From Armatimonadota bacterium (GTDB lineage Bacteria > Armatimonadota > HRBIN16): DNA of 64,000 nt. The translations under genes were made by a program, and so were the position numbers. The notes under the pieces were generated by a model. That model was given only the letters and a program-made list of their open reading frames with translations, was not told the DNA's origin and did not search any database. Location of the stretch: contig OY781964.1 in assembly GCA_963677485.1 (NCBI GenBank), positions 1,376,001-1,440,000 on the forward strand, written 5' to 3'. This document shows, one piece after another, positions 1 to 64,000 of the stretch. Every line of letters begins with the position of its first letter. The first letter of the stretch is position 1.

Positions 1-1
1 T

Positions 2-2521
2 CGTAATCTGGGCGATAAACCGGTGTTTGCCACCATCCGCATATACAGCGAAGTGGGCGGACCTGCGGAGTTCTTCTGGTACACCGCCACGCAGGGTGTG
101 CAGGCAGGGCATGAGGCCGCTTTTGTGGTGCCCGCGGGTCAGTGGGCGGAGGTTCTAGTTAATCTGCCCGCACTTGGCAGCAGCGGCGGCTTGAGACTTG
201 ATCCCCCTGGCAGCAGCGGCAAATGCATGGTGAACTGGGTTCACTTCGAAGAGCAAGTCGTCGTCAACCCTCCCGCCTGGACAGGCCCAACGATGAGCAC
301 ACCAGCCGCCGACTGGCTGACGGTGCGCAGCGGAAACACTTCACTGACCCATGACCCCACCCATTTCGGCCGGTTCTATGTCAATGTCAATGATGTGCAG
401 ACGGCCGCAGGCTGGGATCAGCCCTGGCTCTGCTTCCGCTCCACAACTGGTGCCCCGACATGGCTCAACCTGCTGGAAGGCGCGCACACCGTCCAAGCCA
501 TCACCAACGGCATCCAAAGTAAACTGATGGCCTTGGATACCGACGGGGCGATTTGGACATTTACCAACACCTTCACCCCGGGCGCGGTATCAGGCACCAT
601 CGCCTGTGCCAGCACCATCCGAGTAAACCAGACACGCCGCGCATGGTTTGTGCCCTGGATGGTGATGTTCCCCAAAGCGCGCGAGCGCGCGATGTTCCCA
701 GGCCTGGAGTATATGGACCCACTGGACACCTCCAGCAGCAAAGATGACATTGAAACCTGGGACTACCAGCGGCGCGCACCAGATCCTGAGAAGATGACCT
801 TCCCCATGCTGGCGATGCAGGCACAGAGCCGATGGATCGGTCTCTCCTGGGTCGACAACAGCAGATGCCAGCCGATTTTTGACAGTCCAGACCGAATTTT
901 CAGCTCTAACCTGAACTTCATGGGAGTCTTAGCCAGCAACTTCAACTCCAATCAACGCGACCCTGGCAGCCTGCTACCGGCTTTCGCCGAAGAGTTTGCC
1001 GCCAACACGGACATCACGCTGAACATGAACATCTCCGGTGGCAGCGGGCCCAACATGGTGCCGGCGATACAAACTTACGTGAAGCTGTATGGCATACCCC
1101 AGTTACCCAACCCAGGCCGCGACATGCAGAACTACGTCACATGGGCAGCCGGAGGCTGGTTGGACAGCAACATCCGCAGCGGCGATCTTTACCGGCACGC
1201 CACCTGGCCAGGTGCGAACAACTGGGCCCCTGCACCCGTTGGCGATGTGCCCTGGATGGAGCGTTGGCTGGCCGAGAACACCACCAACCCCACCCTCAAA
1301 ACACGGCTGCAGTCTGCTTCCGAAGGAGCAGCCGCACAGGTGATCGCAGCCGGAAGTGTGAACTTCCGTGGGGTCGCGCATGTGCAGTATCCCATCGCCT
1401 CACTTATCTTCACCGATGGGCTCAGCGGACCTGATATCGCGCTGGGCAGCGGCAACGGCCAGTATGCGCAGTTTACACCTGAGGGCACCGTGCTTTACAA
1501 CCCACCCGCCACTGGCAACGACCTTTCCCGAACGCACTGGGCGAAACATGCCAATGGCATGACTGCCGCGGTTTTGAAGAACGTGTGGGACGGGGTGCTC
1601 TACAGCGCCGACCCGACCCTGGGACAAAAGGCACTTACCATCACGGACATGCTGTCACAATATGACAATGAGGCCCCTCGTGGTGCGCAGACCTGGGAGG
1701 TACCGCTGCACACCCCAGACATTCTGGGCTCCGCTTACCTGGTCTACAGTAACCTGGCGGCGTATGAATACACCGGCAAGAAGCAGTACCTCGATAAGGC
1801 GATCGACTGGGCCTGGACAGGTGTGCCGTTCGTCTACCTGGTCAACCCGACGGCTGGCGCGATCGGCCCCTACGCCACCATTCCGGTGTTTGGCAGCACG
1901 CAGTTCACCTTGATGAACTGGATGGGTGTTCCGGTTCAGTGGTGTGGCATGGTGTATGCCGATGCCATCCGGCGTCTGCAGCGTTTCGACCCCACCGGAC
2001 CCTGGGAGATGCTCTGGAAGGGTATCACCATCTCAGGTATCCAGCAAAGCTTCCCCACCGGGCCCGACGCCACTCTACAGGGCACCTTGCCGGACTCGGT
2101 CAACCTGCGAGCCCAATCCCGCAACGGTGTGGCCATCAACCCCGGCACGGTGATGAGCTGCGCCACCAACTACTACCTGGGGATTCCGGCCTACGACTAC
2201 AGGATATACCGCAGTCTTGGGCTCATGGTGCATCTGCCGGGGCAATGGCTGCCTGGTGAGACCGTGATGAAGGATGAACTCACCTTCCGTGCGCAGCTCT
2301 GGACAGACGCGAAGATCATGGTGGTCGGGCTAAAGAGGTTCGGCATGGTGATGGTTGATGGCGTGGTGGTGCCTGTCGGACAGGGAGCCGCCTACGATCC
2401 AAATGGTCACCTGTTTGTAAACGCCACCAAAGGCATGCATACCATCAACATAAAACTCAATGCACAAACCACCCCGACAAACCCCGCGGGTGGGATATCA
2501 GTGCTCCAACGGAACAAATAA
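2..2521 (+). CDS. Large conserved hypothetical protein, probably carbohydrate-active; 5' end lies outside the window
   Basis: Frame is open from base 2 to TAA at 2519-2521. W/Y/P-rich, with a conserved-looking block PRGAQTWEVPLHTPDIL...YEYTGKKQYLDKAIDWAW resembling an (alpha/alpha)-barrel. Confidence 0.75.
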   Translation, partial: RNLGDKPVFATIRIYSEVGGPAEFFWYTATQGVQAGHEAAFVVPAGQWAEVLVNLPALGSSGGLRLDPPGSSGKCMVNWVHFEEQVVVNPPAWTGPTMSTPAADWLTVRSGNTSLTHDPTHFGRFYVNVNDVQTAAGWDQPWLCFRSTTGAPTWLNLLEGAHTVQAITNGIQSKLMALDTDGAIWTFTNTFTPGAVSGTIACASTIRVNQTRRAWFVPWMVMFPKARERAMFPGLEYMDPLDTSSSKDDIETWDYQRRAPDPEKMTFPMLAMQAQSRWIGLSWVDNSRCQPIFDSPDRIFSSNLNFMGVLASNFNSNQRDPGSLLPAFAEEFAANTDITLNMNISGGSGPNMVPAIQTYVKLYGIPQLPNPGRDMQNYVTWAAGGWLDSNIRSGDLYRHATWPGANNWAPAPVGDVPWMERWLAENTTNPTLKTRLQSASEGAAAQVIAAGSVNFRGVAHVQYPIASLIFTDGLSGPDIALGSGNGQYAQFTPEGTVLYNPPATGNDLSRTHWAKHANGMTAAVLKNVWDGVLYSADPTLGQKALTITDMLSQYDNEAPRGAQTWEVPLHTPDILGSAYLVYSNLAAYEYTGKKQYLDKAIDWAWTGVPFVYLVNPTAGAIGPYATIPVFGSTQFTLMNWMGVPVQWCGMVYADAIRRLQRFDPTGPWEMLWKGITISGIQQSFPTGPDATLQGTLPDSVNLRAQSRNGVAINPGTVMSCATNYYLGIPAYDYRIYRSLGLMVHLPGQWLPGETVMKDELTFRAQLWTDAKIMVVGLKRFGMVMVDGVVVPVGQGAAYDPNGHLFVNATKGMHTINIKLNAQTTPTNPAGGISVLQRNK

Positions 2522-2524
2522 AGC

Positions 2525-2553
2525 TAGACGAACACCAGGCGATGTGGTAAAAT
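2525..2553 (+). promoter_or_regulatory. Sigma70-type promoter for tRNA-Gln
   Basis: TAGACG, 17 bp spacer, TAAAAT with extended -10 TG, ending 11 bp before the tRNA. Confidence 0.6.
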
Positions 2554-2564
2554 ATCAACTGCAT

Positions 2565-2638
2565 TGCCTGGTCGTTCAACGGCAGGACAACGGACTTTGA
2601 CTCCGTTAATCGTGGTTCGAATCCACGCCGGGCAACCA
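2565..2638 (+). tRNA. tRNA-Gln (anticodon TTG)
   Basis: Cloverleaf: acceptor TGCCTGG/CCGGGCA, anticodon arm ACGGA-CTTTGAC-TCCGT, T arm CGTGG-TTCGAAT-CCACG, encoded CCA. Confidence 0.97.
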
Positions 2639-2909
2639 TTTCAGCCCCTCACACAGCTTCCCACTAGCCCTCTATATAAACCGATAATTCGTCATAAACC
2701 TTGTACATAACTAGTCGTAGGGGCGTCCCTTGTATGCTACGACAGTGTCTATTACAGTATGGGTTGACTTGAACTCAAGAGCAGTGCTTCAAAATAAGCA
2801 ATCGCCTGCACATTCGTTATCTAATATACTTTTATACACCACTATATATTGCATTGGCTCATTTTATGAGGGTATAATGAATGAACATTACGCTTCAAGT
2901 GAGGGTGCC

Positions 2910-3425
2910 ATGACTGATCAGACAGTTCCGTTTGAAACCACAATTCTTGAATTCGGCCCGCAGCGCATCATGGGGATGAGCGTGGTTACCGCCAACGCAA
3001 ATGGCGAGTGTGCTGCACTCTGGGGTAACGAAGGCGGTTTTGCCAACCGTATGAATGAAGTCAAACCGCCTAAAACAGGCGCACCCTGTTTTGGCGTCTG
3101 CCGGTGCGTTCCTGGCATCAGCGACGGCCGGTTTGAATACATCGCCGCGGTCAGCGCCAGTGCAGACGCCGTGTTACCTCAAGGCATGGTGGAACTCACC
3201 CTGCCAAAGGCGCAGTATCTGTGTATCACCGTGCCTGGTCTTGAACAGGTCGGTGCGGCTTGGAACTACATGGGCCAGTGGTGTACCGAGAACCCTGAGT
3301 GGCGCGGGTATTGCGATCAAAACGGCTGCGAATGCACCGAATACCCCGCGTTTGAATACTACACCTCGGAGTTCTTCACCACCAAAAAGCTCTATGTGTA
3401 TGTACCGATCCGTCCGAAGGAATAG
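2910..3425 (+). CDS. GyrI-like / AraC effector-binding domain protein
   Basis: GAGGG before ATG 2910. Motifs FEYIAAV, LPQGMVELTLPKAQY and FEYY...LYVYVPI are typical of GyrI-like small-molecule-binding domains. Confidence 0.8.
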   Translation: MTDQTVPFETTILEFGPQRIMGMSVVTANANGECAALWGNEGGFANRMNEVKPPKTGAPCFGVCRCVPGISDGRFEYIAAVSASADAVLPQGMVELTLPKAQYLCITVPGLEQVGAAWNYMGQWCTENPEWRGYCDQNGCECTEYPAFEYYTSEFFTTKKLYVYVPIRPKE

Positions 3426-3451
3426 GGGTTGGGTTACACGACGGGAAATGT

Positions 3452-3782
3452 AATCCACAGATTTCGCAGATTACGCAGATAAGATAATAACCGCACCGAT
3501 TATCTCCTAACTGCGACGGTTTGTAGGGGCGGGGTCTCCCCGCCCACACCAATTGTGATCCGTCCGATCCGTCTCATCCGTCCGATGCCCGGAATGTCTG
3601 AACCACGGATTACGCGGATGACACGGATGGGTTCGGATGGGAGGGGAATTGCTAAACATTTCGTTCCCCATCCGTGTTCATTCGTGTTCATCCGCGGTTC
3701 AAATGCGCCCCTAACGGGACGAGTAGGACAGGGATTTACGGTTCCCCATCCGTGTTCATTCGTGTTCATTCGTGGTTCAGAA
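3452..3782. repeat. Cluster of short intergenic repeats (nonamer-period tracts, a GTAG REP, a 40-bp direct repeat)
   Basis: cacagatttcgcagattacgcagat; gtaggggcggggtctccccgccc; gatccgtccgatccgtctcatccgtccgat; gttccccatccgtgttcattcgtgttcat at about 3663 and 3741. Confidence 0.75.
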
Positions 3783-3876
3783 AATGCCCTGCCCAAAATT
3801 CGCTTCAGGCGCAATATGGCAGAACCCGGTATACTATAGGATGTAGTGATATCTACGGAGGCATCGAGCGCAACAT

Positions 3877-4146
3877 ATGGCATTTCTTATTTACGTCATT
3901 TTTCAAGTACTCACATGGATGATCATCGTTCATGTGGTGATCTCTTGGATAACGCAAACGGGTGCCGCGCGGATATCTCCCTATCACCCGTTGGTCAGGA
4001 CCTTGAACAACATCGTTGACCCGATGCTGGCCCCGATCCGCAAATTGGTGAACCCAAGGGCCATGGGAGGTCTGGATATCTCTCCCATGATCGCCATTAT
4101 CATCCTCACCATCATTGAGAGTATCATCGTCAAAGTGATCCGATAG
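3877..4146 (+). CDS. yggT: YggT family membrane protein
   Basis: ISW...P.LAPIRKL....GGLDISPMIA signature; GGAGG upstream. Confidence 0.9.
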   Translation: MAFLIYVIFQVLTWMIIVHVVISWITQTGAARISPYHPLVRTLNNIVDPMLAPIRKLVNPRAMGGLDISPMIAIIILTIIESIIVKVIR

Positions 4147-4147
4147 A

Positions 4148-4630
4148 ATGAGCCACTCTCAACGACTAACCCCCATAGACATAGCTCACAAAGAGCTGCC
4201 AACTACACCTTTTGGTGGTTATAACAGAACCACCGTCGACCAATTTCTGGATGATCTGGGCAATGACTACGAGCAGATTATCCTGGAAAATGCCAAGCTG
4301 AAAGAACAGACGGCTGCGCTGCAATCAGAACTAGCCCGATACCGCGAAATGGAACAAACTCTGCGGGAGGCGCTTGTGCTGGCGCAAAGAACCGCGGATG
4401 AAACACGGGCAGCAGCGCATAAAGAGGCGGAGATCATTCTGCAAAATGCAGACCTCCGCGCAGCACAACAGATCAAGGACCAACAACAACAAATTGAGCA
4501 ACTCAAAAGCATCAAACAAAAGATAGCTTTCGAGCTCCGGGCGCATATGAACGTGATCCAACAGTGGCTCGATGCCACCAACGACACGCCATCGGCAGAC
4601 GCCCCACCAGATGTCCAACCTCAAAATTAA
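4148..4630 (+). CDS. divIVA: DivIVA domain coiled-coil protein
   Basis: N-terminal LTPIDIAHKELP..FGGYNRTTVDQFLD followed by a coiled coil; follows yggT. Confidence 0.88.
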   Translation: MSHSQRLTPIDIAHKELPTTPFGGYNRTTVDQFLDDLGNDYEQIILENAKLKEQTAALQSELARYREMEQTLREALVLAQRTADETRAAAHKEAEIILQNADLRAAQQIKDQQQQIEQLKSIKQKIAFELRAHMNVIQQWLDATNDTPSADAPPDVQPQN

Positions 4631-4889
4631 AATACGCGTCACAGCGCGGGCGGGAAGAAACGCCATCGACCGATGGGACCCGCAGACAGATACCCTGCAC
4701 CTGAGAGTGGCAGCAGTGCCCTCGGACGGACAGGCGAATGAGGCCATCAGGCAATTGCTTGCCAAACAGTTGAGCGTCCCGAAAAGCCGCATCACCTTAG
4801 TTGGTGGTGCCACGAGTCGCAACAAAACTTACGAAATAGAGGACATGGAGCAACTACCAGAAAAGATACTGGGGCTCCAAATTGAATGA
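4611..4889 (+). CDS. DUF167 (YggU/UPF0235) family protein
   Basis: LRVAAVPSDGQANEA...L.VPKSRI.LVGGATSRNK signature. Confidence 0.88.
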   Translation: MSNLKIKIRVTARAGRNAIDRWDPQTDTLHLRVAAVPSDGQANEAIRQLLAKQLSVPKSRITLVGGATSRNKTYEIEDMEQLPEKILGLQIE

Positions 4890-7282
4890 CAGAACAAAAC
4901 AGCACACCAGAACCCGCTGATAATATCAGCCAGCCGGAAACTCCGGAGACGAATGAACAACCAGAAATGGTTGAAGCAACCCCAGAGCAAGCGAATACAG
5001 ATATCCAAAATGACGAAAACATAATCGACGCAGAAGATACGTCCGCTGATCAAGATATGTCCGATGATTCCGACTTGTCTGAATTATCTGGCAAGTCTGA
5101 TGAATCTGACCTGACCGACTTATCTGACAAGTCTGATGAATCTGAACTGACCGACTTATCCGACTTGTCTGAGACGCCTGACAGCGTAGATGCATCCACG
5201 GGACAGGTCTACGATACCCCTAAACTCAACCAGCGACAGCTACACCTAATGGAGCGCGTAGAACAGCGCATTCTCATCGGTGGGGCAGAGCCGCCGCATG
5301 TCAGCATCATGTCCAACTCCGTGGGAGCACCCCCTGATGCTATCCGGGCGATGGCCGCCCTCCTGGTCAAACGCGGCAAGATTTATATCATGGCCGACGA
5401 TCTCTACATCCACGCTCTCAGTTTCGAAGAGGTGGAAAGCCAGATCCGCGGTTATATCCAGAAAAATGGATCTGTCACAGTCAGCCAGTTGCGAGACTTT
5501 TTGGGCACAAGCCGACGGTTTGCCCATCCGCTGCTGATGCTGTTTGAAGTACGCAATCCAAACTCGAATCCCCGTCCCATGGGCGACAGCTATGCACCAG
5601 ACGACGAGAATGATGATGATGGTCCGATGCCCACATGGGAAGAATACCAGCAGTCACTGCTCTCCTCGCGCGACCGTGTCCGCATGGAGCGAACCGCAGA
5701 GCGTTCGAGCGGAGGCTATGGCCGTCCTCGAATGAATGCTGATGGCCCATCGGCAGGCGGCGGACGCAGCTTTGATCGTCCTCGTGACGGCGGCGGTGCC
5801 CGACCCAGCTTCAACAGAGACGATCGTCCACAAAGAAGCTTTGACGGACCACCAAGAGATGGCGCACGGCCAGCGGGCGGCGGTTACAACCGCGAAGGCG
5901 GCGGCGACCGACCCAGTTTCAACAGGGACGACCGACCACGAAGAAGCTTCGACGGACCACCAAGAGAAGGCGGGCGGCCCCGCGACGCAAGCTATAACCG
6001 TGAAGAAGGACGTCCAGCAAGAGAAGACGGACAGCCAGCAGGCGGCGATCGGCCCAGCTTCAATCGGGACGACCGGCCACGCAGAAGCTTTGACGGACCG
6101 CCAAGAGAAGGCGGACGGCCAGCAGGCGGCGGATACAACCGCGAAGGCGGCGGCGACCGACCCAGTTTCAATAGGGACGACCGACCACGCAGAAGCTTTG
6201 ACGGACCGCCAAGAGAAGGCGGGCGGCCAGCAGGCGGTGGTTACAACCGCGAAGGTTGCGGCGACCGACCCAGTTTCAATAGAGACGACCGACCACGCAG
6301 AAGCTTTGACGGGCCACCAAGAGATGGTGCACGTCCTAGCGGAGGCGGGTATGGCGGACGACCTGCAGGCGGCGGTTACAACCGTGACGGCGGCGGCGAC
6401 CGACCCAGTTTCAATAGAGACGACCGACCACGCAGAAGCTTTGACGGACCACCAAGAGATGGTGCGCGTCCTAGCGGTGGCGGGTATGGCGGGCGACCAG
6501 CAGGCGGCGGCTACAACCGTGACGGCGGCGGCGACCGGCCCAGTTTCAACAGGGACGACCGACCACGCAGAAGCTTTGACGGACCACCAAGAGATGGTGC
6601 GCGTCCAAGCGGAGGCGGATATGGCGGACGACCAGCAGGCGGCGGTTACAACCGTGACGGTGGCGGCGACCGGCCCAGTTTCAACAGGGACGACCGACCG
6701 CGCAGAAGCTTTGACGGACCACCAAGAGATGGTGCACGTCCTAGCGGTGGCGGGTATGGTGGGCGACCTGCAGGCGGCGGTTACAACCGTGACGGCGGCG
6801 GCGACCGACCCAGCTTCAATAGAGATGACCGACCGCGCAGAAGCTTCGACGGACCACCAAGAGATGGTGCACGTCCAAGTGGAGGCGGCTATGGTGGACG
6901 ACCAGCAGGCGGCGGTTACAACCGTGACGGCGGCGGCGATCGGCCCAGCTTCAATCGGGACGACCGACCACGCAGAAGCTTTGACGGACCACCAAGAGAA
7001 GGTGGACGTCCTAGTGGCGGCGGCGGTTACAGTGGTGGCGGACGTCCCAGTGGCGGCGGTGGTTACAGCGGTGGCGGACGTCCCAGTGGCGGCGGCGGCT
7101 ATAGTGGTGGCGGACGCCCAAGTGGCGGCGGCTACAGCGGTGGCGGACGCCCAGGTGGCGGCGGCGGTTACAACCGCGATGGCGGCGGCAGGCCGTCAGG
7201 TGGGGGCTTTAATCGAGGCCCGCGCCCTGATGACCGCGGCGGTCCGGATCGTAGGCCAGGCGGCCCTCGTAAACCAGAGTAG
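4886..7282 (+). CDS. Protein with acidic N-terminus, SelB C-terminal winged-helix-like domain and a long RG/GY/P-rich repeat tail
   Basis: ATGA-coupled to DUF167. VTVSQLRDFLGTSRRFAHPLL resembles the SelB WH4 motif; 10 copies of RPSFNRDDRP follow. Confidence 0.75.
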   Translation: MTEQNSTPEPADNISQPETPETNEQPEMVEATPEQANTDIQNDENIIDAEDTSADQDMSDDSDLSELSGKSDESDLTDLSDKSDESELTDLSDLSETPDSVDASTGQVYDTPKLNQRQLHLMERVEQRILIGGAEPPHVSIMSNSVGAPPDAIRAMAALLVKRGKIYIMADDLYIHALSFEEVESQIRGYIQKNGSVTVSQLRDFLGTSRRFAHPLLMLFEVRNPNSNPRPMGDSYAPDDENDDDGPMPTWEEYQQSLLSSRDRVRMERTAERSSGGYGRPRMNADGPSAGGGRSFDRPRDGGGARPSFNRDDRPQRSFDGPPRDGARPAGGGYNREGGGDRPSFNRDDRPRRSFDGPPREGGRPRDASYNREEGRPAREDGQPAGGDRPSFNRDDRPRRSFDGPPREGGRPAGGGYNREGGGDRPSFNRDDRPRRSFDGPPREGGRPAGGGYNREGCGDRPSFNRDDRPRRSFDGPPRDGARPSGGGYGGRPAGGGYNRDGGGDRPSFNRDDRPRRSFDGPPRDGARPSGGGYGGRPAGGGYNRDGGGDRPSFNRDDRPRRSFDGPPRDGARPSGGGYGGRPAGGGYNRDGGGDRPSFNRDDRPRRSFDGPPRDGARPSGGGYGGRPAGGGYNRDGGGDRPSFNRDDRPRRSFDGPPRDGARPSGGGYGGRPAGGGYNRDGGGDRPSFNRDDRPRRSFDGPPREGGRPSGGGGYSGGGRPSGGGGYSGGGRPSGGGGYSGGGRPSGGGYSGGGRPGGGGGYNRDGGGRPSGGGFNRGPRPDDRGGPDRRPGGPRKPE
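5795..7190 (+). repeat. Coding tandem repeats: 108-bp (36 aa) and 135-bp (45 aa) units, then about 30-33-bp GGGRPSGGGGYS units
   Basis: Five amino-acid-identical 45-aa units start at about 6263, 6398, 6533, 6668 and 6803, with synonymous differences between copies. Confidence 0.95.
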
Positions 7283-8072
7283 CCTCGCCAGTTAACGTCA
7301 GTGTGCCATCGGGCATACGCTCGACAACGGCCTCACCACCCTTACTGCGAACCCGCACTAAGGGACCGGTGAGGCCGTTGTCCATAGAGACCACAGCCGC
7401 GGCACAGGCTCCTGTTCCGCAACCCAGCGTTTCGCATGCCCCTCGCTCCCAGATGCGCACCTGAACATCGGTGTCGCTCAGCCGTTTGACACACATCAGG
7501 CTGGTTTTTTGGGGGAATAAGGGGTGATTTTCCACCGCCGGCCCTATTTCATAGAACAACTCATCATCCGGCAGCTCATCACAAAACCAGACGGCATGGG
7601 TAGAGCCAGTGGACACGGCATGAAGCGTCAAATCGTGCGTTCCCACTTGGATGTGCAGTGGGGCCGCTGTCTCTGCCAGATATGGCACTAAAGCGGGCTC
7701 GTAGCGTGCGACACCCATATCTACCGTCACACGGCCATCATCGTGTATCACGGCCTTCTTCGGACCATCACTCGTCTCGATGGTCAACTGGCTGGCCTGC
7801 ACCAATCCATGTTGTCTTGCCCAAGCCGCGGTGCATCTCATGCCGTTGCCGCAGATATCCTCGGTGCCATCGGGGTTGTGCATCTTCATGAACACGCTGT
7901 CAGGTGTGGAGCCGCGTGATATCACCAGCAGCCCGTCGCTGCCCACTCCATAGTGCCGGTTACAGGCATATAGCGCGAAAACCGATGTTTCCAGCCCAGC
8001 GAGCTCCTCGGCGGCGCAAACCACGAAGTCGTTACCTGTCCCCACCATCTTGCTGAAACGCAGTTCCATCAT
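7209..8072 (-). CDS. dapF: Diaminopimelate epimerase
   Basis: FSKMVGTGNDF, NPDG...CGNGMRC, ERG..ETLGCGTGACA. Confidence 0.95.
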   Translation of the reverse strand: MMELRFSKMVGTGNDFVVCAAEELAGLETSVFALYACNRHYGVGSDGLLVISRGSTPDSVFMKMHNPDGTEDICGNGMRCTAAWARQHGLVQASQLTIETSDGPKKAVIHDDGRVTVDMGVARYEPALVPYLAETAAPLHIQVGTHDLTLHAVSTGSTHAVWFCDELPDDELFYEIGPAVENHPLFPQKTSLMCVKRLSDTDVQVRIWERGACETLGCGTGACAAAVVSMDNGLTGPLVRVRSKGGEAVVERMPDGTLTLTGEATLVYEGRLAYDPDRRGHQGAGLD

Positions 8073-8081
8073 ATACCCCTG

Positions 8082-8723
8082 TTAGTTCAGAAATCCCGCC
8101 CGACGCAAACTCTCTTCACTGACACTGTTGGATGTGCTGCCACCAAGCAGTCGCTCCACATAACGGCCAAGCACATCGGTCTCAATGTTCACAGAACTAC
8201 CGACACTACGTTCAGCCAACACCGTCTCCCGCCAGGTCGTGGGGATAATAGCAACCGTAAATCCAAAAGTTGTCAGATCAGCCACGGTCAGGCTCACTCC
8301 ATCTATGCAAATGGAGCCTTTCGGCACCACATAACGCAAGGCGTCCGGCTCGATGTCTACACTCAAGCGTACGGATACACCTTCATCCATCAGCCGTCGG
8401 ACCGTGCCAATTGCGTCCACGTGCCCCTGCACAATGTGCCCGCCCATGGGCTCACCTAGTCTCACGGCATCTTCCAGGTTCACACGGTCGCCCGCCTTTA
8501 GCAGTCCCAGTGTAGTGCGCCGCATGGACTCCGGCACCGCATCAAAGCTGAGGCTATCTGTGGTGATGTCGGTGACCGTTAGACATGCCCCGTTGATGGC
8601 GATGGAATCACCCAGCTTGGCCAGATTTCGCAACTTCTCACTGCTGATCGTCACCCGCATCCCTGCCTGAGCACTGGTGATCGCCTTCACACGGCCAACC
8701 TCTTCAATGATACCTGTAAACAC
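8082..8723 (-). CDS. ribE: Riboflavin synthase (alpha chain)
   Basis: MFTGIIEE N-terminus, GDSIAINGACLTV, GGHIVQGHVD. Confidence 0.96.
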   Translation of the reverse strand: MFTGIIEEVGRVKAITSAQAGMRVTISSEKLRNLAKLGDSIAINGACLTVTDITTDSLSFDAVPESMRRTTLGLLKAGDRVNLEDAVRLGEPMGGHIVQGHVDAIGTVRRLMDEGVSVRLSVDIEPDALRYVVPKGSICIDGVSLTVADLTTFGFTVAIIPTTWRETVLAERSVGSSVNIETDVLGRYVERLLGGSTSNSVSEESLRRAGFLN

Positions 8724-9838
8724 TACATCTTCTCCTTATGGCCATGCGGCACTAGTCCGCTGATCATCGTATCAGCTCCATATCGCCTCGTGCTCACATC
8801 ATCCAGCCTTAGTGCATGGGCGATGTTCGCCGCACCATGTCCCTTGATGGCGGGGATACCCTGGCCTCCGAGTATCAGTGGCGCGATGAAGGCTGTCACC
8901 CGGTTGGCTAGACCGTCGTCCAACAATGAGCCCAGCAGCGACCCACCCCCGTCGCACATCACCGCGGTGATACCCCGTCTGTGCAGCTCTTGAAGGGCAA
9001 ACCGTAGATCCAGGCGACCGTCTGCAGATGCAGGAATGGTGATCACCGATACACCCAACGCTTCCAGTTGCGCCATTTTCGAAAAGCTCCCACTGGGCGA
9101 ACACAAAACCCAGAGAGGGGCTGAGGATACATCGCATAACTTTGAGGTCAGGGGGATACGCAGATTGGTATCTACCACGACTCGGACCGGGAATCTGGGC
9201 GGGTTCACTGACCGGTGCCGGACAGACAGCGTGGGGTCATCGGCTAGAACTGTGCCGATACCCACCATCAACGCGTCATGATGAGCGCGCATCAGATGCG
9301 CCTGCGAGCGTGCTTGCTCGCCCGTGATCCAGCGACTGCTGCCGTCCGCGGCTGCGATACGGCCATCCAGGCTGCAGGCGAATTTGGCGGTGACCCAGGG
9401 GCGGTCATGCGTCTGCGCGAACACAAACATCTCGTTTAGACTTTGAGCCTCAGCCTCACGCACACCACATTCCACCTCGATGCCTGCCTGACGCAGCTTC
9501 TCAAAGCCACTGCCGGAGACTTTTGGGTTAGGATCCTGCATCGCCGCGACCACACGGCTGACTTTTGCCCGGATCAGCGCATCTGCACAGGGGGGTGTTT
9601 TTCCAGTGTGGCTGCACGGCTCAAGACTGACATAGGCCGTGGCCCCTTTCGCCGCATTGCCGGCTTGACTCAGAGCTTCCACTTCAGCGTGCGCCATACC
9701 CGGTCGATGGTGATAACCCCCACCCACGATCTCGCCGTTTTTCACTAGAACACACCCGACCATGGGGTTTGGAGCCGTGAACCCCCGTTTCGCCAGGCTC
9801 AACGCCCGGCGCATATACTGGGTGTCGGTTTCAGTCAT
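8723..9838 (-). CDS. ribD: Bifunctional riboflavin deaminase/reductase
   Basis: PNPMVGCV, HAE, LEPCSHTGKTPPC, SLDGRIA. Confidence 0.96.
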   Translation of the reverse strand: MTETDTQYMRRALSLAKRGFTAPNPMVGCVLVKNGEIVGGGYHHRPGMAHAEVEALSQAGNAAKGATAYVSLEPCSHTGKTPPCADALIRAKVSRVVAAMQDPNPKVSGSGFEKLRQAGIEVECGVREAEAQSLNEMFVFAQTHDRPWVTAKFACSLDGRIAAADGSSRWITGEQARSQAHLMRAHHDALMVGIGTVLADDPTLSVRHRSVNPPRFPVRVVVDTNLRIPLTSKLCDVSSAPLWVLCSPSGSFSKMAQLEALGVSVITIPASADGRLDLRFALQELHRRGITAVMCDGGGSLLGSLLDDGLANRVTAFIAPLILGGQGIPAIKGHGAANIAHALRLDDVSTRRYGADTMISGLVPHGHKEKM

Positions 9839-10202
9839 TCGGCTTCTTACCGCAGATGTCCTTACTGCCCCGCAATAACTCGCGCTGCGCATCAACGTAG
9901 TTCTTCAAGGACTCACGCAGATCAATCACCGCGCAGGCCAGCATGCCAATTAGCAGCAGGCACATCACAAGCACATAGATGCCAAATGACAACAAAGCTG
10001 TCAATGGCGATCCGATAACGGCCGGTTCAGTTACCAACTTCGAGCACCAGACCAAGAGCGCCATCAGTAAAACCAGGCAGACACTGCCCCACACCCGAGC
10101 CCGGTATTGAACAAGCGACATCATATGGCGTTGAAACGACCACTGCACAACCAATATATACAGCAGCCCAACTATACCTACAGTGATGGCGATTGCGGTC
10201 AT
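9831..10202 (-). CDS. Hypothetical membrane protein (about 3 TM helices)
   Basis: AAGGAGG upstream, hydrophobic helices, overlaps the ribD start. Confidence 0.7.
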   Translation of the reverse strand: MTAIAITVGIVGLLYILVVQWSFQRHMMSLVQYRARVWGSVCLVLLMALLVWCSKLVTEPAVIGSPLTALLSFGIYVLVMCLLLIGMLACAVIDLRESLKNYVDAQRELLRGSKDICGKKPND

Positions 10203-10253
10203 TCGTAGTGCCTCCTTATGAGTCAGCGCATATATGCTAAGTCGTGTTTCGGT

Positions 10254-10341
10254 GTCGTAGGGGCGTCCCTTGTGGGCGCCCTAATCGTTGTTGATTCGAT
10301 AGTTTTGGTTTTAAGGCGCCCACAAGGGACGCCCCTACGAC
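10254..10341. repeat. Inverted pair of GTAG-family REP elements
   Basis: Perfect 27-bp IR gtcgtaggggcgtcccttgtgggcgcc / ggcgcccacaagggacgcccctacgac; related copies at about 2715, 3522, 29355 and 50159. Confidence 0.85.
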
Positions 10342-10379
10342 TTACATGCCTACGGACGCAGTTTGTGTGCAATCACTAC

Positions 10380-10502
10380 TGGTCTACAGACCGCGCCAAT
10401 CTTGTTCCTGACACAGATCCCCATGGCTATCCGCCAGACCGGCGCGGTCTCGAGCCTTCTGCAACCGCTCACCTACGCACAGACCGCCCCGGACTTAGCC
10501 AA
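10380..10502 (+). repeat. Dispersed palindromic repeat (agaccggcgcggtct / agaccgccccggac family)
   Basis: Near-identical copies at 36377-36540 (inverted), 38860-39330 and 55228-55285. Confidence 0.85.
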
Positions 10503-10539
10503 ATGACGGGACCGTATTCGTCAACACATGGCCGCCTGG

Positions 10540-11214
10540 TTAGCGGGCTGATCCAGCAAGTGAACGCAACTCGCTTAAGGCGAATTCAAAGCCCTGGGGA
10601 TGTCCAAAGAGGGCAGAACCAGCCACAAACATGTCCGCACCTGCATTGGCAATGCTGCCGATGGTGGTGCTGTTTACTCCGCCGTCCACCTCCAGCCAAG
10701 CTTTAGATTGGGCGCCATCCAGCATCTCTCGGGCGGCGCGGACTTTAGGGATGCTCTGAGGAATGAAGCTCTGCCCGCCAAATCCCGGATTCACGGTCAT
10801 GATGAGTATCAGGTCGATGTCGCCCAACACATTTTCCAGTATGCAAAGCGGGGTATGTGGATTGAGGGCCACACCCGCTTTGGCTCCGCTCTGCCTGATC
10901 ATGCTTAGCACGCGCTGAAGGTGCGTGCAGGCCTCTGCGTGAACTGTGATGATATCAGCTCCGGCTCTCGCAAAATCAGCCACGTAACGGTCAGGATTCT
11001 CAATCATTAAGTGTATGTCGAATAATGCATTTGAGTGAGGCCGGAGAGCACTCACCACACCGGCACCAAAAGTAATGTTGGGAACAAAATGACCATCCAT
11101 CACATCGAAGTGCAGCAACTCCGCACCGGCCTCCGCGCTCATTTTGGCGTCTTGCCCAAATGCAGCAAAGTCGCTAGAAAGTAAGCTTGGAGAAAAGCTT
11201 ATTGGATTTGCCAT
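10540..11214 (-). CDS. rpe: Ribulose-phosphate 3-epimerase
   Basis: HFDVMDGHFVPNITFG, MTVNPGFGGQ, EVDGG. Confidence 0.97.
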   Translation of the reverse strand: MANPISFSPSLLSSDFAAFGQDAKMSAEAGAELLHFDVMDGHFVPNITFGAGVVSALRPHSNALFDIHLMIENPDRYVADFARAGADIITVHAEACTHLQRVLSMIRQSGAKAGVALNPHTPLCILENVLGDIDLILIMTVNPGFGGQSFIPQSIPKVRAAREMLDGAQSKAWLEVDGGVNSTTIGSIANAGADMFVAGSALFGHPQGFEFALSELRSLAGSAR

Positions 11215-11215
11215 A

Positions 11216-13039
11216 TTACATCTTTACCTCTTTTTTTAGTTCTTCATTAATGAATACGCGGATGACAGCAGATCCGGTGAACTGCAGCGAAACCGCTTGA
11301 GACTTGCCGGAGTCGCACTCCTGCTCCAATGGAATGGAGGTGCCGTTATCGTCTGTCACCTCAACACGAACCATAGAAGTCGGATTACTGCTTGACGGTA
11401 CCTTCACATTCAGTGTGATATCTTTGGTGGCTGATTCACCGGAAGGGGTATTTGATGTACTGTCGGAACTATCTGTCGATGCCCCGTCCGATCCATCGGA
11501 TTTCGCGTCTCCGACCACCGGTTCGCCTTCCTTCAGCCCAAGCAACACAGAGGAATCCCGTAAAGCGGTAGATCCGGGCTGCGGCCGCTGCCATCGGACC
11601 ACACCGCCATCAGAATTCAATAGATCACCCACATTTTTCAACTCAGCCTTCAGTCCCAAGGCCTGCAGCTTAGAAACGGCGTCCTGTTGTGAAAGACCAA
11701 CTAATGAAGGAATGCGTACATCGCGGCTGCCGCTGCTTACCCACACACGCACTTCACGGCCTTGCTTCAGAGTTCGCCCAGCCAGCGGTTCTTGCTTGAA
11801 TACAGTATCCAACGGCGCATCATCACTGGGGGCCTCTTGCACGACCACAAACTGCAGCCCTAAGGACTCCACGACCTTCTTCGCTTCATCTGTCCGAACC
11901 CTTATTAACGCCGGAACTGTGGCTTCACCAGGTCCCTTTGTCATGTATACGAACACTCCAATGAAGGCGGCTAGAATCAAAGCCAGTAAAGTACCCAACA
12001 CCACTAAGGCTGTTTTCAATACATCATTTCCTTTGCGTTCCTCGTATACATCCACATCTTCCGTGTCATTGTGCAGGCTAATGCTATCTGTGGCTGCTAG
12101 CTTCTTTTTCGGCACATGCGATTTGGGAACTACTGGTTTCGCCTTTGCCAACTCCGGGCTGGCCGTATCACCCTTCAAGGGCGTATCCATGGGTGACCAG
12201 CGCAAGCTGCCCCCACTTTTGATCGCCAGATTGACCCGACGTAGGTCTTCCACAAGTTCCGAGGAGTTTTCGTATCTGTCCTTCGGATTCTTTTGCAGGC
12301 ACTTCAGTACGATGCCCTCAAGAGCACGAGGCACGCCAGGATTCTGGTTTCGCGGTGATGGTGGAGGGGTGGATTTATGCTGTTGGGCGACATCATGCGC
12401 ATAGTCTGCCGAGTAAGGAACCATTCCCGTCAGCATTTGATAAAGCAGGCATCCGAAACTGTAGATGTCGATGGCGACGGTAGGATCTCCCGGCTGGAAA
12501 TACTCCGGTGCCATGTATGGCGCAAAATGTTCATACCACTTCATACCGACCGTCTGGTCGTGCCGTAATGCCGGGGCTATACCGAAATTGACAAGTTTGA
12601 GAACACCCTCTCCCGGCTGCATGACCACATTTTGGGGGCAGAGGTAGCCGTGAACCACTCCCGCTTGATGTAGGCTTTCGAGTCCTTGAGCGATCCAGAG
12701 CCCGATTTCCGAAGCAGTACCAGGCGGAAGCTGCGTGTTAGGAATAAACTGCTTAAGGTCGATCCCCCTACGCACATGCTGCGTGACCGCCAGTATCTCG
12801 CCATCATCATCAACGACATCAAGGACCTGTGAAACTCGAGGGCCACCCACGACCTGTACCGATTGCAGCAGCTCCTTCAACATGGCACTTGAGCTACAAC
12901 TGGTGATCTCCTCACAAGGCGCGATCACGATCACATCTTGATGATGCTCGAGGTCGCCTGCCCGGTAATAAGTAAAGAGGGGCGATGCTGAGAACCGTTC
13001 CTTAATCTCATACCTGCCATTTATCACGCGATTGATCAT
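11216..13039 (-). CDS. PknB/Stk1-like Ser/Thr kinase-fold membrane protein with 2 PASTA domains; catalytic motifs degenerate
   Basis: YMAPE, DIYSFG.LLYQMLTG.VPY, CLQKNPKDRY, a TM helix and PASTA repeats, but HGYLCPQN and NFG replace HRDxKPxN and DFG. Confidence 0.85.
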   Translation of the reverse strand: MINRVINGRYEIKERFSASPLFTYYRAGDLEHHQDVIVIAPCEEITSCSSSAMLKELLQSVQVVGGPRVSQVLDVVDDDGEILAVTQHVRRGIDLKQFIPNTQLPPGTASEIGLWIAQGLESLHQAGVVHGYLCPQNVVMQPGEGVLKLVNFGIAPALRHDQTVGMKWYEHFAPYMAPEYFQPGDPTVAIDIYSFGCLLYQMLTGMVPYSADYAHDVAQQHKSTPPPSPRNQNPGVPRALEGIVLKCLQKNPKDRYENSSELVEDLRRVNLAIKSGGSLRWSPMDTPLKGDTASPELAKAKPVVPKSHVPKKKLAATDSISLHNDTEDVDVYEERKGNDVLKTALVVLGTLLALILAAFIGVFVYMTKGPGEATVPALIRVRTDEAKKVVESLGLQFVVVQEAPSDDAPLDTVFKQEPLAGRTLKQGREVRVWVSSGSRDVRIPSLVGLSQQDAVSKLQALGLKAELKNVGDLLNSDGGVVRWQRPQPGSTALRDSSVLLGLKEGEPVVGDAKSDGSDGASTDSSDSTSNTPSGESATKDITLNVKVPSSSNPTSMVRVEVTDDNGTSIPLEQECDSGKSQAVSLQFTGSAVIRVFINEELKKEVKM

Positions 13040-13252
13040 CTATTCACTGCCCCCCACATGATGTGATTGCAGCGTGCCTAAACCCGCGACAATGCAACTC
13101 AAGGCAAACAACACAGCATACACTCTAAACGAAATGTACACCAGTAAAGACGGTAGTATTCCGCTAACTAGATGCTGAAGTGCATATGTTAGTGCCAGAA
13201 GAATGGCAAAACATGCCCATGCGGTTCGCACCCAGTTCGAGTATTTTGTCAT
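13040..13252 (-). CDS. Small hypothetical membrane protein
   Basis: Two hydrophobic helices; tightly coupled between aroB and the kinase gene. Confidence 0.6.
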   Translation of the reverse strand: MTKYSNWVRTAWACFAILLALTYALQHLVSGILPSLLVYISFRVYAVLFALSCIVAGLGTLQSHHVGGSE

Positions 13253-14373
13253 TTCTCTCGGGATTCCCCATATATTTCACGGTGCGTCTGAATGGCCTTC
13301 AGCATCTGAGTGGAATCAACCGTCACAATGGGCAGGCTCACAGAACCTACACTGCTGATGAACACGAACTTCACCGATCCGCGTGCGCTCTTTTTATCTC
13401 TCGACATCTGCTGTACAATCTCTTGATCATACAACAATGCCGGTATGGATTGGCTAAACCCGAACAGATCCATGTCATGAGCGATTCGTTGGTGTGTGCC
13501 CTGCTCGGTATAGCCGAGTTGCTCACCCAGAATAGCTGCGTAGATCATTCCCACAGCAATGGCCTCACCATGAAGCATATGCCCCAGCCCCATCAGAGCT
13601 TCAATAGAATGGCCCAGCGTATGCCCATAGTTGAGCATGGCTCGTACGCCGCCTTCGCGTTCATCCTGCTGCACGACATCACTTTTGATCTGGCAGCAGC
13701 GGGCGATAATCTCTGGCCACTCACGATGGGTACTCTTCAGTAAGCTCACACCGGAATTAGTTAACTGGCTGGCAAGCTGAACATCCTGAATATAACCGTA
13801 CTTCAACACCTCAGCCAACCCGCTTCGCATCTGTCTTCGGGGCAGTGTATTCAGTGTGCTGATATCGGCAATCACAAGTTCAGGCTGGTAGAACGCACCT
13901 GCGAGGTTTTTACCTTCAGGCAGATCGACACCCGTCTTGCCGCCCACGCTCGAATCAACCTGAGCCAACAGCGTGGTCGGTATCTGAACAAATGGGATAC
14001 CCCTCATATAGCAACTGGCAGCGAACCCTGTCATATCACCAACCACCCCGCCACCCAGCGCGATGGCTGCTGAGCCGCGATCAAGTCCCGCCTCAGCCCA
14101 TGTCCTCAGCAGTTTCCCGATCTGCGCCCAAGTCTTGTGACGTTCGCCGGCGGGAACCAGGCACGGCACTGGGATAATTCCGATTTTGAGAAGTTCTTGA
14201 AACAGTTGGTCACCATATAGTTTCCAAATAACAGGGTGACTTACAATAGCGACATGCCGACCGGCGTAAGCCGACATGGCACCAATTTCTTGAAAAATGC
14301 TTCTACCAATGTGGATCAGGTATGATCGATCATCCAGAGGAACCTCAATGGTTCGCTTGATGCCATCCTGCAT
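13249..14373 (-). CDS. aroB: 3-dehydroquinate synthase
   Basis: GGGVVGD, PTTLLAQVDSSVGGKTG, LNYGHTLGH, HGEAIA. Confidence 0.97.
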   Translation of the reverse strand: MQDGIKRTIEVPLDDRSYLIHIGRSIFQEIGAMSAYAGRHVAIVSHPVIWKLYGDQLFQELLKIGIIPVPCLVPAGERHKTWAQIGKLLRTWAEAGLDRGSAAIALGGGVVGDMTGFAASCYMRGIPFVQIPTTLLAQVDSSVGGKTGVDLPEGKNLAGAFYQPELVIADISTLNTLPRRQMRSGLAEVLKYGYIQDVQLASQLTNSGVSLLKSTHREWPEIIARCCQIKSDVVQQDEREGGVRAMLNYGHTLGHSIEALMGLGHMLHGEAIAVGMIYAAILGEQLGYTEQGTHQRIAHDMDLFGFSQSIPALLYDQEIVQQMSRDKKSARGSVKFVFISSVGSVSLPIVTVDSTQMLKAIQTHREIYGESREK

Positions 14374-14902
14374 CTTTCAGCCACCTCTTAATCTGCCGTA
14401 TTGTGTCTATCTGCTGGAATATGGAGGTATCTATTCTTTTATCTGCTGTTGCACAGTATATCGGTTCTCTAAGCTGAAACATATCGATGATCGTCTGCAA
14501 TGGGTCGTTGCTATCTCTTAACAGCGGTCTTGAGTTTCTATCGCCCACCCGCCGCAATGTGACCTCTGGTGAGGCAGACAGCCATATGATGGTGCAGTGC
14601 TTTCGAAGGCTGCTCACATTATCGGGGTTGAGTGGCGTTCCACCCCCAGTTGCGATGACCACACCATTTAGCCCTTCCAGGCTAATGATGGTTTCGTGTT
14701 CTAAGGCCCGAAAGGCCTCTTCACCGTAGAAGGAAAAATAATCGGTGACACTCATTCCAGTCTTTTCTTCTATCAGTATGTCCGTATCTACATATTGGTA
14801 GTTGAAAGCCGATGCCAGTCTACGCCCGGTTGAACTTTTCCCGCATCCCATGAATCCTATGAGTGCGATGTTCTGTGGCAGTCTTCTGCGGTTATCTTTC
14901 AT
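14345..14902 (-). CDS. aroK: Shikimate kinase
   Basis: GFMGCGKSS P-loop, GEEAFR..E, IATGGG, RPLL. Confidence 0.96.
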   Translation of the reverse strand: MKDNRRRLPQNIALIGFMGCGKSSTGRRLASAFNYQYVDTDILIEEKTGMSVTDYFSFYGEEAFRALEHETIISLEGLNGVVIATGGGTPLNPDNVSSLRKHCTIIWLSASPEVTLRRVGDRNSRPLLRDSNDPLQTIIDMFQLREPIYCATADKRIDTSIFQQIDTIRQIKRWLKDAGWHQANH

Positions 14903-14914
14903 ATTTCATCGTGT

Positions 14915-14946
14915 AAAAAAACGGGAGCAGTCAATCACTGCCCCCG
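14915..14946 (-). terminator. Intrinsic terminator after the secretin gene
   Basis: Minus strand cgggggcagt-gattg-actgctcccg followed by T7. Confidence 0.75.
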
Positions 14947-14970
14947 CCTCGGTGTTAGTCTCCTGTAGAT

Positions 14971-16653
14971 TTAAGGAGTAACGCTGCTAGCCAAAGGCCC
15001 GTTCGAATCATCTAGAATACGTGCCGTCAGGAAGATCAACAACTCAACATCCGCAGTCTCATTACTTTGAGATCGGAAAAGTGAGCCGATCCAGGGCAAG
15101 TCGGAGAGAAGCGGAATCTTACCGGTGCTGCGGCTATCGCTGCGTCGGACAAATCCGCCAATCACGACTGTCTCGCCACTATTGACGATACGGGTGGCTT
15201 CCACGTATTGTCGGGTGGTGACAGGTGCTTCCGTTCCATCCGGTCCCTTTTTGAACTCAGGCACATCTTCAACCTGCAGAGGCAGATCGATCAGGATGCG
15301 TCCATCACCCAAAATGGTTGGCTGAACGGTCATTGATGTGTCAGTCGTGTAGTTTTGAACGTCGTAAGTTGTCAGGTTGCCCGTAGTGCTACTTGTAACT
15401 TGGGCCACCCATACTGGGTAATCCGTCTGTGTTCCGACCTGTGCGGGAACATTGTTCAGCGTGGTGATGATGGGCGCCTGCGACACGCGACCTTTTGAGT
15501 TGGTCAGCATCGCCCGCAGTTCAGTTACCAGATTGCCCGTGGCATATTTTATAAACACAGGGGCAGCACTGTTGGCAAATGACCCAGAAGTTGTTCCCGC
15601 CTGAGTATTTACTTGCTGTACTAGCCAGTCTATACCAAGTCGTTTTGTCTCACTTAAACTGATAGTCACAAACTCTGCTTTCACTTCAACCTGTTGTTGA
15701 GGAACGTCAAGCAGTCGAATTCTCTTGCGTACGGAGTTGATGAAGTCCTCATCACCGGTTACGACCAAGCTGTTGTCAATGTCAAGAGCTGCGATTTCTT
15801 CGCCCACACCCTCGAGTCCAGGGAAGCTAATTTGGCCTCTAGTTCCGCCCATACCAGTGGCTCCACCGCCACCCATCATACCGCCTGTACCAGTGGTTCC
15901 GCCGCCCATGCCTCCGGTAGCCATGCCGCCCTGATTTCCACTACGACCGCCGCTTTGGCTGCCACCACGGTTACCAAATCCGCCGCTTTGGTTTCCGCCA
16001 CCAAACTGGTTAAGGCCGCTGTCTGGGGTTTCAGACATATTAGCAGATTCTTCACCAGAATTCATGAAGGGGTTCGGGACGCTTATCAACGCCTCGGGTT
16101 TGCTAATAACCTGTTGGTTCACGCCCTGAAGCATCCTCTGGAAGGTGTCGTTGTTACGGCTGGAGGTATCACCTGCACGACCAACCACACCCATCGCACT
16201 CAGTAAGTCGCTCGGGCGAGAGTATTGCACACGGATTTTTTCTGTTCGATGCCGTTCAGGCACAGCCTGTACTATGCTAGCCGGAACCGACGGAACACTT
16301 GAGGTGACGGCTTGCTTAGGTCCAACAACATATGTGCCATCTTCCAGCTTGACAACCTGAGCTCCCGCGGAGCGTGCAATGTATTGCAGTGCTTTGTCTA
16401 GCGGAACATCGTGAAGATTGACAGCTACCTGTCCATAAGGATTCTCGCTGGGCTCGAACACGATACTCGCGCCTGATTGCTGCATCAGCATGTTAATGGC
16501 GGTGCGTAAATCAGCATCAATTAGCTTCAGGTTCACCGTCTGTTCATTACCGGATGGAGCCTGTGCCTCCACTATTGTAGCCGTCAACACACCGCAACAT
16601 GATACAGCGGCTGTGAGCGTCACTATCCGACTTAGCCGGTCTCTAAGACTCAT
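14971..16653 (-). CDS. Type II/IV secretin (PilQ/GspD family)
   Basis: AGGAGG before ATG 16653. C-terminal secretin signature V.SGETVVIGG...KIPLLSDLPWIGSLF...ELLIFLTARI. Confidence 0.9.
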   Translation of the reverse strand: MSLRDRLSRIVTLTAAVSCCGVLTATIVEAQAPSGNEQTVNLKLIDADLRTAINMLMQQSGASIVFEPSENPYGQVAVNLHDVPLDKALQYIARSAGAQVVKLEDGTYVVGPKQAVTSSVPSVPASIVQAVPERHRTEKIRVQYSRPSDLLSAMGVVGRAGDTSSRNNDTFQRMLQGVNQQVISKPEALISVPNPFMNSGEESANMSETPDSGLNQFGGGNQSGGFGNRGGSQSGGRSGNQGGMATGGMGGGTTGTGGMMGGGGATGMGGTRGQISFPGLEGVGEEIAALDIDNSLVVTGDEDFINSVRKRIRLLDVPQQQVEVKAEFVTISLSETKRLGIDWLVQQVNTQAGTTSGSFANSAAPVFIKYATGNLVTELRAMLTNSKGRVSQAPIITTLNNVPAQVGTQTDYPVWVAQVTSSTTGNLTTYDVQNYTTDTSMTVQPTILGDGRILIDLPLQVEDVPEFKKGPDGTEAPVTTRQYVEATRIVNSGETVVIGGFVRRSDSRSTGKIPLLSDLPWIGSLFRSQSNETADVELLIFLTARILDDSNGPLASSVTP

Positions 16654-16699
16654 CTGATGCGTCCTCCTGAGGAATTTAAACCAGTCTGTTGCATAAATT

Positions 16700-17347
16700 T
16701 CATCGCCATGAACTGTTACTGGAACTAGAGCTTCGGTTGCTGCTGCTGCTGCTGCTGTTTCCAAAACCGCTGCTACTGTTGCTGCCGCTGCCGCTGCTGT
16801 TGCTGTTTCCAAAGCCGCTGCTGCCGTTACTGCCATTATTGTTGCTGTTATTGCCGTTCTGCTGCCAATAACTGCCACTCACCTGCAGTAAAGTGCCGCC
16901 CAACATGTATGCGATCATACTGGCGTCTGCATAACGCAACTTAATTTTTTCAGTGCGCTTGGTGCTTTTTTGCTCTTCGATCTGCGTCGTCTCGGCGGTG
17001 ATTCCGTCAACAGTATCTACCTGCTTGGTGATGACGTAAATGTCGCTCTCCTTGCGGTAGGTGAGGTTTGCCGACTTTAGAATGTTCCGCAATGCCACAT
17101 CGAATGAGACATTCGGCAGCGACATGGTGATCGCCGTCTGGTCGATCTCTGAGTCGCGGAAGGAATACTTCAACTCAGGACGCTGTTTAAAGAGCATTTC
17201 GAGAGCATCGGATACACGCGCAGCCTTTAGTGAGATGGATACGCTAGCTGTATCAGCTGTATCCGCTGGCTGGTCCTGAGCCACGCATAGGCCGGTGGCA
17301 AACAGCGCTAAGCCAATCACCGTAGCCATGATCTTATAGTGTTTCAT
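16700..17347 (-). CDS. Exported protein resembling the secretin N-terminal (STN/N) domains, with an S/N/G-rich tail
   Basis: Signal peptide; ITMSLPNVSFDVALRNIL and TEKIKLRYAD parallel the N-terminus of the adjacent secretin. Confidence 0.7.
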   Translation of the reverse strand: MKHYKIMATVIGLALFATGLCVAQDQPADTADTASVSISLKAARVSDALEMLFKQRPELKYSFRDSEIDQTAITMSLPNVSFDVALRNILKSANLTYRKESDIYVITKQVDTVDGITAETTQIEEQKSTKRTEKIKLRYADASMIAYMLGGTLLQVSGSYWQQNGNNSNNNGSNGSSGFGNSNSSGSGSNSSSGFGNSSSSSSNRSSSSSNSSWR

Positions 17348-17455
17348 GATCGTCCTCCAGAGAACTGAACGGAAAGAAATTCATATTCGGGCAAGCCCGA
17401 AGATATCGTACCATTATTTGACCGTAAAATGCTCACTTCCGTTACACAGAAGTGA

Positions 17456-18292
17456 TTACCTGCCGGGCATCATGGGCATTGTAGGAACTCCCGGCATCGT
17501 CATACTACCAGGGCCAATGGGCATTGAAGGCATCGTCGTGCCTCCGGTGTTTCGGTTTGTGCCTGTAGTGGCGGCATTTTCGAAATTCAAATTCATTTCG
17601 TAGCGCTTACCTTCGGTCGGTATAAGCACGACACGCTGTGGTTCTATGCGAATCACGCGGTATCGTCCCTCTACCATATCACCTGCATGTACTATCATGG
17701 TACCCCGTTCGATCTCAATAATTGCTGCCACTGGCTGATCCAGCATAACACCAACCATGCGCCCCTTGAGTGCAGGTATCTCAACCTGACTGCTGGCATC
17801 AGCAGCCTGCTGCTGCTGTTTCGTTTGCTGCAAAGCCGCTTCGTCAGGCTGAATGCGCAATCGGTACTGATTTAACTCCGTCAAGTTTGTCCAAGCATTA
17901 TTGGTATTGTTTCCCAATACTTCCCATGCCATGAGTTTGAACGGGTCTTTTCGATAAGACTTAGGACGATTGGCTTTCTCAGTCGGTGTGCAAGGGGCGT
18001 ACTGACTGCATGGTGATGCGGATGGTGCACCCGCTTTTGCCCCAGCCGCTCCAGGTGCTGATGCTGCACCGGGCATACCCATTCCTGCTGGCATGCCCAT
18101 GCCACTGGTGCCAACAGCCTGTCCACCGCTTGGCATGGCCATAGGACCACCACCGGGGATAGAGGGACCGGCTCCACTTTGGGCGTACGCCTTGGGTGGA
18201 AGCTGGTTTGTTCCAAACTGAATTGCCGCCGCGCCCAGTAAAACCACGCCTATGCCCACAGCGGAGAGAGTCATCTTCTGTTTTCGATCCAT
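17456..18292 (-). CDS. PilP-position protein of the pilus alignment complex
   Basis: N-terminal TM helix, RKDPF motif, MVG...AAII...IVHAGD..EGRYRVIRI; sits after the pilO-like gene. Confidence 0.65.
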   Translation of the reverse strand: MDRKQKMTLSAVGIGVVLLGAAAIQFGTNQLPPKAYAQSGAGPSIPGGGPMAMPSGGQAVGTSGMGMPAGMGMPGAASAPGAAGAKAGAPSASPCSQYAPCTPTEKANRPKSYRKDPFKLMAWEVLGNNTNNAWTNLTELNQYRLRIQPDEAALQQTKQQQQAADASSQVEIPALKGRMVGVMLDQPVAAIIEIERGTMIVHAGDMVEGRYRVIRIEPQRVVLIPTEGKRYEMNLNFENAATTGTNRNTGGTTMPSMPIGPGSMTMPGVPTMPMMPGR

Positions 18293-18326
18293 AATCAAAT
18301 TACCTCTTGCTTGCTGCTAAGCTTAG

Positions 18327-19097
18327 TTATTGCGCAGGCGGTCTGGGCATCATAGTGGTGCCAGGAGCCCCGAAGCTACCCGCACCGGGAGTTGATAGTG
18401 GAGCACCAAGGCTGGGGGGTGCACCAAGACCACCACGAGGAGCTGCTGCGGCAGGTGTAGAAGCTCCTGCTGGTTGAGCTCCGTCAATGGTCTGGTAAAG
18501 CTGAGCTGTGTATGTAGCCACTAGATTAGGACTGGTGCCCGCTAAGCTCACTCCATCGATCATGACTAATCGAGGTGCCTTGTTCCACTTCTCGAGATGG
18601 TGCAATACTGCTTGAAAATCGCCTGTAGCTGTAAACTGACCGCCATCAGCATTCCATGTGCCCTTAGGCAATGCCATTGGGTCATAACCAGGCGGAGGTA
18701 GAGTAAAAGCGCCTGAAATCCGCACACCCTTTTGAGAGCCGATCCACTTTCTCATGAAAGAGGTAAGGTACTCAGGCTCGCGCCAGAAGGTGGGCATCTT
18801 TTGGATCATAGTATCACGGTCCGCGCTTTTCACCTCAAGATGGATGGGCATCACACGAGCCTTGATATTATTCCAGGTGGTTTGTATGACGGCTTTTAAG
18901 GCAACAGCATCAGCCAGTTTCTTTTCAACCGGTCTTCGTTGAGCCGCGCGAGCGGTATACTGCTCGATCTGGCCGTTTAGCCCTTCGATTTCCTTTTTCA
19001 TGGGCCGAACAATCACAAAGAACGTGGCAACCACGATGTTCAAAGCGATCATTACACTGATCACTATGATATTTAGCCTAGTTATCTTGGAGAGCAT
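18327..19097 (-). CDS. PilO-like protein
   Basis: N-terminal TM helix plus coiled coil; TGDFQAVLHHL...PRLVMIDGVSL resembles PilO; synteny. Confidence 0.7.
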   Translation of the reverse strand: MLSKITRLNIIVISVMIALNIVVATFFVIVRPMKKEIEGLNGQIEQYTARAAQRRPVEKKLADAVALKAVIQTTWNNIKARVMPIHLEVKSADRDTMIQKMPTFWREPEYLTSFMRKWIGSQKGVRISGAFTLPPPGYDPMALPKGTWNADGGQFTATGDFQAVLHHLEKWNKAPRLVMIDGVSLAGTSPNLVATYTAQLYQTIDGAQPAGASTPAAAAPRGGLGAPPSLGAPLSTPGAGSFGAPGTTMMPRPPAQ

Positions 19098-19147
19098 ATT
19101 CAGTGAATCCCCTATGCTTTATGTTACACGCCTTGTCGATCGATCGG

Positions 19148-20104
19148 TTACTTTTTACCGGGCGTGGCCATGGGGCCACCACCAGGAATTGAGGGACCAG
19201 CACCGCCGCCAGAGCTGCCAGGCGACCTTGGCATCATGGTAGTTCCTGGTGCACCAAAGTTGCCGGTACCTGAGCTTGTAGGACTACCCATTATGCCCAT
19301 ACCGCCACCAGCGCCACCCAAGCTAGGAGCTCCGCCGGTTGCTCTGCCACCACCTGCGGGCCCAAACCCTGCCGGAGCAGGCGGGATGCTGGATTTTAAG
19401 GTGACGGTGACTGGGAATACATAGCCCGAACGGCCGCTGCCAGTTTGTGAAGAAGCTATTGCTCCCGAAGTGGAAGGTGCAGTGCTACCTGGGGACATGG
19501 GCATCATCGGACTGGAGAGCCCGCCGCCGGATGGAGACATCGGCATCATTGGGCTCAATGCGCCCATTGAACTGCCGGTAGCTGGTGCGGCTGCACCACC
19601 ACCCGCTCCATTCGCGGTTGTTGCCGCATACCCACCAAGGGAGATGCCAGCCGGTGCGATCGCAGGACACTTCTGCATAGATTGCAGATAGTAGGCCACG
19701 TCATCCAGCTTACGGGTATACACGTTCATATTTGCGGTGGCGTTACGAGCTACCATGCTGTCGTATCGGTAGCTGCTGGGTGTCCAGTCTGCTAATGTTT
19801 TATACAGTTTGACATAAACCAGGTTGTGGCAGTAGATGTCACGAACATTTTGGACCTTGGTCTTCAACTCAGCGAAACTCTGTTCTACCGTGGTGACCTG
19901 AGCTTCGATACGGTCTACAGCTTCGGCGGCCAGTTTTTGTGTGTTACATTCATCAGTTCGGGCCAACTTTTCGGCTGTGGTAGCGCTGCTCCAGAAGAAC
20001 ATGCCCACAGCCATAGCGGCAAGAACCACGACACTGCCTGCAAGAAGTGCCTTTTTGCGTGCCGGTTCAAAAATACTATCCGGCAAAAGGTTAATTTTTA
20101 TCAT
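19148..20104 (-). CDS. pilN: PilN-like protein
   Basis: MIKINLLP (the PilM-binding motif) followed by a TM helix. Confidence 0.85.
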   Translation of the reverse strand: MIKINLLPDSIFEPARKKALLAGSVVVLAAMAVGMFFWSSATTAEKLARTDECNTQKLAAEAVDRIEAQVTTVEQSFAELKTKVQNVRDIYCHNLVYVKLYKTLADWTPSSYRYDSMVARNATANMNVYTRKLDDVAYYLQSMQKCPAIAPAGISLGGYAATTANGAGGGAAAPATGSSMGALSPMMPMSPSGGGLSSPMMPMSPGSTAPSTSGAIASSQTGSGRSGYVFPVTVTLKSSIPPAPAGFGPAGGGRATGGAPSLGGAGGGMGIMGSPTSSGTGNFGAPGTTMMPRSPGSSGGGAGPSIPGGGPMATPGKK

Positions 20105-20125
20105 TGTGTGCTTTCGGCCTCCCCG

Positions 20126-21583
20126 CTACGCTACCCAGTCCCGCATTGCCAGGCACACTGCCACAGAAAGCAAAGGCGAAACCTCGTTCAAATAATCACC
20201 ATACTTCGCCACCAGGCCTGCGTCAGACAGGAAGGGGTTGGCGACTGTTGTGGGCAGACTTAAGCTTTGGGCTAGAGCCTGATCCAGGTTCTTCAACATG
20301 GCACCGCCTCCGCAGAGAACCAGCTTGCTTATGTGCGGCTCGTTATCGCGGGCGTTGAACATATCCAGAGCCCGTTTCACTTCAAAAATCAGTGAATCCA
20401 GGGTATCTGCCATGGCGTTGAACACTTCTCGCTGTAGTTCATCGCGAACATCGGTTTGAGTGGCCGGGACGGCGGATTCTACCGCCGGTGCCTCTCCTAA
20501 ACCGCTGCTCGTGTCGGCTCCGAAATCCATTGGAGCATCTTCTAATGTATCCGAAGATGCGGTCTCAGCACCATACGTCGGCTCCACCGGAACTGTGGGC
20601 ATACCTTCTGCGAAGGGGTTTTCGCCGCCGAAGTCCAGCCCGCTGTTAAAATCAAGACTGTCATCAAAGGCTGGTTCTGCAGTGGAATCACCAAAGCTGC
20701 TCAAGTCCATGCCTTCGGCACCGGCTGCGAAGCTGAAGTCCATCATACCTGCGCCCATGCCGCTGTCAGTTCGTGTATCGTTCAACAGCTCCATCACGAT
20801 CTCGCCCTTGGTGCGTTTCAGCTCTTCAGCACTGGCTTTCCGCTCTTCGGGTTCTGTTCCGCTTAAGCGTCCAGGCAGTCTGTCTAACAAAGCCTGTGTA
20901 AACTGGCCGCCACCGATAGGTATCTGCCATGCCATGCGTATGGTGCCTTTGGCATCATATACACCCATTTCACTCTGCATGGTGCCGATGTTCAGCACCG
21001 CGATGCTGGTGTTTTCAGCCGATAGCGTGGGGTCTAGGGGTACCAGACGAGCCATGGCCATCACTTCGGGTTCCATAGCCTCAGGTTGAAGTCCACTCTT
21101 CTGCACCGTCACACCAATGGCTTCTGCAGCTTCCAACGGAACAGCCGCCAGAAGAACCTCCAGCGTATCATCGGTCGCAGCCAGACTGTCGGGCACCACT
21201 ATGTAATCAGTGGTCACATCTGTGCTGCTGGCAAATGGGATATGCCTGGTGATTTCGTGCTTGATGGACTTATTGAGTTCAGCAGGGGTCTGCTTCGGCA
21301 TTTGTACGAACCGAACTGTCACTCCACTCTGTCCAGGTAGTGAAGCTACACATTTTTTGGCCACGATGCCGTTACGCTTTAGCATATCTTTCACAAATCG
21401 GCCAAGCGCGGCGGTATCGGGGATAGTTCCTGTTTCGTCAACTAAACCGGCGGGTACAGGTTCTACACAGACAGCGCTGATGATGTGCCCTTGTTTAGTG
21501 GGACGCACCTCAACGGCCTTAATAGACGATGTACCTATGTTCAGACCAACGATGGGGTCAGACGGCTGTTTTACAGATGACAT
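20126..21583 (-). CDS. pilM: Type IV pilus assembly protein PilM (actin-like fold)
   Basis: VGLNIGTSSIKAVE, HIPF, VLLAA, IPIGG, LCGGGA.LKNL, VANPF. Confidence 0.88.
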   Translation of the reverse strand: MSSVKQPSDPIVGLNIGTSSIKAVEVRPTKQGHIISAVCVEPVPAGLVDETGTIPDTAALGRFVKDMLKRNGIVAKKCVASLPGQSGVTVRFVQMPKQTPAELNKSIKHEITRHIPFASSTDVTTDYIVVPDSLAATDDTLEVLLAAVPLEAAEAIGVTVQKSGLQPEAMEPEVMAMARLVPLDPTLSAENTSIAVLNIGTMQSEMGVYDAKGTIRMAWQIPIGGGQFTQALLDRLPGRLSGTEPEERKASAEELKRTKGEIVMELLNDTRTDSGMGAGMMDFSFAAGAEGMDLSSFGDSTAEPAFDDSLDFNSGLDFGGENPFAEGMPTVPVEPTYGAETASSDTLEDAPMDFGADTSSGLGEAPAVESAVPATQTDVRDELQREVFNAMADTLDSLIFEVKRALDMFNARDNEPHISKLVLCGGGAMLKNLDQALAQSLSLPTTVANPFLSDAGLVAKYGDYLNEVSPLLSVAVCLAMRDWVA

Positions 21584-21614
21584 GAGCCGGGTGTTCCTCC
21601 GAGTTTACCACCGC

Positions 21615-21644
21615 ATTGTAACAGTCTAAAACTTCCACTGTCAA
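21615..21644 (-). promoter_or_regulatory. Sigma70 promoter of the pil operon
   Basis: Minus strand TTGACA, 18 bp spacer, TACAAT with extended TG, about 30 bp upstream of the pilM ATG. Confidence 0.7.
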
Positions 21645-21753
21645 CAACTGCAGATTATGCACGCGGTTATTACGGTGTTACGTAAACTATTGTTCACGGG
21701 TTGTTGTGCAGATTCCTGCTTATTTTTACTCGATTCCGAAAATCGCATATTAC

Positions 21754-22578
21754 CTAGATATCGACAACCAAACCGTCATAGGCTACTGTGATGCCTAGCG
21801 GCTTACAGAAAGCTTCCATCTCGCTATGTAAAGCCCGTCCGAGGTCAGAACTGCCGTTGTGCGAGAAGTGCGTGATGCACCACTGTGTACTACGGTCTGC
21901 AGCCCCGATTCGTTCAAACTCCACTTTCAGCTTCTCAAGGTCGTATAAACCGATGTGGTATTTCCAACCCTCTTTATCGAAGCCCATAGTGCATTCTAGC
22001 ACGATAAGGTCTAACTTGGCATTTGCCAGTGCTTGCCAGGTCGGTTGTTCGTACCAACCGGTGTCACATCCGTATAACATTCGCTTCTGACCGTCATTAA
22101 CCAGGTAGTTGAAGCTATGCGAATCACCCGTATGGGTGGCACGCAGCGGCGTCACTCTATAGCGGTCGATGGCGACGGTATCAAACACATCCAAACGATG
22201 CAAATGTATGGCCGTCTGAACTTCAGCAGACATGGCCTCAACCATCGCACAGGATTCGCGATTACCATAGATATTCAACGTCGACCGATCCCATGCAAAC
22301 CCTTGAGCTATATACTCCAGCTCGGTTGTGGCAAAGTGGTCGCCGTGGGTATGCGTAATCAACAGATGCTGAAGCGTTGAGTAGTCCAAACCGTAAGTTT
22401 GCATGTGATGCAGGCTATCCGGTGGAAAATCAATCTTCAACCGTCCATCGATATCTATCGACGAACGGGTGCGGATATCTCTCCCGCCATTCTGGCGAGC
22501 CTGTTGGCATACGTCACATCCGCAGAACAGACCTGGTAGCCCCTCTGCGGCGGCAGTTCCTAGAAAACGAACCTGTAT
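21754..22578 (-). CDS. MBL-fold metallo-hydrolase (PhnP-like); probable ATA start
   Basis: FLGTAAAEG...FCGCDVC...RTRSS lies upstream of the ORF-track start; THTHGDH, DTG and THFSH motifs; AGGAGG 6 nt before ATA. Confidence 0.85.
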   Translation of the reverse strand: MQVRFLGTAAAEGLPGLFCGCDVCQQARQNGGRDIRTRSSIDIDGRLKIDFPPDSLHHMQTYGLDYSTLQHLLITHTHGDHFATTELEYIAQGFAWDRSTLNIYGNRESCAMVEAMSAEVQTAIHLHRLDVFDTVAIDRYRVTPLRATHTGDSHSFNYLVNDGQKRMLYGCDTGWYEQPTWQALANAKLDLIVLECTMGFDKEGWKYHIGLYDLEKLKVEFERIGAADRSTQWCITHFSHNGSSDLGRALHSEMEAFCKPLGITVAYDGLVVDI

Positions 22579-22662
22579 GGTAAGCCTCCTTCAAGACCAG
22601 ATACACACGGTCTCTCCCGAATGCATTTTACACGCAGTTTACCAGAAAATAGCAACATGTGC

Positions 22663-23742
22663 TCAAAATCCAAAATCTGTGCGTGTTTTCATACGCTGCA
22701 TGATGTACTCATAGAACTGCTCGGAAGGGATTCCATCATGCGCAAGCCGGATAGGAGCCGCCGATCGGCCCATGATATACAGCAAATGGCTCTCCAACGC
22801 ACACTGATCACAATGCCTGTCCAACTGAAGCAGATACCGCAGGCTGCTATCTGGCACCTGCGAGTGCTGCTCCATTGGTACCGAACTCAAGAAGGTCAGT
22901 TTGTAAACATCTTCCATCGTCATACCCAACTCAGGCCACTGCTGCTCTATCCGGCGGGCGATGATCCCATCCCAGTCACCGTAAGAGGGTATGAATTTCT
23001 CCAGCGTATCAATGGCATCCGCCAGGAATACTCCAATGGCGACGCTCAGGTTCCACTGAAGCCCAGCCGTCACTATGGCGGCGTCATCGCTGGCCCCCGG
23101 CCCCACTCGGTGCCGCACATACAGGTAATCCACATCCGGTTCGCCAAATCGGTCTGCATCGACAATCAGCCCACAGTCGCGAAAGCGAGCGATATCTTGT
23201 TGGTGCGCCTGTTTGGCCAGTTGATACCCGTCAAGCCCCATTTCACGCATCACACGCATATTAACCATGTATCCGCGTCCACCGCCAATGATCCAGCCGG
23301 TGCGCCGTTCCACTTCAGCCCGCACATCGGGGTCATCTCTTAGCCCCCCCATATACAGTCCCCTCAAAACATCACCAGGTTCCACGGGAATGTATCTCAG
23401 TGTGCCGATGGTCAGTAAAGGGGTTCCGTCTGGCAGCACGATATCCGCTGGTCTGCCGGCGATGGCATCGTCCACAAAGTCGCTGATCTGCGTGATCAGG
23501 TCCATACGGGCCTGTCGCAGTTGCACCGGATTTCGGTGCAGAGAACGGGCGATATGATCGATAGTGGTGTTGGGGTATTTACGGCCTTTGAATGCGCCGT
23601 GCCCTTCGTGAGCGTGGCCTTCGATGCTTTGTATCAACAGCATCTCTTCGACATCCCAGTTGCATCGCAAGGTCTCCTGAGCATCCATCTGGGCAAAATC
23701 GCGTCGGATGATATCTTCTGGTGCTACCAGTGGGTCAACCAT
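22663..23742 (-). CDS. Conserved hypothetical protein
   Basis: 359-aa ORF with GAAGGA upstream and globular composition; family not recognised. Confidence 0.7.
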   Translation of the reverse strand: MVDPLVAPEDIIRRDFAQMDAQETLRCNWDVEEMLLIQSIEGHAHEGHGAFKGRKYPNTTIDHIARSLHRNPVQLRQARMDLITQISDFVDDAIAGRPADIVLPDGTPLLTIGTLRYIPVEPGDVLRGLYMGGLRDDPDVRAEVERRTGWIIGGGRGYMVNMRVMREMGLDGYQLAKQAHQQDIARFRDCGLIVDADRFGEPDVDYLYVRHRVGPGASDDAAIVTAGLQWNLSVAIGVFLADAIDTLEKFIPSYGDWDGIIARRIEQQWPELGMTMEDVYKLTFLSSVPMEQHSQVPDSSLRYLLQLDRHCDQCALESHLLYIMGRSAAPIRLAHDGIPSEQFYEYIMQRMKTRTDFGF

Positions 23743-23889
23743 ATTTGATTCCTTCCGCCTGTTTGAGGGGCTGTTACACGTACATAATCATGATCTGCTG
23801 TAAATATACCCGGTGATGCTAAGAAATGTTATCTCTTGTAGTATATTTATTACATAAGAATAGCACTGGTAAGCATTGCGGAGGCATAT

Positions 23890-25296
23890 ATGAGCGCAAA
23901 ACAGATCAAATTCGGCACGGACGGCTGGAGAGGGGTCATCGACGATGATTTCAACGATGAGAATGTACAAATCGTCTCTCTCGCCCTGGCCGATTTCGTA
24001 AGGGGCCTTGATGGACCAAAAGGGCCTGTGATTGTGGGATATGACTGTCGTTTGAAAAGCGACCACTACGCATCGCTGGCTGCAGAAACACTACTCCGGG
24101 CCGGCATCCCCGTGATGCTTAGCGACTCCCCCTGCTCATCACCTACGGTCAGCCTGGCGGTGGTGGCCAACGATAGTCCTGGCGGGGTGATGATCACCGC
24201 CAGTCATAACCCCCCACAGTTCAACGGTTATAAATTCAAAGCCAGCTTTGGCGGATCTGCAGGTCCAGAAATCACCGCGAGCATAGAGGAGCTGCTGCCC
24301 ACAGCCGAAGCCAAGTTGAAGCATCTGCCAACCCGCAGCCGCCCGATACCGATGGTGGACATCGTGGAACCTTATCTGACAGCCATTACAAAGCTGGTGG
24401 ATATCGGAGCGGTGCTGGGTTTGCCGGGCACCGTGGTGACGGATGTGATGCATGGCTCTGGGGCAGGCTATTTCCACAAGCTCTTCATTGGAAGCCACTT
24501 CAACCACGTAGCCATCAGGGAAGAGCACGATACCAACTTCGGAGGCATCAACCCGGAGCCGCTGGAGCGCAATATGGCCGCCTGCATTGAGGCTGTCAGG
24601 AAATCCTCAGCCATTCTAGGCGTCGCAGTAGATGGCGATGCCGACCGGATCGGTGCGGTAGATGAGACAGGCCGGTTTATCGACAGCCACACCATCTTCG
24701 CGCTTCTGCTGATCCACCTGGTGGAACGCCGTAAGCAAACCGGTCGGGTGATCAAGACGGTCAGCACCAGCCGCTGGATAGATACGCTGTGCGAGCAGTT
24801 CAAGCTGCCGCTCACCGTTACCCCTATTGGATTCAAATATATCTGCGACAACATGCTTCAGGGCGATGTGTTGATCGGCGGCGAAGAAAGCGGCGGCATC
24901 GGAGTGGCGGGACACATTCCCGAGCGTGATGGCATCTTGATGAGCCTTCTGTTGATGGAGGCGATGGCCTACAGCAAAATGAGCCTGAGCGACATGGTGA
25001 TGGATCTTTACAAGCGAGCAGGTGAGAAGCACTACCACCGCGTCGACCTGCACCTGGAGGCCGCCCATATGCACGCCGCAAGAGAAAAGTTGAAGACGAC
25101 GCAAACACACAGGCTAGCCGGTGAAGAGATCGCGCATATCGGCCATATGGATGGCACCAAGTTCGACATGGCTTCCGGTAGCTGGCTCCTTCTGCGGGCC
25201 AGCGGCACGGAGCCCGTGGTGCGCATCTACGCCGAAGCACCCAGCATGGAACGGGTGATGGAGCTTCTGGCGGCTGGCGAAGCGCTCTGCGCTTGA
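23890..25296 (+). CDS. Phosphoglucomutase/phosphomannomutase family protein
   Basis: FGTDGWRG, TASHNP, DGDADR, GEESGG, RASGTEP. Confidence 0.95.
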   Translation: MSAKQIKFGTDGWRGVIDDDFNDENVQIVSLALADFVRGLDGPKGPVIVGYDCRLKSDHYASLAAETLLRAGIPVMLSDSPCSSPTVSLAVVANDSPGGVMITASHNPPQFNGYKFKASFGGSAGPEITASIEELLPTAEAKLKHLPTRSRPIPMVDIVEPYLTAITKLVDIGAVLGLPGTVVTDVMHGSGAGYFHKLFIGSHFNHVAIREEHDTNFGGINPEPLERNMAACIEAVRKSSAILGVAVDGDADRIGAVDETGRFIDSHTIFALLLIHLVERRKQTGRVIKTVSTSRWIDTLCEQFKLPLTVTPIGFKYICDNMLQGDVLIGGEESGGIGVAGHIPERDGILMSLLLMEAMAYSKMSLSDMVMDLYKRAGEKHYHRVDLHLEAAHMHAAREKLKTTQTHRLAGEEIAHIGHMDGTKFDMASGSWLLLRASGTEPVVRIYAEAPSMERVMELLAAGEALCA

Positions 25297-25301
25297 GCGG
25301 T

Positions 25302-25400
25302 ATAGGACTGGTAGGACGAGTAGGACGAGTAGGACGAGTAGGACAGCGGAAAACCTCCCGCTCCTATTCTCCTTCTCTCCTCATCTCCTGCCTCCTCCCC
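25302..25400. repeat. 9-bp tandem repeat (GTAGGACGA)n followed by a CTCCT-rich tract of about 7-bp period
   Basis: gtaggacgagtaggacgagtaggacgagtaggac; the same pairing recurs at 58160-58240 and a CTCCT tract at 55940-55985. Confidence 0.8.
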
Positions 25401-26390
25401 TCACATGCTCATGTTGGATTCAATACGCAGCTTTAACTGAATGGCCAGCTGCGACTCCGGGTCTAGCTTCAGCGCACGTTCAATCATGCTCATCGCCTCA
25501 ACATGCTGACCGCCATCGGTGAGGCACATGGCTAAAGCGGTCATCACCGCGGGCTGTTCGCAGCCCAGTTCCACCGCGCGAGCCAGAGGGTTGATGGCAT
25601 TTTCGGGCAGACCCAGCATCAATAGTGCTTTGCCCATCTCCGCCCAGCCCAGCTCATGTTCTGGGTCGATCTCCACCAAACGCTCCAAGATAGTCACGGC
25701 CTCGGCGTATTGTTTCATGCGGCAAAGGCAATACCCCAGCGGGTAGAGTACTCGGTGGTTCTCAGGCTGAAGATCACTCACCTTCATCAAATACTCCACC
25801 GCCAGCTCATAGCGGCCCACCGCACCTAAAGTCACACCAAGCCGTTCATGCCCCTCCACTACGTCAGGCTGCATCACAGTGCATCGCTCGAAGGCAACTA
25901 AAGCACCTTCAAAATCGCCCAGGGCACTGCAGGCCTCACCCAGCGCGTAAAAGATGGCGGCATCCTGGTCATTCAACTCCACCGCTTTACGCAGGGCTTC
26001 ACGGGCTTCCGTAAAATGCATACATTGAAGCTGCGTCACGCCCAGGCTCTGCCAACCAGAAGGCTGCTCTGGTGCCAGCGTCGTCACTATCTTGAGCTCC
26101 TCGATCGCCTGCTCGGGATGGCCGATCTGCTGGAACAGCTCTGCCATGGCCGCGTGCGGCAACGGTGCGTCGGGCTGCAGTTTGATCGCCTCTAAAATAT
26201 GCTTTGAAGCGGACTGGTAGTGCTTTAACTCCAGAAATCGGTAGCCAGCGTCAAAATGTATTTCAAAATGGCCTGGGTGTTCATCTGCCAGCTTTTCAAG
26301 AAGGTTCACTGCCTCTTCAAGCTGACCATCTGCGGTTAGCTGCTGGATTTTATTTGCGGCTTCAGTAAGGGGGTCACTACTCATTGTCAT
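25401..26390 (-). CDS. Tetratricopeptide repeat protein
   Basis: Several 34-aa units of the pattern LG......G....A......L.P. Confidence 0.88.
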   Translation of the reverse strand: MTMSSDPLTEAANKIQQLTADGQLEEAVNLLEKLADEHPGHFEIHFDAGYRFLELKHYQSASKHILEAIKLQPDAPLPHAAMAELFQQIGHPEQAIEELKIVTTLAPEQPSGWQSLGVTQLQCMHFTEAREALRKAVELNDQDAAIFYALGEACSALGDFEGALVAFERCTVMQPDVVEGHERLGVTLGAVGRYELAVEYLMKVSDLQPENHRVLYPLGYCLCRMKQYAEAVTILERLVEIDPEHELGWAEMGKALLMLGLPENAINPLARAVELGCEQPAVMTALAMCLTDGGQHVEAMSMIERALKLDPESQLAIQLKLRIESNMSM

Positions 26391-26493
26391 ATGCCTCGGG
26401 GTTATGTGTTGCATATACATGATAGCCTGAACCGCCGGGTCACGGCACACCTGGCGGTTCTATTGGTCTTTGAGGGCATCGCACCGCGCCTAT

Positions 26494-27402
26494 TTACCCC
26501 GGCAGCGACCAGCGGTTTTCGGGCTGCCAGTCATCGTTCCAGATCGCCGTGATCAGCCGCTTGCTCTCCAGACAGTGCTCAATCACCTGGGCGATATCTT
26601 GACCTTGGATCTCACACACGATAGGCCCCGAGTATCCGATCTCTTTCAATCGGCGGTAGGTGGCATAGTAGTCGATGGTGTTGTTGAGGTGCGGCGGCTG
26701 GTGCTCCATATACTGGCCCCAGTATTGGTTCACCCCATTTTGGTGAATCTCCACGATACGGTCGCCAAGATGGTCAATGTAAGTCTGGAATCCTGCGTCG
26801 CTGCCGGCGGCCATATAGGCGTGGCCGATGTCCAGATGCATCCCCCATCCAGGTACCGCCTGGCAGACCTGACGCAGCGCGTCCAGACCGCCCGCTTCAA
26901 AACCCACAGGCATTCCGGCTGCCTGCGCTCTTTCGATGGCATGGGCCGCATATTCCACGTTGTATTTCATCACCTCGCTGCCTTGGCGGATGTAGCCGAA
27001 TGTGGGGTTTCCAAGATGGAAAGTGGCAGCAGCAGCCCCGATTTCGATGGCATAGTCCAGGCAGGCGTCGAAATAATCGCTTGTGATTCGGCGAAGATGC
27101 CGGTTTGCACTCGACAGGTTCCAATCCAAATGCGGCGCATGGATGGTCACCCAGTCGAACTGTTCTAGCGTGCGCCGTAACTCCTGACGCGTGGTCAAGG
27201 TGGCATCCCACAAGTCGATCCCCACATTCGCGTAGTTCTGGGGATATCCCAACTGAGCCTGGTCGTCTGAAGGCACTATTTCAAACCCGGCAAAGCCTGC
27301 ATCGGCCACCATGCGGGCCGCCTGCAGGATATCCTCACCGTGTGTAGATGGCAAGAAGTGAGTGGAAATCCCGATGCGGCGGTCAATATTACTGGATATC
27401 AT
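26494..27402 (-). CDS. Sugar phosphate isomerase/epimerase (AP endonuclease 2-type TIM barrel)
   Basis: IHAP, GFE, LDIGHA, EIH and VCEI metal-site pattern. Confidence 0.8.
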   Translation of the reverse strand: MISSNIDRRIGISTHFLPSTHGEDILQAARMVADAGFAGFEIVPSDDQAQLGYPQNYANVGIDLWDATLTTRQELRRTLEQFDWVTIHAPHLDWNLSSANRHLRRITSDYFDACLDYAIEIGAAAATFHLGNPTFGYIRQGSEVMKYNVEYAAHAIERAQAAGMPVGFEAGGLDALRQVCQAVPGWGMHLDIGHAYMAAGSDAGFQTYIDHLGDRIVEIHQNGVNQYWGQYMEHQPPHLNNTIDYYATYRRLKEIGYSGPIVCEIQGQDIAQVIEHCLESKRLITAIWNDDWQPENRWSLPG

Positions 27403-27596
27403 GCATTTCTCCTGTACGTGTCACGCGATTTATGCGGTTTTTCGATGATGATTTCGACATCGGAAAACATCTGGTTTCACGCGCCTCTATCGGTTGAATA
27501 CAGCAATCAACATAGAATATCCTGCCATATCACCAGCACATTGTTAATATTGGGGTTTTGTGATTATATATTGCGTATTCTAAGGTAAAATGAGCT

Positions 27597-29321
27597 ATGA
27601 GTTTTCGCACAAAAGCCGTGATCACAGCGTTCTCGACAACGCTACTGGTTTTAGCACTGGTATTTTGGGCTCTCTCTCAAGTGGTGTCGTACAGTTTCAG
27701 CCAACTCGAGACGAAGCAGACCAAAAGATCGGTGACCCTCATCATGGGTGCCATCACCGAGGCCCAAAACTCACTCCGATCAACTGTGTCCGACTGGGGT
27801 TTATGGGATGAAACATATGATTTCGTTCTGAAACACCCTCAGAAATATATAGATGAGAACCTTGACGGCAGCTCCCTTCGCAACCTGCAAGTCAGCACCA
27901 TCATCATCACGAACATCAATAAAGAGATCTTATCTACCACCTCCGTAGATGTGAAAACTGGCCGTTGCTATGAGACCCCTTTTGCGACGACACAACGGTG
28001 CCTTACCCTGTTGGACTTCTTCAAGAGCGAGAAACCGGAAGAAACGGTCGCCGGCTTGGTAATGCAGCGCGAAGGCCCCCAAATAGTGGTCGCGGGCCGG
28101 GTGATGCACACGGACCGCAGTGGGCCTCAAGCCGGGTATATCATCATGGCTCGTGAGCTTGATGGCCAGGAACTGACTCGCATCGGGCATGGCATGAGTG
28201 TGGATATCAGCCTTTACACCATACCTTCTGAGCGTGCAACCCTGGAAATCGCCGAAAAAACGGGCATGAACATCAACCAGCCATGGATCAAAACTGTATC
28301 TGAAACCGAGAACATCGGGTACGCCATCATGCCGAGTTATCCAAATGGCACACAGATGCTGATCTGTGTCAGGATGCCGCGTGAACTGCTCATCCATGCT
28401 AATAACAGCCTGCGATGGATGGCCACCATCACCATCTGTATCGGCCTGATTCTGTTGTTCATTCAGATAAAGGTCATTAATCGGATCGTGATCAGCCGCC
28501 TCGATGACATGGGCCATCGGATAATCGACATCGCCCACAAGCAAGACACTAACGATCGCCTGCCGGTAGAAGGTCACGACGAAATCACCAGAGTGGCGCA
28601 GGCCGTCAACTGGATGTTGGATACCCTGCAGCAAAGCAACCAGGACCTTCGAGATGTAAACACCGAACAGCAGGACCTCATCCGCATCATTTCGCACGAC
28701 CTGAAGACTCCGCTGCGCAGCATTGGTTCGCTGGCAGGGATGCTCAGCCAGGACCTGGAAAACCATCTGGACGATGATTCCCGATGGATGCTGGACACTA
28801 TGGTCGCGCGGATGCAGAAGGCCTACAGCCTGATTGATGCCGTGGTCGATTACCAGCAAGCCGGCACACCGCCCAGCTTCCTGGACGAGATCAACTTGAC
28901 GCAGATGCTGAACGACCTATTGCAGATCATGCCTCCGCCTGAGGGTGTTGAGGTGGAGATTCCGCCGCAGATGCCATCCATCAAGGCCAACCGTTCGCGG
29001 ATGGTGAATGTGTTCCGCAATTTACTCACCGATTCGTATGAAACGGTGCCTGCCCCAGGTGGCATCCTCACCTTTAGCTCCGTAGATCAGGGCGATCATT
29101 TTGTCATCACACTGCACAACAACGCAGAAGCGTTGGCCCCGCAATACCATCGCATGGTGTTTGAGGTAATGCGCAGGTTCGAGACTGACGTTAGTGATGA
29201 GGAGATACCGAATATGCTGCTTCCGACCGTTCGCCGCATTATAGAAGCCCATGGCGGCCATGTTTGGCTTGACAGCGCCGAAGGCGAAGGCCGCAGTTTC
29301 CACTTCACCATCCCGAAGTAG
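27597..29321 (+). CDS. CHASE4-HAMP-HisKA sensor kinase with degenerate HATPase domain
   Basis: DWGLWDETYDF (CHASE4), DEITRVA (HAMP), SHDLKTPL H-box; N, G1 and G2 boxes eroded. Confidence 0.85.
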   Translation: MSFRTKAVITAFSTTLLVLALVFWALSQVVSYSFSQLETKQTKRSVTLIMGAITEAQNSLRSTVSDWGLWDETYDFVLKHPQKYIDENLDGSSLRNLQVSTIIITNINKEILSTTSVDVKTGRCYETPFATTQRCLTLLDFFKSEKPEETVAGLVMQREGPQIVVAGRVMHTDRSGPQAGYIIMARELDGQELTRIGHGMSVDISLYTIPSERATLEIAEKTGMNINQPWIKTVSETENIGYAIMPSYPNGTQMLICVRMPRELLIHANNSLRWMATITICIGLILLFIQIKVINRIVISRLDDMGHRIIDIAHKQDTNDRLPVEGHDEITRVAQAVNWMLDTLQQSNQDLRDVNTEQQDLIRIISHDLKTPLRSIGSLAGMLSQDLENHLDDDSRWMLDTMVARMQKAYSLIDAVVDYQQAGTPPSFLDEINLTQMLNDLLQIMPPPEGVEVEIPPQMPSIKANRSRMVNVFRNLLTDSYETVPAPGGILTFSSVDQGDHFVITLHNNAEALAPQYHRMVFEVMRRFETDVSDEEIPNMLLPTVRRIIEAHGGHVWLDSAEGEGRSFHFTIPK

Positions 29322-29442
29322 CGGATGGTGGTGGCACTGTAAAGTAATGATGCGGTCGTAGGGACGCCCCTATGACCAGTCACATACAAGCGCCGCCGAT
29401 GTCGAGAGCGGTCTATCAAACCCACAGCTTCAGGAGGCTCAT

Positions 29443-30027
29443 ATGCCCGAATACCAATATGGACGCATCCGACTACTGCACAATGCACTCATCAAACACA
29501 ACACCCCAGATGAACTGATCGATCAGGTGATGCAGGGCGGTGAGGCGGTATCCAAAACAGCAAAACCGGCTATCAAGACCGCCTGGTTCCGGGGGGCCAT
29601 GGAACGCATGGACCGCCTGATGCCCTTACCGCAGCGTCAGGCGGTTCGGGAATCCTGCGCCTGCTGCCTGAACGGGGAGCGACTGAAAGCCTCCAAGCAA
29701 ATCGCAAAGCGGCACGCCACGCTGGAGGAGCGCATCGATGCCGCCAACCACACGCCGTATGTATTTGGCAACAGTGTGAAGCGAGAAACCGATGGCAGCA
29801 TCACGGTGCGCTTTGAGCCCGAAGGGGCCACCAACACGCGCTGCGTCTGCCTGGGGGCCGTGACTGAGCCCATTTCCGAGAGCTATTGCTTCTGCTGCGG
29901 CGGGCATATCAAGCACCATCTGCAGATCGCACTCGGCGTGAAAGTCACCTGCAAGGTGGTGCATACCGCGCTCACCACCGCCGGCAAACAGGGCTGTACT
30001 TTCAACTACCAGATCATCCCGGAATAG
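29443..30027 (+). CDS. Cys-rich hypothetical protein (possibly DUF6144-like)
   Basis: AGGAGG; CACC, CVC, YCFCCGGH and C-terminal CTF motifs. Confidence 0.7.
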   Translation: MPEYQYGRIRLLHNALIKHNTPDELIDQVMQGGEAVSKTAKPAIKTAWFRGAMERMDRLMPLPQRQAVRESCACCLNGERLKASKQIAKRHATLEERIDAANHTPYVFGNSVKRETDGSITVRFEPEGATNTRCVCLGAVTEPISESYCFCCGGHIKHHLQIALGVKVTCKVVHTALTTAGKQGCTFNYQIIPE

Positions 30028-30030
30028 CCC

Positions 30031-30915
30031 ATGCGACTGGTGCCCGCCAAGACCATCGTCACCCGCACGAAATGCCCCGAGCAATGGTTCGGCTGCCACT
30101 ACAACATGAACCTGTATCGGGGCTGTTCGCACGGCTGCATCTATTGTGACAGCCGGAGCCAGTGCTACCGCGTGGAGAACTTCGATGAGGTGAACGCCAA
30201 GCAGGACGCCCTGTCGATCGTGGAACGCGAACTCTCCGGCAAGCGAAAACCGGGCGTGGTGGGCACCGGAGCAATGAGCGACCCCTACAACCCGCACGAA
30301 GCAGAGCTAAAGCTGACCCGCGGCGCGCTGAAACTGATCCTGCAGCACCGGTTTGGCATCCACCTCGTGACCAAGGGCACGCTTGTGGTGCGCGACCTGG
30401 AGCTGTTACAGGCCATCGGCAAGCAGTACCGCGCCGATGTTTGTATCACCATCACCACCCCCCACGATGAGATCGCCGCAAAGATCGAGCCGAACGCCCC
30501 CAGCAGCTCCGCACGGTTTGATGCGCTCGAAGCGCTTGCACACGCGGATGTCTACTGCGGCATAACCCTCATGCCCATCCTGCCGCTTCTCACCGACTCC
30601 CCGGAGGATATCCGGCTGCTGGTGCGGCGGGCTGCCGACTGCGGGGTCAACTTCATTCACCCCTGGTTTGGGATGTCGCTGCGAATCGGCCAGCGGGAGC
30701 ACTATTACCGGCAGTTAGACAGGCTCTGGCCCGGACTGCGCAGGCAATACGAAGTGACGTACGGCGATCGTTATATGTGCGATTCCCCGCGTAGTTCAGA
30801 GTTATGGGATGTGTTCACACAGGAGTGCCGCCGGGCAGGTATCGTCTGGCGGATGGAGGATATCATCGAGGCGGCCGGCGCTTGGGCTCAGCCCCAGCAG
30901 CTCAGCCTGTTTTAA
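30031..30915 (+). CDS. Radical SAM protein, spore photoproduct lyase-like/Rv2578c-type
   Basis: NLYRGCSHGCIYCDSRS (CxxxCxxC), SDPY, C-terminal QLSLF. Confidence 0.88.
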   Translation: MRLVPAKTIVTRTKCPEQWFGCHYNMNLYRGCSHGCIYCDSRSQCYRVENFDEVNAKQDALSIVERELSGKRKPGVVGTGAMSDPYNPHEAELKLTRGALKLILQHRFGIHLVTKGTLVVRDLELLQAIGKQYRADVCITITTPHDEIAAKIEPNAPSSSARFDALEALAHADVYCGITLMPILPLLTDSPEDIRLLVRRAADCGVNFIHPWFGMSLRIGQREHYYRQLDRLWPGLRRQYEVTYGDRYMCDSPRSSELWDVFTQECRRAGIVWRMEDIIEAAGAWAQPQQLSLF

Positions 30916-31298
30916 CCCATATAACGCAACCGCTAGACACCTTCATGCGCCATCACATCAGCAGCGCCGGTCTTCCCAGCCTCCTTCAGCATCGTCATCC
31001 TCAGCCACAGCCGCGGCATCGGCAGCCTGCTTCAGCAGGCCTGAATCGTCAATAGACTGGTCATTAAGCCGTGGTAGCACCCACAGATGTCTCAATCGGC
31101 ATCCTATACCGATATCTCCTTGCACTGCAGTAGTAATATCCGCTGGCGCCCCCGTCGACATTACGGTGACGACTCGTTACACTGCTATGTAGTCTGTGGC
31201 ATGATGCATTCCACCCACCGGCACTGCGGCAGGTGGGCCGGATGTCGGAGTACGAACGGCTGCTGTAGCGCAGACAGAAGAAAGTGGCATAGTCACAC

Positions 31299-34200
31299 AT
31301 GAAGATCATTGACGATAAAATCAAGCGAACACTTACCGACACCGTCAATCCTGCGAAGTTCGCACTGGCTGCTCAGATTCGCACCAACGATCTAGCGAAA
31401 AACTTCGTCACGCCGCCGGCCTCCGCGCGGCCATGGGTTTTCTGGTTCTGGATGAACGGCAATATCACCAGCAATGGCATCACCGCCGACTTGGAGGCGA
31501 TGCAGCGTGTCGGCATCGGCGGGGTGCTCCTCATGGATGTGAATGACGATAATCCGCAGGGGCACGTCAAATACGGGGGAAAGGAGTGGTATTCCATGGT
31601 GAAACATGCCGCGCAGGAAGCCAGCCGATTGGGTCTCGAAATCGACATTTACAACTGCGGCGGTTACACCTCCAGCGGCGGGCCATGGACGACGGTAGAT
31701 CACGCGATGCAGACCCTTGTCACGAGTGAAAAGAGAGTACACGGGCCGATGGTTTTCAATGATGTTTTACCGTCGCCGCCGAAGAACGTGGACACTTACC
31801 ACGACATCGCGGTACTGGCCTTCCGTTCGCCGAAGGATGAGGTGATGAGTGCGCAGGAATTCGCGCCGAAGGTGACCGCGAGTGTGGCACTGGGCGAGGA
31901 CCGTAAAGGCGGGGCTGGCAAGCTCAACACAGCGGTGATTTTCCCACCGATAAAACAAGGCGATTTTCCGCATTACATCCAGTTTGAGTTCGCCAAACCG
32001 TATACCGCACGCCAATTGGCTATGCAGCCGGGGATGGCGGGGTATATCTATAACGGGCATGGAACAATTGAGATTTCCGACGATGGTCAGGCTTTTCGAA
32101 CTGTGACGGCGTTCAGTTTGTCGCTGGGGCAGGAAAAACAGACCATCAATTTCGCACCAGTTTCCGCCCGATTCTATCGAGTGATGTTCACAGATTTTTC
32201 GACATGGCCGAACGGACTGGTACTCGACTCTGTGGATATGACAACGAACTTGGGTATCAACAATCTTACGGACAAAGTGTTTACGAACATTGCCGATCAG
32301 GCGTTATATGATCAGGCTGGCGTTGGCAACCCGGCGGATGCGGCGACCTTTTCGCCGGATCAGGTTGTGGGACGGACGGATGTCGTCGAGCTGACCAGCC
32401 GTCTTGGGGCGGATGGCAAGCTGCGCTGGGATGTGCCGGTGGGTGACTGGATTATTTTACGCGTTGGCTATACGCCTACCGGGGTAGTCAATCACCCGGC
32501 GGGTAAAGAAGGAACGGGGCTGGAGTGTGACAAGTTAAGCCGTGAAGCGGTGGAAGCCCACTGGACAGGACTGATGGACAAGGTGATCAGGGAGATGGGG
32601 CCGCTGGTGGGCAAGAGCCTCAACGCGGTTCACATTGACAGTTGGGAAGTCGGCTCACAGAACTGGACACCAAAATTCCGAGAAGAATTTCAAAAGCGGC
32701 GAGGATATGACCTGCTGCCCTTCCTGACGGTATTACGGGGGCGGGTGGTGGATAGCCCGGAAGTGAGCGAGCGTTTCTTGTGGGATTTCCGGCGCACGAT
32801 TGGTGATATGTTTGCGGAGAATTATTCCGGCGTCATCGCAGAACTGGCCCATAGGAACGGCCTGCTATTTTCGATCGAGCCTTATCCCGCTTGTCCGACG
32901 GATGAACTGAAATACGGCAGTTACGCCGACATTCCCATGAGCGAGTTTTGGGCCGGCTCCAGCGGCGGCGGCAACGAACTGGCGGCCTCCATCGCGCATG
33001 TGTATGGTCGAAAAATTGTTGGTGCGGAAGCTTTCACGGCCACTCCGGAAGAAGGAAAATGGTTAACCGATCCTTTCTCACTCAAGGCGACAGGCGACCA
33101 GGCCTGGTGCTCCGGCGTCAATCGCCTCATTATTCATCGCTATGCTCACCAACCGTGGACACAGCCAGCGCATTATCCCGGCATGACGATGGACTGGTGG
33201 GGTACACATTTTGAGCGCACCATTACCTGGTGGGAACAAAGCCGGGCATGGCTGCATTATCTCGCCCGCAGCCAGTATTTGCTGCAACAGGGCCTATTTG
33301 TCGCCGATGTCTGCGTCTTCGTCGGTGATGGCGTGCCGAACAGCTTTAAGCGCATTGAGCTGCCAGTCGGCTACGCGTATGATGGCTGTAACGCCGATGC
33401 GCTCAAGCTCATGTCTGTGAAGAATGGGAGGCTGGTGCTGCCGTCCGGCATGAGTTACAGGATGCTGGTCTTACCGTCTGCTGCTACCATGACCGTGCCA
33501 ACGCTCCGAAAGATCAAGCAGCTGGCGGACGCCGGCGCGTTGATAGTCGGTCCAAGACCCACGCGCGCGCCAGGTCTCACGGACTATCCGAAGTGTGACA
33601 ACGAGGTTAAGCAACTGGCGGACGCCACGAAAATAACCTCAGACCGATCCCCGAGCGAAGCGCTGACCACCATTGGGCTCAAACCCGATTTTGAGTATTC
33701 GGTCAAAGCTGGATCGAAGCTGGCTTTTATCCATCGTCAGACAGACGAGGCAGACATTTACTTCGTCTCCAACCAGAGGGAGCAGTTTGATTCCGTGGAA
33801 TGCACTTTCCGGGTGGCAGGCAAAGTACCGGAACTCTGGTATCCAGACACCGGACGCATCGAGTCATCGCCATCGCTCTGGCGTGAGACCGGTGGGCGTA
33901 TCGTCATGCCGTTACAGTTCGATCCGGCGGGTTCGGTATTTGTTGTGTTCCGCAAGCGTGCGGTGAAGGTCGATCCTATTGTGTCTATATCTCGCGATGG
34001 CGCAACACTGTATCCCATGTCGAAAAAGACGCCGAAGGTCATCGTGCGGAAAGCCACCTACGGAGTGACCGGCCGGATTCGGGATGTGCGGGTCAAGGTG
34101 CAGGTTATGGTGGATTCGGGGCGACCGACTTTTGGGGTTGCCGAAATGGCTGTGGGTGACGATCCTGCGCCGCAGGTGGTGAAGACGCTGGTGGTGGAAT

Positions 34201-35009
34201 ACTCCGTTAATGGGAAAGTCTATGTTGCCCAAGGCGCAGATGGAGCAACTGTCAGTCTGGACGACAAAACGATGGTTGATCCTGCCCGTTTCGTGGACGT
34301 GCACACTGCGCCGGACGGCAACTGGTGGCTTGAGGCACGGCAGGCAGGGCGATACGACCTGAAGACGGCGTCAGGTCGCACACTGCATGGCAAAATCGCC
34401 ACTCCGCAGCCAATGTTGATCGCCGGCCCCTGGCAAATCAGCTTCGATCCGAAATGGGGTGGGCCGGCCAGGCCGGTGGTTTTTGAGCGGCTTGAAGACT
34501 GGAGCCAACGACCGGAAAAAGGCATTCGCTATTACTCCGGCACCGCAACCTATGTCAAGGAAGTGGAGTTGCCAGCGGTGCTGTTCGAAAAAGGATGTTC
34601 GCTCTCGCTGGATTTGGGATTGGTGAAAAACATCGCCGAGGTCTTTTTGAACGGTAAACCGCTGGGCATTTTGTGGAAGCCGCCGTTCCGGGCAGAGCTC
34701 GCCGGCGCGGCCCGGCCTGGCAAAAACAGACTCGAGATCAAAATCACCAATCTTTGGCCGAACCGGCTGATTGGCGACGAACAACTGCCTCCAGACTGCG
34801 AATGGAGGGCCTCTCACTGGACGGGTAGCACTTCGTCAACGGGTCTGAAGGCGTGGCCGAAATGGCTGCTGGAAAACAAACCCAGCCCTTCAGGCCGGTT
34901 GACCTTCTCCACCTGGCATCACTGGAAAAAGGATGATGCCCTTCTGCCCTCCGGCCTGCTTGGACCGGTGACCGTGCAAGCGGCAGTGCAAGTTCAAGTG
35001 AAGCCTTGA
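31299..35009 (+). CDS. Glycoside hydrolase family 106 (alpha-L-rhamnosidase-like)
   Basis: PPASARPWVFWFWMNGN...DLEAM..VGIGG, HIDSWE, AEAFT, N.WPNRLIGD, SGLLGPV. Confidence 0.88.
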   Translation: MKIIDDKIKRTLTDTVNPAKFALAAQIRTNDLAKNFVTPPASARPWVFWFWMNGNITSNGITADLEAMQRVGIGGVLLMDVNDDNPQGHVKYGGKEWYSMVKHAAQEASRLGLEIDIYNCGGYTSSGGPWTTVDHAMQTLVTSEKRVHGPMVFNDVLPSPPKNVDTYHDIAVLAFRSPKDEVMSAQEFAPKVTASVALGEDRKGGAGKLNTAVIFPPIKQGDFPHYIQFEFAKPYTARQLAMQPGMAGYIYNGHGTIEISDDGQAFRTVTAFSLSLGQEKQTINFAPVSARFYRVMFTDFSTWPNGLVLDSVDMTTNLGINNLTDKVFTNIADQALYDQAGVGNPADAATFSPDQVVGRTDVVELTSRLGADGKLRWDVPVGDWIILRVGYTPTGVVNHPAGKEGTGLECDKLSREAVEAHWTGLMDKVIREMGPLVGKSLNAVHIDSWEVGSQNWTPKFREEFQKRRGYDLLPFLTVLRGRVVDSPEVSERFLWDFRRTIGDMFAENYSGVIAELAHRNGLLFSIEPYPACPTDELKYGSYADIPMSEFWAGSSGGGNELAASIAHVYGRKIVGAEAFTATPEEGKWLTDPFSLKATGDQAWCSGVNRLIIHRYAHQPWTQPAHYPGMTMDWWGTHFERTITWWEQSRAWLHYLARSQYLLQQGLFVADVCVFVGDGVPNSFKRIELPVGYAYDGCNADALKLMSVKNGRLVLPSGMSYRMLVLPSAATMTVPTLRKIKQLADAGALIVGPRPTRAPGLTDYPKCDNEVKQLADATKITSDRSPSEALTTIGLKPDFEYSVKAGSKLAFIHRQTDEADIYFVSNQREQFDSVECTFRVAGKVPELWYPDTGRIESSPSLWRETGGRIVMPLQFDPAGSVFVVFRKRAVKVDPIVSISRDGATLYPMSKKTPKVIVRKATYGVTGRIRDVRVKVQVMVDSGRPTFGVAEMAVGDDPAPQVVKTLVVEYSVNGKVYVAQGADGATVSLDDKTMVDPARFVDVHTAPDGNWWLEARQAGRYDLKTASGRTLHGKIATPQPMLIAGPWQISFDPKWGGPARPVVFERLEDWSQRPEKGIRYYSGTATYVKEVELPAVLFEKGCSLSLDLGLVKNIAEVFLNGKPLGILWKPPFRAELAGAARPGKNRLEIKITNLWPNRLIGDEQLPPDCEWRASHWTGSTSSTGLKAWPKWLLENKPSPSGRLTFSTWHHWKKDDALLPSGLLGPVTVQAAVQVQVKP

Positions 35010-35348
35010 GCAACATAACTGCTGACAGCGCCTGCATAGAACGCTCATGCGGCTGCATCTGCGCTGCCCGTTCAGATTCGGGCTAACGAGCAGCAGAATC
35101 GCATCGGCACCCCGCCGCCTTCGGCGGGGTGCTCGCATCGGAATGACTCTCATCGCATCGGGGGTCTTCCCCCGGTGTGGCATAGTCCTTGCGGAAATCA
35201 TCCCATCAGCACCGAAATCCACTTAGTAATTGATGATGTGACCAGATACACTAATATTAACGTGTCGCAGTGCCTGCTCTGAAGACGTCTAGCACAGAAA
35301 CACGAATCACTTTTTCGAACTCTAAATTCACTATTTTGGGGGTCACAC

Positions 35349-36299
35349 ATGACACCACGAGAGCGTTTCATCAAGGCCTTAACACGCCAGCCGCTGACCG
35401 GCCGAGTGCCGCATTTTGAACTTGTCTTCTACCTGACCATGGAGGCCCTGGGCAAGGTGCATCCCACCCACCGATCCTTCAGCCAGTGGACACAGATGTC
35501 GGAACACGAGCGGCAGCTCCAGCGCGAGGATATCGCCCGCACCTACATCATGAGTGCCGAAAAGTATGAGCACTCCGCGATCTTCGTGCAGGCGGACCCA
35601 GGTGCCCCAGAGACCTTCCACATTATCGACGAAATCCGAAAGCAGAGCGGAGACACCTACTTCATCATGCTGCATGGCGACACCACCTTCGCCATCCCTG
35701 ACGGCAACAGCATGGTGGATTTCAGTATCCGCATGTCGGATGACCCCGAAGGGTTGCTCGATGATGCGCAGAGGAATGTTGACCACATGGTGGCAGTGGC
35801 GGAAAAATGGCAGGCGCACGGCGGTCTAGACGGCTTCGCTCTGTGCAGCGATTACTGCCTGAATACCGGCCCGTTCATGAGCCCGCGCCTGTTCAGCAAG
35901 TTCGTCACCCCCTATCTGAAGCAGACCATCGATGCCTTCCGTTCGCTGGGCTTCTATTCGATCAAGCATACCGATGGTAATATCATGCCCATCCTGGACC
36001 AGATGGTCTCCTGCAAACCGGATGCGCTGCACTCCATCGACCCACAGGCTGGTGTAGACATCGCCGAGGTGAAGCGGCTGTATGGCGATCAGCTCTGCCT
36101 GATCGGTAATGTGAACTGCGGCCTGCTGCAAAATGGTACCGATGAGCAGGTGGTGGAAAACACACGCTACGCGCTGCAAAGCGGTATGCCCGGCGGAGGG
36201 TATATCTTCAGCACCAGCAACTGCGTCTACACCGGCATGGACCTTAGCCGGTATGAGCTGATGCTGGACGTCTGGCGCCGCGAGGGCAACTACGCCTGA
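35349..36299 (+). CDS. Uroporphyrinogen decarboxylase / MtaA-CmuA family protein
   Basis: MTPRER, SDY, HTDGNI.PIL, LIGNV, GGGYIFSTSN. Confidence 0.85.
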   Translation: MTPRERFIKALTRQPLTGRVPHFELVFYLTMEALGKVHPTHRSFSQWTQMSEHERQLQREDIARTYIMSAEKYEHSAIFVQADPGAPETFHIIDEIRKQSGDTYFIMLHGDTTFAIPDGNSMVDFSIRMSDDPEGLLDDAQRNVDHMVAVAEKWQAHGGLDGFALCSDYCLNTGPFMSPRLFSKFVTPYLKQTIDAFRSLGFYSIKHTDGNIMPILDQMVSCKPDALHSIDPQAGVDIAEVKRLYGDQLCLIGNVNCGLLQNGTDEQVVENTRYALQSGMPGGGYIFSTSNCVYTGMDLSRYELMLDVWRREGNYA

Positions 36300-36376
36300 A
36301 CCCGTTAGCAGAGTTATGATGAGGCGACAATGTGATGTACGAATAGCTGTTCGCCTCTATTGCCGACAAGTTTTGC

Positions 36377-36542
36377 CTATGTCCGGGGCGGTCTGTGCGC
36401 AGGCTAGCGGATGCAGAAGGCTCAAGACCGCGCCGGTCTGGCGGATAGCCCTGAAAGATTTGTGTCACGAACCAGACCGGCGCGGTCTATAGACAGTGGC
36501 CTCCGCAGGCGTACTGACAGACCGCCCCGGACATAGCCAACC
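36377..36542. repeat. agaccggcgcggtct / agaccgccccggac repeat copies in inverted arrangement
   Basis: Reverse complement matches 10380-10500. Confidence 0.8.
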
Positions 36543-36687
36543 AAGTGACGCACAACCGCCAGCGCTACCCCTGGCTATAAGAATCATACCCACTCCGTGG
36601 ATGCACGCATGGATGCCAATTGGCAACAGATAATATGCGGTACAGGTATTTGTCGGAACCATCTAATGTCCGAGAATTTTCGATGAG

Positions 36688-38847
36688 GTGAACAGAATCG
36701 CTATGAAGAGGCTCTATCCCGTGCAGCAGCTGCTGATCCGCACCCACGGACTGGTGAGTGACCATCGTCTAGCCGATTATCTGAAGGTATCGGAGGCGGA
36801 GCTGGATTCGTTACGCGAACCACTGGCTCTGCCGGATATGGAGATGGAACAGCCGGATCGGGCCTTTCCCATCGTCATGCGGCGTCTGCATGACCTCATT
36901 CCCGAACAGCAGATCGCCCTTCTTCTGGGCTTGAGCCTGGATGATTGCCGACAGATGGCGCTCGATATGGACTTTCTGGACGTCAAACTGGGTGCCCGGC
37001 CCGATGCTTACCCTCACATCCGGCTCAATGAGCCTGGGTTGGAGGAGGCCGCCCTCGACTTTGTCAGCGGATGCCGCGGGCAAATGCGACTGGTCCAGAA
37101 CGGGGAACGGCCCTTCGCTTTCCTGAAAGAGCTCAGCATCGAAGAGCCATGCCCGACGCCCGCCCCTGAGGGCGAATCGTGCTTGGGAATCCGCATGATG
37201 CACAGTTATACCGGCTCCCACGGGGACTTCCTGTTGCATGGCGAGGAGTTCTACAACGCGGGCATACTCAGCCGGATGCGGAACCGCGGTGTCAACGCAG
37301 GATGGATGCCGGCACTGCTTCGCGATATGGCGCCGACGAAGATCTTCCCTGAGTTTGGCCACGGTCACGAAACCCGCATCGCAAACCTGCGCCTTCAGGT
37401 GGCGAAAGCGGCCCAGTATGGCATCAAGCTGTTCCTCTATTTCAATGAGCCGCGCTTCATGCCGGAAGCCTTTTTCGAAGCACACCCTGAAGCGCGAGGT
37501 ATGCCCGCCGCTCAGCCTGGCTATTATGGCCTGTGTACATCCAACACGCTGGTTCGCGAGTGAATGCAGCAGTCCGTCGCCTATCTGTTCGAGGCGGTGC
37601 CTGATCTTGGCGGAGTGGTGTTGATCACCGCTTCGGAGAATTCCACCAACTGTTACAGCCATCGGGTAGCCGCCGACCCCAACGCTTGCCCGCGATGTGC
37701 GGCCCGCGGGGCCGACGCCGCGTTGTCCGACTGTGCGAACCTGATGGACGCAGGTATTGAGCAGTCCGGATCCAAAGCCGAAGTGATCCAATGGCTGTGG
37801 GGATGGGATGGGATGCTTGGGGAGGAGGGCACGCTGAAGGCAGTTGACCTGCTGCGGCCTGAGGTGCGGGTGATGGTGGACTGGGCGAAGAACACCCCCT
37901 TTGAGCTGTTCGGCGAGAAAGCCAGCATCGGCGAGTATACACTGGCGTACGTGAAACCCTCCGAGTTTTCGCAACGGCTAATCGCGAAGCTGCGCTCGCA
38001 GGGTCGAAAGGTGCTGTCGAAGTGCGCACTGGTCTCCACCGTCGAGATGAACGCGCTGCCGTATCTTCCCGTGATGATGAACGCTCAGAAGCTGCTCACC
38101 GAGCACGTGCAGCGGCAGATGGACGGTCTGCTGTGCTGCTGGATTTTCGGTGCCTACCCGGGCCGCAGCATGGAGTTGCTGGCGCACCTCTCAGATGCTC
38201 AACCGGCACAGGCGTTAGCATCCAAGTATTACGGGGCCGCAGCGGATCATGCACTGAAAGCGTGGCAGTGCTTCTCAGACGGCATGGCCAACTATCCCAC
38301 GGTGGTGCCGGTGCTCTATTTCAGCGCGGTCAACCCGGGGCCCGGACTGGAGTTCCCACTCACACCTGAGCCCTGGCGGTGGGGCATGGTCGCCATGGCC
38401 ACCGAACGCCTGGCTGAGGCCTCGCACCCCTTCAGCCCGGAGGTGGTGATCAAGGGATTCCGTAAATTTGCGGAGAGTTTTGCGGAAGGTCTACGGCACA
38501 TGGCCGACGCGGTGCGTCTAGCAGACCGCCCCGAGTGGGCAGAGGAGAACCAGCGTGACCTGGGCATCTGCCAGGCCTGCTGGCACCATTTCAACACCGC
38601 CGCGAATTACTCGCAGTTTATCCTCACGCGTAACCGCTGGCTGGCGAACCCGGAAGATGCTGGCTTACAGGCGGAGGTGCGTGGTCTTCTGCAGGCTGAG
38701 CTTGAAAACGCCGAGGGCATGCTACCGCTCGCTGCGGCCGACTCGCGCATGGGCTACGAGGGCTCCATCGGCTACTTCTACACGCCGATGGAGATTGTGG
38801 AGAAAATCCACGACCTTCGCTGCAGCATCGCGGAGCTGGGTGGATAG
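36688..38847 (+). pseudogene. About 720-codon TIM-barrel/glycoside-hydrolase-like gene interrupted by one in-frame TGA (37561-37563)
   Basis: Two same-frame ORFs abut: ...GLCTSNTLVRE*MQQSVAYLFEAVPDLGG...; the domain reads straight through the stop. Confidence 0.75.
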
Positions 38848-38859
38848 CCTGGCCGAGTA

Positions 38860-39335
38860 CGCCGGTCTTGATTGCCACTGTCCGGGGCGGTTTTCCCTAA
38901 CCGCGCCGGTCTTGTTCTCGGAACCAAACCGGACGGGCTAACCGCCAGACCGGCGCGGTCTTGAGCCATCTGCAACCGCTAGACTGCGCACAGACCGCCC
39001 CGGACTTAGGCAACGCTTGCCATAGATCAGCGCCCGCGTCGGTCTTGATTGCCTGTGTCCGGGGCGGTTTTCTCCTAACCGCGCCGGTCTTGTTCTCGAA
39101 ACCAAACCGGGGGGCTAACCGCCAGACCGCCCCGGACTTAGGCAACGCTTGCCATAGACTAGGGCGGTTTTCCCCTAACCGCGCCGGGCTTGATTGCCTA
39201 TGTCCGGGGCGGGTTTTCCCTAACCGCGCCGGTCTTGTTCTCGAAGTCTAGCTGAAAGGCTATCCGCCAGACCGGCGCGGTCTTGAGACTTCTGCAGCCG
39301 CTAACGCCCAGCCAGACCGCCCCGGACATTTGCCC
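38860..39335. repeat. BIME-like mosaic of palindromic repeats between convergent genes
   Basis: Modules gtccggggcgg, taaccgcgccggtcttg, ccgccagaccggcgcggtct and agaccgccccggac, each repeated 2-4 times. Confidence 0.88.
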
Positions 39336-39354
39336 CGATTGAGGATAACAACCA

Positions 39355-40989
39355 TCACTCCGCGTGATCATATATCCGCACATCGGCGATGGCTCCAGAG
39401 AAGTGCTGCTGAGGGCCGAAGCCGATGGTCAGTGGGCTGCTGTTGTCGAGATCATAGGCGGACGGGTCAAACCGGTCGGAGCCGGCACGCAGCACACCGT
39501 TGATGTAGAGCCGTATCTCTCCCCCTTGCTTCACCACCTTGACGTGGCTCCAACCGTCGCCTATATGCTGATCCAGCGTCACACATTCGCCCGCCTTCAT
39601 GGCGAACACCCGCCCCACATCATGATGCGCGGTCGTGCTGGCCCGGCCATGCAGCGTGGAGGTGCCCGCAAACAGTCTGCCGGTAAACACCGTCAGGCAG
39701 GGCACGCGGTTCCACGTCACCGGATCATCGAGCGACCACTCCAACTGGTTGTTCACCAACCGCCGGATGGTGCACCACTCAAAGTCGCGCTCATAGCGAT
39801 AGAGCTCACCAAACGGGATCACACCGGCGTAGAGCTTGCCGTTATACACGGTCAAGTCGTTCACCTCGTTGATCTGCGTACTATCTGTCTCCATGCCCAG
39901 GCAGCCGCAGTCTGACCACTCGCTATCACCCTCGTAGCGCAGCACATGGCCGTATATCCATGTGCCGGCGTGCAGCTTCCCGCGGTAGACTTGCAGGCTG
40001 TGGTTCTGCGTTACACCGAAAGGCTTGTCGCCGATTGACTGCCACTGCCCCACCTGCTCGTCATACACAAAAAAGCCGCCGAAGTTCGAGCCGGCATACC
40101 GGCGGTCGTTGTAGACCATCATGCAGTTGATCTGATCGGTGGCGTTGAGGTTCACCCAGCCGCACATCTCCCAGGCGCGCCCTCCGCAATAGCGGTAGAA
40201 GCGGGCGTGGTCGTCACCGGCATAGAGGTTCTCCTTGAAGGAAGCCAGGCACATCACGCGCAGACCATCACCAAAGCTGCCGCAATCCTCCCACTCGGTG
40301 CCGCCCAGATAGCGGAACACGCGGTTCGCTCCGCCGATGCCCAGGAAGGTCTTATCCCAGTCCCAGGTACCCGTGCCGGCATACAGCGCCTCCTGATGCA
40401 CCACCATCGAATGCACGCTGTGGTTGCGGTCATCGTGGCCCAGTTTGCCGCAGTCCACCCAGTTCTGCCCGCCGGCGTAGCGATACACACGGCAGTAGTC
40501 CTCAAGCCGTTCCGCATCGGCGATACCGGTGTAAAGCCCGCCGTTGTAGACGGTGAGGGTGCTGATCAGCGTGTTGCTGTCCAGCGGCTTCCCGCAGTCT
40601 TCCCAGACCGGCTCGGTGCCTGAGTCAATGCCGAAGCCCACGCTTTTCAGTGCGCCGATAAAGTTGTATCCCGGTGAGCTGGAGTGCAGGAACAGATTGA
40701 AGCCTCGCCGATGCTGGTCATCGAACTTGCTGATGATAGCACCCGGCGCGTTGCTCACCCCAGGAGCGGGTGACACCCAGCACGAGATGGTGAAATCCCC
40801 TTTGCCCAGACTAAATCTTGCGTCGTGTGGCACGGTGATCACCGATCCGCTGCTGCCATCGAACCGCGCGGCACCATTCGCGCGTCCATCCACGCCAGCA
40901 GTGAACTCTACGTGGTGGCTGACCGCTTCCTCACCACTGACCACATCACGGAAGTGCCCATCCAACGGATAGTGTGCAATAAGTGCCAT
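39355..40989 (-). CDS. Split LamG/ConA-like domain flanking a beta-propeller
   Basis: N-terminal HYPLDG...DFTISCWV, C-terminal LYING...FSGAIADVRIY, and repeated L.VY.G.LYAG..W.DCG blades. Confidence 0.8.
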   Translation of the reverse strand: MALIAHYPLDGHFRDVVSGEEAVSHHVEFTAGVDGRANGAARFDGSSGSVITVPHDARFSLGKGDFTISCWVSPAPGVSNAPGAIISKFDDQHRRGFNLFLHSSSPGYNFIGALKSVGFGIDSGTEPVWEDCGKPLDSNTLISTLTVYNGGLYTGIADAERLEDYCRVYRYAGGQNWVDCGKLGHDDRNHSVHSMVVHQEALYAGTGTWDWDKTFLGIGGANRVFRYLGGTEWEDCGSFGDGLRVMCLASFKENLYAGDDHARFYRYCGGRAWEMCGWVNLNATDQINCMMVYNDRRYAGSNFGGFFVYDEQVGQWQSIGDKPFGVTQNHSLQVYRGKLHAGTWIYGHVLRYEGDSEWSDCGCLGMETDSTQINEVNDLTVYNGKLYAGVIPFGELYRYERDFEWCTIRRLVNNQLEWSLDDPVTWNRVPCLTVFTGRLFAGTSTLHGRASTTAHHDVGRVFAMKAGECVTLDQHIGDGWSHVKVVKQGGEIRLYINGVLRAGSDRFDPSAYDLDNSSPLTIGFGPQQHFSGAIADVRIYDHAE

Positions 40990-40990
40990 A

Positions 40991-41950
40991 CTAACCCTGC
41001 TTTCCCGACAACTCGAGATATAGTTTCGAGACGCTCTGCCACACCAGCAGCGGGTTGGTACTCTGCTCATTGGTGCCCAGTGCCCCCATGTAGCTCCATG
41101 TGTAGAAGCTGTCATGACCGGTTCTCGCCAGGCGAAGGCCGCCTTCGTATAGCTCCTGCTCCTTGCCGTCAGGGATGAACCAGCCCTGAAGCCAGATGTG
41201 CGAGTTCTTGTTGTGTTGCACCGCCAAACTGCGGCAGCGAGTGCATATCTCCACGCTTTGATCGATCGTCAAGTGTGCCTCTTTGAGGAACCAGTAGGTG
41301 TCGGTGCCGAAGTTGTCCAGCTCGCCGATCTCCACGATCTGCTGCCACATCGCCTCATCGTGGGGCATCAGGCAAGCCATCGTCTCCATGTCGGGATGAG
41401 TCCGCTTGACCCCCTTACACAACGCGGCCACATAGTCGATGCAGTTATGACGCAGGAACCGCTGCATCTCCGGGCTGCGGGCATCGGCACCAAGCTCTGC
41501 GTGGTAGAGCTCTCGATACTTCGTCCGGCAGTGGTGACACCAGCACGGCTGCGTGGTGGGCTCATCTATGAAGATGCTCTCGAAACCGGCTTGATAGAGC
41601 TTGTCGGCGATCTCCAGAAAGCGCGTGATGATTTTAGGGTTGTTGTAGCAGGCCAGAGGAACCAGATTACCGCTGTGGTCGCGCACCCACATCTCGGTGT
41701 CATCCAGCATCAGCCGCGAGATGCGTCCCCCACCGAAGGTGTTGGCGTAGCCCCACACCGCTGCCATGGGCTTGAGGCCATGAGCCTTGGCAAGGTCCGG
41801 GCCATACTTCCACGCACCCTCTAGTATAAAGATGTTGTTTTCAGACATGGCATACAGCACCTGGTTACAGCCGATGCGGCTCATCTCTTTCATGTCGGTC
41901 TCGAGGTGCTGCGGCAGATGCGCAGGGATGTAGCTGACTCCAAGGTTCAC
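40991..41950 (-). CDS. Putative TIM-barrel glycoside hydrolase
   Basis: GGAGG before GTG 41950; IFIDEP, CWCHHC, GTDTYW. Confidence 0.7.
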   Translation of the reverse strand: MNLGVSYIPAHLPQHLETDMKEMSRIGCNQVLYAMSENNIFILEGAWKYGPDLAKAHGLKPMAAVWGYANTFGGGRISRLMLDDTEMWVRDHSGNLVPLACYNNPKIITRFLEIADKLYQAGFESIFIDEPTTQPCWCHHCRTKYRELYHAELGADARSPEMQRFLRHNCIDYVAALCKGVKRTHPDMETMACLMPHDEAMWQQIVEIGELDNFGTDTYWFLKEAHLTIDQSVEICTRCRSLAVQHNKNSHIWLQGWFIPDGKEQELYEGGLRLARTGHDSFYTWSYMGALGTNEQSTNPLLVWQSVSKLYLELSGKQG

Positions 41951-42087
41951 GGCGATGCCTCCAGATATGGTGTGCGTGTCGCCCCCGATGCCAGCGTCCG
42001 CCAGTTGTATGATGCTCCAGTGCGTGCGTTGGTTCAAGAGCAGGGAGATGACCCACAAATCCAGATAGGGATCGTATCGACCATGTG

Positions 42088-42224
42088 CCGCGACATCAAT
42101 GTCTCGGCTATTGATCAACAAGCCCGCTAAACCGGGCTGAGGAGCTACTTGCGGACAAAGATAACGTTAATGAAGACTGCTTCAGCAGGCTTGGTGTCCA
42201 ATAGCCGAGACATTTATGTCGCGG
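42088..42224. repeat. Inverted REP-like pair
   Basis: 26-bp IR with 1 mismatch: ccgcgacatcaatgtctcggctattg / caatagccgagacatttatgtcgcgg. Confidence 0.75.
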
Positions 42225-42447
42225 TATCGGTGACCTACTGCCCATGAGCTATCCGTGGGTAATAGACTGGGTTCAAGACCATAGCGAATACTGAAGCAGT
42301 ATATGTAATATATGATACTTTCTTCTCTTTTGTGGGTATAATTATTTACACATCATCACTGAGCACTCAAGCAGAAAACGCGCTGGTTTGATCAGGCGTG
42401 ACACCTGCGGTCTGTTCTGGATAAGTTCCTACAGAGGAGGCTCCATC

Positions 42448-43350
42448 ATGGGCACCAATCGAATCGCCCTTCTGATCTCCGGCGGATTACTCGCGTTGTT
42501 CAGCTTCACCCTCCCGATAGCTCCAGCTCAGGCTCAGAATGACCTGCGCAGTATCGCTACGCAGATCGTCAGCGAGATGACCAAAGACCCACAACTGGCG
42601 GCTTTGAAAGGCAAAAAGCTGCTCATCGCCGAGTTTGACAACCTCGGCGGGCAGCCCGATTCCACTCCACATATGTTTGAAGGGATGCTGACCACCGCGA
42701 TGGTAAAGTCACTACATTTCAAGGTGGTGGATAGGGCTCTGCTTGAGAAGTGCCTCAAGAAGAATGGCCTGAGTATGCGCACCCTGTCTGACCCAGAAAA
42801 CGCCAAGAAGGTCGGCAAATTGCTTGGAGCACCTTACCTCATAGTCGGGGACATCTCGGCGATTGGTAGCAGCATCTCCGTAGATGCACGGGTTGTCAGC
42901 ATCGAGACCTTCGACTGCATCGCAGCCTGTTTCGCGGGGAATGCACTTGTGCCGGGTCAGCCTTCAGCCAACTCCAGCGATACGAATGGGGCAGACAAGC
43001 CCACGGCAGCTTATACCTCCCTCATCATCAACGCCGGAGAATTCACGCTCAAACGGGTGATGGCACCGAAAATCCGCCTGGCCGATGGCTCCGAAATCTG
43101 GGGCTTCGTGGAGGGCGATCTAGACTGGATATCCGAAAACGGGATGGTCTCCTACGCCGCCAGCCTCGATCAAGCCATGGCAGACAAGCGCGCTGGCAAC
43201 AATCCGCTGATCATCAACGCCACTGGGGTATACGATAGCCCAGGTAAGAGCGATCCGGTGGTAGACGAGGCCGACGCAAAGATCATCGAAGAGGCCAACA
43301 AAGTTTCGAAATTCCTGACCAAGTATAAGGTGGTCTTTGTCTCCAAATAG
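42448..43350 (+). CDS. Exported FlgO/CsgG-like domain protein
   Basis: GAGGAGG, signal peptide, FKVVDR..L...L...GKLLGA..L..G...DARVV.IET; second domain YTSLIINA...RAGNNPLII. Confidence 0.75.
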   Translation: MGTNRIALLISGGLLALFSFTLPIAPAQAQNDLRSIATQIVSEMTKDPQLAALKGKKLLIAEFDNLGGQPDSTPHMFEGMLTTAMVKSLHFKVVDRALLEKCLKKNGLSMRTLSDPENAKKVGKLLGAPYLIVGDISAIGSSISVDARVVSIETFDCIAACFAGNALVPGQPSANSSDTNGADKPTAAYTSLIINAGEFTLKRVMAPKIRLADGSEIWGFVEGDLDWISENGMVSYAASLDQAMADKRAGNNPLIINATGVYDSPGKSDPVVDEADAKIIEEANKVSKFLTKYKVVFVSK

Positions 43351-43442
43351 ACAACTTCATTCGACATAACTCGGAAACACCTTCACTGGGCTGCCCTTGA
43401 TGCGGTTCGTGGTGTATAATTTCACCAGAACACATCCAACCG

Positions 43443-44840
43443 ATGAAGGTGAGAGTCATGGCATCTGCATCAAAGCAACGCCCTAACGTAATCTGTATAC
43501 TGGCCGACGACATGGGTTGGATGGACACCAGCCTGTATGGCAGCCAGTTCCATCGCACACCTCACATCGATGCCCTGATGCGCCGCGGGATGCGCTTCAC
43601 AAACGCCTACGCTGCCAACCCGCTCTGCTCGCCCACACGGGCCAGCATTGCCACCGGTTTATGGCCCTCACGTATTGGCCTCACCACCCCGGCAGGGCAC
43701 CTTCCGCAGGTGGTGCTGGAGCAGACGGTGCCAGAAAAAGGCGGACCGAATGCCCGAATGTGCGAGCCTAACAGCCTGACCCGACTTAAGCAAGAGTATT
43801 TCACGCTGGCGGAGGCCTTCAAGCAGGCCGGTTACAACACGGCCCACATCGGCAAGTGGCACCTGGGCAGTGAGCCCTACGATCCGCTGCATCAGGGTTA
43901 TGATGTTGACATCCCGCACACACCCGGCCCAGGACCCACCAGCTACTTCGGCCCGTGGAAATACCCCACCTACAAGGGTAAGAAGGGCGAACACCTGGAA
44001 GACGCCATGTCGAGTTGTGCCTGCGAGTACATCCGTACTCATCGCGATGAGCCGTTCTTCATGGCGTACTGGGCATTTTCTGTTCATGCGCCGTTCCAGG
44101 CGAAAGAAGATTTGATGGAGATCTACAGACTGCGGGCAGATGCCAAAAATCCCCAGCGTAACCCGATTATGGGGGCCATGCTGGCCTCATTTGATCAGGC
44201 GATCGGCAAGCTGATGAGCTCCCTGCGCGAGAACGGACTGGAAGAGAACACCATCATCCTGTTCCTGAGTGACAACGGCGGGATGATGTATGAGACACCT
44301 GGCGGGGTGGTCACCACCAGCAACGCCCCTCTGCGCGGCGGTAAAGCCACCATCTACGAGGGCGGTACTCGGGTTCCCTGGGCGGTGATCTGGCCCGGGC
44401 ATATCAAGCCGAACAGCGTGAACAACACGGACATCATTCAGAGCATTGATGTGTTCCCCACGCTGGCCGATATCTGTCATCTGCCCGAGCCGGACTATCC
44501 CATGGACGGCATCAGCATCGCCCCGGCGTTGATGGGCCAGCGTCTGAAGCGCGACACCATCTTCTGCCACTTCCCGCATACCGTCGCCGCGACCTTTTCC
44601 CCGGCCGCCAGTTACGTTCGCGAAGGCGACTGGAAGCTGGTGCGGGTGTATTGCATCAACGACGACGGCAGCGACCGGCTGGAGCTCTACAACTTGAAGC
44701 ATGACCTCAGCGAGGTTCGCGATGTCGCCGCAAAATACCCGGATGTTGTCAAGCGGCTGTACAAGAAGATGGATGGCTTCATCAAGCAAAGCGGCTCCAA
44801 GCTGCCGCACATGAACCCCAACTGGAAGCCGAAGGGATAG
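43443..44840 (+). CDS. Cys-type sulfatase (S1 family)
   Basis: PNVI.ILADDMG, CSPTRAS, GKWHLG, SDNGG, YEGGTRVP. Confidence 0.95.
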   Translation: MKVRVMASASKQRPNVICILADDMGWMDTSLYGSQFHRTPHIDALMRRGMRFTNAYAANPLCSPTRASIATGLWPSRIGLTTPAGHLPQVVLEQTVPEKGGPNARMCEPNSLTRLKQEYFTLAEAFKQAGYNTAHIGKWHLGSEPYDPLHQGYDVDIPHTPGPGPTSYFGPWKYPTYKGKKGEHLEDAMSSCACEYIRTHRDEPFFMAYWAFSVHAPFQAKEDLMEIYRLRADAKNPQRNPIMGAMLASFDQAIGKLMSSLRENGLEENTIILFLSDNGGMMYETPGGVVTTSNAPLRGGKATIYEGGTRVPWAVIWPGHIKPNSVNNTDIIQSIDVFPTLADICHLPEPDYPMDGISIAPALMGQRLKRDTIFCHFPHTVAATFSPAASYVREGDWKLVRVYCINDDGSDRLELYNLKHDLSEVRDVAAKYPDVVKRLYKKMDGFIKQSGSKLPHMNPNWKPKG

Positions 44841-45222
44841 CAGTTGAGCGAAGGAGTCCGGAGGGTAATTGACGCTCTGCGGTCGTTGCTCTCAGGCCTG
44901 CAAAACTCCTCCTGGGTGTTTAGTATCGCCAGGCGATACTATTTGCTGGGTTGTTACGCGAATTTGATGGGTCTTGTAAATATAAACTACCTGCTTTTCT
45001 GCACTGGTGACTGTCCTTTTTAATTTGCGTTGTTAAAACCGCCACTTCGGTCACTTCATGGTCTTGACAACGTAAATGAAAAAGGGTACATATACTTCAT
45101 AGCTGAACATGAAATATCGATGTTCGCTTACCTCCAACAACCAAATAGCAAGTAAATAACCAAGGAATATGGTGAAATGTCCATATCCTCAATCTAGCTA
45201 ATAAGGAAGTAAGTGCAACACA

Positions 45223-45951
45223 ATGAACAATGCTGTTTTTCTAACTGGCCTGGTGGCTACAGGCACGCTTTTCGCGGTGGCGTCTCACGCGGTCGAATCC
45301 TACGACATGTGGTTTGGCGATGCCGCCGGTGCTCCCATCACATCCGTTAATGTTGATACTGGCGGCAGTGTCGAACTATCTATGTGGGCTAGTTCCGATG
45401 AGGCCGTCAACATGGTCGAAGCGCGATGGGCGCTGAAAGACGGTCTGGATTTCCCTCTTGACAGAGCGTCCATTGTGTTTTGCCAATCCGCTGGCGGATC
45501 CTCTGGTGACCTCAAATCCAAAGACTTTTCAGCGGTGACAGCGGAAGAGGCAACTGCAGGATATGTGCATGCGGCAGGGCTGAGTTGGTACTCATCAGTT
45601 TCTGCCCGTGATGATCCTTCTGATAATCCCATCTACAATCCTGGTGGTACACCAGGGGCGAAATTCAAGGTCTTCACATTTACCGTAACTAACAGCTCCC
45701 TGACAGCAGGCCAAAGCAGTATGATTTCGTTATTGGCCGCCGGAGGTACGCAAGACACATCGATGTTTCAACACATTGCTTACAATGGCGGCACTACTGA
45801 CAATACTTACACTCTATTCCAACCGAGCAAACAGTACGATGTCCGAATTAACGCTATACCAGAGCCAGGCAGCCTGGCAGGCATGGCTGCGGCAGGGGTG
45901 GGAGTGCTGGTGCCCAGGTTGAAGCGACGTATAAAACACCGCTCCGGTTGA
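45223..45951 (+). CDS. PEP-CTERM-anchored surface protein with a beta-sandwich (possibly cohesin-like) domain
   Basis: Signal peptide; C-terminal IPEPGS, hydrophobic stretch, then RLKRR. Confidence 0.8.
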   Translation: MNNAVFLTGLVATGTLFAVASHAVESYDMWFGDAAGAPITSVNVDTGGSVELSMWASSDEAVNMVEARWALKDGLDFPLDRASIVFCQSAGGSSGDLKSKDFSAVTAEEATAGYVHAAGLSWYSSVSARDDPSDNPIYNPGGTPGAKFKVFTFTVTNSSLTAGQSSMISLLAAGGTQDTSMFQHIAYNGGTTDNTYTLFQPSKQYDVRINAIPEPGSLAGMAAAGVGVLVPRLKRRIKHRSG

Positions 45952-46056
45952 GGCAGCTATCCGCCTCCAAACCTCAGGCCATAAACGGCATATTCAGTGA
46001 GAAGTTTGGTGAGTTTTTGACTTACCTGCTATCTAGCGATCGAAGGAGACCTAACC

Positions 46057-47964
46057 ATGAGCCGAGTATCTGCATTTGTCTTTTCAACGTGTTTTACCGC
46101 ACTTACTCTTCATGCCTTGACACTGCCTGCGCATGCCGCTGCACCAACTATTACATCTTTCACACCAACCAGCGGTCCGGTTGGGACGAATCCTGTTACC
46201 ATAACCGGCACCGGCTTCACTTCAGGCTCGCTGTCAGTAAAATTCAACGGCACCTCAGCATTAACAAAAACGTTCGTAAATAGTACAACAGTCACCGCTA
46301 AAGTGCCCTCTGACGCGACCACCGGTCCGATATCCGTCACAGCGACAGGCGGCACGGCGACGAGTGTGGCTTACTTCTACTTGCCTCCGACTGTAGGCAC
46401 CGTTACCAGCGGAGCAGTCGGTGCTGTCGTCACTATTCCCGGCACCAACTTTACAGGTGCGACTGTTGTGACATTCAATGGAACAAGTGCGTCCAACTTC
46501 ACAGTGGTAAGCAACACATCAATCACAGCCACCGTACCCGAATACGCGACAACTGGTAAAATATCCGTCACCACACCAGGCGGTACGGCAACGAGCTCGG
46601 GTAACTTTACTGTCAATTACGATGCTCCCACTATCACCTCATTCACACCAGTAGGCGGAGTGGCAGGTACCACACCAGTCACCATTACCGGCACCGGGTT
46701 TGTATCTGTGTTATCGCTGGCATTTAACGGCACGAATGCGCCCACCTTTACAGTGGACAGTAACACATCCATCACCGTCACAGTGCCCATAAGTGCGACT
46801 TCCGGTATAATATCTGTCACCACACCAGGCGGCACTGCAACGAGCGTAAGCTTCGGAGTGTACGTTGCGACCTCACTGCAGGTCAACGTCACCGCCGGTG
46901 ATCTATATGCACACCCACGCAGTGGTATCACGCTCAATTACATCCTCAGCGGGCCCCAATACTACACCGGCACGTTGCCAGTTGGCGGTGGTGAAATAAC
47001 GGATATTATGCCCGGTAGTTACCACTTAACTATTACCGGAGGCCACTGGCTCAAACGCACTATTACAGGTATCACAGTGGATGGTGTGAACGTCATCAAC
47101 ACATCGCTCGCTAACGGCGATGCTGATGGCGGAAACAGCGTCAACCTGTTTGATTTCACCGTCCTAGATAGCAAGTTTCGCAGTGTTGTTGACACTATGG
47201 CTGACCTGGATGGTGACGGCCACGTAAATCTGATGGACTACGTGATTATTGATAAAAACTTCGGAGCTCTTGGTGATACAAATAACCCTGTCGATGGTGC
47301 TGAGATGGTTTGGGTACCCGCGGGTGATTTTACCATGGGGGATGACGCATATCAAACTTCACAATACGCGCATACCGTGACTCTGGATGGCTTCTGGATG
47401 TATAAATACGAGGTGACCGTGGCTCAATACCGTCAGTTCTGCACAGCGACTGCCAGAGCAATGCCCACAGCACCGACTGGAGGCTGGCTAGAAGACCATC
47501 CCATAGTTAATGTAAATTGGGCAGACGCTACAGCCTACTGCACTTGGGCAGGCATGAGCTTGCCCACAGAAGCGCAATGGGAAAAGGCTGCGCGCAGTGC
47601 CGATACACGACTATATCCCTGGGGTGACACGTGGGATGAGACCAAGTGTACCAATGGCACCGTATCTGTTACGTCCTCAAGGCCCGTGGGCAGTTTTCCA
47701 GCGGGTGTCAGTCCGTATGGTTGTATGGATATGGCCGGCAACGTGGAAGAATGGTGTAGTGATTGGTGGAAATCAGGCTATACCGACGAACCCACCATCA
47801 ATCCGACAGGTCCCACTACTGGCACCAATTCATACAAAGTGGTGCGCGGGGGTGGGTGGAATTCGATAGCTATGGACTCCTTCCAATGCGCCCGCCGGGC
47901 TATCGGTTACTCCAAAGCGGCAATTCAACCATACCGCGGGTTTCGCTGTGCCAAGACTCCTTAG
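46057..47964 (+). CDS. Exported IPT/TIG x3 + dockerin-like + FGE-sulfatase (C-type lectin fold) protein
   Basis: APTITSFTP repeats; GDADGGNSVNLFDF...ADLDGDGHVNLMDY; EVTVAQY, LPTEAQWEKAAR, DMAGNV.EW, RGGGW, GFRC. Confidence 0.88.
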   Translation: MSRVSAFVFSTCFTALTLHALTLPAHAAAPTITSFTPTSGPVGTNPVTITGTGFTSGSLSVKFNGTSALTKTFVNSTTVTAKVPSDATTGPISVTATGGTATSVAYFYLPPTVGTVTSGAVGAVVTIPGTNFTGATVVTFNGTSASNFTVVSNTSITATVPEYATTGKISVTTPGGTATSSGNFTVNYDAPTITSFTPVGGVAGTTPVTITGTGFVSVLSLAFNGTNAPTFTVDSNTSITVTVPISATSGIISVTTPGGTATSVSFGVYVATSLQVNVTAGDLYAHPRSGITLNYILSGPQYYTGTLPVGGGEITDIMPGSYHLTITGGHWLKRTITGITVDGVNVINTSLANGDADGGNSVNLFDFTVLDSKFRSVVDTMADLDGDGHVNLMDYVIIDKNFGALGDTNNPVDGAEMVWVPAGDFTMGDDAYQTSQYAHTVTLDGFWMYKYEVTVAQYRQFCTATARAMPTAPTGGWLEDHPIVNVNWADATAYCTWAGMSLPTEAQWEKAARSADTRLYPWGDTWDETKCTNGTVSVTSSRPVGSFPAGVSPYGCMDMAGNVEEWCSDWWKSGYTDEPTINPTGPTTGTNSYKVVRGGGWNSIAMDSFQCARRAIGYSKAAIQPYRGFRCAKTP

Positions 47965-47973
47965 TAGTTAAAC

Positions 47974-48006
47974 GCCCGCCTGGCCGCATACTGCGGTCAG
48001 GCGGGC
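47974..48006 (+). terminator. GC-rich 15-bp hairpin after the FGE-domain gene
   Basis: gcccgcctggccgca-tac-tgcggtcaggcgggc; no U-tract. Confidence 0.45.
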
Positions 48007-48213
48007 TACGGGCCTGAGGATTCGCAACTCATCCCATCCTCGGTAAAACTGAGTTCCGCAGTTCGCATGGTGAATGAACCGGTTTTGTGATCAGGACGGC
48101 ATTTCAAATGCCTGTATTTTGCCTGGCGATCAACAACAATAACTCATCGTAAAGTCGTTAGATATCCGTGAATAACCTATCAACTGAGGAACTCGGGCTA
48201 ATCACCACAGCCG

Positions 48214-48470
48214 TCATCCCAAGCGCCTGGCCGCCCGCACACGAAAAACATGGGTGCGGATATCCGCCATCTCGAAAGCGATCACCGACACTCCGTGCCA
48301 CTCCAAAGGACGGTCGACAAACAGCTCCTCCACATCACAAGGCTGACCCAGCTTGATGCTCTTTTGGCCAGGATGGTTGCTGTGGATGGTGATGGTTCCG
48401 TTGCCGGCGTAACACGCCGTTTCGACGTTTGATCTCGCATCGGGGAAATCTGTTCGGGAGTGCGGGTCTG
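48214..48470 (-). pseudogene. Orphan 3' fragment of a glycoside-hydrolase-type gene
   Basis: Startless open frame ...ACYAGNGTITIHSNHPGQKSIKLGQPCDVEELF...THVFRV, resembling C-terminal beta domains of beta-galactosidase-like proteins; closed upstream by TGA. Confidence 0.5.
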
Positions 48471-48729
48471 TTCATTTGTTAAGCCTCATACCGGTGGATT
48501 TATCATGTGATGACCGTTCAACAATCAATCTACCACGCTTTACCGGTAGATTCGTGAATATGGATAGAACATCCCACTGCATGGATTTCCGTGCTAAACT
48601 AGAAATCAGGCCATGCTGTGCCACCGAATCAGCCCGCAGATAGGCCAAAGTAAATAAGGATGCGGTACGCTGGCCGCACCACCAACATTTTCTCTATGAG
48701 CTTCGAGCGAACCCCCTGGAGGAGTAACC

Positions 48730-50148
48730 ATGAAGATTGCCATCATTGGCGCGGGAAGCATTGTCTTCGCCAAAACGCTCATCAACGACATTCTGTCAAC
48801 GCCGGCACTGCAAGGATGCGAGCTGGCTCTGATGGCCCCCACCGAGCCCAAACTGCGGCGTATGGAAGCCTTCGTGAATCGCATGATCACGGAGAACGGA
48901 CTACCCGCCTCAGTGTATGCCACCACCGACCGGCGTGACGCCATCACGGACGCCGATTTCGTGATCTGCATGGTGCAGGTGGGCGGTGTGGACGCCTTCA
49001 AGATCGACTATGAAATCCCCATGAAATACGGCGTCGATCAATGCATCGGCGACAGCCTGGGCCCAGGCGGCGTGTTCCGGTTGCTGCGCAGTATGCCCGT
49101 AATGCAGGGGATGATGAAGGACATCGAAGAGGTCGCCAAACCGGGCGCCATTCTGCTGAACTACACCAACCCGATGGGCGCGGTGTGTACCGGTCTTGGC
49201 CGCATTTCGAATGTGCCCTCCATAGGACTCTGCCATGGTGTGCAGACCACGCTGGACCTGATCAGCGGATATGTGGATGTTCCAAAACCGCAGATCGACT
49301 ACCTCTGCGCGGGCATCAACCATATGACCTGGTTCCTGAAGCTGGAGCATGAGGGCAAAGACCTCTACCCGCTGTTCAAAGAGCGTTGCGAACTGCCGGA
49401 ATACTACATCAACGAAAAGGTCCGTATCGAAGTGATGCGCCATTTCGGATATTTCATGACCGAATCCACCGGCCACCTCAGCGAGTATGTGCCCTGGTTC
49501 CGCAGTAGTCAGCGCGGTCTGGACACCTACTGCGATGAGCCCGATTTCGGCGGTGCCACCGGTGCGTATTACAAATATTGCGATTTCATCGCCGACAAAT
49601 ACTCCAAGGTCGACCCGCTGCAGTTCGAGAGTCCAGTGCTGCTGCCGCGCTCCGCGGAGTATTGCAGTTACATCCTTGAAGCCCACGTCACCGGCCGACC
49701 GTTCCGGCTGCAAGGCAACGTGCGCAACGACGGCTACATCACCAACCTGCCTCAAGGCTGCTGCGTAGAGGTGCCCGTCTACGTCGACCGAGAGGGTCTG
49801 CACCCGCTGCACATCGGCGATCTGCCGATGCAGTGCGCCGCACTGAACCAGAGCAACGTGACCGTGCAGGCACTGGCTGTGGAGGCCGCTCTGACTGGCA
49901 ACCCCGAATATGTGATGCAGGCTGTGGCGATGGATCCGCTGACCAGCGCCTGCTGCACCCTGAACGAGGCACGCGAGATGACCGCGGAGATGCTGGCCAA
50001 AGAGGCGAAATGGCTGCCGCAGTTTGAGGGCAAATCGCTGAAGGCGACTCCCGCCGTGATCATCCCTGCGGATGTGAAACGCGCTGAGGTGCCCACCGAC
50101 CCCGCGCTGGCCATCGGCAAGCGATTCGGCACCCTGGCTACGCAGTAA
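48730..50148 (+). CDS. melA: GH4 alpha-galactosidase (MelA-like)
   Basis: KIAIIGAGS, D.EIP.KYG, LNYTNPM, GLCHGV, AGINH, TES..HLSEY.PW. Confidence 0.9.
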   Translation: MKIAIIGAGSIVFAKTLINDILSTPALQGCELALMAPTEPKLRRMEAFVNRMITENGLPASVYATTDRRDAITDADFVICMVQVGGVDAFKIDYEIPMKYGVDQCIGDSLGPGGVFRLLRSMPVMQGMMKDIEEVAKPGAILLNYTNPMGAVCTGLGRISNVPSIGLCHGVQTTLDLISGYVDVPKPQIDYLCAGINHMTWFLKLEHEGKDLYPLFKERCELPEYYINEKVRIEVMRHFGYFMTESTGHLSEYVPWFRSSQRGLDTYCDEPDFGGATGAYYKYCDFIADKYSKVDPLQFESPVLLPRSAEYCSYILEAHVTGRPFRLQGNVRNDGYITNLPQGCCVEVPVYVDREGLHPLHIGDLPMQCAALNQSNVTVQALAVEAALTGNPEYVMQAVAMDPLTSACCTLNEAREMTAEMLAKEAKWLPQFEGKSLKATPAVIIPADVKRAEVPTDPALAIGKRFGTLATQ

Positions 50149-50158
50149 GGCGCGAAGG

Positions 50159-50187
50159 CGTAGGGGCGAGGTGACCTCGCCCCTACG
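50159..50187. repeat. GTAG REP hairpin
   Basis: cgtaggggcgag-gtgac-ctcgcccctacg, perfect 12-bp IR. Confidence 0.8.
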
Positions 50188-50219
50188 GCCGCATGGCTCC
50201 GCCCTATCGACACGTAATG

Positions 50220-50325
50220 TCCCAATTCGCGACGCGCTGCGTCGCGAATTGAGTTAGACACATTTCGACACACTGCTACCCAATTTGGAACGCACTGCGT
50301 TCCAAATTGGGTAGGCCACACGACC
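50220..50325 (+). repeat. Two degenerate palindromic copies of an internal segment of the downstream YhcG gene
   Basis: Copies align to 50631-50690 and translate as PIRDALRRELS*THFDTLL and PIWNALRSKLGRPHD, against the gene's PIWYAVRTELSWTHYRTIL. Confidence 0.88.
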
Positions 50326-50344
50326 TTCACGAGGAGGTTGTTCG

Positions 50345-51394
50345 ATGACCGATGAGATAATATCCACCACCACGATGGATGGTCTGCTAACTCAATTACG
50401 CGGACTGATCCAGGATGCGCGTCAGCAAGCGTTACGCGCCGTGGATGTAGTTCAAGTACGAACCTGCTGGGAGGTCGGACGCCATATTGTGGAGTATGAA
50501 CAGGGTGGTGCGGATCGCGCGCAGTATGGCCAGAAGCTTCTATTACGTCTGGCAGAGCGGCTGACAGACGAGTTCGGCAGTGGGTTCGACCAACGCAACC
50601 TCAGACATATGCGGTCATTCTACCAAGAATTCCCAATTTGGTACGCAGTGCGTACCGAATTGAGTTGGACACACTACCGCACCATATTGCGAGTTGATGA
50701 TCCAAACGCCCGCGAGTGGTACATGGATGAAGCTGCGACACAAAACTGGAGCACTCGGACATTGGAACGCCAGATCGGCACCCTCTATTACGAGCGGTTG
50801 CTGGCATCACAAGACCGTAAAGCCGTGGTCGATGAGGCGGTGTCCAACATCGCACCGCTGCAAAAAAGCCCTCGGGAGTTCGTCCATGATCCGGTGATGC
50901 TGGAGTTCCTGGGTCTGCCCGACAGCGGGCGTCTACTGGAAGCCGATCTGGAGAAAGGGATCATTGATAACCTCCAGCAGTTCCTTATGGAGCTGGGTAA
51001 GGGCTTTGCATTCGTCGCGCGTCAGCAGCGGATCAGCACGGAGAGCACAGACTTCTATATCGATCTCGTGTTCTACAACTACATCCTAAAGTGCTTCGTG
51101 CTGTTTGACATCAAGACTGGCAAACTATCGCACCAAGACATCGGTCAGATGGATATGTATATCCGCATGTATGATGACTTGAAGTGTGCCCCCGACGACA
51201 ATCCCACGGTGGGCATCGTGTTGTGTGCTCAAAAAGATGCGTCGGTGGCACGATATTCGGTTCTGCATGAGCACGAGTACCTGTTCGCCTCACGGTATAG
51301 ACTGGTGCTGCCATCAGAGGAAGCACTTCAGGCCGAACTCGATCGTGAACATAACCGGTTGATGGAACAGTATACCGAATACCGCATGAACTAA
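50345..51394 (+). CDS. YhcG / DUF1016 family PD-(D/E)xK nuclease
   Basis: WEVG..I, LSWTHY, WSTR.L.RQI, LMELGKGFAFVARQ, IDLVFYN, DIGQM, NPTVGI.LC. Confidence 0.93.
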   Translation: MTDEIISTTTMDGLLTQLRGLIQDARQQALRAVDVVQVRTCWEVGRHIVEYEQGGADRAQYGQKLLLRLAERLTDEFGSGFDQRNLRHMRSFYQEFPIWYAVRTELSWTHYRTILRVDDPNAREWYMDEAATQNWSTRTLERQIGTLYYERLLASQDRKAVVDEAVSNIAPLQKSPREFVHDPVMLEFLGLPDSGRLLEADLEKGIIDNLQQFLMELGKGFAFVARQQRISTESTDFYIDLVFYNYILKCFVLFDIKTGKLSHQDIGQMDMYIRMYDDLKCAPDDNPTVGIVLCAQKDASVARYSVLHEHEYLFASRYRLVLPSEEALQAELDREHNRLMEQYTEYRMN

Positions 51395-51471
51395 GCCTTG
51401 GCTGATACCCCCCTGCATCATCGGCTCCGGTTTCGCTGTACAATACAACAAATAACCACTCGGAGGACGAC

Positions 51472-53025
51472 ATGAGCAGCGAACTCAGCCTGGACATCTG
51501 GGACTGGACCGCACCAGCAAAAGATCTGACGCTCTGGAAGACATGGTGCCAGGATTTTAAGCAGTTGGGCGGTACCCGCATCGAGTTGAGCGTGCCGTGG
51601 AGCACAATCGAACCCCAACCCGGACAGATCGAGCTAAGCTGGCTGAATGACCATCTGAGCATCTGCGAACAGCTTGGACTGGGTATGAGGCTGCGCATCA
51701 ACAGCTATTATGCGGGATGCGTGCCAGCCTGGTATGACGGCGACCTCTGGGTTGCGGCTCCTGGTCTGCCAGCTTGTCAGTTCAAGATGCCCTCCATCGC
51801 CGATGACCGCTTCTGGGCGCACTTTGGGCCGATCTGCACCGCCATCGCCAGTGCCGTGAAAGGCAAGGACGTGCTGTTGAATAGCTTCACCGGCGTCCAT
51901 GCCGAACTGAAGTTCGCGGACTGGTGGAGCTGGGACCCAAGTTGCCTGCGCATGTGGCAACAGGCCCTCAAGAAGCGGCCGATGTGGCTGAAGCGGATCT
52001 GCGGTAACGCCTCGCTGCCTCAAGTTCCGGTGCTCCCACCTCAGACCAATGGTCTGCCCGATATCTCAGCCGAAAGCCGGGCGACCATCGCCTGGCGCCA
52101 GCAACTCTGGAGGGATGCCACTCAGAGGTTCATCGCGGCCTGCCGCAAAGGCGACCCCAATGCCAAAATCAGTTGCCCGCTGGGAGAAAGCTTCCGCCGG
52201 CAGAGTGCATCGATGAGCAACCAGGACTACTGGGGCTGCACCCGCGACGCCAACCAGGTGGTGCATTCCTACGATTTTTTCTGGCACCCGGGCTCTACAC
52301 CCGTCTGGCATGTGCGCGCCGTCGTGCAGGCATTCCAGGGGATCACCCGACTGCCGGTCTGCTTCGAGTTCGACTCGCCGTTATCCATAGAAAACAACGG
52401 CTACACTGTACCGATCCAGAAGCGAGTGGCGGAAGAAGTGGTATCCACGGGTGGAGGTCTGAAAATGGCCAACTTCAGTTACTACAAAACACTGCCCAGC
52501 GAATATCCGCTGATTACACACAGCGGCCGGCTCGTGCGGAACCAGCAGCTCGAAGCACCAAAATGGAATGAGCCCAACACCATTCTGCTGCTGATGAGCA
52601 ACTGGGTGACCTATTGCTACCGTGAAGAATCCGAGTGGCTGCACGACGCCATGTTCGGCTGGTGGAAACTACTGACCGACGCCGGCTTCAACATCCGCAT
52701 CATCTGCGAGGAGAACCTGAGCGAGGAGCTGAGCAGATACCGCGGACTAGTGGTGCCCTATCTGCCCGATGGAGTGCTTCCCACCGACAGCATTAAGGCC
52801 CTGGGGGCGTTGACCATTCCACTTTTTGTGGAGCGCGCAACCGGTGCTTTCCAGCCCGAACAGCACGCCAAGGTAGGCTGGGTCACACCCGCATGGCAGC
52901 GCAGTGCGTTTGGTGCCGAGTGCCAAACCACGCTGCCCATCGGCTGGAGCTACTTGCACCATGAGGACGCCTCCCTTGCTCAGCAGATCGCCCGCGAATT
53001 CGAGCGTTTTGGCATGAAGCGATAG
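51472..53025 (+). CDS. Clan-A-like glycoside hydrolase (GH42/GH14-like TIM barrel plus trimerisation-type domain)
   Basis: VPWSTIEPQPG.....WLND, P.W, candidate CFE nucleophile. Confidence 0.7.
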   Translation: MSSELSLDIWDWTAPAKDLTLWKTWCQDFKQLGGTRIELSVPWSTIEPQPGQIELSWLNDHLSICEQLGLGMRLRINSYYAGCVPAWYDGDLWVAAPGLPACQFKMPSIADDRFWAHFGPICTAIASAVKGKDVLLNSFTGVHAELKFADWWSWDPSCLRMWQQALKKRPMWLKRICGNASLPQVPVLPPQTNGLPDISAESRATIAWRQQLWRDATQRFIAACRKGDPNAKISCPLGESFRRQSASMSNQDYWGCTRDANQVVHSYDFFWHPGSTPVWHVRAVVQAFQGITRLPVCFEFDSPLSIENNGYTVPIQKRVAEEVVSTGGGLKMANFSYYKTLPSEYPLITHSGRLVRNQQLEAPKWNEPNTILLLMSNWVTYCYREESEWLHDAMFGWWKLLTDAGFNIRIICEENLSEELSRYRGLVVPYLPDGVLPTDSIKALGALTIPLFVERATGAFQPEQHAKVGWVTPAWQRSAFGAECQTTLPIGWSYLHHEDASLAQQIAREFERFGMKR

Positions 53026-53081
53026 CCGAGGTGTTATTGGACGGATCGGCCTGATCCGTCCAACTTACCCACACAAAACCC

Positions 53082-55163
53082 CTACTCCCCGATGAAGAAC
53101 ACCACCTGAGCCTCGTTGGCAGCCATCTCCAAGGTCAGCTTCACACGGCCGTCAGGCAGCAGCTCCCAGCGGTCAGCCCCCTTCAGCTCACGCAGCTTCG
53201 TGGTGTCGATGGGCTGCGTGACATACACCACCTCGCCCCGGTTGGCGGTGAACAGCACCACCATGCCGGAAGCGCACTCCGGGTCGATCTTTTCGTATAC
53301 TTCCGGGCTGGTGCCGATCTGGCCGGTCAGCCGTGGATAGGAGCGGTTCACGGCATCCGCCACCTGCTTGTAGTCGTTGATGCCCGTTGACCACAACTCA
53401 ATATCCTCTGGCGTCAAGCTCAGCAAGTCGCCCCAGATGCCGTTTCCGCCCAGCAGCATCGAAGCAAGGCTGTTGCGCTGCGACAAAGCCGGTGCGTCCG
53501 GCAAATAGTGCGTGAGGAACAGGATCGACGGAATGAGCTCGTCATACTTCAAACCCTGACGGCAGATGCGCGGACGGGCCGCCCCCGGATGGAAAAACAC
53601 ATTGATGGTATTCGGCTCGATTTTGATGCGCGCGGGGATGTCGAAGTCGTGGTAGTATGGCCCGTTGTTCACCAGGAAATACTTGCCGACGGATAGGAAG
53701 CCCAATCCCATGAAACGCTGGCCCTCGGTGATATCAAAATCCACGATCACATCAGGGCGTTGGGCGGTGACCTCCTCCACGATCTGGATCATCCGCCGCC
53801 CCATCTCGTAGGCGTAGCAGTCCTGACGCTCTTCCGAGGTGTGGCTTTCATTGCCATGGTCGTGCAGAGGCGAGTCGCAGCCGTACTGCGAGATTCCGTC
53901 CCACTTGAAGTAACTCACGCCCAACTCATCGCGCAGCCGGATCATGGTCTGCACATAGTGCGGCACGTATCCCGAAGCCAGGCAGATCGCGCAACTTTGT
54001 TCTGTCTCCCACACCTCGCCGAAATCCCATGGCTTGCCGTTTTGGGTGATGACATATTCGGGGTGGCTCTGCATGATCCCGGAGCTGCGGGCGGCCACAA
54101 TCGGGTTGAACCACAGCCCAAGCTTCATGCCATACCCTTCCAGTCTGGCGCGCACCTCCTGCAGACCATCCGGGAAGCGTTGAAGGTTCACCAGCCAGTC
54201 ACCCGTCTTGGTGTACCAGCCGGTGTCGATCACATATACATCGATGCCCAGCTTGTGTGCGACGTCAATTTCCGCCAGGATGTGCTCAAGATGCATCGTC
54301 TCAAGGTACGGGCGGCCGTTGTAATAGCGGTTCCGCTCCTGGAAATTCCAGGTGTTGTAGAAGATATACGGCTTGCGCGACTCGCAGTTCTCGCTGATCT
54401 CCTCCAGCATGAACTGCCGGTAGCGGCGCAGCAAAGCCTCGCTGTCACCATCGACCAGGCCTAGCTCAAACCAGACCGTCTCAAAGCCACGACCCTCGTC
54501 TAGCCGAAGACCATCGTAGAAGTTGCCCTTCACGGCCTGTAGGCTGAGATTCTTCTCCTCCAGGCCTAGCTCAAACTGAAGGAAGCTGTTGGGCTGATCG
54601 GCACCATGCTCATACGCCAGCAGCAGGCTCTGTTTGGAGTCATTCAACACCACGATCGGCCCGGTGAGGTTCTGACCGTCATACAGCTCAGACCATTGGT
54701 ATCGGTGCTGCTGCGGCACATAGCAATGCACGGTGGGATCGAAATGCCCAAGCTGAATCTGCGTCAACTGCTCGCTAGGCGGCCACTCACTCAGCGCGAA
54801 GTAGCGCAGGTAGTCACTGCCGTCGTTCTTGGTCATACGGGCTGGAACGTCAGAATGGATGCGGTACCGGAAGCGCAGGAACGGCGAATCCTCAAACCCG
54901 CGAAGCTGAACATCCAGCCGGATGGGCACAGGCACGTCCACCGTAAAGTGCGCCACCCACTCCAGACCGCCATGCCGCAGTGCCCGAGGCTCCGAGCAGC
55001 CCTCGTATTTGAAGTCAAACACCACATGACCCTCCACCTCCAGGACCGGCGGCAGGATGTGGTATTGCTGTTTTGGTGCGCTCTCGGTCGCTGCGCAGAG
55101 CAACACACCCGGTTTCCCGAGCGTGATTTGCAGTTTTCCAACGGACAGCTTATGTGTGGTCAT
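53082..55163 (-). CDS. GH36-type alpha-galactosidase
   Basis: YNTW, VIDTGW, RFPDGL, GMKLGLW..P, YFKWD. Confidence 0.85.
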   Translation of the reverse strand: MTTHKLSVGKLQITLGKPGVLLCAATESAPKQQYHILPPVLEVEGHVVFDFKYEGCSEPRALRHGGLEWVAHFTVDVPVPIRLDVQLRGFEDSPFLRFRYRIHSDVPARMTKNDGSDYLRYFALSEWPPSEQLTQIQLGHFDPTVHCYVPQQHRYQWSELYDGQNLTGPIVVLNDSKQSLLLAYEHGADQPNSFLQFELGLEEKNLSLQAVKGNFYDGLRLDEGRGFETVWFELGLVDGDSEALLRRYRQFMLEEISENCESRKPYIFYNTWNFQERNRYYNGRPYLETMHLEHILAEIDVAHKLGIDVYVIDTGWYTKTGDWLVNLQRFPDGLQEVRARLEGYGMKLGLWFNPIVAARSSGIMQSHPEYVITQNGKPWDFGEVWETEQSCAICLASGYVPHYVQTMIRLRDELGVSYFKWDGISQYGCDSPLHDHGNESHTSEERQDCYAYEMGRRMIQIVEEVTAQRPDVIVDFDITEGQRFMGLGFLSVGKYFLVNNGPYYHDFDIPARIKIEPNTINVFFHPGAARPRICRQGLKYDELIPSILFLTHYLPDAPALSQRNSLASMLLGGNGIWGDLLSLTPEDIELWSTGINDYKQVADAVNRSYPRLTGQIGTSPEVYEKIDPECASGMVVLFTANRGEVVYVTQPIDTTKLRELKGADRWELLPDGRVKLTLEMAANEAQVVFFIGE

Positions 55164-55227
55164 TGTTAGTCCTTGATGCGTGTATTGATGGTATCGCTAT
55201 TGGGTTACAGCGGAGCAAATCCGGGAG

Positions 55228-55512
55228 GCTAACCGCCAGACCGGCGCGGTCTCAAGCCTTCGGTAACCGCTAGCCTACGCACAGACCGCCCCGGACTTAG
55301 CCAACCATATCCCGGATGTAACTACTCGGCCACGATCCCACGGGTTTAGTCACCCGCTGAACCGGGTTCCCTCACCGCGTGGCTGATTATTCGCGACCCG
55401 TAAGCGGGTGCGGGGGGCGTCCGGAACGCGTCCGCTTCAGCGGACAGCCAACTTATTAGCGATGGGTGACGAGGCCTGCTTTAGCAGGTTGATGGAACCC
55501 GTCGCTGATAGC
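55228..55512. repeat. REP-like repeat cluster
   Basis: Copy of the ccgccagaccggcgcggtct...agaccgccccggacttagcc repeat plus short palindromes such as tccgcttcagcgga and cctgctttagcagg. Confidence 0.7.
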
Positions 55513-55555
55513 TGGGAAGATACTTACTGACAAGATAAACGCGGTGGTCTTTCAT
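55481..55555 (-). pseudogene. Truncated start of a HepT/DUF86 toxin gene
   Basis: ATGA-coupled MKDHRVYLV, then runs into repeat DNA and stops after 24 codons. Confidence 0.55.
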
Positions 55556-55842
55556 ATCGGCTGTGCTTCTCGTAATATCCGGCGACGCAAAAGCCAGTAG
55601 ATCCCATCTTCTGTCACCACGTCTACTTTTCGGCCCAGCAGATCCTGGAGGTCAGCTAGCAGGCCTGCCTGATCGAGAAGACTGCGTCCTTTCTCCAGGC
55701 ACACCAGAAAGTCGATATCGCTCTCGTCGGTGTCCTCTCCACGCGCGACAGATCCAAACACCCGCATATTATACGCTCCATATAGAGAGCATAGCTTGAG
55801 GATGTCGTCACGTTTATGTTTGATGAGTTCTTGACCGCTCAT
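55552..55842 (-). CDS. MNT-family nucleotidyltransferase (MntA-like antitoxin)
   Basis: VFGSVARGED..ESDIDFLV...LLGRKVDVVT. Confidence 0.92.
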   Translation of the reverse strand: MSGQELIKHKRDDILKLCSLYGAYNMRVFGSVARGEDTDESDIDFLVCLEKGRSLLDQAGLLADLQDLLGRKVDVVTEDGIYWLLRRRILREAQPI

Positions 55843-56555
55843 AAGATACTTCGCTTCCCATGCACTTGTTATACGACCATCTTAAGTGTACCGAAAATCC
55901 GGGTATGTAAAATAAAGCAGCAGTAAGGTTTCCTTCAATGCTCCTCTCCTGACTCCTCTACTCCTGCCTCCAGTCTCCTCCCCCGCCTAGTTGCTCTCGC
56001 GGCCCTCGACGGCAGCGATTAAAACCGCAGCGGCGATACCAAGCCTGCGGTCGAGTTTGCCGGACATATCTGCGGAGAAGTCTAGCTGGAGCTTCAGGGT
56101 GAAGGGGTTGAAGTTCTGCTGGAAAGTCAGCACAGGTATACCGTTCATATCACCCTGGAAACTCTGTGGTACGATATTGGTGAGGAACCTTCTGAGTAGG
56201 GCCAGCAACATGCTGTCTTCTATGATCGTGCCAATTTCGTTACCAGCTGGATCCAGTATCGTCCACTCATCCCTAAGCATGGACCTTAAGCCTCGTCTGC
56301 GCAGCGCGCCGATCGCCTGCCCTGAAATGGGATCCACTACGTCATAGGTAGCTGAGATGTCCAGCATCTGCCGTGCTTGAATCACGAGCACCTCATTCAG
56401 CTTATCTTCCCCGGTATACAGCTTGATATCTTCCTTCAACCTGAATGCTTTCAAACTGGCAAATAGCACCAAAGCACCGCTAGGGTCATAGATCCTGTAA
56501 GAACCTGAGCGGCACCCGAATTTTTACAGACAGAATATTAAGGTAAACTGAGTTC

Positions 56556-56984
56556 ATGAAGACACATCATTTGAATGATCCGGATCCGATGTCTGTTCCG
56601 ACGTCCGGGGTGGAAAGAGCCCCGGAAGGAGCGCGGAGCGCGACTGAAGGGGCGAGTTCCACCCCGGACGTAAATTTTTTACCGGAGAGCCGACGGTGGT
56701 CCTGCCGACGCAAACTTGAGGTGGTTCAACGCTTGATTGGCGGCGAATCCTTGGAGATCGTATCAAGGCAAATAGGTGTACCGATATATCAGATTGAGGA
56801 GTGGCGTGATAGAGCCCTGGCTGGCATGGAATCCGCTCTGAAGATACGTGTTCAAGATCCCTTAGAGCATCAGCTCAAAGAGGCCCAGCGACGTATCGGT
56901 GAGCAATCTATGGAGATTGAACTCCTATACGAGCGATGTCACCGGAGAGAAGCCCCTTTTACGCGGGGGAAATTACGGAAATGA
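56556..56984 (+). CDS. IS3 transposase OrfA (HTH)
   Basis: RWS.RRKLEVV...GESL...SRQ.GV HTH followed by a leucine-zipper-like segment. Confidence 0.85.
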   Translation: MKTHHLNDPDPMSVPTSGVERAPEGARSATEGASSTPDVNFLPESRRWSCRRKLEVVQRLIGGESLEIVSRQIGVPIYQIEEWRDRALAGMESALKIRVQDPLEHQLKEAQRRIGEQSMEIELLYERCHRREAPFTRGKLRK

Positions 56985-57895
56985 GCACTGCCATTTCCCC
57001 CGCCACATGCGCTCACTATGGTGTAGAAAGGGTATGCCGAGTTTGGGAACAACCTCGCTCTACCTACTATATGCAAATCACAGAGGTTGTTCATCCTGCT
57101 TTAAGCACACCCAGGCTAAAGCGTGGACCCAAGACCTCCGTTTCCGATGATGAACTATTGGAAGCGATCAAGCTTGTAATCAATGGCTCTCCATTTCAAG
57201 GTGAAGGCTATAAGAAAATCCACGCGTCACTGCACTTTGGAGCACAGAAGTTGCGAGTGGGCAGGAACCGTGTGCTTCGGCTAATGCGTAACAATGAGCT
57301 TCTATCGCCTTATCGCAGACCTAAGGCAGATACTAATCAACACAATGGAACGATCATTACTGATGCTCCCAATATCATGTGGGGTACTGACGGCACACAG
57401 GTGCGGACGGTTGATGATGGAAATATCTGGATATTCAGTGCGGTAGAACACTGGAACGGTGAGTGCGTAGGCATATATGTCTGCAAACTCGGTACCCGGT
57501 TCAACGCCGTTCAACCTGTGCTTGAAGGGGTTCAGGCTATATATGGCAGCGTAGAGCGTGCTGTCGCCAACGGGCTTACTCTGAGACTCGACAACGGATC
57601 CGCAAATTGCTCCGATCACTTCCAGTATGAAATCAAGCGGCTAGGGATCACACCCAGCTTCAGCTATGTGCAACAGCCCCAGACAAATGGTGTGGTTGAG
57701 CGATTCAACCGGACACTAAAGGAACAGGTCATTTACGCACATGTATTTCAGAATGTCGACGAAGTGAGGGAAGCAGTGCTACAATTCAAACAGGAGTACA
57801 ATCGTTCGTGGCGATTGGAGAAGATGGGATTCAAAACGCCGCTTGAAACCCGCCAGTGCTTTGTAGAAGAGCACTCCATTACAACTGCGGCTTAA
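56954..57895 (+). CDS. IS3 transposase OrfB (DDE core), -1 frame relative to orfA
   Basis: WGTDGT, LRLDNGS, NGVVERFNRTLKE; slippery C CCT TTT at 56954-56960; ATG at 56981 overlaps the orfA stop. Confidence 0.9.
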   Translation, partial: PFYAGEITEMSTAISPATCAHYGVERVCRVWEQPRSTYYMQITEVVHPALSTPRLKRGPKTSVSDDELLEAIKLVINGSPFQGEGYKKIHASLHFGAQKLRVGRNRVLRLMRNNELLSPYRRPKADTNQHNGTIITDAPNIMWGTDGTQVRTVDDGNIWIFSAVEHWNGECVGIYVCKLGTRFNAVQPVLEGVQAIYGSVERAVANGLTLRLDNGSANCSDHFQYEIKRLGITPSFSYVQQPQTNGVVERFNRTLKEQVIYAHVFQNVDEVREAVLQFKQEYNRSWRLEKMGFKTPLETRQCFVEEHSITTAA

Positions 57896-58246
57896 CACTA
57901 ACCCGTGTCTGTGTAACCGGGTGCGATACACTTCAGCATCTGCTTGCTCAACAGATAACTGGTGTGCCGGAATGGATTGGTGACACCCATGCTGCTGCCC
58001 ATACCGGAATAGTCGGTCATATTGATCTCCATCTTAATGCAGAATGTTATTTAGCTCATAGTCCGTAATGCTAAGGTGTTCCCCGGGCAGGCCCAGTCAA
58101 TGGAGCAACTTACAAAACAGGCTGCCTTGAACTCAGGAGCGGGTCTGACCCGTATGACATGTAAGACGAGTAGGACGAGTAAGACAAACGGGATACCTCC
58201 CGTCTCCTACTCTCCTCTCCTCCTCACTCCTGTCTCCTCGACGAGG

Positions 58247-59173
58247 CTACTTCAGCTCATTACCAGTAATTCGGCGGTAGGCCTCGTGGTATTTCGCGCT
58301 GGTCTCAGCCACCACATTGTCTGGCAGAGTGGGGGCTGGCGGGGTCTTATTCCAGCCGCAAGCTTCCAGCCAGTCGCGTAGGTACTGCTTGTCATAGCTG
58401 GGCTGGTTTTGGCCCGGTTTGTAGGTAGAGGCATCCCAGAAGCGGCTGCTGTCAGGCGTCAACGCTTCGTCAATCAACATCAACTCGCCCTCGGCGTCCA
58501 GACCGAACTCAAATTTCGTGTCTGCGATGATGATGCCACGCTCCGCGGCCAGCTCACGAGCGGTGCCGTAGATTCGCAGCGCACTATAGGCCAGCTCACG
58601 CGCCCGGTCACCGATGATCTCTTCGGCCTGCTCAAGGCTGATGTTGATATCGTGTCCCTCGTCGGCTTTAGTGCTGGGCGTAAAGAAGGGCTGTGCCAGG
58701 ATCTCGCTGTTCTTCATGCCAGCGGGAAGCTCTACGCCATGGATCGTCACCTTCTGAGTCTCGCCACCGGCGGCCAGATACTCTTTATACAGCGACCCAG
58801 CCAGGTAGCCGCGTACGATGCACTCCACGGGGAAGGGCTTGGCCTTAAAGACCAGCATGCTGCGACCTTCGAGCATCGCGGCGGTCTGAGCATCCACATG
58901 ACCACCGGCCTTTTCGATTTGCGGGGTCATGGTGGCCACGTCGCAGGTGATATAGTGGTTTCGAATCACGTGTTCGGTCTTCTCAAACCAGAATTTGCTG
59001 AACTGGGTCAGCACAGCCCCCTTGCCAGGGATGCCGTTGGGCATTACCACGTCGAAAGCACTGATCCGGTCGCTCACAACAATCAGCACGGTGTCGCCGA
59101 GGTCATACATATCGCGGACCTTGCCGCGGACATAAGGCGTAAGCCCGGGGATTTCAGACTGAAGCACGATCAT
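58247..59173 (-). CDS. purC: SAICAR synthase
   Basis: GKVRDMY, SDRISAFD, VECIVRGY, PSTKA, ADTKFEFG, TPDSSRFW. Confidence 0.97.
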   Translation of the reverse strand: MIVLQSEIPGLTPYVRGKVRDMYDLGDTVLIVVSDRISAFDVVMPNGIPGKGAVLTQFSKFWFEKTEHVIRNHYITCDVATMTPQIEKAGGHVDAQTAAMLEGRSMLVFKAKPFPVECIVRGYLAGSLYKEYLAAGGETQKVTIHGVELPAGMKNSEILAQPFFTPSTKADEGHDINISLEQAEEIIGDRARELAYSALRIYGTARELAAERGIIIADTKFEFGLDAEGELMLIDEALTPDSSRFWDASTYKPGQNQPSYDKQYLRDWLEACGWNKTPPAPTLPDNVVAETSAKYHEAYRRITGNELK

Positions 59174-59216
59174 GCTGGGTCTCCTTATCGGTTATATATA
59201 GTGTTTACTGACTTCT

Positions 59217-60587
59217 TTAGTTATTCAAGCTATGGATCGGCGCGGGGATATGCCCTCCCATGCGCACGAACTCTTCGCTGCCCGTGGGGGCCATCGCCAT
59301 AATCGGGCTTTCGCCAAACAGACCGCCGAACACCGCTCGGTCGCCCGCCTTCTTACCCGGCACAGGAATAAGCCGCACCGAGGTAGTTTTGCGGTTGATC
59401 ACACCGATGGACAGCTCATCCAGCGTCAGACCCGCCAGCGCCTCCGCCGGTGTATCGCCAGGCACGGCGACCATATCCAGGCCCACCGAGCAGACGCTGG
59501 TCATCGCTTCCAGTTTTCCCAGCTCCAGATAGCCCAGTTGGGCAGCCTCAGCAAGGGCGGCATCCTCGGCGACCGGAATGAAGGCACCTGAAAGTCCGCC
59601 CACTCGCGAGGAGGCAAACGCGCCGCCTTTTTTCACCGCATCATTCAACATCGCCAGAGCCGCGGTAGTGCCTGGGCAGCCGATTCGGCTGATGCCCATC
59701 GCCTGGAATATCTCACCCACACTGTCACCCACCTCAGGGGTCGGCGCCAGGCTGAGGTCCACGATGCCGAACTCCACACCGGACAGCCGTGCCACCTCGC
59801 GCCCAATGAGCTCACCGCAACGTGTCACTCGGAAGGCGGTGCTCTTGATCTCCTCAGCCAAAGCGCCAAGGTCACATCGGCTGCTGCGCTGGCGGAGGCG
59901 CTCAATGGCCCGCTTCACCACGCCAGGGCCGCTGACGCCGATGTTGACAACCACTTCCGGTTCACCGATGCCCTTATAAGCACCCGCCATGAAGGGGTTA
60001 TCCTCGGGCATGTTCGCAAACACGCTCAGCTTGCAGCACGCAAAGCCATCTGTGTCGGCGGTGAGTTCGGCAGCCTGTTTCAGCACATGACCCAGCAGCA
60101 GAACCGCATCCACATTAATACCCGCCTTCGTGCTGGCGGCATTCACAGACGCGCAGATTCGGCTGGTCTGGCTGAGCACCGCGGGCAGGCTTTCGATCAG
60201 CATACGGTCGCCCTTGCTCATGCCCTTTTGCACCATGGCGCTGTATCCGCCGATGATGTCAATACCCGCCTGCTCCGCCGCTTCCTGTAACGCGAAGGCG
60301 GCCTGCAGCAGCTCATCCGGACCGTGACCGGCCAGTATGTCCGCCATCGGACTGACCGCCACACGCTTGTTCACGATGGGGATGCCGTAGGTGCTGCTCA
60401 CTTTTCGGCAGATGTCAGGCAGGGGTGATGCCAGTCTGATGATCTTCTCTTTCATCAGCCGGCAGCAAGTGTCGATGTTGCGGTCGGTGCAGTCGAACAG
60501 GTCGATTCCCATATTCACCGCGCGCACATCCAGGTGTTCATCCTGCAGCATGGCGATCATGCGCAGCACATCGTCTTGCGCTCTCAT
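59217..60587 (-). CDS. PFL-like DUF711 / UPF0210 protein
   Basis: PIVNKR, PEDNPFMAGA, GVSGPGVV, DLSLAPTP, GGLSGAFIPV. Confidence 0.92.
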   Translation of the reverse strand: MRAQDDVLRMIAMLQDEHLDVRAVNMGIDLFDCTDRNIDTCCRLMKEKIIRLASPLPDICRKVSSTYGIPIVNKRVAVSPMADILAGHGPDELLQAAFALQEAAEQAGIDIIGGYSAMVQKGMSKGDRMLIESLPAVLSQTSRICASVNAASTKAGINVDAVLLLGHVLKQAAELTADTDGFACCKLSVFANMPEDNPFMAGAYKGIGEPEVVVNIGVSGPGVVKRAIERLRQRSSRCDLGALAEEIKSTAFRVTRCGELIGREVARLSGVEFGIVDLSLAPTPEVGDSVGEIFQAMGISRIGCPGTTAALAMLNDAVKKGGAFASSRVGGLSGAFIPVAEDAALAEAAQLGYLELGKLEAMTSVCSVGLDMVAVPGDTPAEALAGLTLDELSIGVINRKTTSVRLIPVPGKKAGDRAVFGGLFGESPIMAMAPTGSEEFVRMGGHIPAPIHSLNN

Positions 60588-61153
60588 ACGGCCCCCTCCA
60601 TCAACTCGGTGACGGGCATCACCTGGCTGGTGACGGTGAACACATTCTGGTGCATCAACTGCACGCTGAAGGCATATTCACGCCCCAGGGCTTCGAGGTC
60701 GTTTTTCACGCTCTCCACATCCACATCTGCGGGGATGGTCACCAGTCCGGTGACCAGGAACTCCGCGTCGGTGGCGTAGGCGTTGAAGTCCTCGATGTTG
60801 ACGCCCCTCTGCGCGAGGTAGCTGCTGGCTTTCAACAGCATGCCGGGCACTTGATGGGTGCGTAGCGTTAGCGTGAAAGGCTCCCCCTGGCAGACTACGG
60901 GTACTCCCTCCACAAACGGTCGCACATTTACTTCAAATTCACCCACCTGTCCATTGCGTTCAATGCTCTGGCGGACCATCAAAGGGGTGCAGGAATCCGG
61001 TAACTGCGCGGACAGGATGAGGGTGAAATACCCCCTGAGCACCGTCTGGCTGGCATGGGTGATGTTGCCCTGAAGCTCCGCAAGGCCCGCGCTGACATCG
61101 CGAACGATGCCCGCGCGGTCAGACGCCATCACGGTGACTATATATTCGGTCAT
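60584..61153 (-). CDS. Double ACT-domain protein (GcvR-like)
   Basis: VTVMASDRAGIV..VS, NI...SQT; the usual neighbour of DUF711. Confidence 0.85.
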   Translation of the reverse strand: MTEYIVTVMASDRAGIVRDVSAGLAELQGNITHASQTVLRGYFTLILSAQLPDSCTPLMVRQSIERNGQVGEFEVNVRPFVEGVPVVCQGEPFTLTLRTHQVPGMLLKASSYLAQRGVNIEDFNAYATDAEFLVTGLVTIPADVDVESVKNDLEALGREYAFSVQLMHQNVFTVTSQVMPVTELMEGAV

Positions 61154-61379
61154 TATGTTCTCTTTTCAATTGCATACTTACAGATACATTTTACAGACAA
61201 ACCGCTTCAAGCGCAGAGACGGGCATTACTGATGCATAGTCCGCTAGATTGGTGTGCTGTACTTAATAAGCCGTAATGCAAACCGACCACCATTGTATAG
61301 ATAAATAACGTGAAGGTATAATCACATTGAGCAGTGAAGCTAAACGTAACCAATATTTTCATATTAGAGGTGATATTTC

Positions 61380-62162
61380 ATGCGCAGCACTTTGATTACG
61401 ATACTCATCGGGACAACGCTCTGCAGTATTTGTATGGCACAACCTGTAGTCACTACCGATAAAGTTGGCTCAGACAGGACCAATATGGAGCTGTATCGGG
61501 CCACCAACAAGGAATTAGGAAGCAAACAGAAGGCCGTTAAGAATTTCATAAAAGCGATGGCAAGCGGCGAATCAACAAAAGTGAAAGAATGTATCTGGCC
61601 GGTAAAGAAAGCTCCGCAGATAATAGATAAGCATTATTTAGCTTCAGATACGGGCCTTCGCTATATATCCGAGCTGCTGGTTACCGATGTAGATAGTGAT
61701 GCCCTTTTGATCAAGCCCTGGGTTCAGTGGAAGGGAGCTATGATGCTCATCTTGCCTGTTCATGGTGCGCTTATGCTTGTAGCCCCAACGGATAACGAGA
61801 CACGCGAAGACGGGTATAAATCAACCTTTGTACCGATTGAGATGGGTGAATACGCGTATATGTTGGTTCAACCTAAAGTAAAGCTGGCTGGATCATGGAG
61901 CAAACTGCCGGAGCAGTTTTCATCCTATGGTATTGCTGTCGCTTTAGAGAAGCGGAACAACGTCTGGAAGGTCGATGCCTTTCAAACTGACCTCAACCTT
62001 CGGTTCTATTCGACAAAGGTCGCAAATATGATGCAGTATGCAGATGGCCCAGCCTACGGACTTATCGATCCAGATCCGAAGAACCCGGATATGGACAAAT
62101 GGTTTCCGGTCATTCACGGAATGGAATCAGAACATATAGTTGATGACAAGCCATCAAAGTAG
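61380..62162 (+). CDS. Exported hypothetical protein
   Basis: GAGGTG, signal peptide, lower GC than neighbouring genes. Confidence 0.7.
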   Translation: MRSTLITILIGTTLCSICMAQPVVTTDKVGSDRTNMELYRATNKELGSKQKAVKNFIKAMASGESTKVKECIWPVKKAPQIIDKHYLASDTGLRYISELLVTDVDSDALLIKPWVQWKGAMMLILPVHGALMLVAPTDNETREDGYKSTFVPIEMGEYAYMLVQPKVKLAGSWSKLPEQFSSYGIAVALEKRNNVWKVDAFQTDLNLRFYSTKVANMMQYADGPAYGLIDPDPKNPDMDKWFPVIHGMESEHIVDDKPSK

Positions 62163-62185
62163 GATCGGCTTGATACCAGTTTGCT

Positions 62186-62221
62186 ACAAAACGGGCACCC
62201 ATGGGAAGGTGCCCGTTTTGT
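62186..62221. terminator. Bidirectional intrinsic terminator
   Basis: acaaaacgggcacc, 8-nt loop, ggtgcccgttttgt. Confidence 0.8.
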
Positions 62222-62480
62222 GATTATTCCCGATTCACTCCGGCACTTTAGTTCTACCGCAACGCCATTATTCGTCAACTTCAGTTATTAACTGGTTCAT
62301 ATTCTGTCCTGCCTTGCACTCCATTAATGCGGGAAAGCCACAAGAATGCGGGTATGCAATTTGCCATCCCGCCACTCACCTGCCACCGCGCAGACAATGG
62401 CTTGAGTTACTACCACCATCCTTGTAGTATGAAAAGTAATGCTCAGTCACCTCCAACCGTGTAAGGAGACCATTTCACCT

Positions 62481-64000
62481 ATGAATTATCGTTTGTTACC
62501 TGCTATCCTACTGTTCAGCAGCCTGACCGCGTCGGCCGTACAGGCCCAGGGGCCTGAAGTTATACCCATCACCAACGCCAACTGCGTGGCCGTAGACGGC
62601 CTTGGCCGGGCCCTACCCAGTTACCAGCAGACGGGGCCTACCATCAAAGACCGCTGGGTGGGCATCTTCTACTGGCAATGGCACGGTGACCTTCGGGCCT
62701 GGAGCAGCTATAACATCACCGAATGGCTGAAAACACACCCAGGATTCAAGGACTGGGTTTCGCACCCGGAAGGTGGACCCGATTTCCCCACATGGTATTG
62801 GGCGGAGCCGTTGTTTGGATATTATCGATCGACCGACCCATGGGTCATGCGCAAACACATGGCCATGCTGGCCGATGCCGGTGTGGATTTTCTATACCTG
62901 GACTATACCAATGACTCTGTATACGACCAAGAGCTGCAGCAGCTCATTGACGTGCTGCATGAGCTCAAAGCCAATGGGATGAAAGTGCCAAAACTGGTTT
63001 TCTTCTTGAATCATGACCCAGAGTGGAAGGTAGAGCATCTCTACACAAACTGGTATACCACCGGCAAGGCGGACGATCTGTGGTTCAAGTGGAATGGCAA
63101 ACCGCTGATCATGGCACCCATCCCTACCGACCCGGCTGCATTGAAAAACCCTCACCAGATTCCACCCGACACAACCCCGGTCAAAGACGCCTCCGTGATC
63201 AAGCGGCTGCAAGATTACTTCACTTATCGACCCACCTGGGCATTTCAAGACGCGAAAACTGACCCCACCAAATGGCGGTTTATGGACAACAACCCGCAGC
63301 GTCCCGCACTGGATGCGAACGGAAAAGTGGAACAGATGGTGGTGGCGAAGTCGTTGGGAGGTCCGTTATGGGAAAACATGCACACTTCTGGTGTGAGCTG
63401 CGTTCCGGGTTTTGAGCCTAAATACGATGACCAGTGGACCAGCAAAGAAAACGCGCAAGGGCTGTTCCATCAGTACCAATGGGATCAGGCCATGAAGGTC
63501 AAGGCACCCATGCTTCTGGTGACCGGCTGGAACGAGTGGACCGCCTCGGTCTGGGAAACAGAGACAGTGAAGTTCCTCGGACGGGTCACCGGCAAAGGTC
63601 AGGGGCACATCGTCGATGAGTTCAACCAGGATTTCAACCGCGATCTGGAGCCAATGAAGGGCGGCTACGGCGACGTCTACTACTGGCAGTTCGTGGCCAA
63701 CATGCGCAAATACAAGGGTATGGATGCCCCTCAGCCCGTCTCCGCTCCGCGCAAGGTGACCCTTGGCCAGTCGGCAAGTTGGGCAGGAGTGACCCCAGTC
63801 TACAATGATACCGTAAAGGACACGGCCAACCGCAGTTGGGCTGGCACTCCCAAAGGCGTGTTCTACACCAACAATACCTCACGCAACGGCATCATCGCAG
63901 CCCAGGTGGCCAGAGATACGAAGAACATCAGCTTCTGTGTGCGCACCAGCCAGATGCTTACGGCGCCGGCAGGCAGCAACTGGATGGTGCTGTTGATAGA
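62481..64000 (+). CDS. Exported GH99/GH71-like glycoside hydrolase, runs off the window end (missing from the ORF track)
   Basis: AAGGAG upstream; MNYRLLPAILLF signal peptide; VGIFYWQWH, YWAEPLFGYYRSTDPWV.RKH..MLADAGVD, TGWNEW, RDLEPM.GGYGD. Confidence 0.85.
   Translation, partial: MNYRLLPAILLFSSLTASAVQAQGPEVIPITNANCVAVDGLGRALPSYQQTGPTIKDRWVGIFYWQWHGDLRAWSSYNITEWLKTHPGFKDWVSHPEGGPDFPTWYWAEPLFGYYRSTDPWVMRKHMAMLADAGVDFLYLDYTNDSVYDQELQQLIDVLHELKANGMKVPKLVFFLNHDPEWKVEHLYTNWYTTGKADDLWFKWNGKPLIMAPIPTDPAALKNPHQIPPDTTPVKDASVIKRLQDYFTYRPTWAFQDAKTDPTKWRFMDNNPQRPALDANGKVEQMVVAKSLGGPLWENMHTSGVSCVPGFEPKYDDQWTSKENAQGLFHQYQWDQAMKVKAPMLLVTGWNEWTASVWETETVKFLGRVTGKGQGHIVDEFNQDFNRDLEPMKGGYGDVYYWQFVANMRKYKGMDAPQPVSAPRKVTLGQSASWAGVTPVYNDTVKDTANRSWAGTPKGVFYTNNTSRNGIIAAQVARDTKNISFCVRTSQMLTAPAGSNWMVLLI

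Follow-up and report, generated by a model that had tools for sequence, protein, structure and literature searches.

A candidate RNA-binding protein combining a SelB-type WH3-WH4 module with a charge-balanced repeat tail in an Armatimonadota lineage without selenocysteine machinery

The 798-aa protein encoded at positions 4886..7282 of the window (the whole 64,000-nt stretch of DNA analysed) carries a module related to the winged helices with which SelB binds SECIS, flanked by an acidic disordered head and a long repeat tail, in an Armatimonadota lineage without selenocysteine (Sec) machinery. To the view that it is an RNA-binding protein of the cytoplasm whose core is the mRNA-hairpin-binding module of SelB (WH3 followed by a wingless WH4), in a lineage without selenoproteins, we assign even chances; hairpin recognition combined with a multivalent disordered tail in one RNA-binding protein is the best reading of the data. 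The parts and neighbours of the gene are the following.

3877..4146, forward strand: yggT, a YGGT family membrane protein and the first gene of a tight operon (PF02325, E 3.9e-19)
4148..4630, forward strand: divIVA (PF05103, E 3.5e-33)
4611..4889, forward strand: DUF167/yggU (PF02594, E 2e-22), its start placed by alignment at the MSNLK codon common to orthologs
4886..7282, forward strand: the whole ORF, 798 aa plus TAG stop, with the start MTEQN common to G001, G002 and P0001
4886..5209, forward strand: acidic disordered head, aa 1-108, net charge -32, by composition
5059-5172, forward strand: 36-nt D/S/E/L repeat, 3.2 copies, a tandem-repeat array inside the acidic head
5231..5413, forward strand: WH3-like winged helix, aa 116-176, three helices plus a beta hairpin (AlphaFold pLDDT >90; aligns to Moorella SelB WH3)
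5414..5554, forward strand: WH4-like three-helix bundle, aa 177-223, predicted to have no wing strands, signature LRD-x-LG-x-SRR-x-x-x-PLL (Pfam profile, AlphaFold model and alignment)
5555..5755, forward strand: conserved linker, aa 224-290, 98.7% identical to G001
5636-5710, forward strand: predicted helix in the linker, aa 251-275 (block-mean pLDDT about 53-69)
5756..7279, forward strand: DRP/GGY repeat tail, aa 291-798 (about 510 aa), net charge about +34
6266..6940, forward strand: five tandem 45-aa units (aa 461-685), identical as protein, with synonymous differences only
7004..7172, forward strand: GGRPSGGGGYSG units within the repeat tail, 36-nt period, 4.8 copies
7209..8072, reverse strand: dapF, convergent, a locus boundary and not a part of the system (PF01678, E 1.8e-44)

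The junction with DUF167 was read directly: the stop codon TGA (4887-4889) overlaps the ATG at 4886 as ATGA, a stop/start overlap in line with the apparent translational coupling put forward by an earlier sequence-only reading of this DNA. At the other end, the 3' end of dapF overlaps that of the ORF by 74 nt, and the same-genus genome G001 is arranged alike. NCBIfam profiles gave no match to the 798-aa protein, the scan of 3300-7600 for promoters and terminators gave nothing above shuffled expectation, and Rfam models found only a tRNA-Gln in positions 1-12000 of the window.

By sequence comparison and structure prediction, the folded module is a homolog of the WH3-4 unit with which SelB binds the SECIS element, and it is predicted to share the fold of that unit. 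Indeed, (i) SelB-wing_3 (PF09107) matches aa 190-217 above its gathering cut-off (E 7.5e-7; 29 bits versus 23.2), and in a genome-wide search this gene was the sole PF09107 match (33.7 bits), (ii) phmmer against the PDB aligns aa 111-220 to WH3-4 of Moorella SelB, residues 132-240 of a 258-aa fragment (2ply, E 6.1e-8; 1lva, 2.2e-7; 1wsu, 8.3e-7; E. coli 2pjp, 2.5e-3), and (iii) the AlphaFold model of the module (pLDDT 86.9, pTM 0.77) retrieved SelB WH3-4 chains in all 11 Foldseek matches to the PDB with E <= 0.001 (TM 0.65-0.77), the best with TM 0.74-0.77, rmsd 1.6-2.7 A and E down to 3.6e-7. The tandem fold and helix order would be those of the solved structures (Moorella thermoacetica 1LVA/1WSU/2UWM/2PLY and E. 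coli 2PJP), at about 23% identity over 108-118 aligned columns. WHD3 and WHD4 are given as the SECIS RNA-binding parts of SelB in one study (PMC4605307). The SelB assignment of the sequence-only reading therefore stands on its HMM and structural checks, with one amendment: the module is not a single wing but a tandem of WH3 and a wingless WH4. The PF09107 match spans profile positions 2-29 of 47 only, leaving out the C-terminal wing hairpin (positions 30-47), the T-R-R-x-G-D-x-R-x-L segment is missing from the alignment, and neither model has strands past the last helix. As the WH4 wing is missing, RNA binding could be weakened or changed. WH4 retains the signature R-D-x-x-G-x-S-R-[KR]-x-x-x-P-L-L, whose Arg is the sole invariant column among 31 sequences.

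Outside this module the protein differs from SelB. No GTP_EFTU or other GTPase family was found in the 798 residues at E <= 1, as the sequence-only reading had stated, so that the EF-Tu-like D1-D3 of SelB are not present, and SelB-wing_2 gave no match either, unlike in the SelBs of sister genus g2, WH1-2 being absent. In their place it carries about 680 disordered residues, made up of the head, the linker and the tail, and its host is without a Sec system. The genome, a single contig of 5.2 Mb that is 97.4% complete by marker genes, was searched for that machinery as had been proposed, and has none of it: selB (TIGR00475) gave only other GTPases below the cut-off, selA gave no match, selD gave none over the cut-off, and tRNA-Sec was absent from the 60 tRNAs predicted by aragorn, with no RF01852 match over the gathering score. 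With no Sec system in the host, a SECIS element is excluded as the ligand of WH3-4.

Across the phylum, reduced derivatives of SelB turn up repeatedly in genomes without selA. Among 201 sampled genomes, which are kin rather than independent and include many incomplete MAGs, selA was present in 83 of the 95 whose WH3-4 match sits in a frame of >= 500 aa and in one of the nine whose frame is shorter than 300 aa; selA was found in none of a further ten genomes with the small wingless form. These small stand-alone proteins, of about 110-135 aa from a plausible start, are annotated as hypothetical proteins, and a 119-aa cluster of the ESM Atlas has Armatimonadota as its commonest phylum. They share with the protein of the window a stand-alone WH3-4 without GTPase, a wingless WH4, the S-R-R and GAPPDAIRAM motifs and a selA-less genome, and differ from it in having no head or tail and in lying in varied neighbourhoods without divIVA. 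On a look for a conserved RNA element beside these genes, the upstream regions of four of their loci seemed unrelated. On a tree of 131 columns with long branches, the small family forms a clade of 14 with 100/100 support and the pair from the genus of the window (g1) stands apart on a long branch, while on the same data a single clade of all 17 stand-alone rows is not rejected (p-AU 0.254). A word-indexed search with aa 105-290 among proteins of 438-1397 aa gave no match, the collection evidently being without the same-genus ortholog, and no paper on stand-alone SelB winged-helix proteins was found in a literature search reaching mostly outside subscription journals.

The gene is functional, and its WH3-4, linker and tail are under strong purifying selection. 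The five 45-aa units share a single protein sequence, and any two of them differ by 6-13 nucleotides, every one at codon position 3. Of their 135 columns, 19 are variable and require at least 20 substitutions, all synonymous (P = 1.9e-12, because only 25.9% of the possible single changes are synonymous), and in G001 the repeat units likewise differ almost only synonymously. Against this same-genus ortholog, dN/dS is 0.015 over WH3-4, 0.016 over the linker and 0.074 over the tail (aa 301-460), and 0.45 over the head, which is 65% identical and keeps its net charge (-34). The earlier argument from the synonymous differences, namely that the repeats are selected rather than artefactual, is thus upheld on its first count. 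On the second, short-read assemblies do break within the repeats, and all pieces of 3800-7400, repeat-region unitigs included, were recovered with 0 differences in a DNA run that another study produced (31 of 31 pieces at least 99% alike); the gene is moreover intact in two single-contig genomes. Contigs 95-99% alike from three metatranscriptome studies cover the operon and nt 4883-5826, one of them bridging the DUF167/ORF junction (4668-5046), these being assembled contigs of close relatives from libraries that can contain DNA. The stretch from about 5857 to 7400 is mostly uncovered or oddly joined in these contigs, which are uninformative on transcription of the tail.

The tail (aa 291-798) consists of 29% G, 20% R, 14% P and 11% D, with 41 F/Y evenly spread. 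All ten RPSFNRDDRP cores attributed to it by the sequence-only reading were counted. The description of the tail as RG/GY-rich was amended: with a single RGG and 16 GR against 44 RP, 22 DR and 18 GGY, this is a DRP/GGY-rich tail and not a classical RGG box. The acidic N-terminus, also noted earlier, amounts to a net charge of -32 over aa 1-108. The charges of head and tail are opposite and balanced (-32/+34 in the genome of the window, -34/+33 in G001), and this balance is conserved between the orthologs. A database search with two tail units returned five matches, all of them RNA-handling proteins with like arrays, at modest E-values (1.7e-6 to 4.4e-4) for low-complexity sequence whose composition may be convergent: three pseudouridine synthases with an S4 domain (P0151, P0153, P0154), IF-2 (P0152) and a DEAD-box helicase (P0155). 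Short motifs are nearly identical, as in the GGDRPRPSFNREGGDRP arrays of P0153 and GGGDRPSFNRDDRP in the tail described here, with aromatics and Arg regularly spaced in both. The folded partner domain is different, and the present tail has an acidic head of matching charge at the other end of the protein. Glycine-rich RNA-binding proteins and the low-complexity domains of FUS type may be comparable. Within the genome, tblastn with the low-complexity filter off found no paralogous tail; as sources of the tail, it offered only generic Gly-rich stretches (secretin-like, pilus-assembly-like, the DnaJ G/F region and simple repeats).

Head and tail are confined to genus g1, every relative outside it being without the tail. 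The order yggT-divIVA-DUF167-ORF is found in all three genomes of g1 (including G001 and G002) and, outside it, in G004 (genus g3). The sister genus, g2, possesses divIVA but neither DUF167 nor the ORF, and DivIVA, YGGT and DUF167 are absent from the neighbourhoods of all 13 small-family loci examined (44 neighbouring proteins scanned). The expectation that homologs would share both tail and synteny was therefore largely not borne out, and the polar or septal localisation that had been suggested has little comparative support.

In the mechanism that we propose, WH3-4 would dock on a stem-loop RNA that is not SECIS, and the Arg/Asp/Pro/Gly/Tyr repeat tail of about 510 aa would add many weak RNA contacts, from which a chaperone-like or bridging activity could arise. 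The acidic head may mask the tail within one molecule, as an autoinhibitory element, or bind the tails of other molecules, and such binding between molecules could lead to self-association with RNA into condensates. Condensate formation is conjectured, with indirect support from the charge balance that the orthologs keep between head and tail and from the presence of this repeat type on RNA-handling proteins; a septal or polar localisation is conjectured as well. The gene would be co-expressed with yggT-divIVA-yggU, which does not imply a role in division. A bolder version, which we consider rather improbable, holds that the SECIS module of SelB has a second, Sec-independent RNA target and that, because of this target, WH3-4 would have been retained after the loss of Sec, in at least five reduced architectures across Armatimonadota. 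In genus g1 the protein would then be a charge-balanced diblock (acidic head, basic aromatic repeat tail) that nucleates RNA-protein condensates on its hairpin ligand, as a bacterial FUS-like counterpart with a sequence-specific anchor.

Three other explanations were weighed against the RNA-binding reading. Winged helices bind DNA or protein more often than RNA, and Arg/Gly-rich tails can bind any polyanion, so the protein might be a DNA-binding or nucleoid-associated one, its tandem winged helices contacting DNA while the Arg-rich tail coats or bridges it. The Foldseek matches that follow SelB are indeed winged-helix regulators (MntR, IdeR and GntR-type), but at E >= 0.03, TM 0.29-0.42 and rmsd > 11 A they fall far behind the SelB chains (E down to 3.6e-7, TM 0.74-0.77); the sequence signature that is kept is that of SelB WH4, and this type of tail occurred on RNA-handling, not DNA-handling, proteins in five of five matches. 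We judge a DNA-binding role unlikely. That the gene is a decaying selB relic, or its repeat region an assembly artefact, in either case without function, would accord with the loss of the Sec system and with the breaks of short-read assemblies in the repeats. It does not accord with the low dN/dS (0.015-0.074 over WH3-4, linker and tail), with repeat units varying only synonymously here and almost only so in G001, with repeat pieces recovered without a difference in the DNA run of another study, or with a gene that is intact in two single-contig genomes and lies away from the selB locus of sister genus g2. The selection tests effectively refute this explanation, which we hold to be extremely improbable.

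The genomic context raises the third explanation, a division or polar scaffold recruited by DivIVA, YggT or YggU, in which the tail would form a polar or septal matrix and the winged helices a protein-binding adaptor. The tight operon with its overlapping stop and start, its conservation in the three g1 genomes and G004, and the RNA-library contig across the DUF167/ORF junction all speak for it. The same linkage is missing near the 13 small-family loci and in g2, where divIVA occurs without DUF167 or the ORF, and a neighbour of divIVA need not act in division. In Bacillus subtilis the ylm operon contains ylmG, which we take to be the yggT homolog. One study (PMC11317155) describes YlmH, an S4-domain RNA-binding protein whose gene belongs to the ylm operon and lies downstream of the dcw cluster, as acting in translation and ribosome rescue, which provides a precedent for a gene of the divIVA neighbourhood with such a role. 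The likeness to the ORF is one of genomic context, a putative RNA-binding gene in a neighbourhood that holds divIVA, and no homology is claimed, the S4 fold being different from a winged helix. A division scaffold appears to us quite unlikely, and the RNA-binding protein around the SelB module is preferred.

In textbooks, the winged helices of SelB exemplify a protein domain that serves one RNA signal only, the SECIS element. Strong purifying selection on this module in organisms without Sec, together with its recurrence in several trimmed forms, would mean that a second ligand has gone unrecognised or that a ready-made hairpin reader was exapted more than once. In this genus, the repeat tail is furthermore a very clean natural case of selection on a disordered repeat, with identical peptide units and synonymous-only differences in the DNA, and it is matched by a head whose sequence evolves fast while its charge is kept and balances the tail. 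Public runs labelled with organism names contain the complete sequence, so that material for experiments may exist, and the protein, with its defined folded anchor, may lend itself to study as a candidate for RNA-binding proteins that form condensates in bacteria.

The 798-aa ORF is the final gene of a tight operon, and its start codon and the stop codon of yggU overlap in the string ATGA:

3877-4146 (+): yggT, first gene
4148-4630 (+): divIVA, second gene
ending at 4889 (+): DUF167/yggU, third gene
4886-7282 (+): ORF under study, 798 aa
aa 1-108 of its product: acidic head, net charge -32
about aa 110-223: folded region
aa 224-290: linker
aa 291-798: repeat tail, net charge about +34

Downstream, dapF is convergent and its 3' end shares 74 nt (7209-7282) with that of the ORF; a like overlap of 68 nt is found in G001, the genome of the same-genus ortholog. 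Contigs of close relatives from three metatranscriptome studies, 95-99% alike, span yggT to nt 5826, and one contig (4668-5046) bridges the yggU/ORF junction; they attest presence in the relatives' RNA libraries, short of proof of transcription. Contigs that close relatives yielded in RNA libraries (runs X15, X16) have one additional A after 4867, which would shift the last codons and stop of DUF167/yggU, just ahead of the overlapping ORF start. The intergenic region upstream of yggT (3426-3876) carries two direct copies (about 3666-3703 and 3745-3781) of a ~37-nt element (CCCCATCCGTGTTCATTCGTGTTCAT...); this element, whose 26-mer core has 28 (+) and 33 (-) genomic copies at <=4 mismatches, points to a dispersed family of REP-like repeats that is also a source of spurious ORFs (3500-3883, minus strand).

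The folded region is related to the two C-terminal winged helices of SelB, WH3 and WH4. The Pfam profile SelB-wing_3 scores over its cut-off, covering only profile positions 2-29 of 47, and comparison with solved structures aligns aa 111-220 end to end with WH3 and WH4 of Moorella SelB (2ply, E 6.1e-8; 1lva, 2.2e-7; 1wsu, 8.3e-7), with a further match to E. coli 2pjp (E 2.5e-3). An AlphaFold model from a 31-sequence alignment (pLDDT 86.9) predicts a complete winged helix for WH3 and three helices without wing strands for WH4. All 11 Foldseek matches in the PDB at E <= 0.001 are SelB WH3-4 chains (TM 0.65-0.77), with winged-helix regulators of the ordinary kind next in rank (E >= 0.03). Neither this protein nor any other wingless stand-alone form of Armatimonadota has the canonical wing segment in the alignment; the WH4 helix motif is retained, its Arg being the sole invariant column. 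Passages of PMC4605307 describe SECIS RNA as held by WHD3 and WHD4 in SelB. A second model, with the linker included, adds one helix at moderate confidence (aa 251-275, nt 5636-5710), which may be a partner-binding motif.

The sequence-only reading had raised the question of whether selA, selB, selC and selD accompany this gene. In the single-contig genome (5.22 Mb), there is no selA match, no selB or selD above cut-off, no tRNA-Sec among 60 tRNAs (aragorn) and no RF01852 match above the gathering score; the ORF is the sole PF09107 match. Among further genomes of the same family, selA and selB were not found in G001, G002, G004 and G006, and were found in G011.

In the sister genus, SelB is canonical (GTPase plus WH1-4), its WH3-4 being 38-47% identical to the ORF protein; selB adjoins selA (observed in locus L028), Zn_ribbon_8 and DUF6785, away from the divIVA locus, where neither DUF167 nor a WH gene was found. 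In the genus under study, the long form lies downstream of yggT-divIVA-DUF167 in three of three genomes (in G002 the contig breaks off after its first 96 aa), and in a third genus of the family (G004) the corresponding site is occupied by a complete stand-alone WH3-4 gene of 135 aa, without head or tail. A division-related role would depend on this synteny, which is limited to two genera, and the precedent of YlmH, an S4 RNA-binding protein of the ylm operon acting in ribosome rescue (PMC11317155), weakens that reading further by analogy of genomic context. RNA binding is the best-supported mechanism. The folded WH3-4 would anchor on a putative stem-loop RNA and the disordered tail would add multivalent RNA binding, possibly with condensate formation; the head, opposite in charge, could shield the tail or, alternatively, pair with tails of other molecules.

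The tail (G 29%, R 20%, P 14%, D 11%) contains 10 RPSFNRDDRP cores at 36-47-residue spacing and ends in an GGRPSGGGGYSG array. At aa 461-685, five units of 45 aa share one and the same protein sequence; 19 of their 135 nucleotide columns vary, every one at codon position 3, and the at least 20 substitutions needed are all synonymous although just 25.9% of possible single changes are so (P = 1.9e-12), which bears out the suggestion that selection acts on them. Since variation is at codon position 3 only, the frame starting at 4886 is favoured; an alternative-frame ORF through the repeats (5736-7295, +, 519 aa) is a by-product of stop-free GC-rich repeats. The G001 ortholog (811 aa, single-contig genome) has 11 cores arranged otherwise; a 46-aa unit occurs in it three times with unchanged protein sequence, the copies differing at 12-17 positions, nearly always at codon position 3. 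A separate study's DNA run yields contigs that match the whole of 3800-7400, including the repeat unitigs: 31 of 31 pieces show no differences. The repeats are genuine and under selection.

Between the two orthologs, dN/dS (Nei-Gojobori) is 0.015 for WH3-4 (dS 1.0), 0.016 for the linker, 0.074 for tail aa 301-460 and 0.45 for the head. The post-WH4 linker, predicted as a single long helix, is conserved to the same degree as the fold. The heads are only 65% identical, yet keep their charge (-32 vs -34); with tails at +34 and +33, opposite in sign and similar in size, both proteins are nearly neutral overall.

No tail paralog was found in the genome. Two tail units searched against a 5.8-billion-cluster collection gave low-complexity matches to five proteins (E 1.7e-6 to 4.4e-4), namely three pseudouridine synthases with S4 domains (P0151, P0153, P0154), an IF-2 (P0152) and a DEAD-box helicase (P0155), all five with arrays of a nearly identical short motif. 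These RNA- or ribosome-handling enzymes, from unrelated sources, are extended at the N-terminus by long arrays of DRP-x-[FY]-NR-[ED]-GG type, apparently a widespread, undescribed kind of disordered extension. The tail similarity is read as a recurrent extension type on RNA-handling proteins, short of proving common descent.

Among 1.84 billion representative proteins, the only close relative found was a 204-aa fragment (95% identity); many of the remaining matches lie at the C-terminal end of proteins of about 620-680 aa and many others are shorter proteins (12 sequences read, few of the shorter ones inspected). A species-genome scan returned 21 loci, of which 19 were examined: the G001 ortholog, one canonical SelB, one of G004 type and 16 small wingless stand-alone genes (stop-to-stop frames 78-183 aa). 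None of 44 proteins neighbouring the small genes (13 loci, varied neighbourhoods) is DivIVA, YGGT or DUF167, and selA is present in 0 of 10 genomes holding such genes. In two loci (L044:3662-4924; L048:3664-4911), an FHA-domain protein is encoded directly downstream of the small WH3-4 gene. In a tree of 68 WH3-4 modules (131 columns), 14 small genes group together with 100/100 support, with the pair from the genus under study and the G004 gene on separate long branches; a single clade of all 17 stand-alone rows is not rejected on these columns (p-AU 0.254). The literature searched yielded no publication on SelB winged helices as stand-alone proteins, and short proteins of this kind figure in the ESM Atlas as unnamed clusters only.

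Of 201 genomes sampled evenly across the phylum, 110 had a WH3-4 match, and selA was present in 83 of 95 genomes with a frame >=500 aa, 4 of 6 with 300-499 aa, 1 of 9 with <300 aa (the exception being a 450-contig assembly) and 16 of 91 without a match to the query used, counts that overstate independence because the genomes are kin. The 12 selA-less genomes with frames >=500 aa include the one under study, G001 and the degenerate forms described next. Ten inspected loci encode WH1-4-only proteins of about 260-280 aa (G141, G188, G150, G125, G063; L058, L059, L062, L063, L064), winged WH3-4 proteins of about 140-150 aa (G179, G084; L060, L061), full-length forms with a degenerate P-loop region (G026, G194; L067, L066) and a truncated form (G127). 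Differing SelB remnants persist in other selA-less Armatimonadota. The gene under study is functional and represents a lineage-specific elaboration of a hairpin-binding module that derives from SelB, in a bacterium that lacks the selenocysteine system.

Follow-up and report, generated by a model that had tools for sequence, protein, structure and literature searches.

Nearly all genes of the YhcG/DUF1016 family that we analyzed, yhcG of E. coli among them, carry a palindrome of 29 nucleotides in the codons of one loop of the encoded protein, and at some loci extra units of the same kind are present in or beside the gene; we hold this description to be very probably correct. Judged from the sequences, the in-gene palindrome characterizes the family as a whole and is not peculiar to one locus, a point overlooked in the preliminary description of the locus analyzed here. 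As the best explanation, we propose a gene-resident dyad DNA unit, which would be bound by YhcG and of which the upstream copies are extra units. We give this explanation as a whole a probability of about 0.4.

The gene under study encodes a YhcG/DUF1016 protein of 349 amino acids, possesses both PF17761 and PF06250, and occupies positions 50345-51394 on the plus strand of the window (the whole stretch of DNA that was analyzed, 64,000 nucleotides). A ribosome-binding site, GAGGAGG (50331-50337, plus strand), was read from the sequence 7 nt 5′ of the ATG at 50345, and the same site is found in the sister species G001. Three palindromes (listed without strand) are present at the coordinates first reported. 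The upstream palindrome upA (CAATTCGCGACGC-GCT-GCGTCGCGAATTG, 50223-50251) possesses 13-nt arms, which are 100% complementary and have 3 nt between them. The second upstream palindrome, upB (50276-50314; core 29-mer, 50281-50309), possesses 19-nt arms, also 100% complementary, around one central nucleotide. The in-gene unit (CAATTTGGTACGCA-G-TGCGTACCGAATTG, 50634-50662) possesses 14-nt arms, which are 93% complementary with 1 nt between them. Its T.G mismatch is forced by a Glu codon, and a proper pair is found at that place in the non-coding upB; the upstream copies are perfect because there is no coding constraint on them. The in-gene unit corresponds to codons 97-106 (PIWYAVRTEL), and the last of these residues is the L of LSWTHY. 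The gene copy translates as PIWYAVRTELSWTHY, upB as PIWNALRSKLGRPHD, and upA with its 3′ flank to about position 50265 as PIRDALRRELS*THF. The peptides in the preliminary description were thus reproduced by translation, and the arm cores covary between the three copies as it had stated: blocks are conserved at the outer (CAATT) and inner (ACGC) arm ends, and the core between them is variable.

In a repeat search, the three palindromes formed one direct-repeat family of 52 nt, with spacings of 58 and 353 and 62-77% identity to upA. When the pattern CAATTNNNNACGCNNNGCGTNNNNAATTG was searched with at most 2 mismatches, three sites were found in the 64-kb window, as compared with none in each of 100 shuffles. 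In the whole genome of 5,220,040 bases, the pattern is found at those three places only. A chance origin of the three palindromes is excluded. The folding energies of upA, upB and the in-gene unit as single-stranded DNA are −16.7, −21.3 and −11.5 kcal/mol, with z values against shuffles of −6.1, −9.0 and −7.1, respectively. The GH4 gene upstream is followed, directly after its stop codon, by a perfect 14-bp hairpin (50159-50187, plus strand; arms 50159-50172 and 50174-50187, 100% complementary), which is unrelated to the units and forms the left limit of the intergenic region. This hairpin is probably a terminator-like stem of the GH4 gene. A scan of positions 50050-50750 for T-tailed terminators and for promoters of the sigma-70 types gave none.

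The palindrome was then scored over the family. The site was defined as 14+1+14 bases ending at the L of LSW(S/T)H, with a maximum of 14 Watson-Crick pairs. In the genome sample of 79 DUF1016 genes from many phyla, with synonymous recoding or resampling as the control, the mean was 11.13 of 14 pairs, as compared with 5.80 after synonymous resampling. By the same resampling, the excess palindromy had p ≤ 0.05 in 69 of the 79 genes and p ≤ 0.005 in 62. At least 10 of 14 pairs were found at 67 of the 79 canonical sites, versus 0.02% of 9006 control 29-mers from the same genes. When the right arms were shuffled among the 75 distinct sites (2000 shuffles), the mean was 7.99 and the maximum 8.71, versus 11.01 observed. 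An independent phage and prophage sample gave p ≤ 0.05 at 29 of 34 distinct sites, with a mean score of 8.94 versus 4.21. The comparison with codon-shuffled controls, which had been suggested as a check, thus placed the palindromy far above the controls in both samples. The palindrome is found at the homologous position in bacteria, in an archaeal MAG (L060) and in phage contigs, at protein identities of 27-73%, and the helix downstream of the unit carries LSW(S/T)H or IPWGH. The arms covary, and the middle positions 6-9 take G-C, C-G, T-A or A-T with few mismatches. Next to the one-base centre, A is found at 56 of 63 sites, as compared with 12.9 expected from codon usage. This innermost A mirrors an obligatory T across the centre, and such a pair cannot form in a hairpin. 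The dyad symmetry accordingly runs through the centre, as in a dyad operator (56/63 innermost A; 11.1/14 paired).

The protein belongs to the YhcG/DUF1016 family: PF17761 matched residues 18-151 (E 2.3e-45; 154.5 bits, cut-off 32.8) and PF06250 matched residues 178-332 (E 3.8e-55; 186.5 bits, cut-off 32.5), both above the gathering scores and in the order of an N-terminal helical domain followed by a C-terminal PD-(D/E)xK nuclease domain. In the AF2 model (mean pLDDT 82.3), the in-gene unit encodes the loop between helices 83-95 and 108-115. The unit-encoded loop is also the most variable part of the N-domain. Fold matches of the N-domain to HTH proteins by Foldseek were weak (ParB/Noc, E 0.05-0.09); from these matches, the AF2 helices and the resemblance to a known motif, residues 108-145 may be HTH-like. 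A PDB sequence search with the single protein and with a profile gave no solved relative of the N-domain, and a profile match to Lmo2812 (E 0.012) looks spurious. A homodimer was predicted by modelling: the model scored 0.69, versus 0.00 for the best of three controls, and among proteins of known structure, 20 of 30 that pair two copies of one chain attained this mark, as did 1 of 23 with a lone chain. In the model, at least 85% of the contacts agree between runs, the partner pLDDT is at least 73 and the interface is formed by the long N-terminal helices. For the nuclease domain, the best structural matches were NucS/EndoMS 2vld (E 3.8e-05) and 5gke (E 2.0e-04), over about 114-124 aligned columns with a TM of 0.25-0.36. 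A passage of PMC1189080 had linked this domain to archaeal Holliday-junction resolvases. The protein also matched the PADLOC PDC-S02 profile PDLC04807 (E 2.4e-143, residues 8-343), and many PDC-S02 fragment models in PADLOC start or stop near residues 98-127. PDC-S02 is a candidate single-gene phage defence in PADLOC, and is a predicted candidate only in the passages of papers that use this term.

Extra copies at other DUF1016 loci, for which a search had been recommended, are present upstream or elsewhere at the locus. By inspection, roughly 11 of 76 loci in the genome sample possess extra family-type units, and at most loci the in-gene copy alone was seen. In-frame arrays of units are found at loci L085, L077, L079, L060, L099 and L156, and copies upstream or at the first codons at L034, L011, L078 and L152. 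At L078, a truncated N-terminal copy, which ends in two units, lies directly 5′ of the full gene. Eight palindromes are within 15 mismatches of the canonical unit of their own locus, seven of them within 461 nt of it. Escherichia coli K-12 yhcG possesses three units in frame and one after its stop codon, and another follows gltD; these five units, all within 3360632-3368994, are the total for the K-12 chromosome. In O157:H7, yhcG possesses one in-frame unit, and the difference of 78 nt from K-12 is in frame. In many E. coli genomes, breakpoints fall in yhcG unit 3; some yhcG copies break off at unit 3 and continue into foreign DNA, with IS1 there in one case. A 101-aa ORF annotated as 'transposase' beside a truncated E. 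coli yhcG gave no Pfam or NCBIfam match. The copies of one locus (upA and upB, or the E. coli units) differ at the middle positions, yet each of them is self-complementary. Several extra units, namely units 2, 3 and 5 of E. coli, lack the innermost pair.

We propose the following explanation. The three palindromes are, very probably, copies of the same short DNA unit, which has dyad symmetry and a length of about 29 nt, and one such unit always lies in the loop codons that precede the LSW(S/T)H (or IPWGH) helix. The arms change together, so that the DNA symmetry sets the pairs of amino acids open to the loop. The unit also multiplies locally, in frame in the loop, in the 5′ leader or first codons, or directly after the stop codon, and the two upstream copies are extra units placed between the end of the neighbouring gene and the ribosome-binding site. 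In the mechanism that we rank highest, the unit would act as double-stranded DNA, as the cognate site of homodimeric YhcG; the upstream units would then be added sites at the promoter, and self-recognition or autoregulation would move with the gene between genomes. Arm symmetry would be kept by selection, aided by template-switch copying between the arms. Among the readings in the preliminary description, whose interpretation is partly supported, a putative operator or target site for the protein encoded by the gene thus ranks first. Binding of YhcG to the unit is the tentative part of the explanation, as is any regulation of the gene by such binding. It may be, although we think it doubtful, that the in-frame dyad acts in cis and is recognized by the encoded dimeric nuclease, as a duplex or an extruded cruciform. 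Its codons would form the hypervariable loop that adjoins the putative DNA-binding helices; the site and the protein loop would then be the same DNA and would have to change together, the gene would be a self-recognizing module, and extra copies would bud off in frame or beside the gene. Several observations weigh against our explanation. The differences between copies of one locus at the middle positions are needless if one protein reads all of them; copies that differ yet stay self-complementary are more readily explained by pairing within a strand or by copying from one arm to the other than by readout of the sequence. At most loci, moreover, the single copy lies about 290 nt into the gene, an odd position for an operator. 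The lack of the innermost pair in E. coli units 2, 3 and 5 and the weak HTH matches also count against it.

Alternatively, the units might act as RNA, as hairpins in the yhcG transcript which govern how stable the mRNA is or how well it is translated, for example by offering double-strand RNase sites or by pausing ribosomes, so that the level of a toxic nuclease stays low. All extra units seen are located where the transcript could hold them (the leader, in frame or after the stop codon), and the stems are very stable. Furthermore, G.T, the wobble pair of the sense strand, is the commonest single mismatch class across the sites (43, as compared with 29 A.C and 49 other mismatches) and includes the single mismatch of our gene, which leaves room for a single-strand role. 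However, A.C is nearly as frequent, and when the 17 G.T mismatches forced by Trp and Glu codons are set aside, the 26 that remain are not above A.C; in true RNA helices, G.U is tolerated far more than A.C. The symmetry includes the base next to the one-base centre, which is unpairable in a hairpin. Because a clear G.U excess is absent and the symmetry reaches this base, the unit looks like a feature that works as DNA and not as RNA. In addition, Rfam gave no match beyond chance-level miRNA and sRNA ones, and T-tract terminators are absent from the scanned region. A structured cis-regulatory RNA was thus rejected as a class for the unit, and we consider a role as RNA unlikely.

Similarly unlikely, in our judgment, is a functionless palindrome that perpetuates itself in a permissive loop, where arm-to-arm template switching would keep the symmetry, hairpin-promoted slippage or rearrangement would make copies, and the upstream copies would be by-products. 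Several of the observations above agree with this idea: copies that differ from one another are still self-complementary, the symmetry passes through the centre as expected from templated copying, the loop tolerates arrays, the number of in-frame units varies within E. coli, and many E. coli genomes have breakpoints in unit 3. A passage of PMC8794818 states that template switching makes and maintains perfect stems, and we count this for the functionless reading. However, the palindrome is at the same position in bacteria, an archaeal MAG and phage contigs at the protein identities given above, and no other 29-mer of these genes is alike. Persistence without selection is hard to credit over this range. 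Nor are the units scattered over the genome (three in G000, the genome of the window, and five in K-12).

Comparison of G000 with related genomes bears on the remaining explanations. G000 and G001 share one in-gene allele, and their upstream units differ. The non-coding region has strongly diverged between them (23-33 of 60 positions are the same), and the four upstream units of the two genomes hold 12-14 of 14 pairs despite this divergence. An identical block of about 240 bases around the palindrome in G000 and G001 was considered as extra synonymous-site conservation; it is absent in five other close pairs, and we take it to be specific to this pair. G002 possesses neither the gene nor the units: the units come with the gene. 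The GH4 gene of G002 has other neighbours, and the empty-site comparison gave no insertion borders. In G001/X6, the units stand in the opposite order to that in G000. When the two-unit segments of G000 and G001 were aligned, the score was 41.5 in inverted versus 20 in direct orientation, a better inverted alignment that the palindromes themselves give; with the spacer alone, the inversion test was not significant (p 0.15). Differential loss from a longer array fits the swapped unit order equally well as inversion.

The swapped order is one of the observations that would agree with units serving as recombination or cleavage sites, that is, as hairpin or cruciform substrates of a Holliday-resolvase-like or NucS-like nuclease or as targets of mobile elements, at which parts of the gene are exchanged, inverted or replaced and the upstream copies are scars or partner sites. 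In particular, it is possible that the palindromes are hairpin substrates for the YhcG nuclease, as was suggested in the preliminary description, and the nuclease domain does resemble NucS/EndoMS and had the earlier tie to Holliday-junction resolvases in PMC1189080. The E. coli truncations at unit 3 with foreign DNA (IS1 in one), the truncated copy at L078 that ends in two units before the full gene, and the PDC-S02 fragment models with ends near residues 98-127 point in the same direction. However, a mosaic signal is absent: module shuffling at the palindrome was rejected, since the identities of the N- and C-modules correlate (r 0.75) and none of 2080 pairs lies beyond 3.4 sd. Furthermore, a recombinase gene is absent nearby, and the inversion test was not significant. 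We regard this explanation as quite improbable.

The lead proposal of the preliminary description, in which the upstream copies are silent donor cassettes that would diversify the loop through gene conversion of the in-gene segment, found no support and is very improbable. In its favour, conserved CAATT and ACGC blocks surround a variable core in the manner of cassette systems, no part of the N-domain varies more than the loop, and upA and upB match in-gene alleles of other taxa (28/29 bases the same for L031; 27/29 for L027, L037 and L099). Against it, the in-gene allele is the same in G000 and G001 although the upstream units are not, the homology is only about 45 nt, an upstream copy is absent at most loci, no reverse transcriptase or recombinase is present within 48000-54000, and the check for allele exchange gave no alternative in-gene allele in contigs of four runs (contigs drop rare variants). 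In E. coli K-12, L099, L085, L077, L079 and L060, the extra units are in frame and translated; therefore, they are not silent donors there. A cassette- or DGR-type diversification system was rejected on the same observations. The upA palindrome is also found inside another DUF1016 gene on one metagenome contig, which has loose ends.

Palindromic protein sites inside coding sequences are known: parS in spo0J/parB of Bacillus subtilis, lacO2 in lacZ and galOI in galE. Like the DUF1016 unit, these are short palindromic sites within an ORF, with partner sites near the promoter, and parS also lies inside the gene of its own binding protein, although for YhcG the binding is putative. In contrast to the DUF1016 unit, they are conserved in sequence within a single lineage, without covariation over a family, dictation of a loop across phyla or in-frame multiplication. 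REP/BIME elements are extragenic, number hundreds per genome and are accompanied by a HUH tyrosine transposase (RAYT). They resemble the DUF1016 units in being short imperfect palindromes, often in tandem, which flank a gene whose protein presumably acts on them. However, the DUF1016 units are few, intragenic or adjacent to the gene, and accompanied by a PD-(D/E)xK nuclease; a REP/RAYT system (REPtron) was rejected on this basis, with 3 copies in 5.22 Mb here and 5 in K-12 at one locus. An integron attC site was also rejected, as no integrase gene lies in the vicinity, the site is intragenic and the arms match perfectly or almost perfectly. A CRISPR-like arrangement (29-nt repeats with a 29-nt spacer) was likewise rejected, since it amounts to two dissimilar repeats and no array. 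NucS/EndoMS (2vld, 5gke), a dimeric DNA enzyme, is the best structural match to the YhcG nuclease domain, but the N-domain of YhcG is unrelated to it. To our knowledge, no in-gene palindrome exists in nucS. Rickettsia palindromic elements (RPE; Ogata 2000, 2002) are described in a passage of PMC4316617 as about 100-150 nt long and located in many unrelated genes and intergenic regions of one genus. They likewise place palindromic DNA in frame at permissive surface positions without destroying the protein. The DUF1016 unit differs in its length of about 29 nt and in its restriction to a single homologous position in a single family, across many phyla, and with three copies in the genome, all at the DUF1016 locus, a Rickettsia-type coding element was rejected. 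Passages of PMC8794818 and PMC5453318 on template-switched stems describe one-step compensatory changes, which similarly keep palindrome arms matched; however, these passages concern the origin of RNA hairpins and mutation clusters and not a conserved element in a protein-coding family.

No description of an in-gene palindrome in DUF1016 or yhcG was found in the papers searched or in Rfam, in agreement with the statement in the preliminary description that no mechanism is described for this arrangement. Our results point to a DNA signal, so far undescribed, that is carried inside a protein-coding gene. Members of the YhcG/DUF1016 family are found in bacteria, archaea, phages, plasmids and conjugative elements. 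The family is among the most widespread uncharacterized nuclease families and includes a candidate defence gene of PADLOC. A palindrome that overrides codon choice and dictates paired loop residues across phyla means strong selection on DNA within an ORF. For annotation, a DNA-level cause lies behind the hypervariable loop of DUF1016 genes, their in-frame repeats and their frequent truncation. The unit also offers a concrete handle on the function of the family, as the first candidate for a substrate or binding site, and K-12 offers five units at one locus. If the unit is the site of the protein itself, this would be a rare case in which the same bases encode a binding site and part of the binding protein. 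If the gene is a self-recognizing module, it would represent a new class of coding-embedded element, a portable means of autoregulation or self-marking of a defence nuclease, which is present in E. coli K-12.

Re-measurement of the coordinates confirmed that three palindromes of the same type, hereafter units, lie at the YhcG/DUF1016 gene of the window, as the preliminary description had claimed. The gene (50345-51394, plus strand, 349 aa) matches both YhcG/DUF1016 Pfam domains, and its neighbors are a family-4 glycosidase (GH4) gene on one side and another glycosidase-like gene on the other. The two upstream copies, upA (50223-50251) and upB (50276-50314), have perfect arms of 13 and 19 nt, respectively, and the in-gene copy (50634-50662) has 14-nt arms with one T.G mismatch. 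Read in the register of the gene, upA gives PIRDALRRELS*THF, upB gives PIWNALRSKLGRPHD and the in-gene copy gives PIWYAVRTELSWTHY. The common pattern matched three times in the window and not at all in 100 shuffles, and a scan of the whole 5.22-Mb genome, in which this is the only DUF1016 gene, gave no match beyond these three. The sequence of upA equals the in-gene allele of another locus (L031) at 28 of 29 bases, and upB agrees with the in-gene alleles of L027, L037 and L099 at 27 of 29; the upA palindrome was also found inside a different DUF1016 gene on a metagenome contig. The stop codon of the GH4 gene is directly followed by a perfect 14-bp hairpin (50159-50187), which lacks a T tail and shares no sequence relationship with the units.

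The in-gene palindrome characterizes the DUF1016 family as a whole. Among the first relatives fetched, 8 of 10 motif sites were palindromic, with 8-14 bp arms right before LSW(S/T)H or IPWGH, and their sequences were mutually quite different. The main sample comprised 80 loci from one-genome-per-species contigs (46-73% protein identity, many phyla and an archaeal MAG), of which four had no match to the motif expression. We applied a dyad test with fixed geometry (14 + 1 + 14 bases, ending at the L codon) to 79 genes. The mean number of Watson-Crick pairs was 11.13 of 14, compared with 5.80 after synonymous-codon resampling with the usage of each gene; p was ≤0.05 in 69 genes and ≤0.005 in 62. 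At least 10 pairs were present at 67 of the 79 sites but in only 0.02% of 9006 control 29-mers from elsewhere in the same genes. When right arms were redealt among the 75 distinct sites, the mean was 7.99 and the maximum 8.71 (2000 trials), against an observed 11.01. An independent, more distant sample of 50 virus-contig loci (27-52% identity, IPWGH subfamily included, motif unmatched in 10) gave 34 distinct sites with a best-palindrome score of 8.94 versus 4.21, and p was ≤0.05 in 29 of them. Because all four pair types occur at the middle arm positions with few mismatches, the DNA symmetry couples amino acids across the two sides of the encoded loop (for example, RD..RH, RE..SL and WN..RS). 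Thus, the unit is family-wide, covaries and overrides codon choice.

The 63 distinct good sites had 43 G.T, 29 A.C and 49 other mismatches, and 17 of the G.T mismatches are a Trp/Glu codon clash at position 9. Therefore, the wobble excess expected of RNA is absent. Furthermore, 56 of the 63 sites have A next to the single central nucleotide, whereas codon usage predicts 12.9. This innermost A mirrors an obligatory T, and such a pair is unable to close a one-base loop. These results show the strand-symmetric character of the unit and favor DNA, by duplex dyad recognition, a two-strand cruciform or copying in which one arm serves as template for the other. Within a locus, the copies have different middle positions, although each is self-complementary; intrastrand pairing or arm-to-arm copying fits this better than pure sequence readout.

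In a genome of the same genus (G001), the same DUF1016 gene (96% amino acid identity) is at the same place and likewise has two upstream units. Unlike the window, the TGGAAC-type unit is first and the CGCGAC-type second, and a contig of sequencing run X6 has this same order. The intergenic DNA of the source genome and G001 shows 23-33 identities per 60 columns, and the flanking genes are about 90% identical. Nevertheless, the four upstream units of these genomes keep 12-14 of 14 pairs, and two of them are distinguished by a double substitution of the innermost pair (A-T versus G-C). Because symmetry is kept in diverged DNA, something actively maintains it. Another genome of the genus (G002) has neither the DUF1016 gene nor units after the GH4 gene. 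Within the gene (50470-50700), about 240 consecutive bases are identical between the source genome and G001, against about 90% identity in the surrounding DNA; this block stops shortly beyond the in-gene palindrome, and no comparable block was found in five other close gene pairs.

Extra units were counted by inspection at roughly 11 of 76 loci; most loci have the in-gene unit only. Escherichia coli K-12 yhcG, the namesake of the family, has three in-frame units with a period of 39 nt and a fourth 16 nt past the stop codon. A scan of the whole K-12 chromosome gave five units, all within 3360632-3368994 (reversed-pattern control, one). The fifth (3360632-3360656; 5633-5657 of the fetched locus L104) lies 16 nt past the gltD stop codon, at the left end of the gltF-yhcA-F segment; in an O157:H7 record without this segment, yhcG comes directly after gltD, which has no unit behind it. 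Arrays of 2-4 in-frame units were seen at L085, L077, L079, L060, L156 and one DUF1016 gene of L099. At the latter locus, two DUF1016 genes from different subfamilies lie side by side (1200-2520 and 2501-3557), and the upstream gene has four in-frame units before LSWSAN. Copies are upstream or at the first codons at L034, L011, L152 and the truncated upstream copy of L078. At L012 and L159, a family-type unit occupies a second position within the reading frame: that of L012 (around 1655) encodes IVQTLSAQL, part of the helix that follows the YG motif, and this locus lacks palindromy at its canonical site; that of L159 is 136 nt before the canonical site. In the 76-locus scan, eight palindromes differed by ≤15 mismatches from the canonical unit of their own locus, seven of them within 461 nt of it; the other, 2.1 kb away, is probably a chance match. 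Thus, the unit multiplies locally, and the objection considered in the preliminary description, that upstream copies might be absent from other DUF1016 loci, falls because they recur. A near-perfect palindrome with 45-bp arms, 1.3 kb downstream of a Pseudomonas DUF1016 gene (L027, 4000-4089), is unrelated to the unit.

The unit region was matched in 3973 of 5426 E. coli genomes and at least 80% covered in 2858. In 30 rows sampled evenly down the match ranking, three were a form 78 nt shorter, five ended at query base 194, one began at base 173 and one covered bases 146-194 only. O157:H7 has one, perfect unit. In one strain, yhcG breaks off within the right arm of unit 3, beyond which the DNA is foreign; another has IS1 at unit 3. 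Therefore, the units are fragile or recombinogenic. This fits both a site of recombination or cleavage and a self-perpetuating palindrome without cell function. The proposal that the upstream copies are donor cassettes was not supported. In some E. coli genomes (L106, 2694-3170; L108), about 480 bp of other DNA follows the cut inside unit 3; a 101-aa ORF in it, annotated as transposase, matched no Pfam or NCBIfam family.

In the AF2 model (mean pLDDT 82.3), residues 97-106 form a well-defined loop that connects helices 83-95 and 108-115, and in relatives this loop tolerates unit arrays. Residues 108-145 may be a helix-turn-helix; the N-domain has weak ParB/Noc-type matches at best. For the nuclease domain, the closest match is NucS/EndoMS (2vld, E 3.8e-05; 5gke, E 2.0e-04); an earlier link to DUF91 and archaeal Holliday-junction resolvases was made by Kosinski et al. 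(PMC1189080). The predicted homodimer score was 0.69, versus 0.00 for the best of three controls; among proteins of solved structure, the mark for this score is attained by 20 of 30 same-chain pairs and 1 of 23 single chains. Contact agreement between runs was at least 85% and partner pLDDT at least 73. These predictions support a homodimer, which would form via the long N-terminal helices. PADLOC classes the protein as PDC-S02, a candidate defense gene (50345-51391). The PDC-S02 profiles include many fragment models ending or starting near residues 98-127, which suggests that databases commonly contain split or truncated forms with a break near the palindrome.

No description of such a unit was found in the literature searched or in Rfam. 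The unit lacks the defining features of the REP/RAYT, RPE, attC and DGR systems. Known systems that come closest include protein-binding palindromes within genes, for example parS in spo0J. The coding palindromic elements (RPE) of Rickettsia (PMC4316617) are also among the closest. We rate the unit as belonging with cis-acting palindromes inside genes; that it is something categorically new seems unlikely. We infer that the unit may be the cognate DNA site of the dimeric YhcG protein and that it may regulate or mark the gene.
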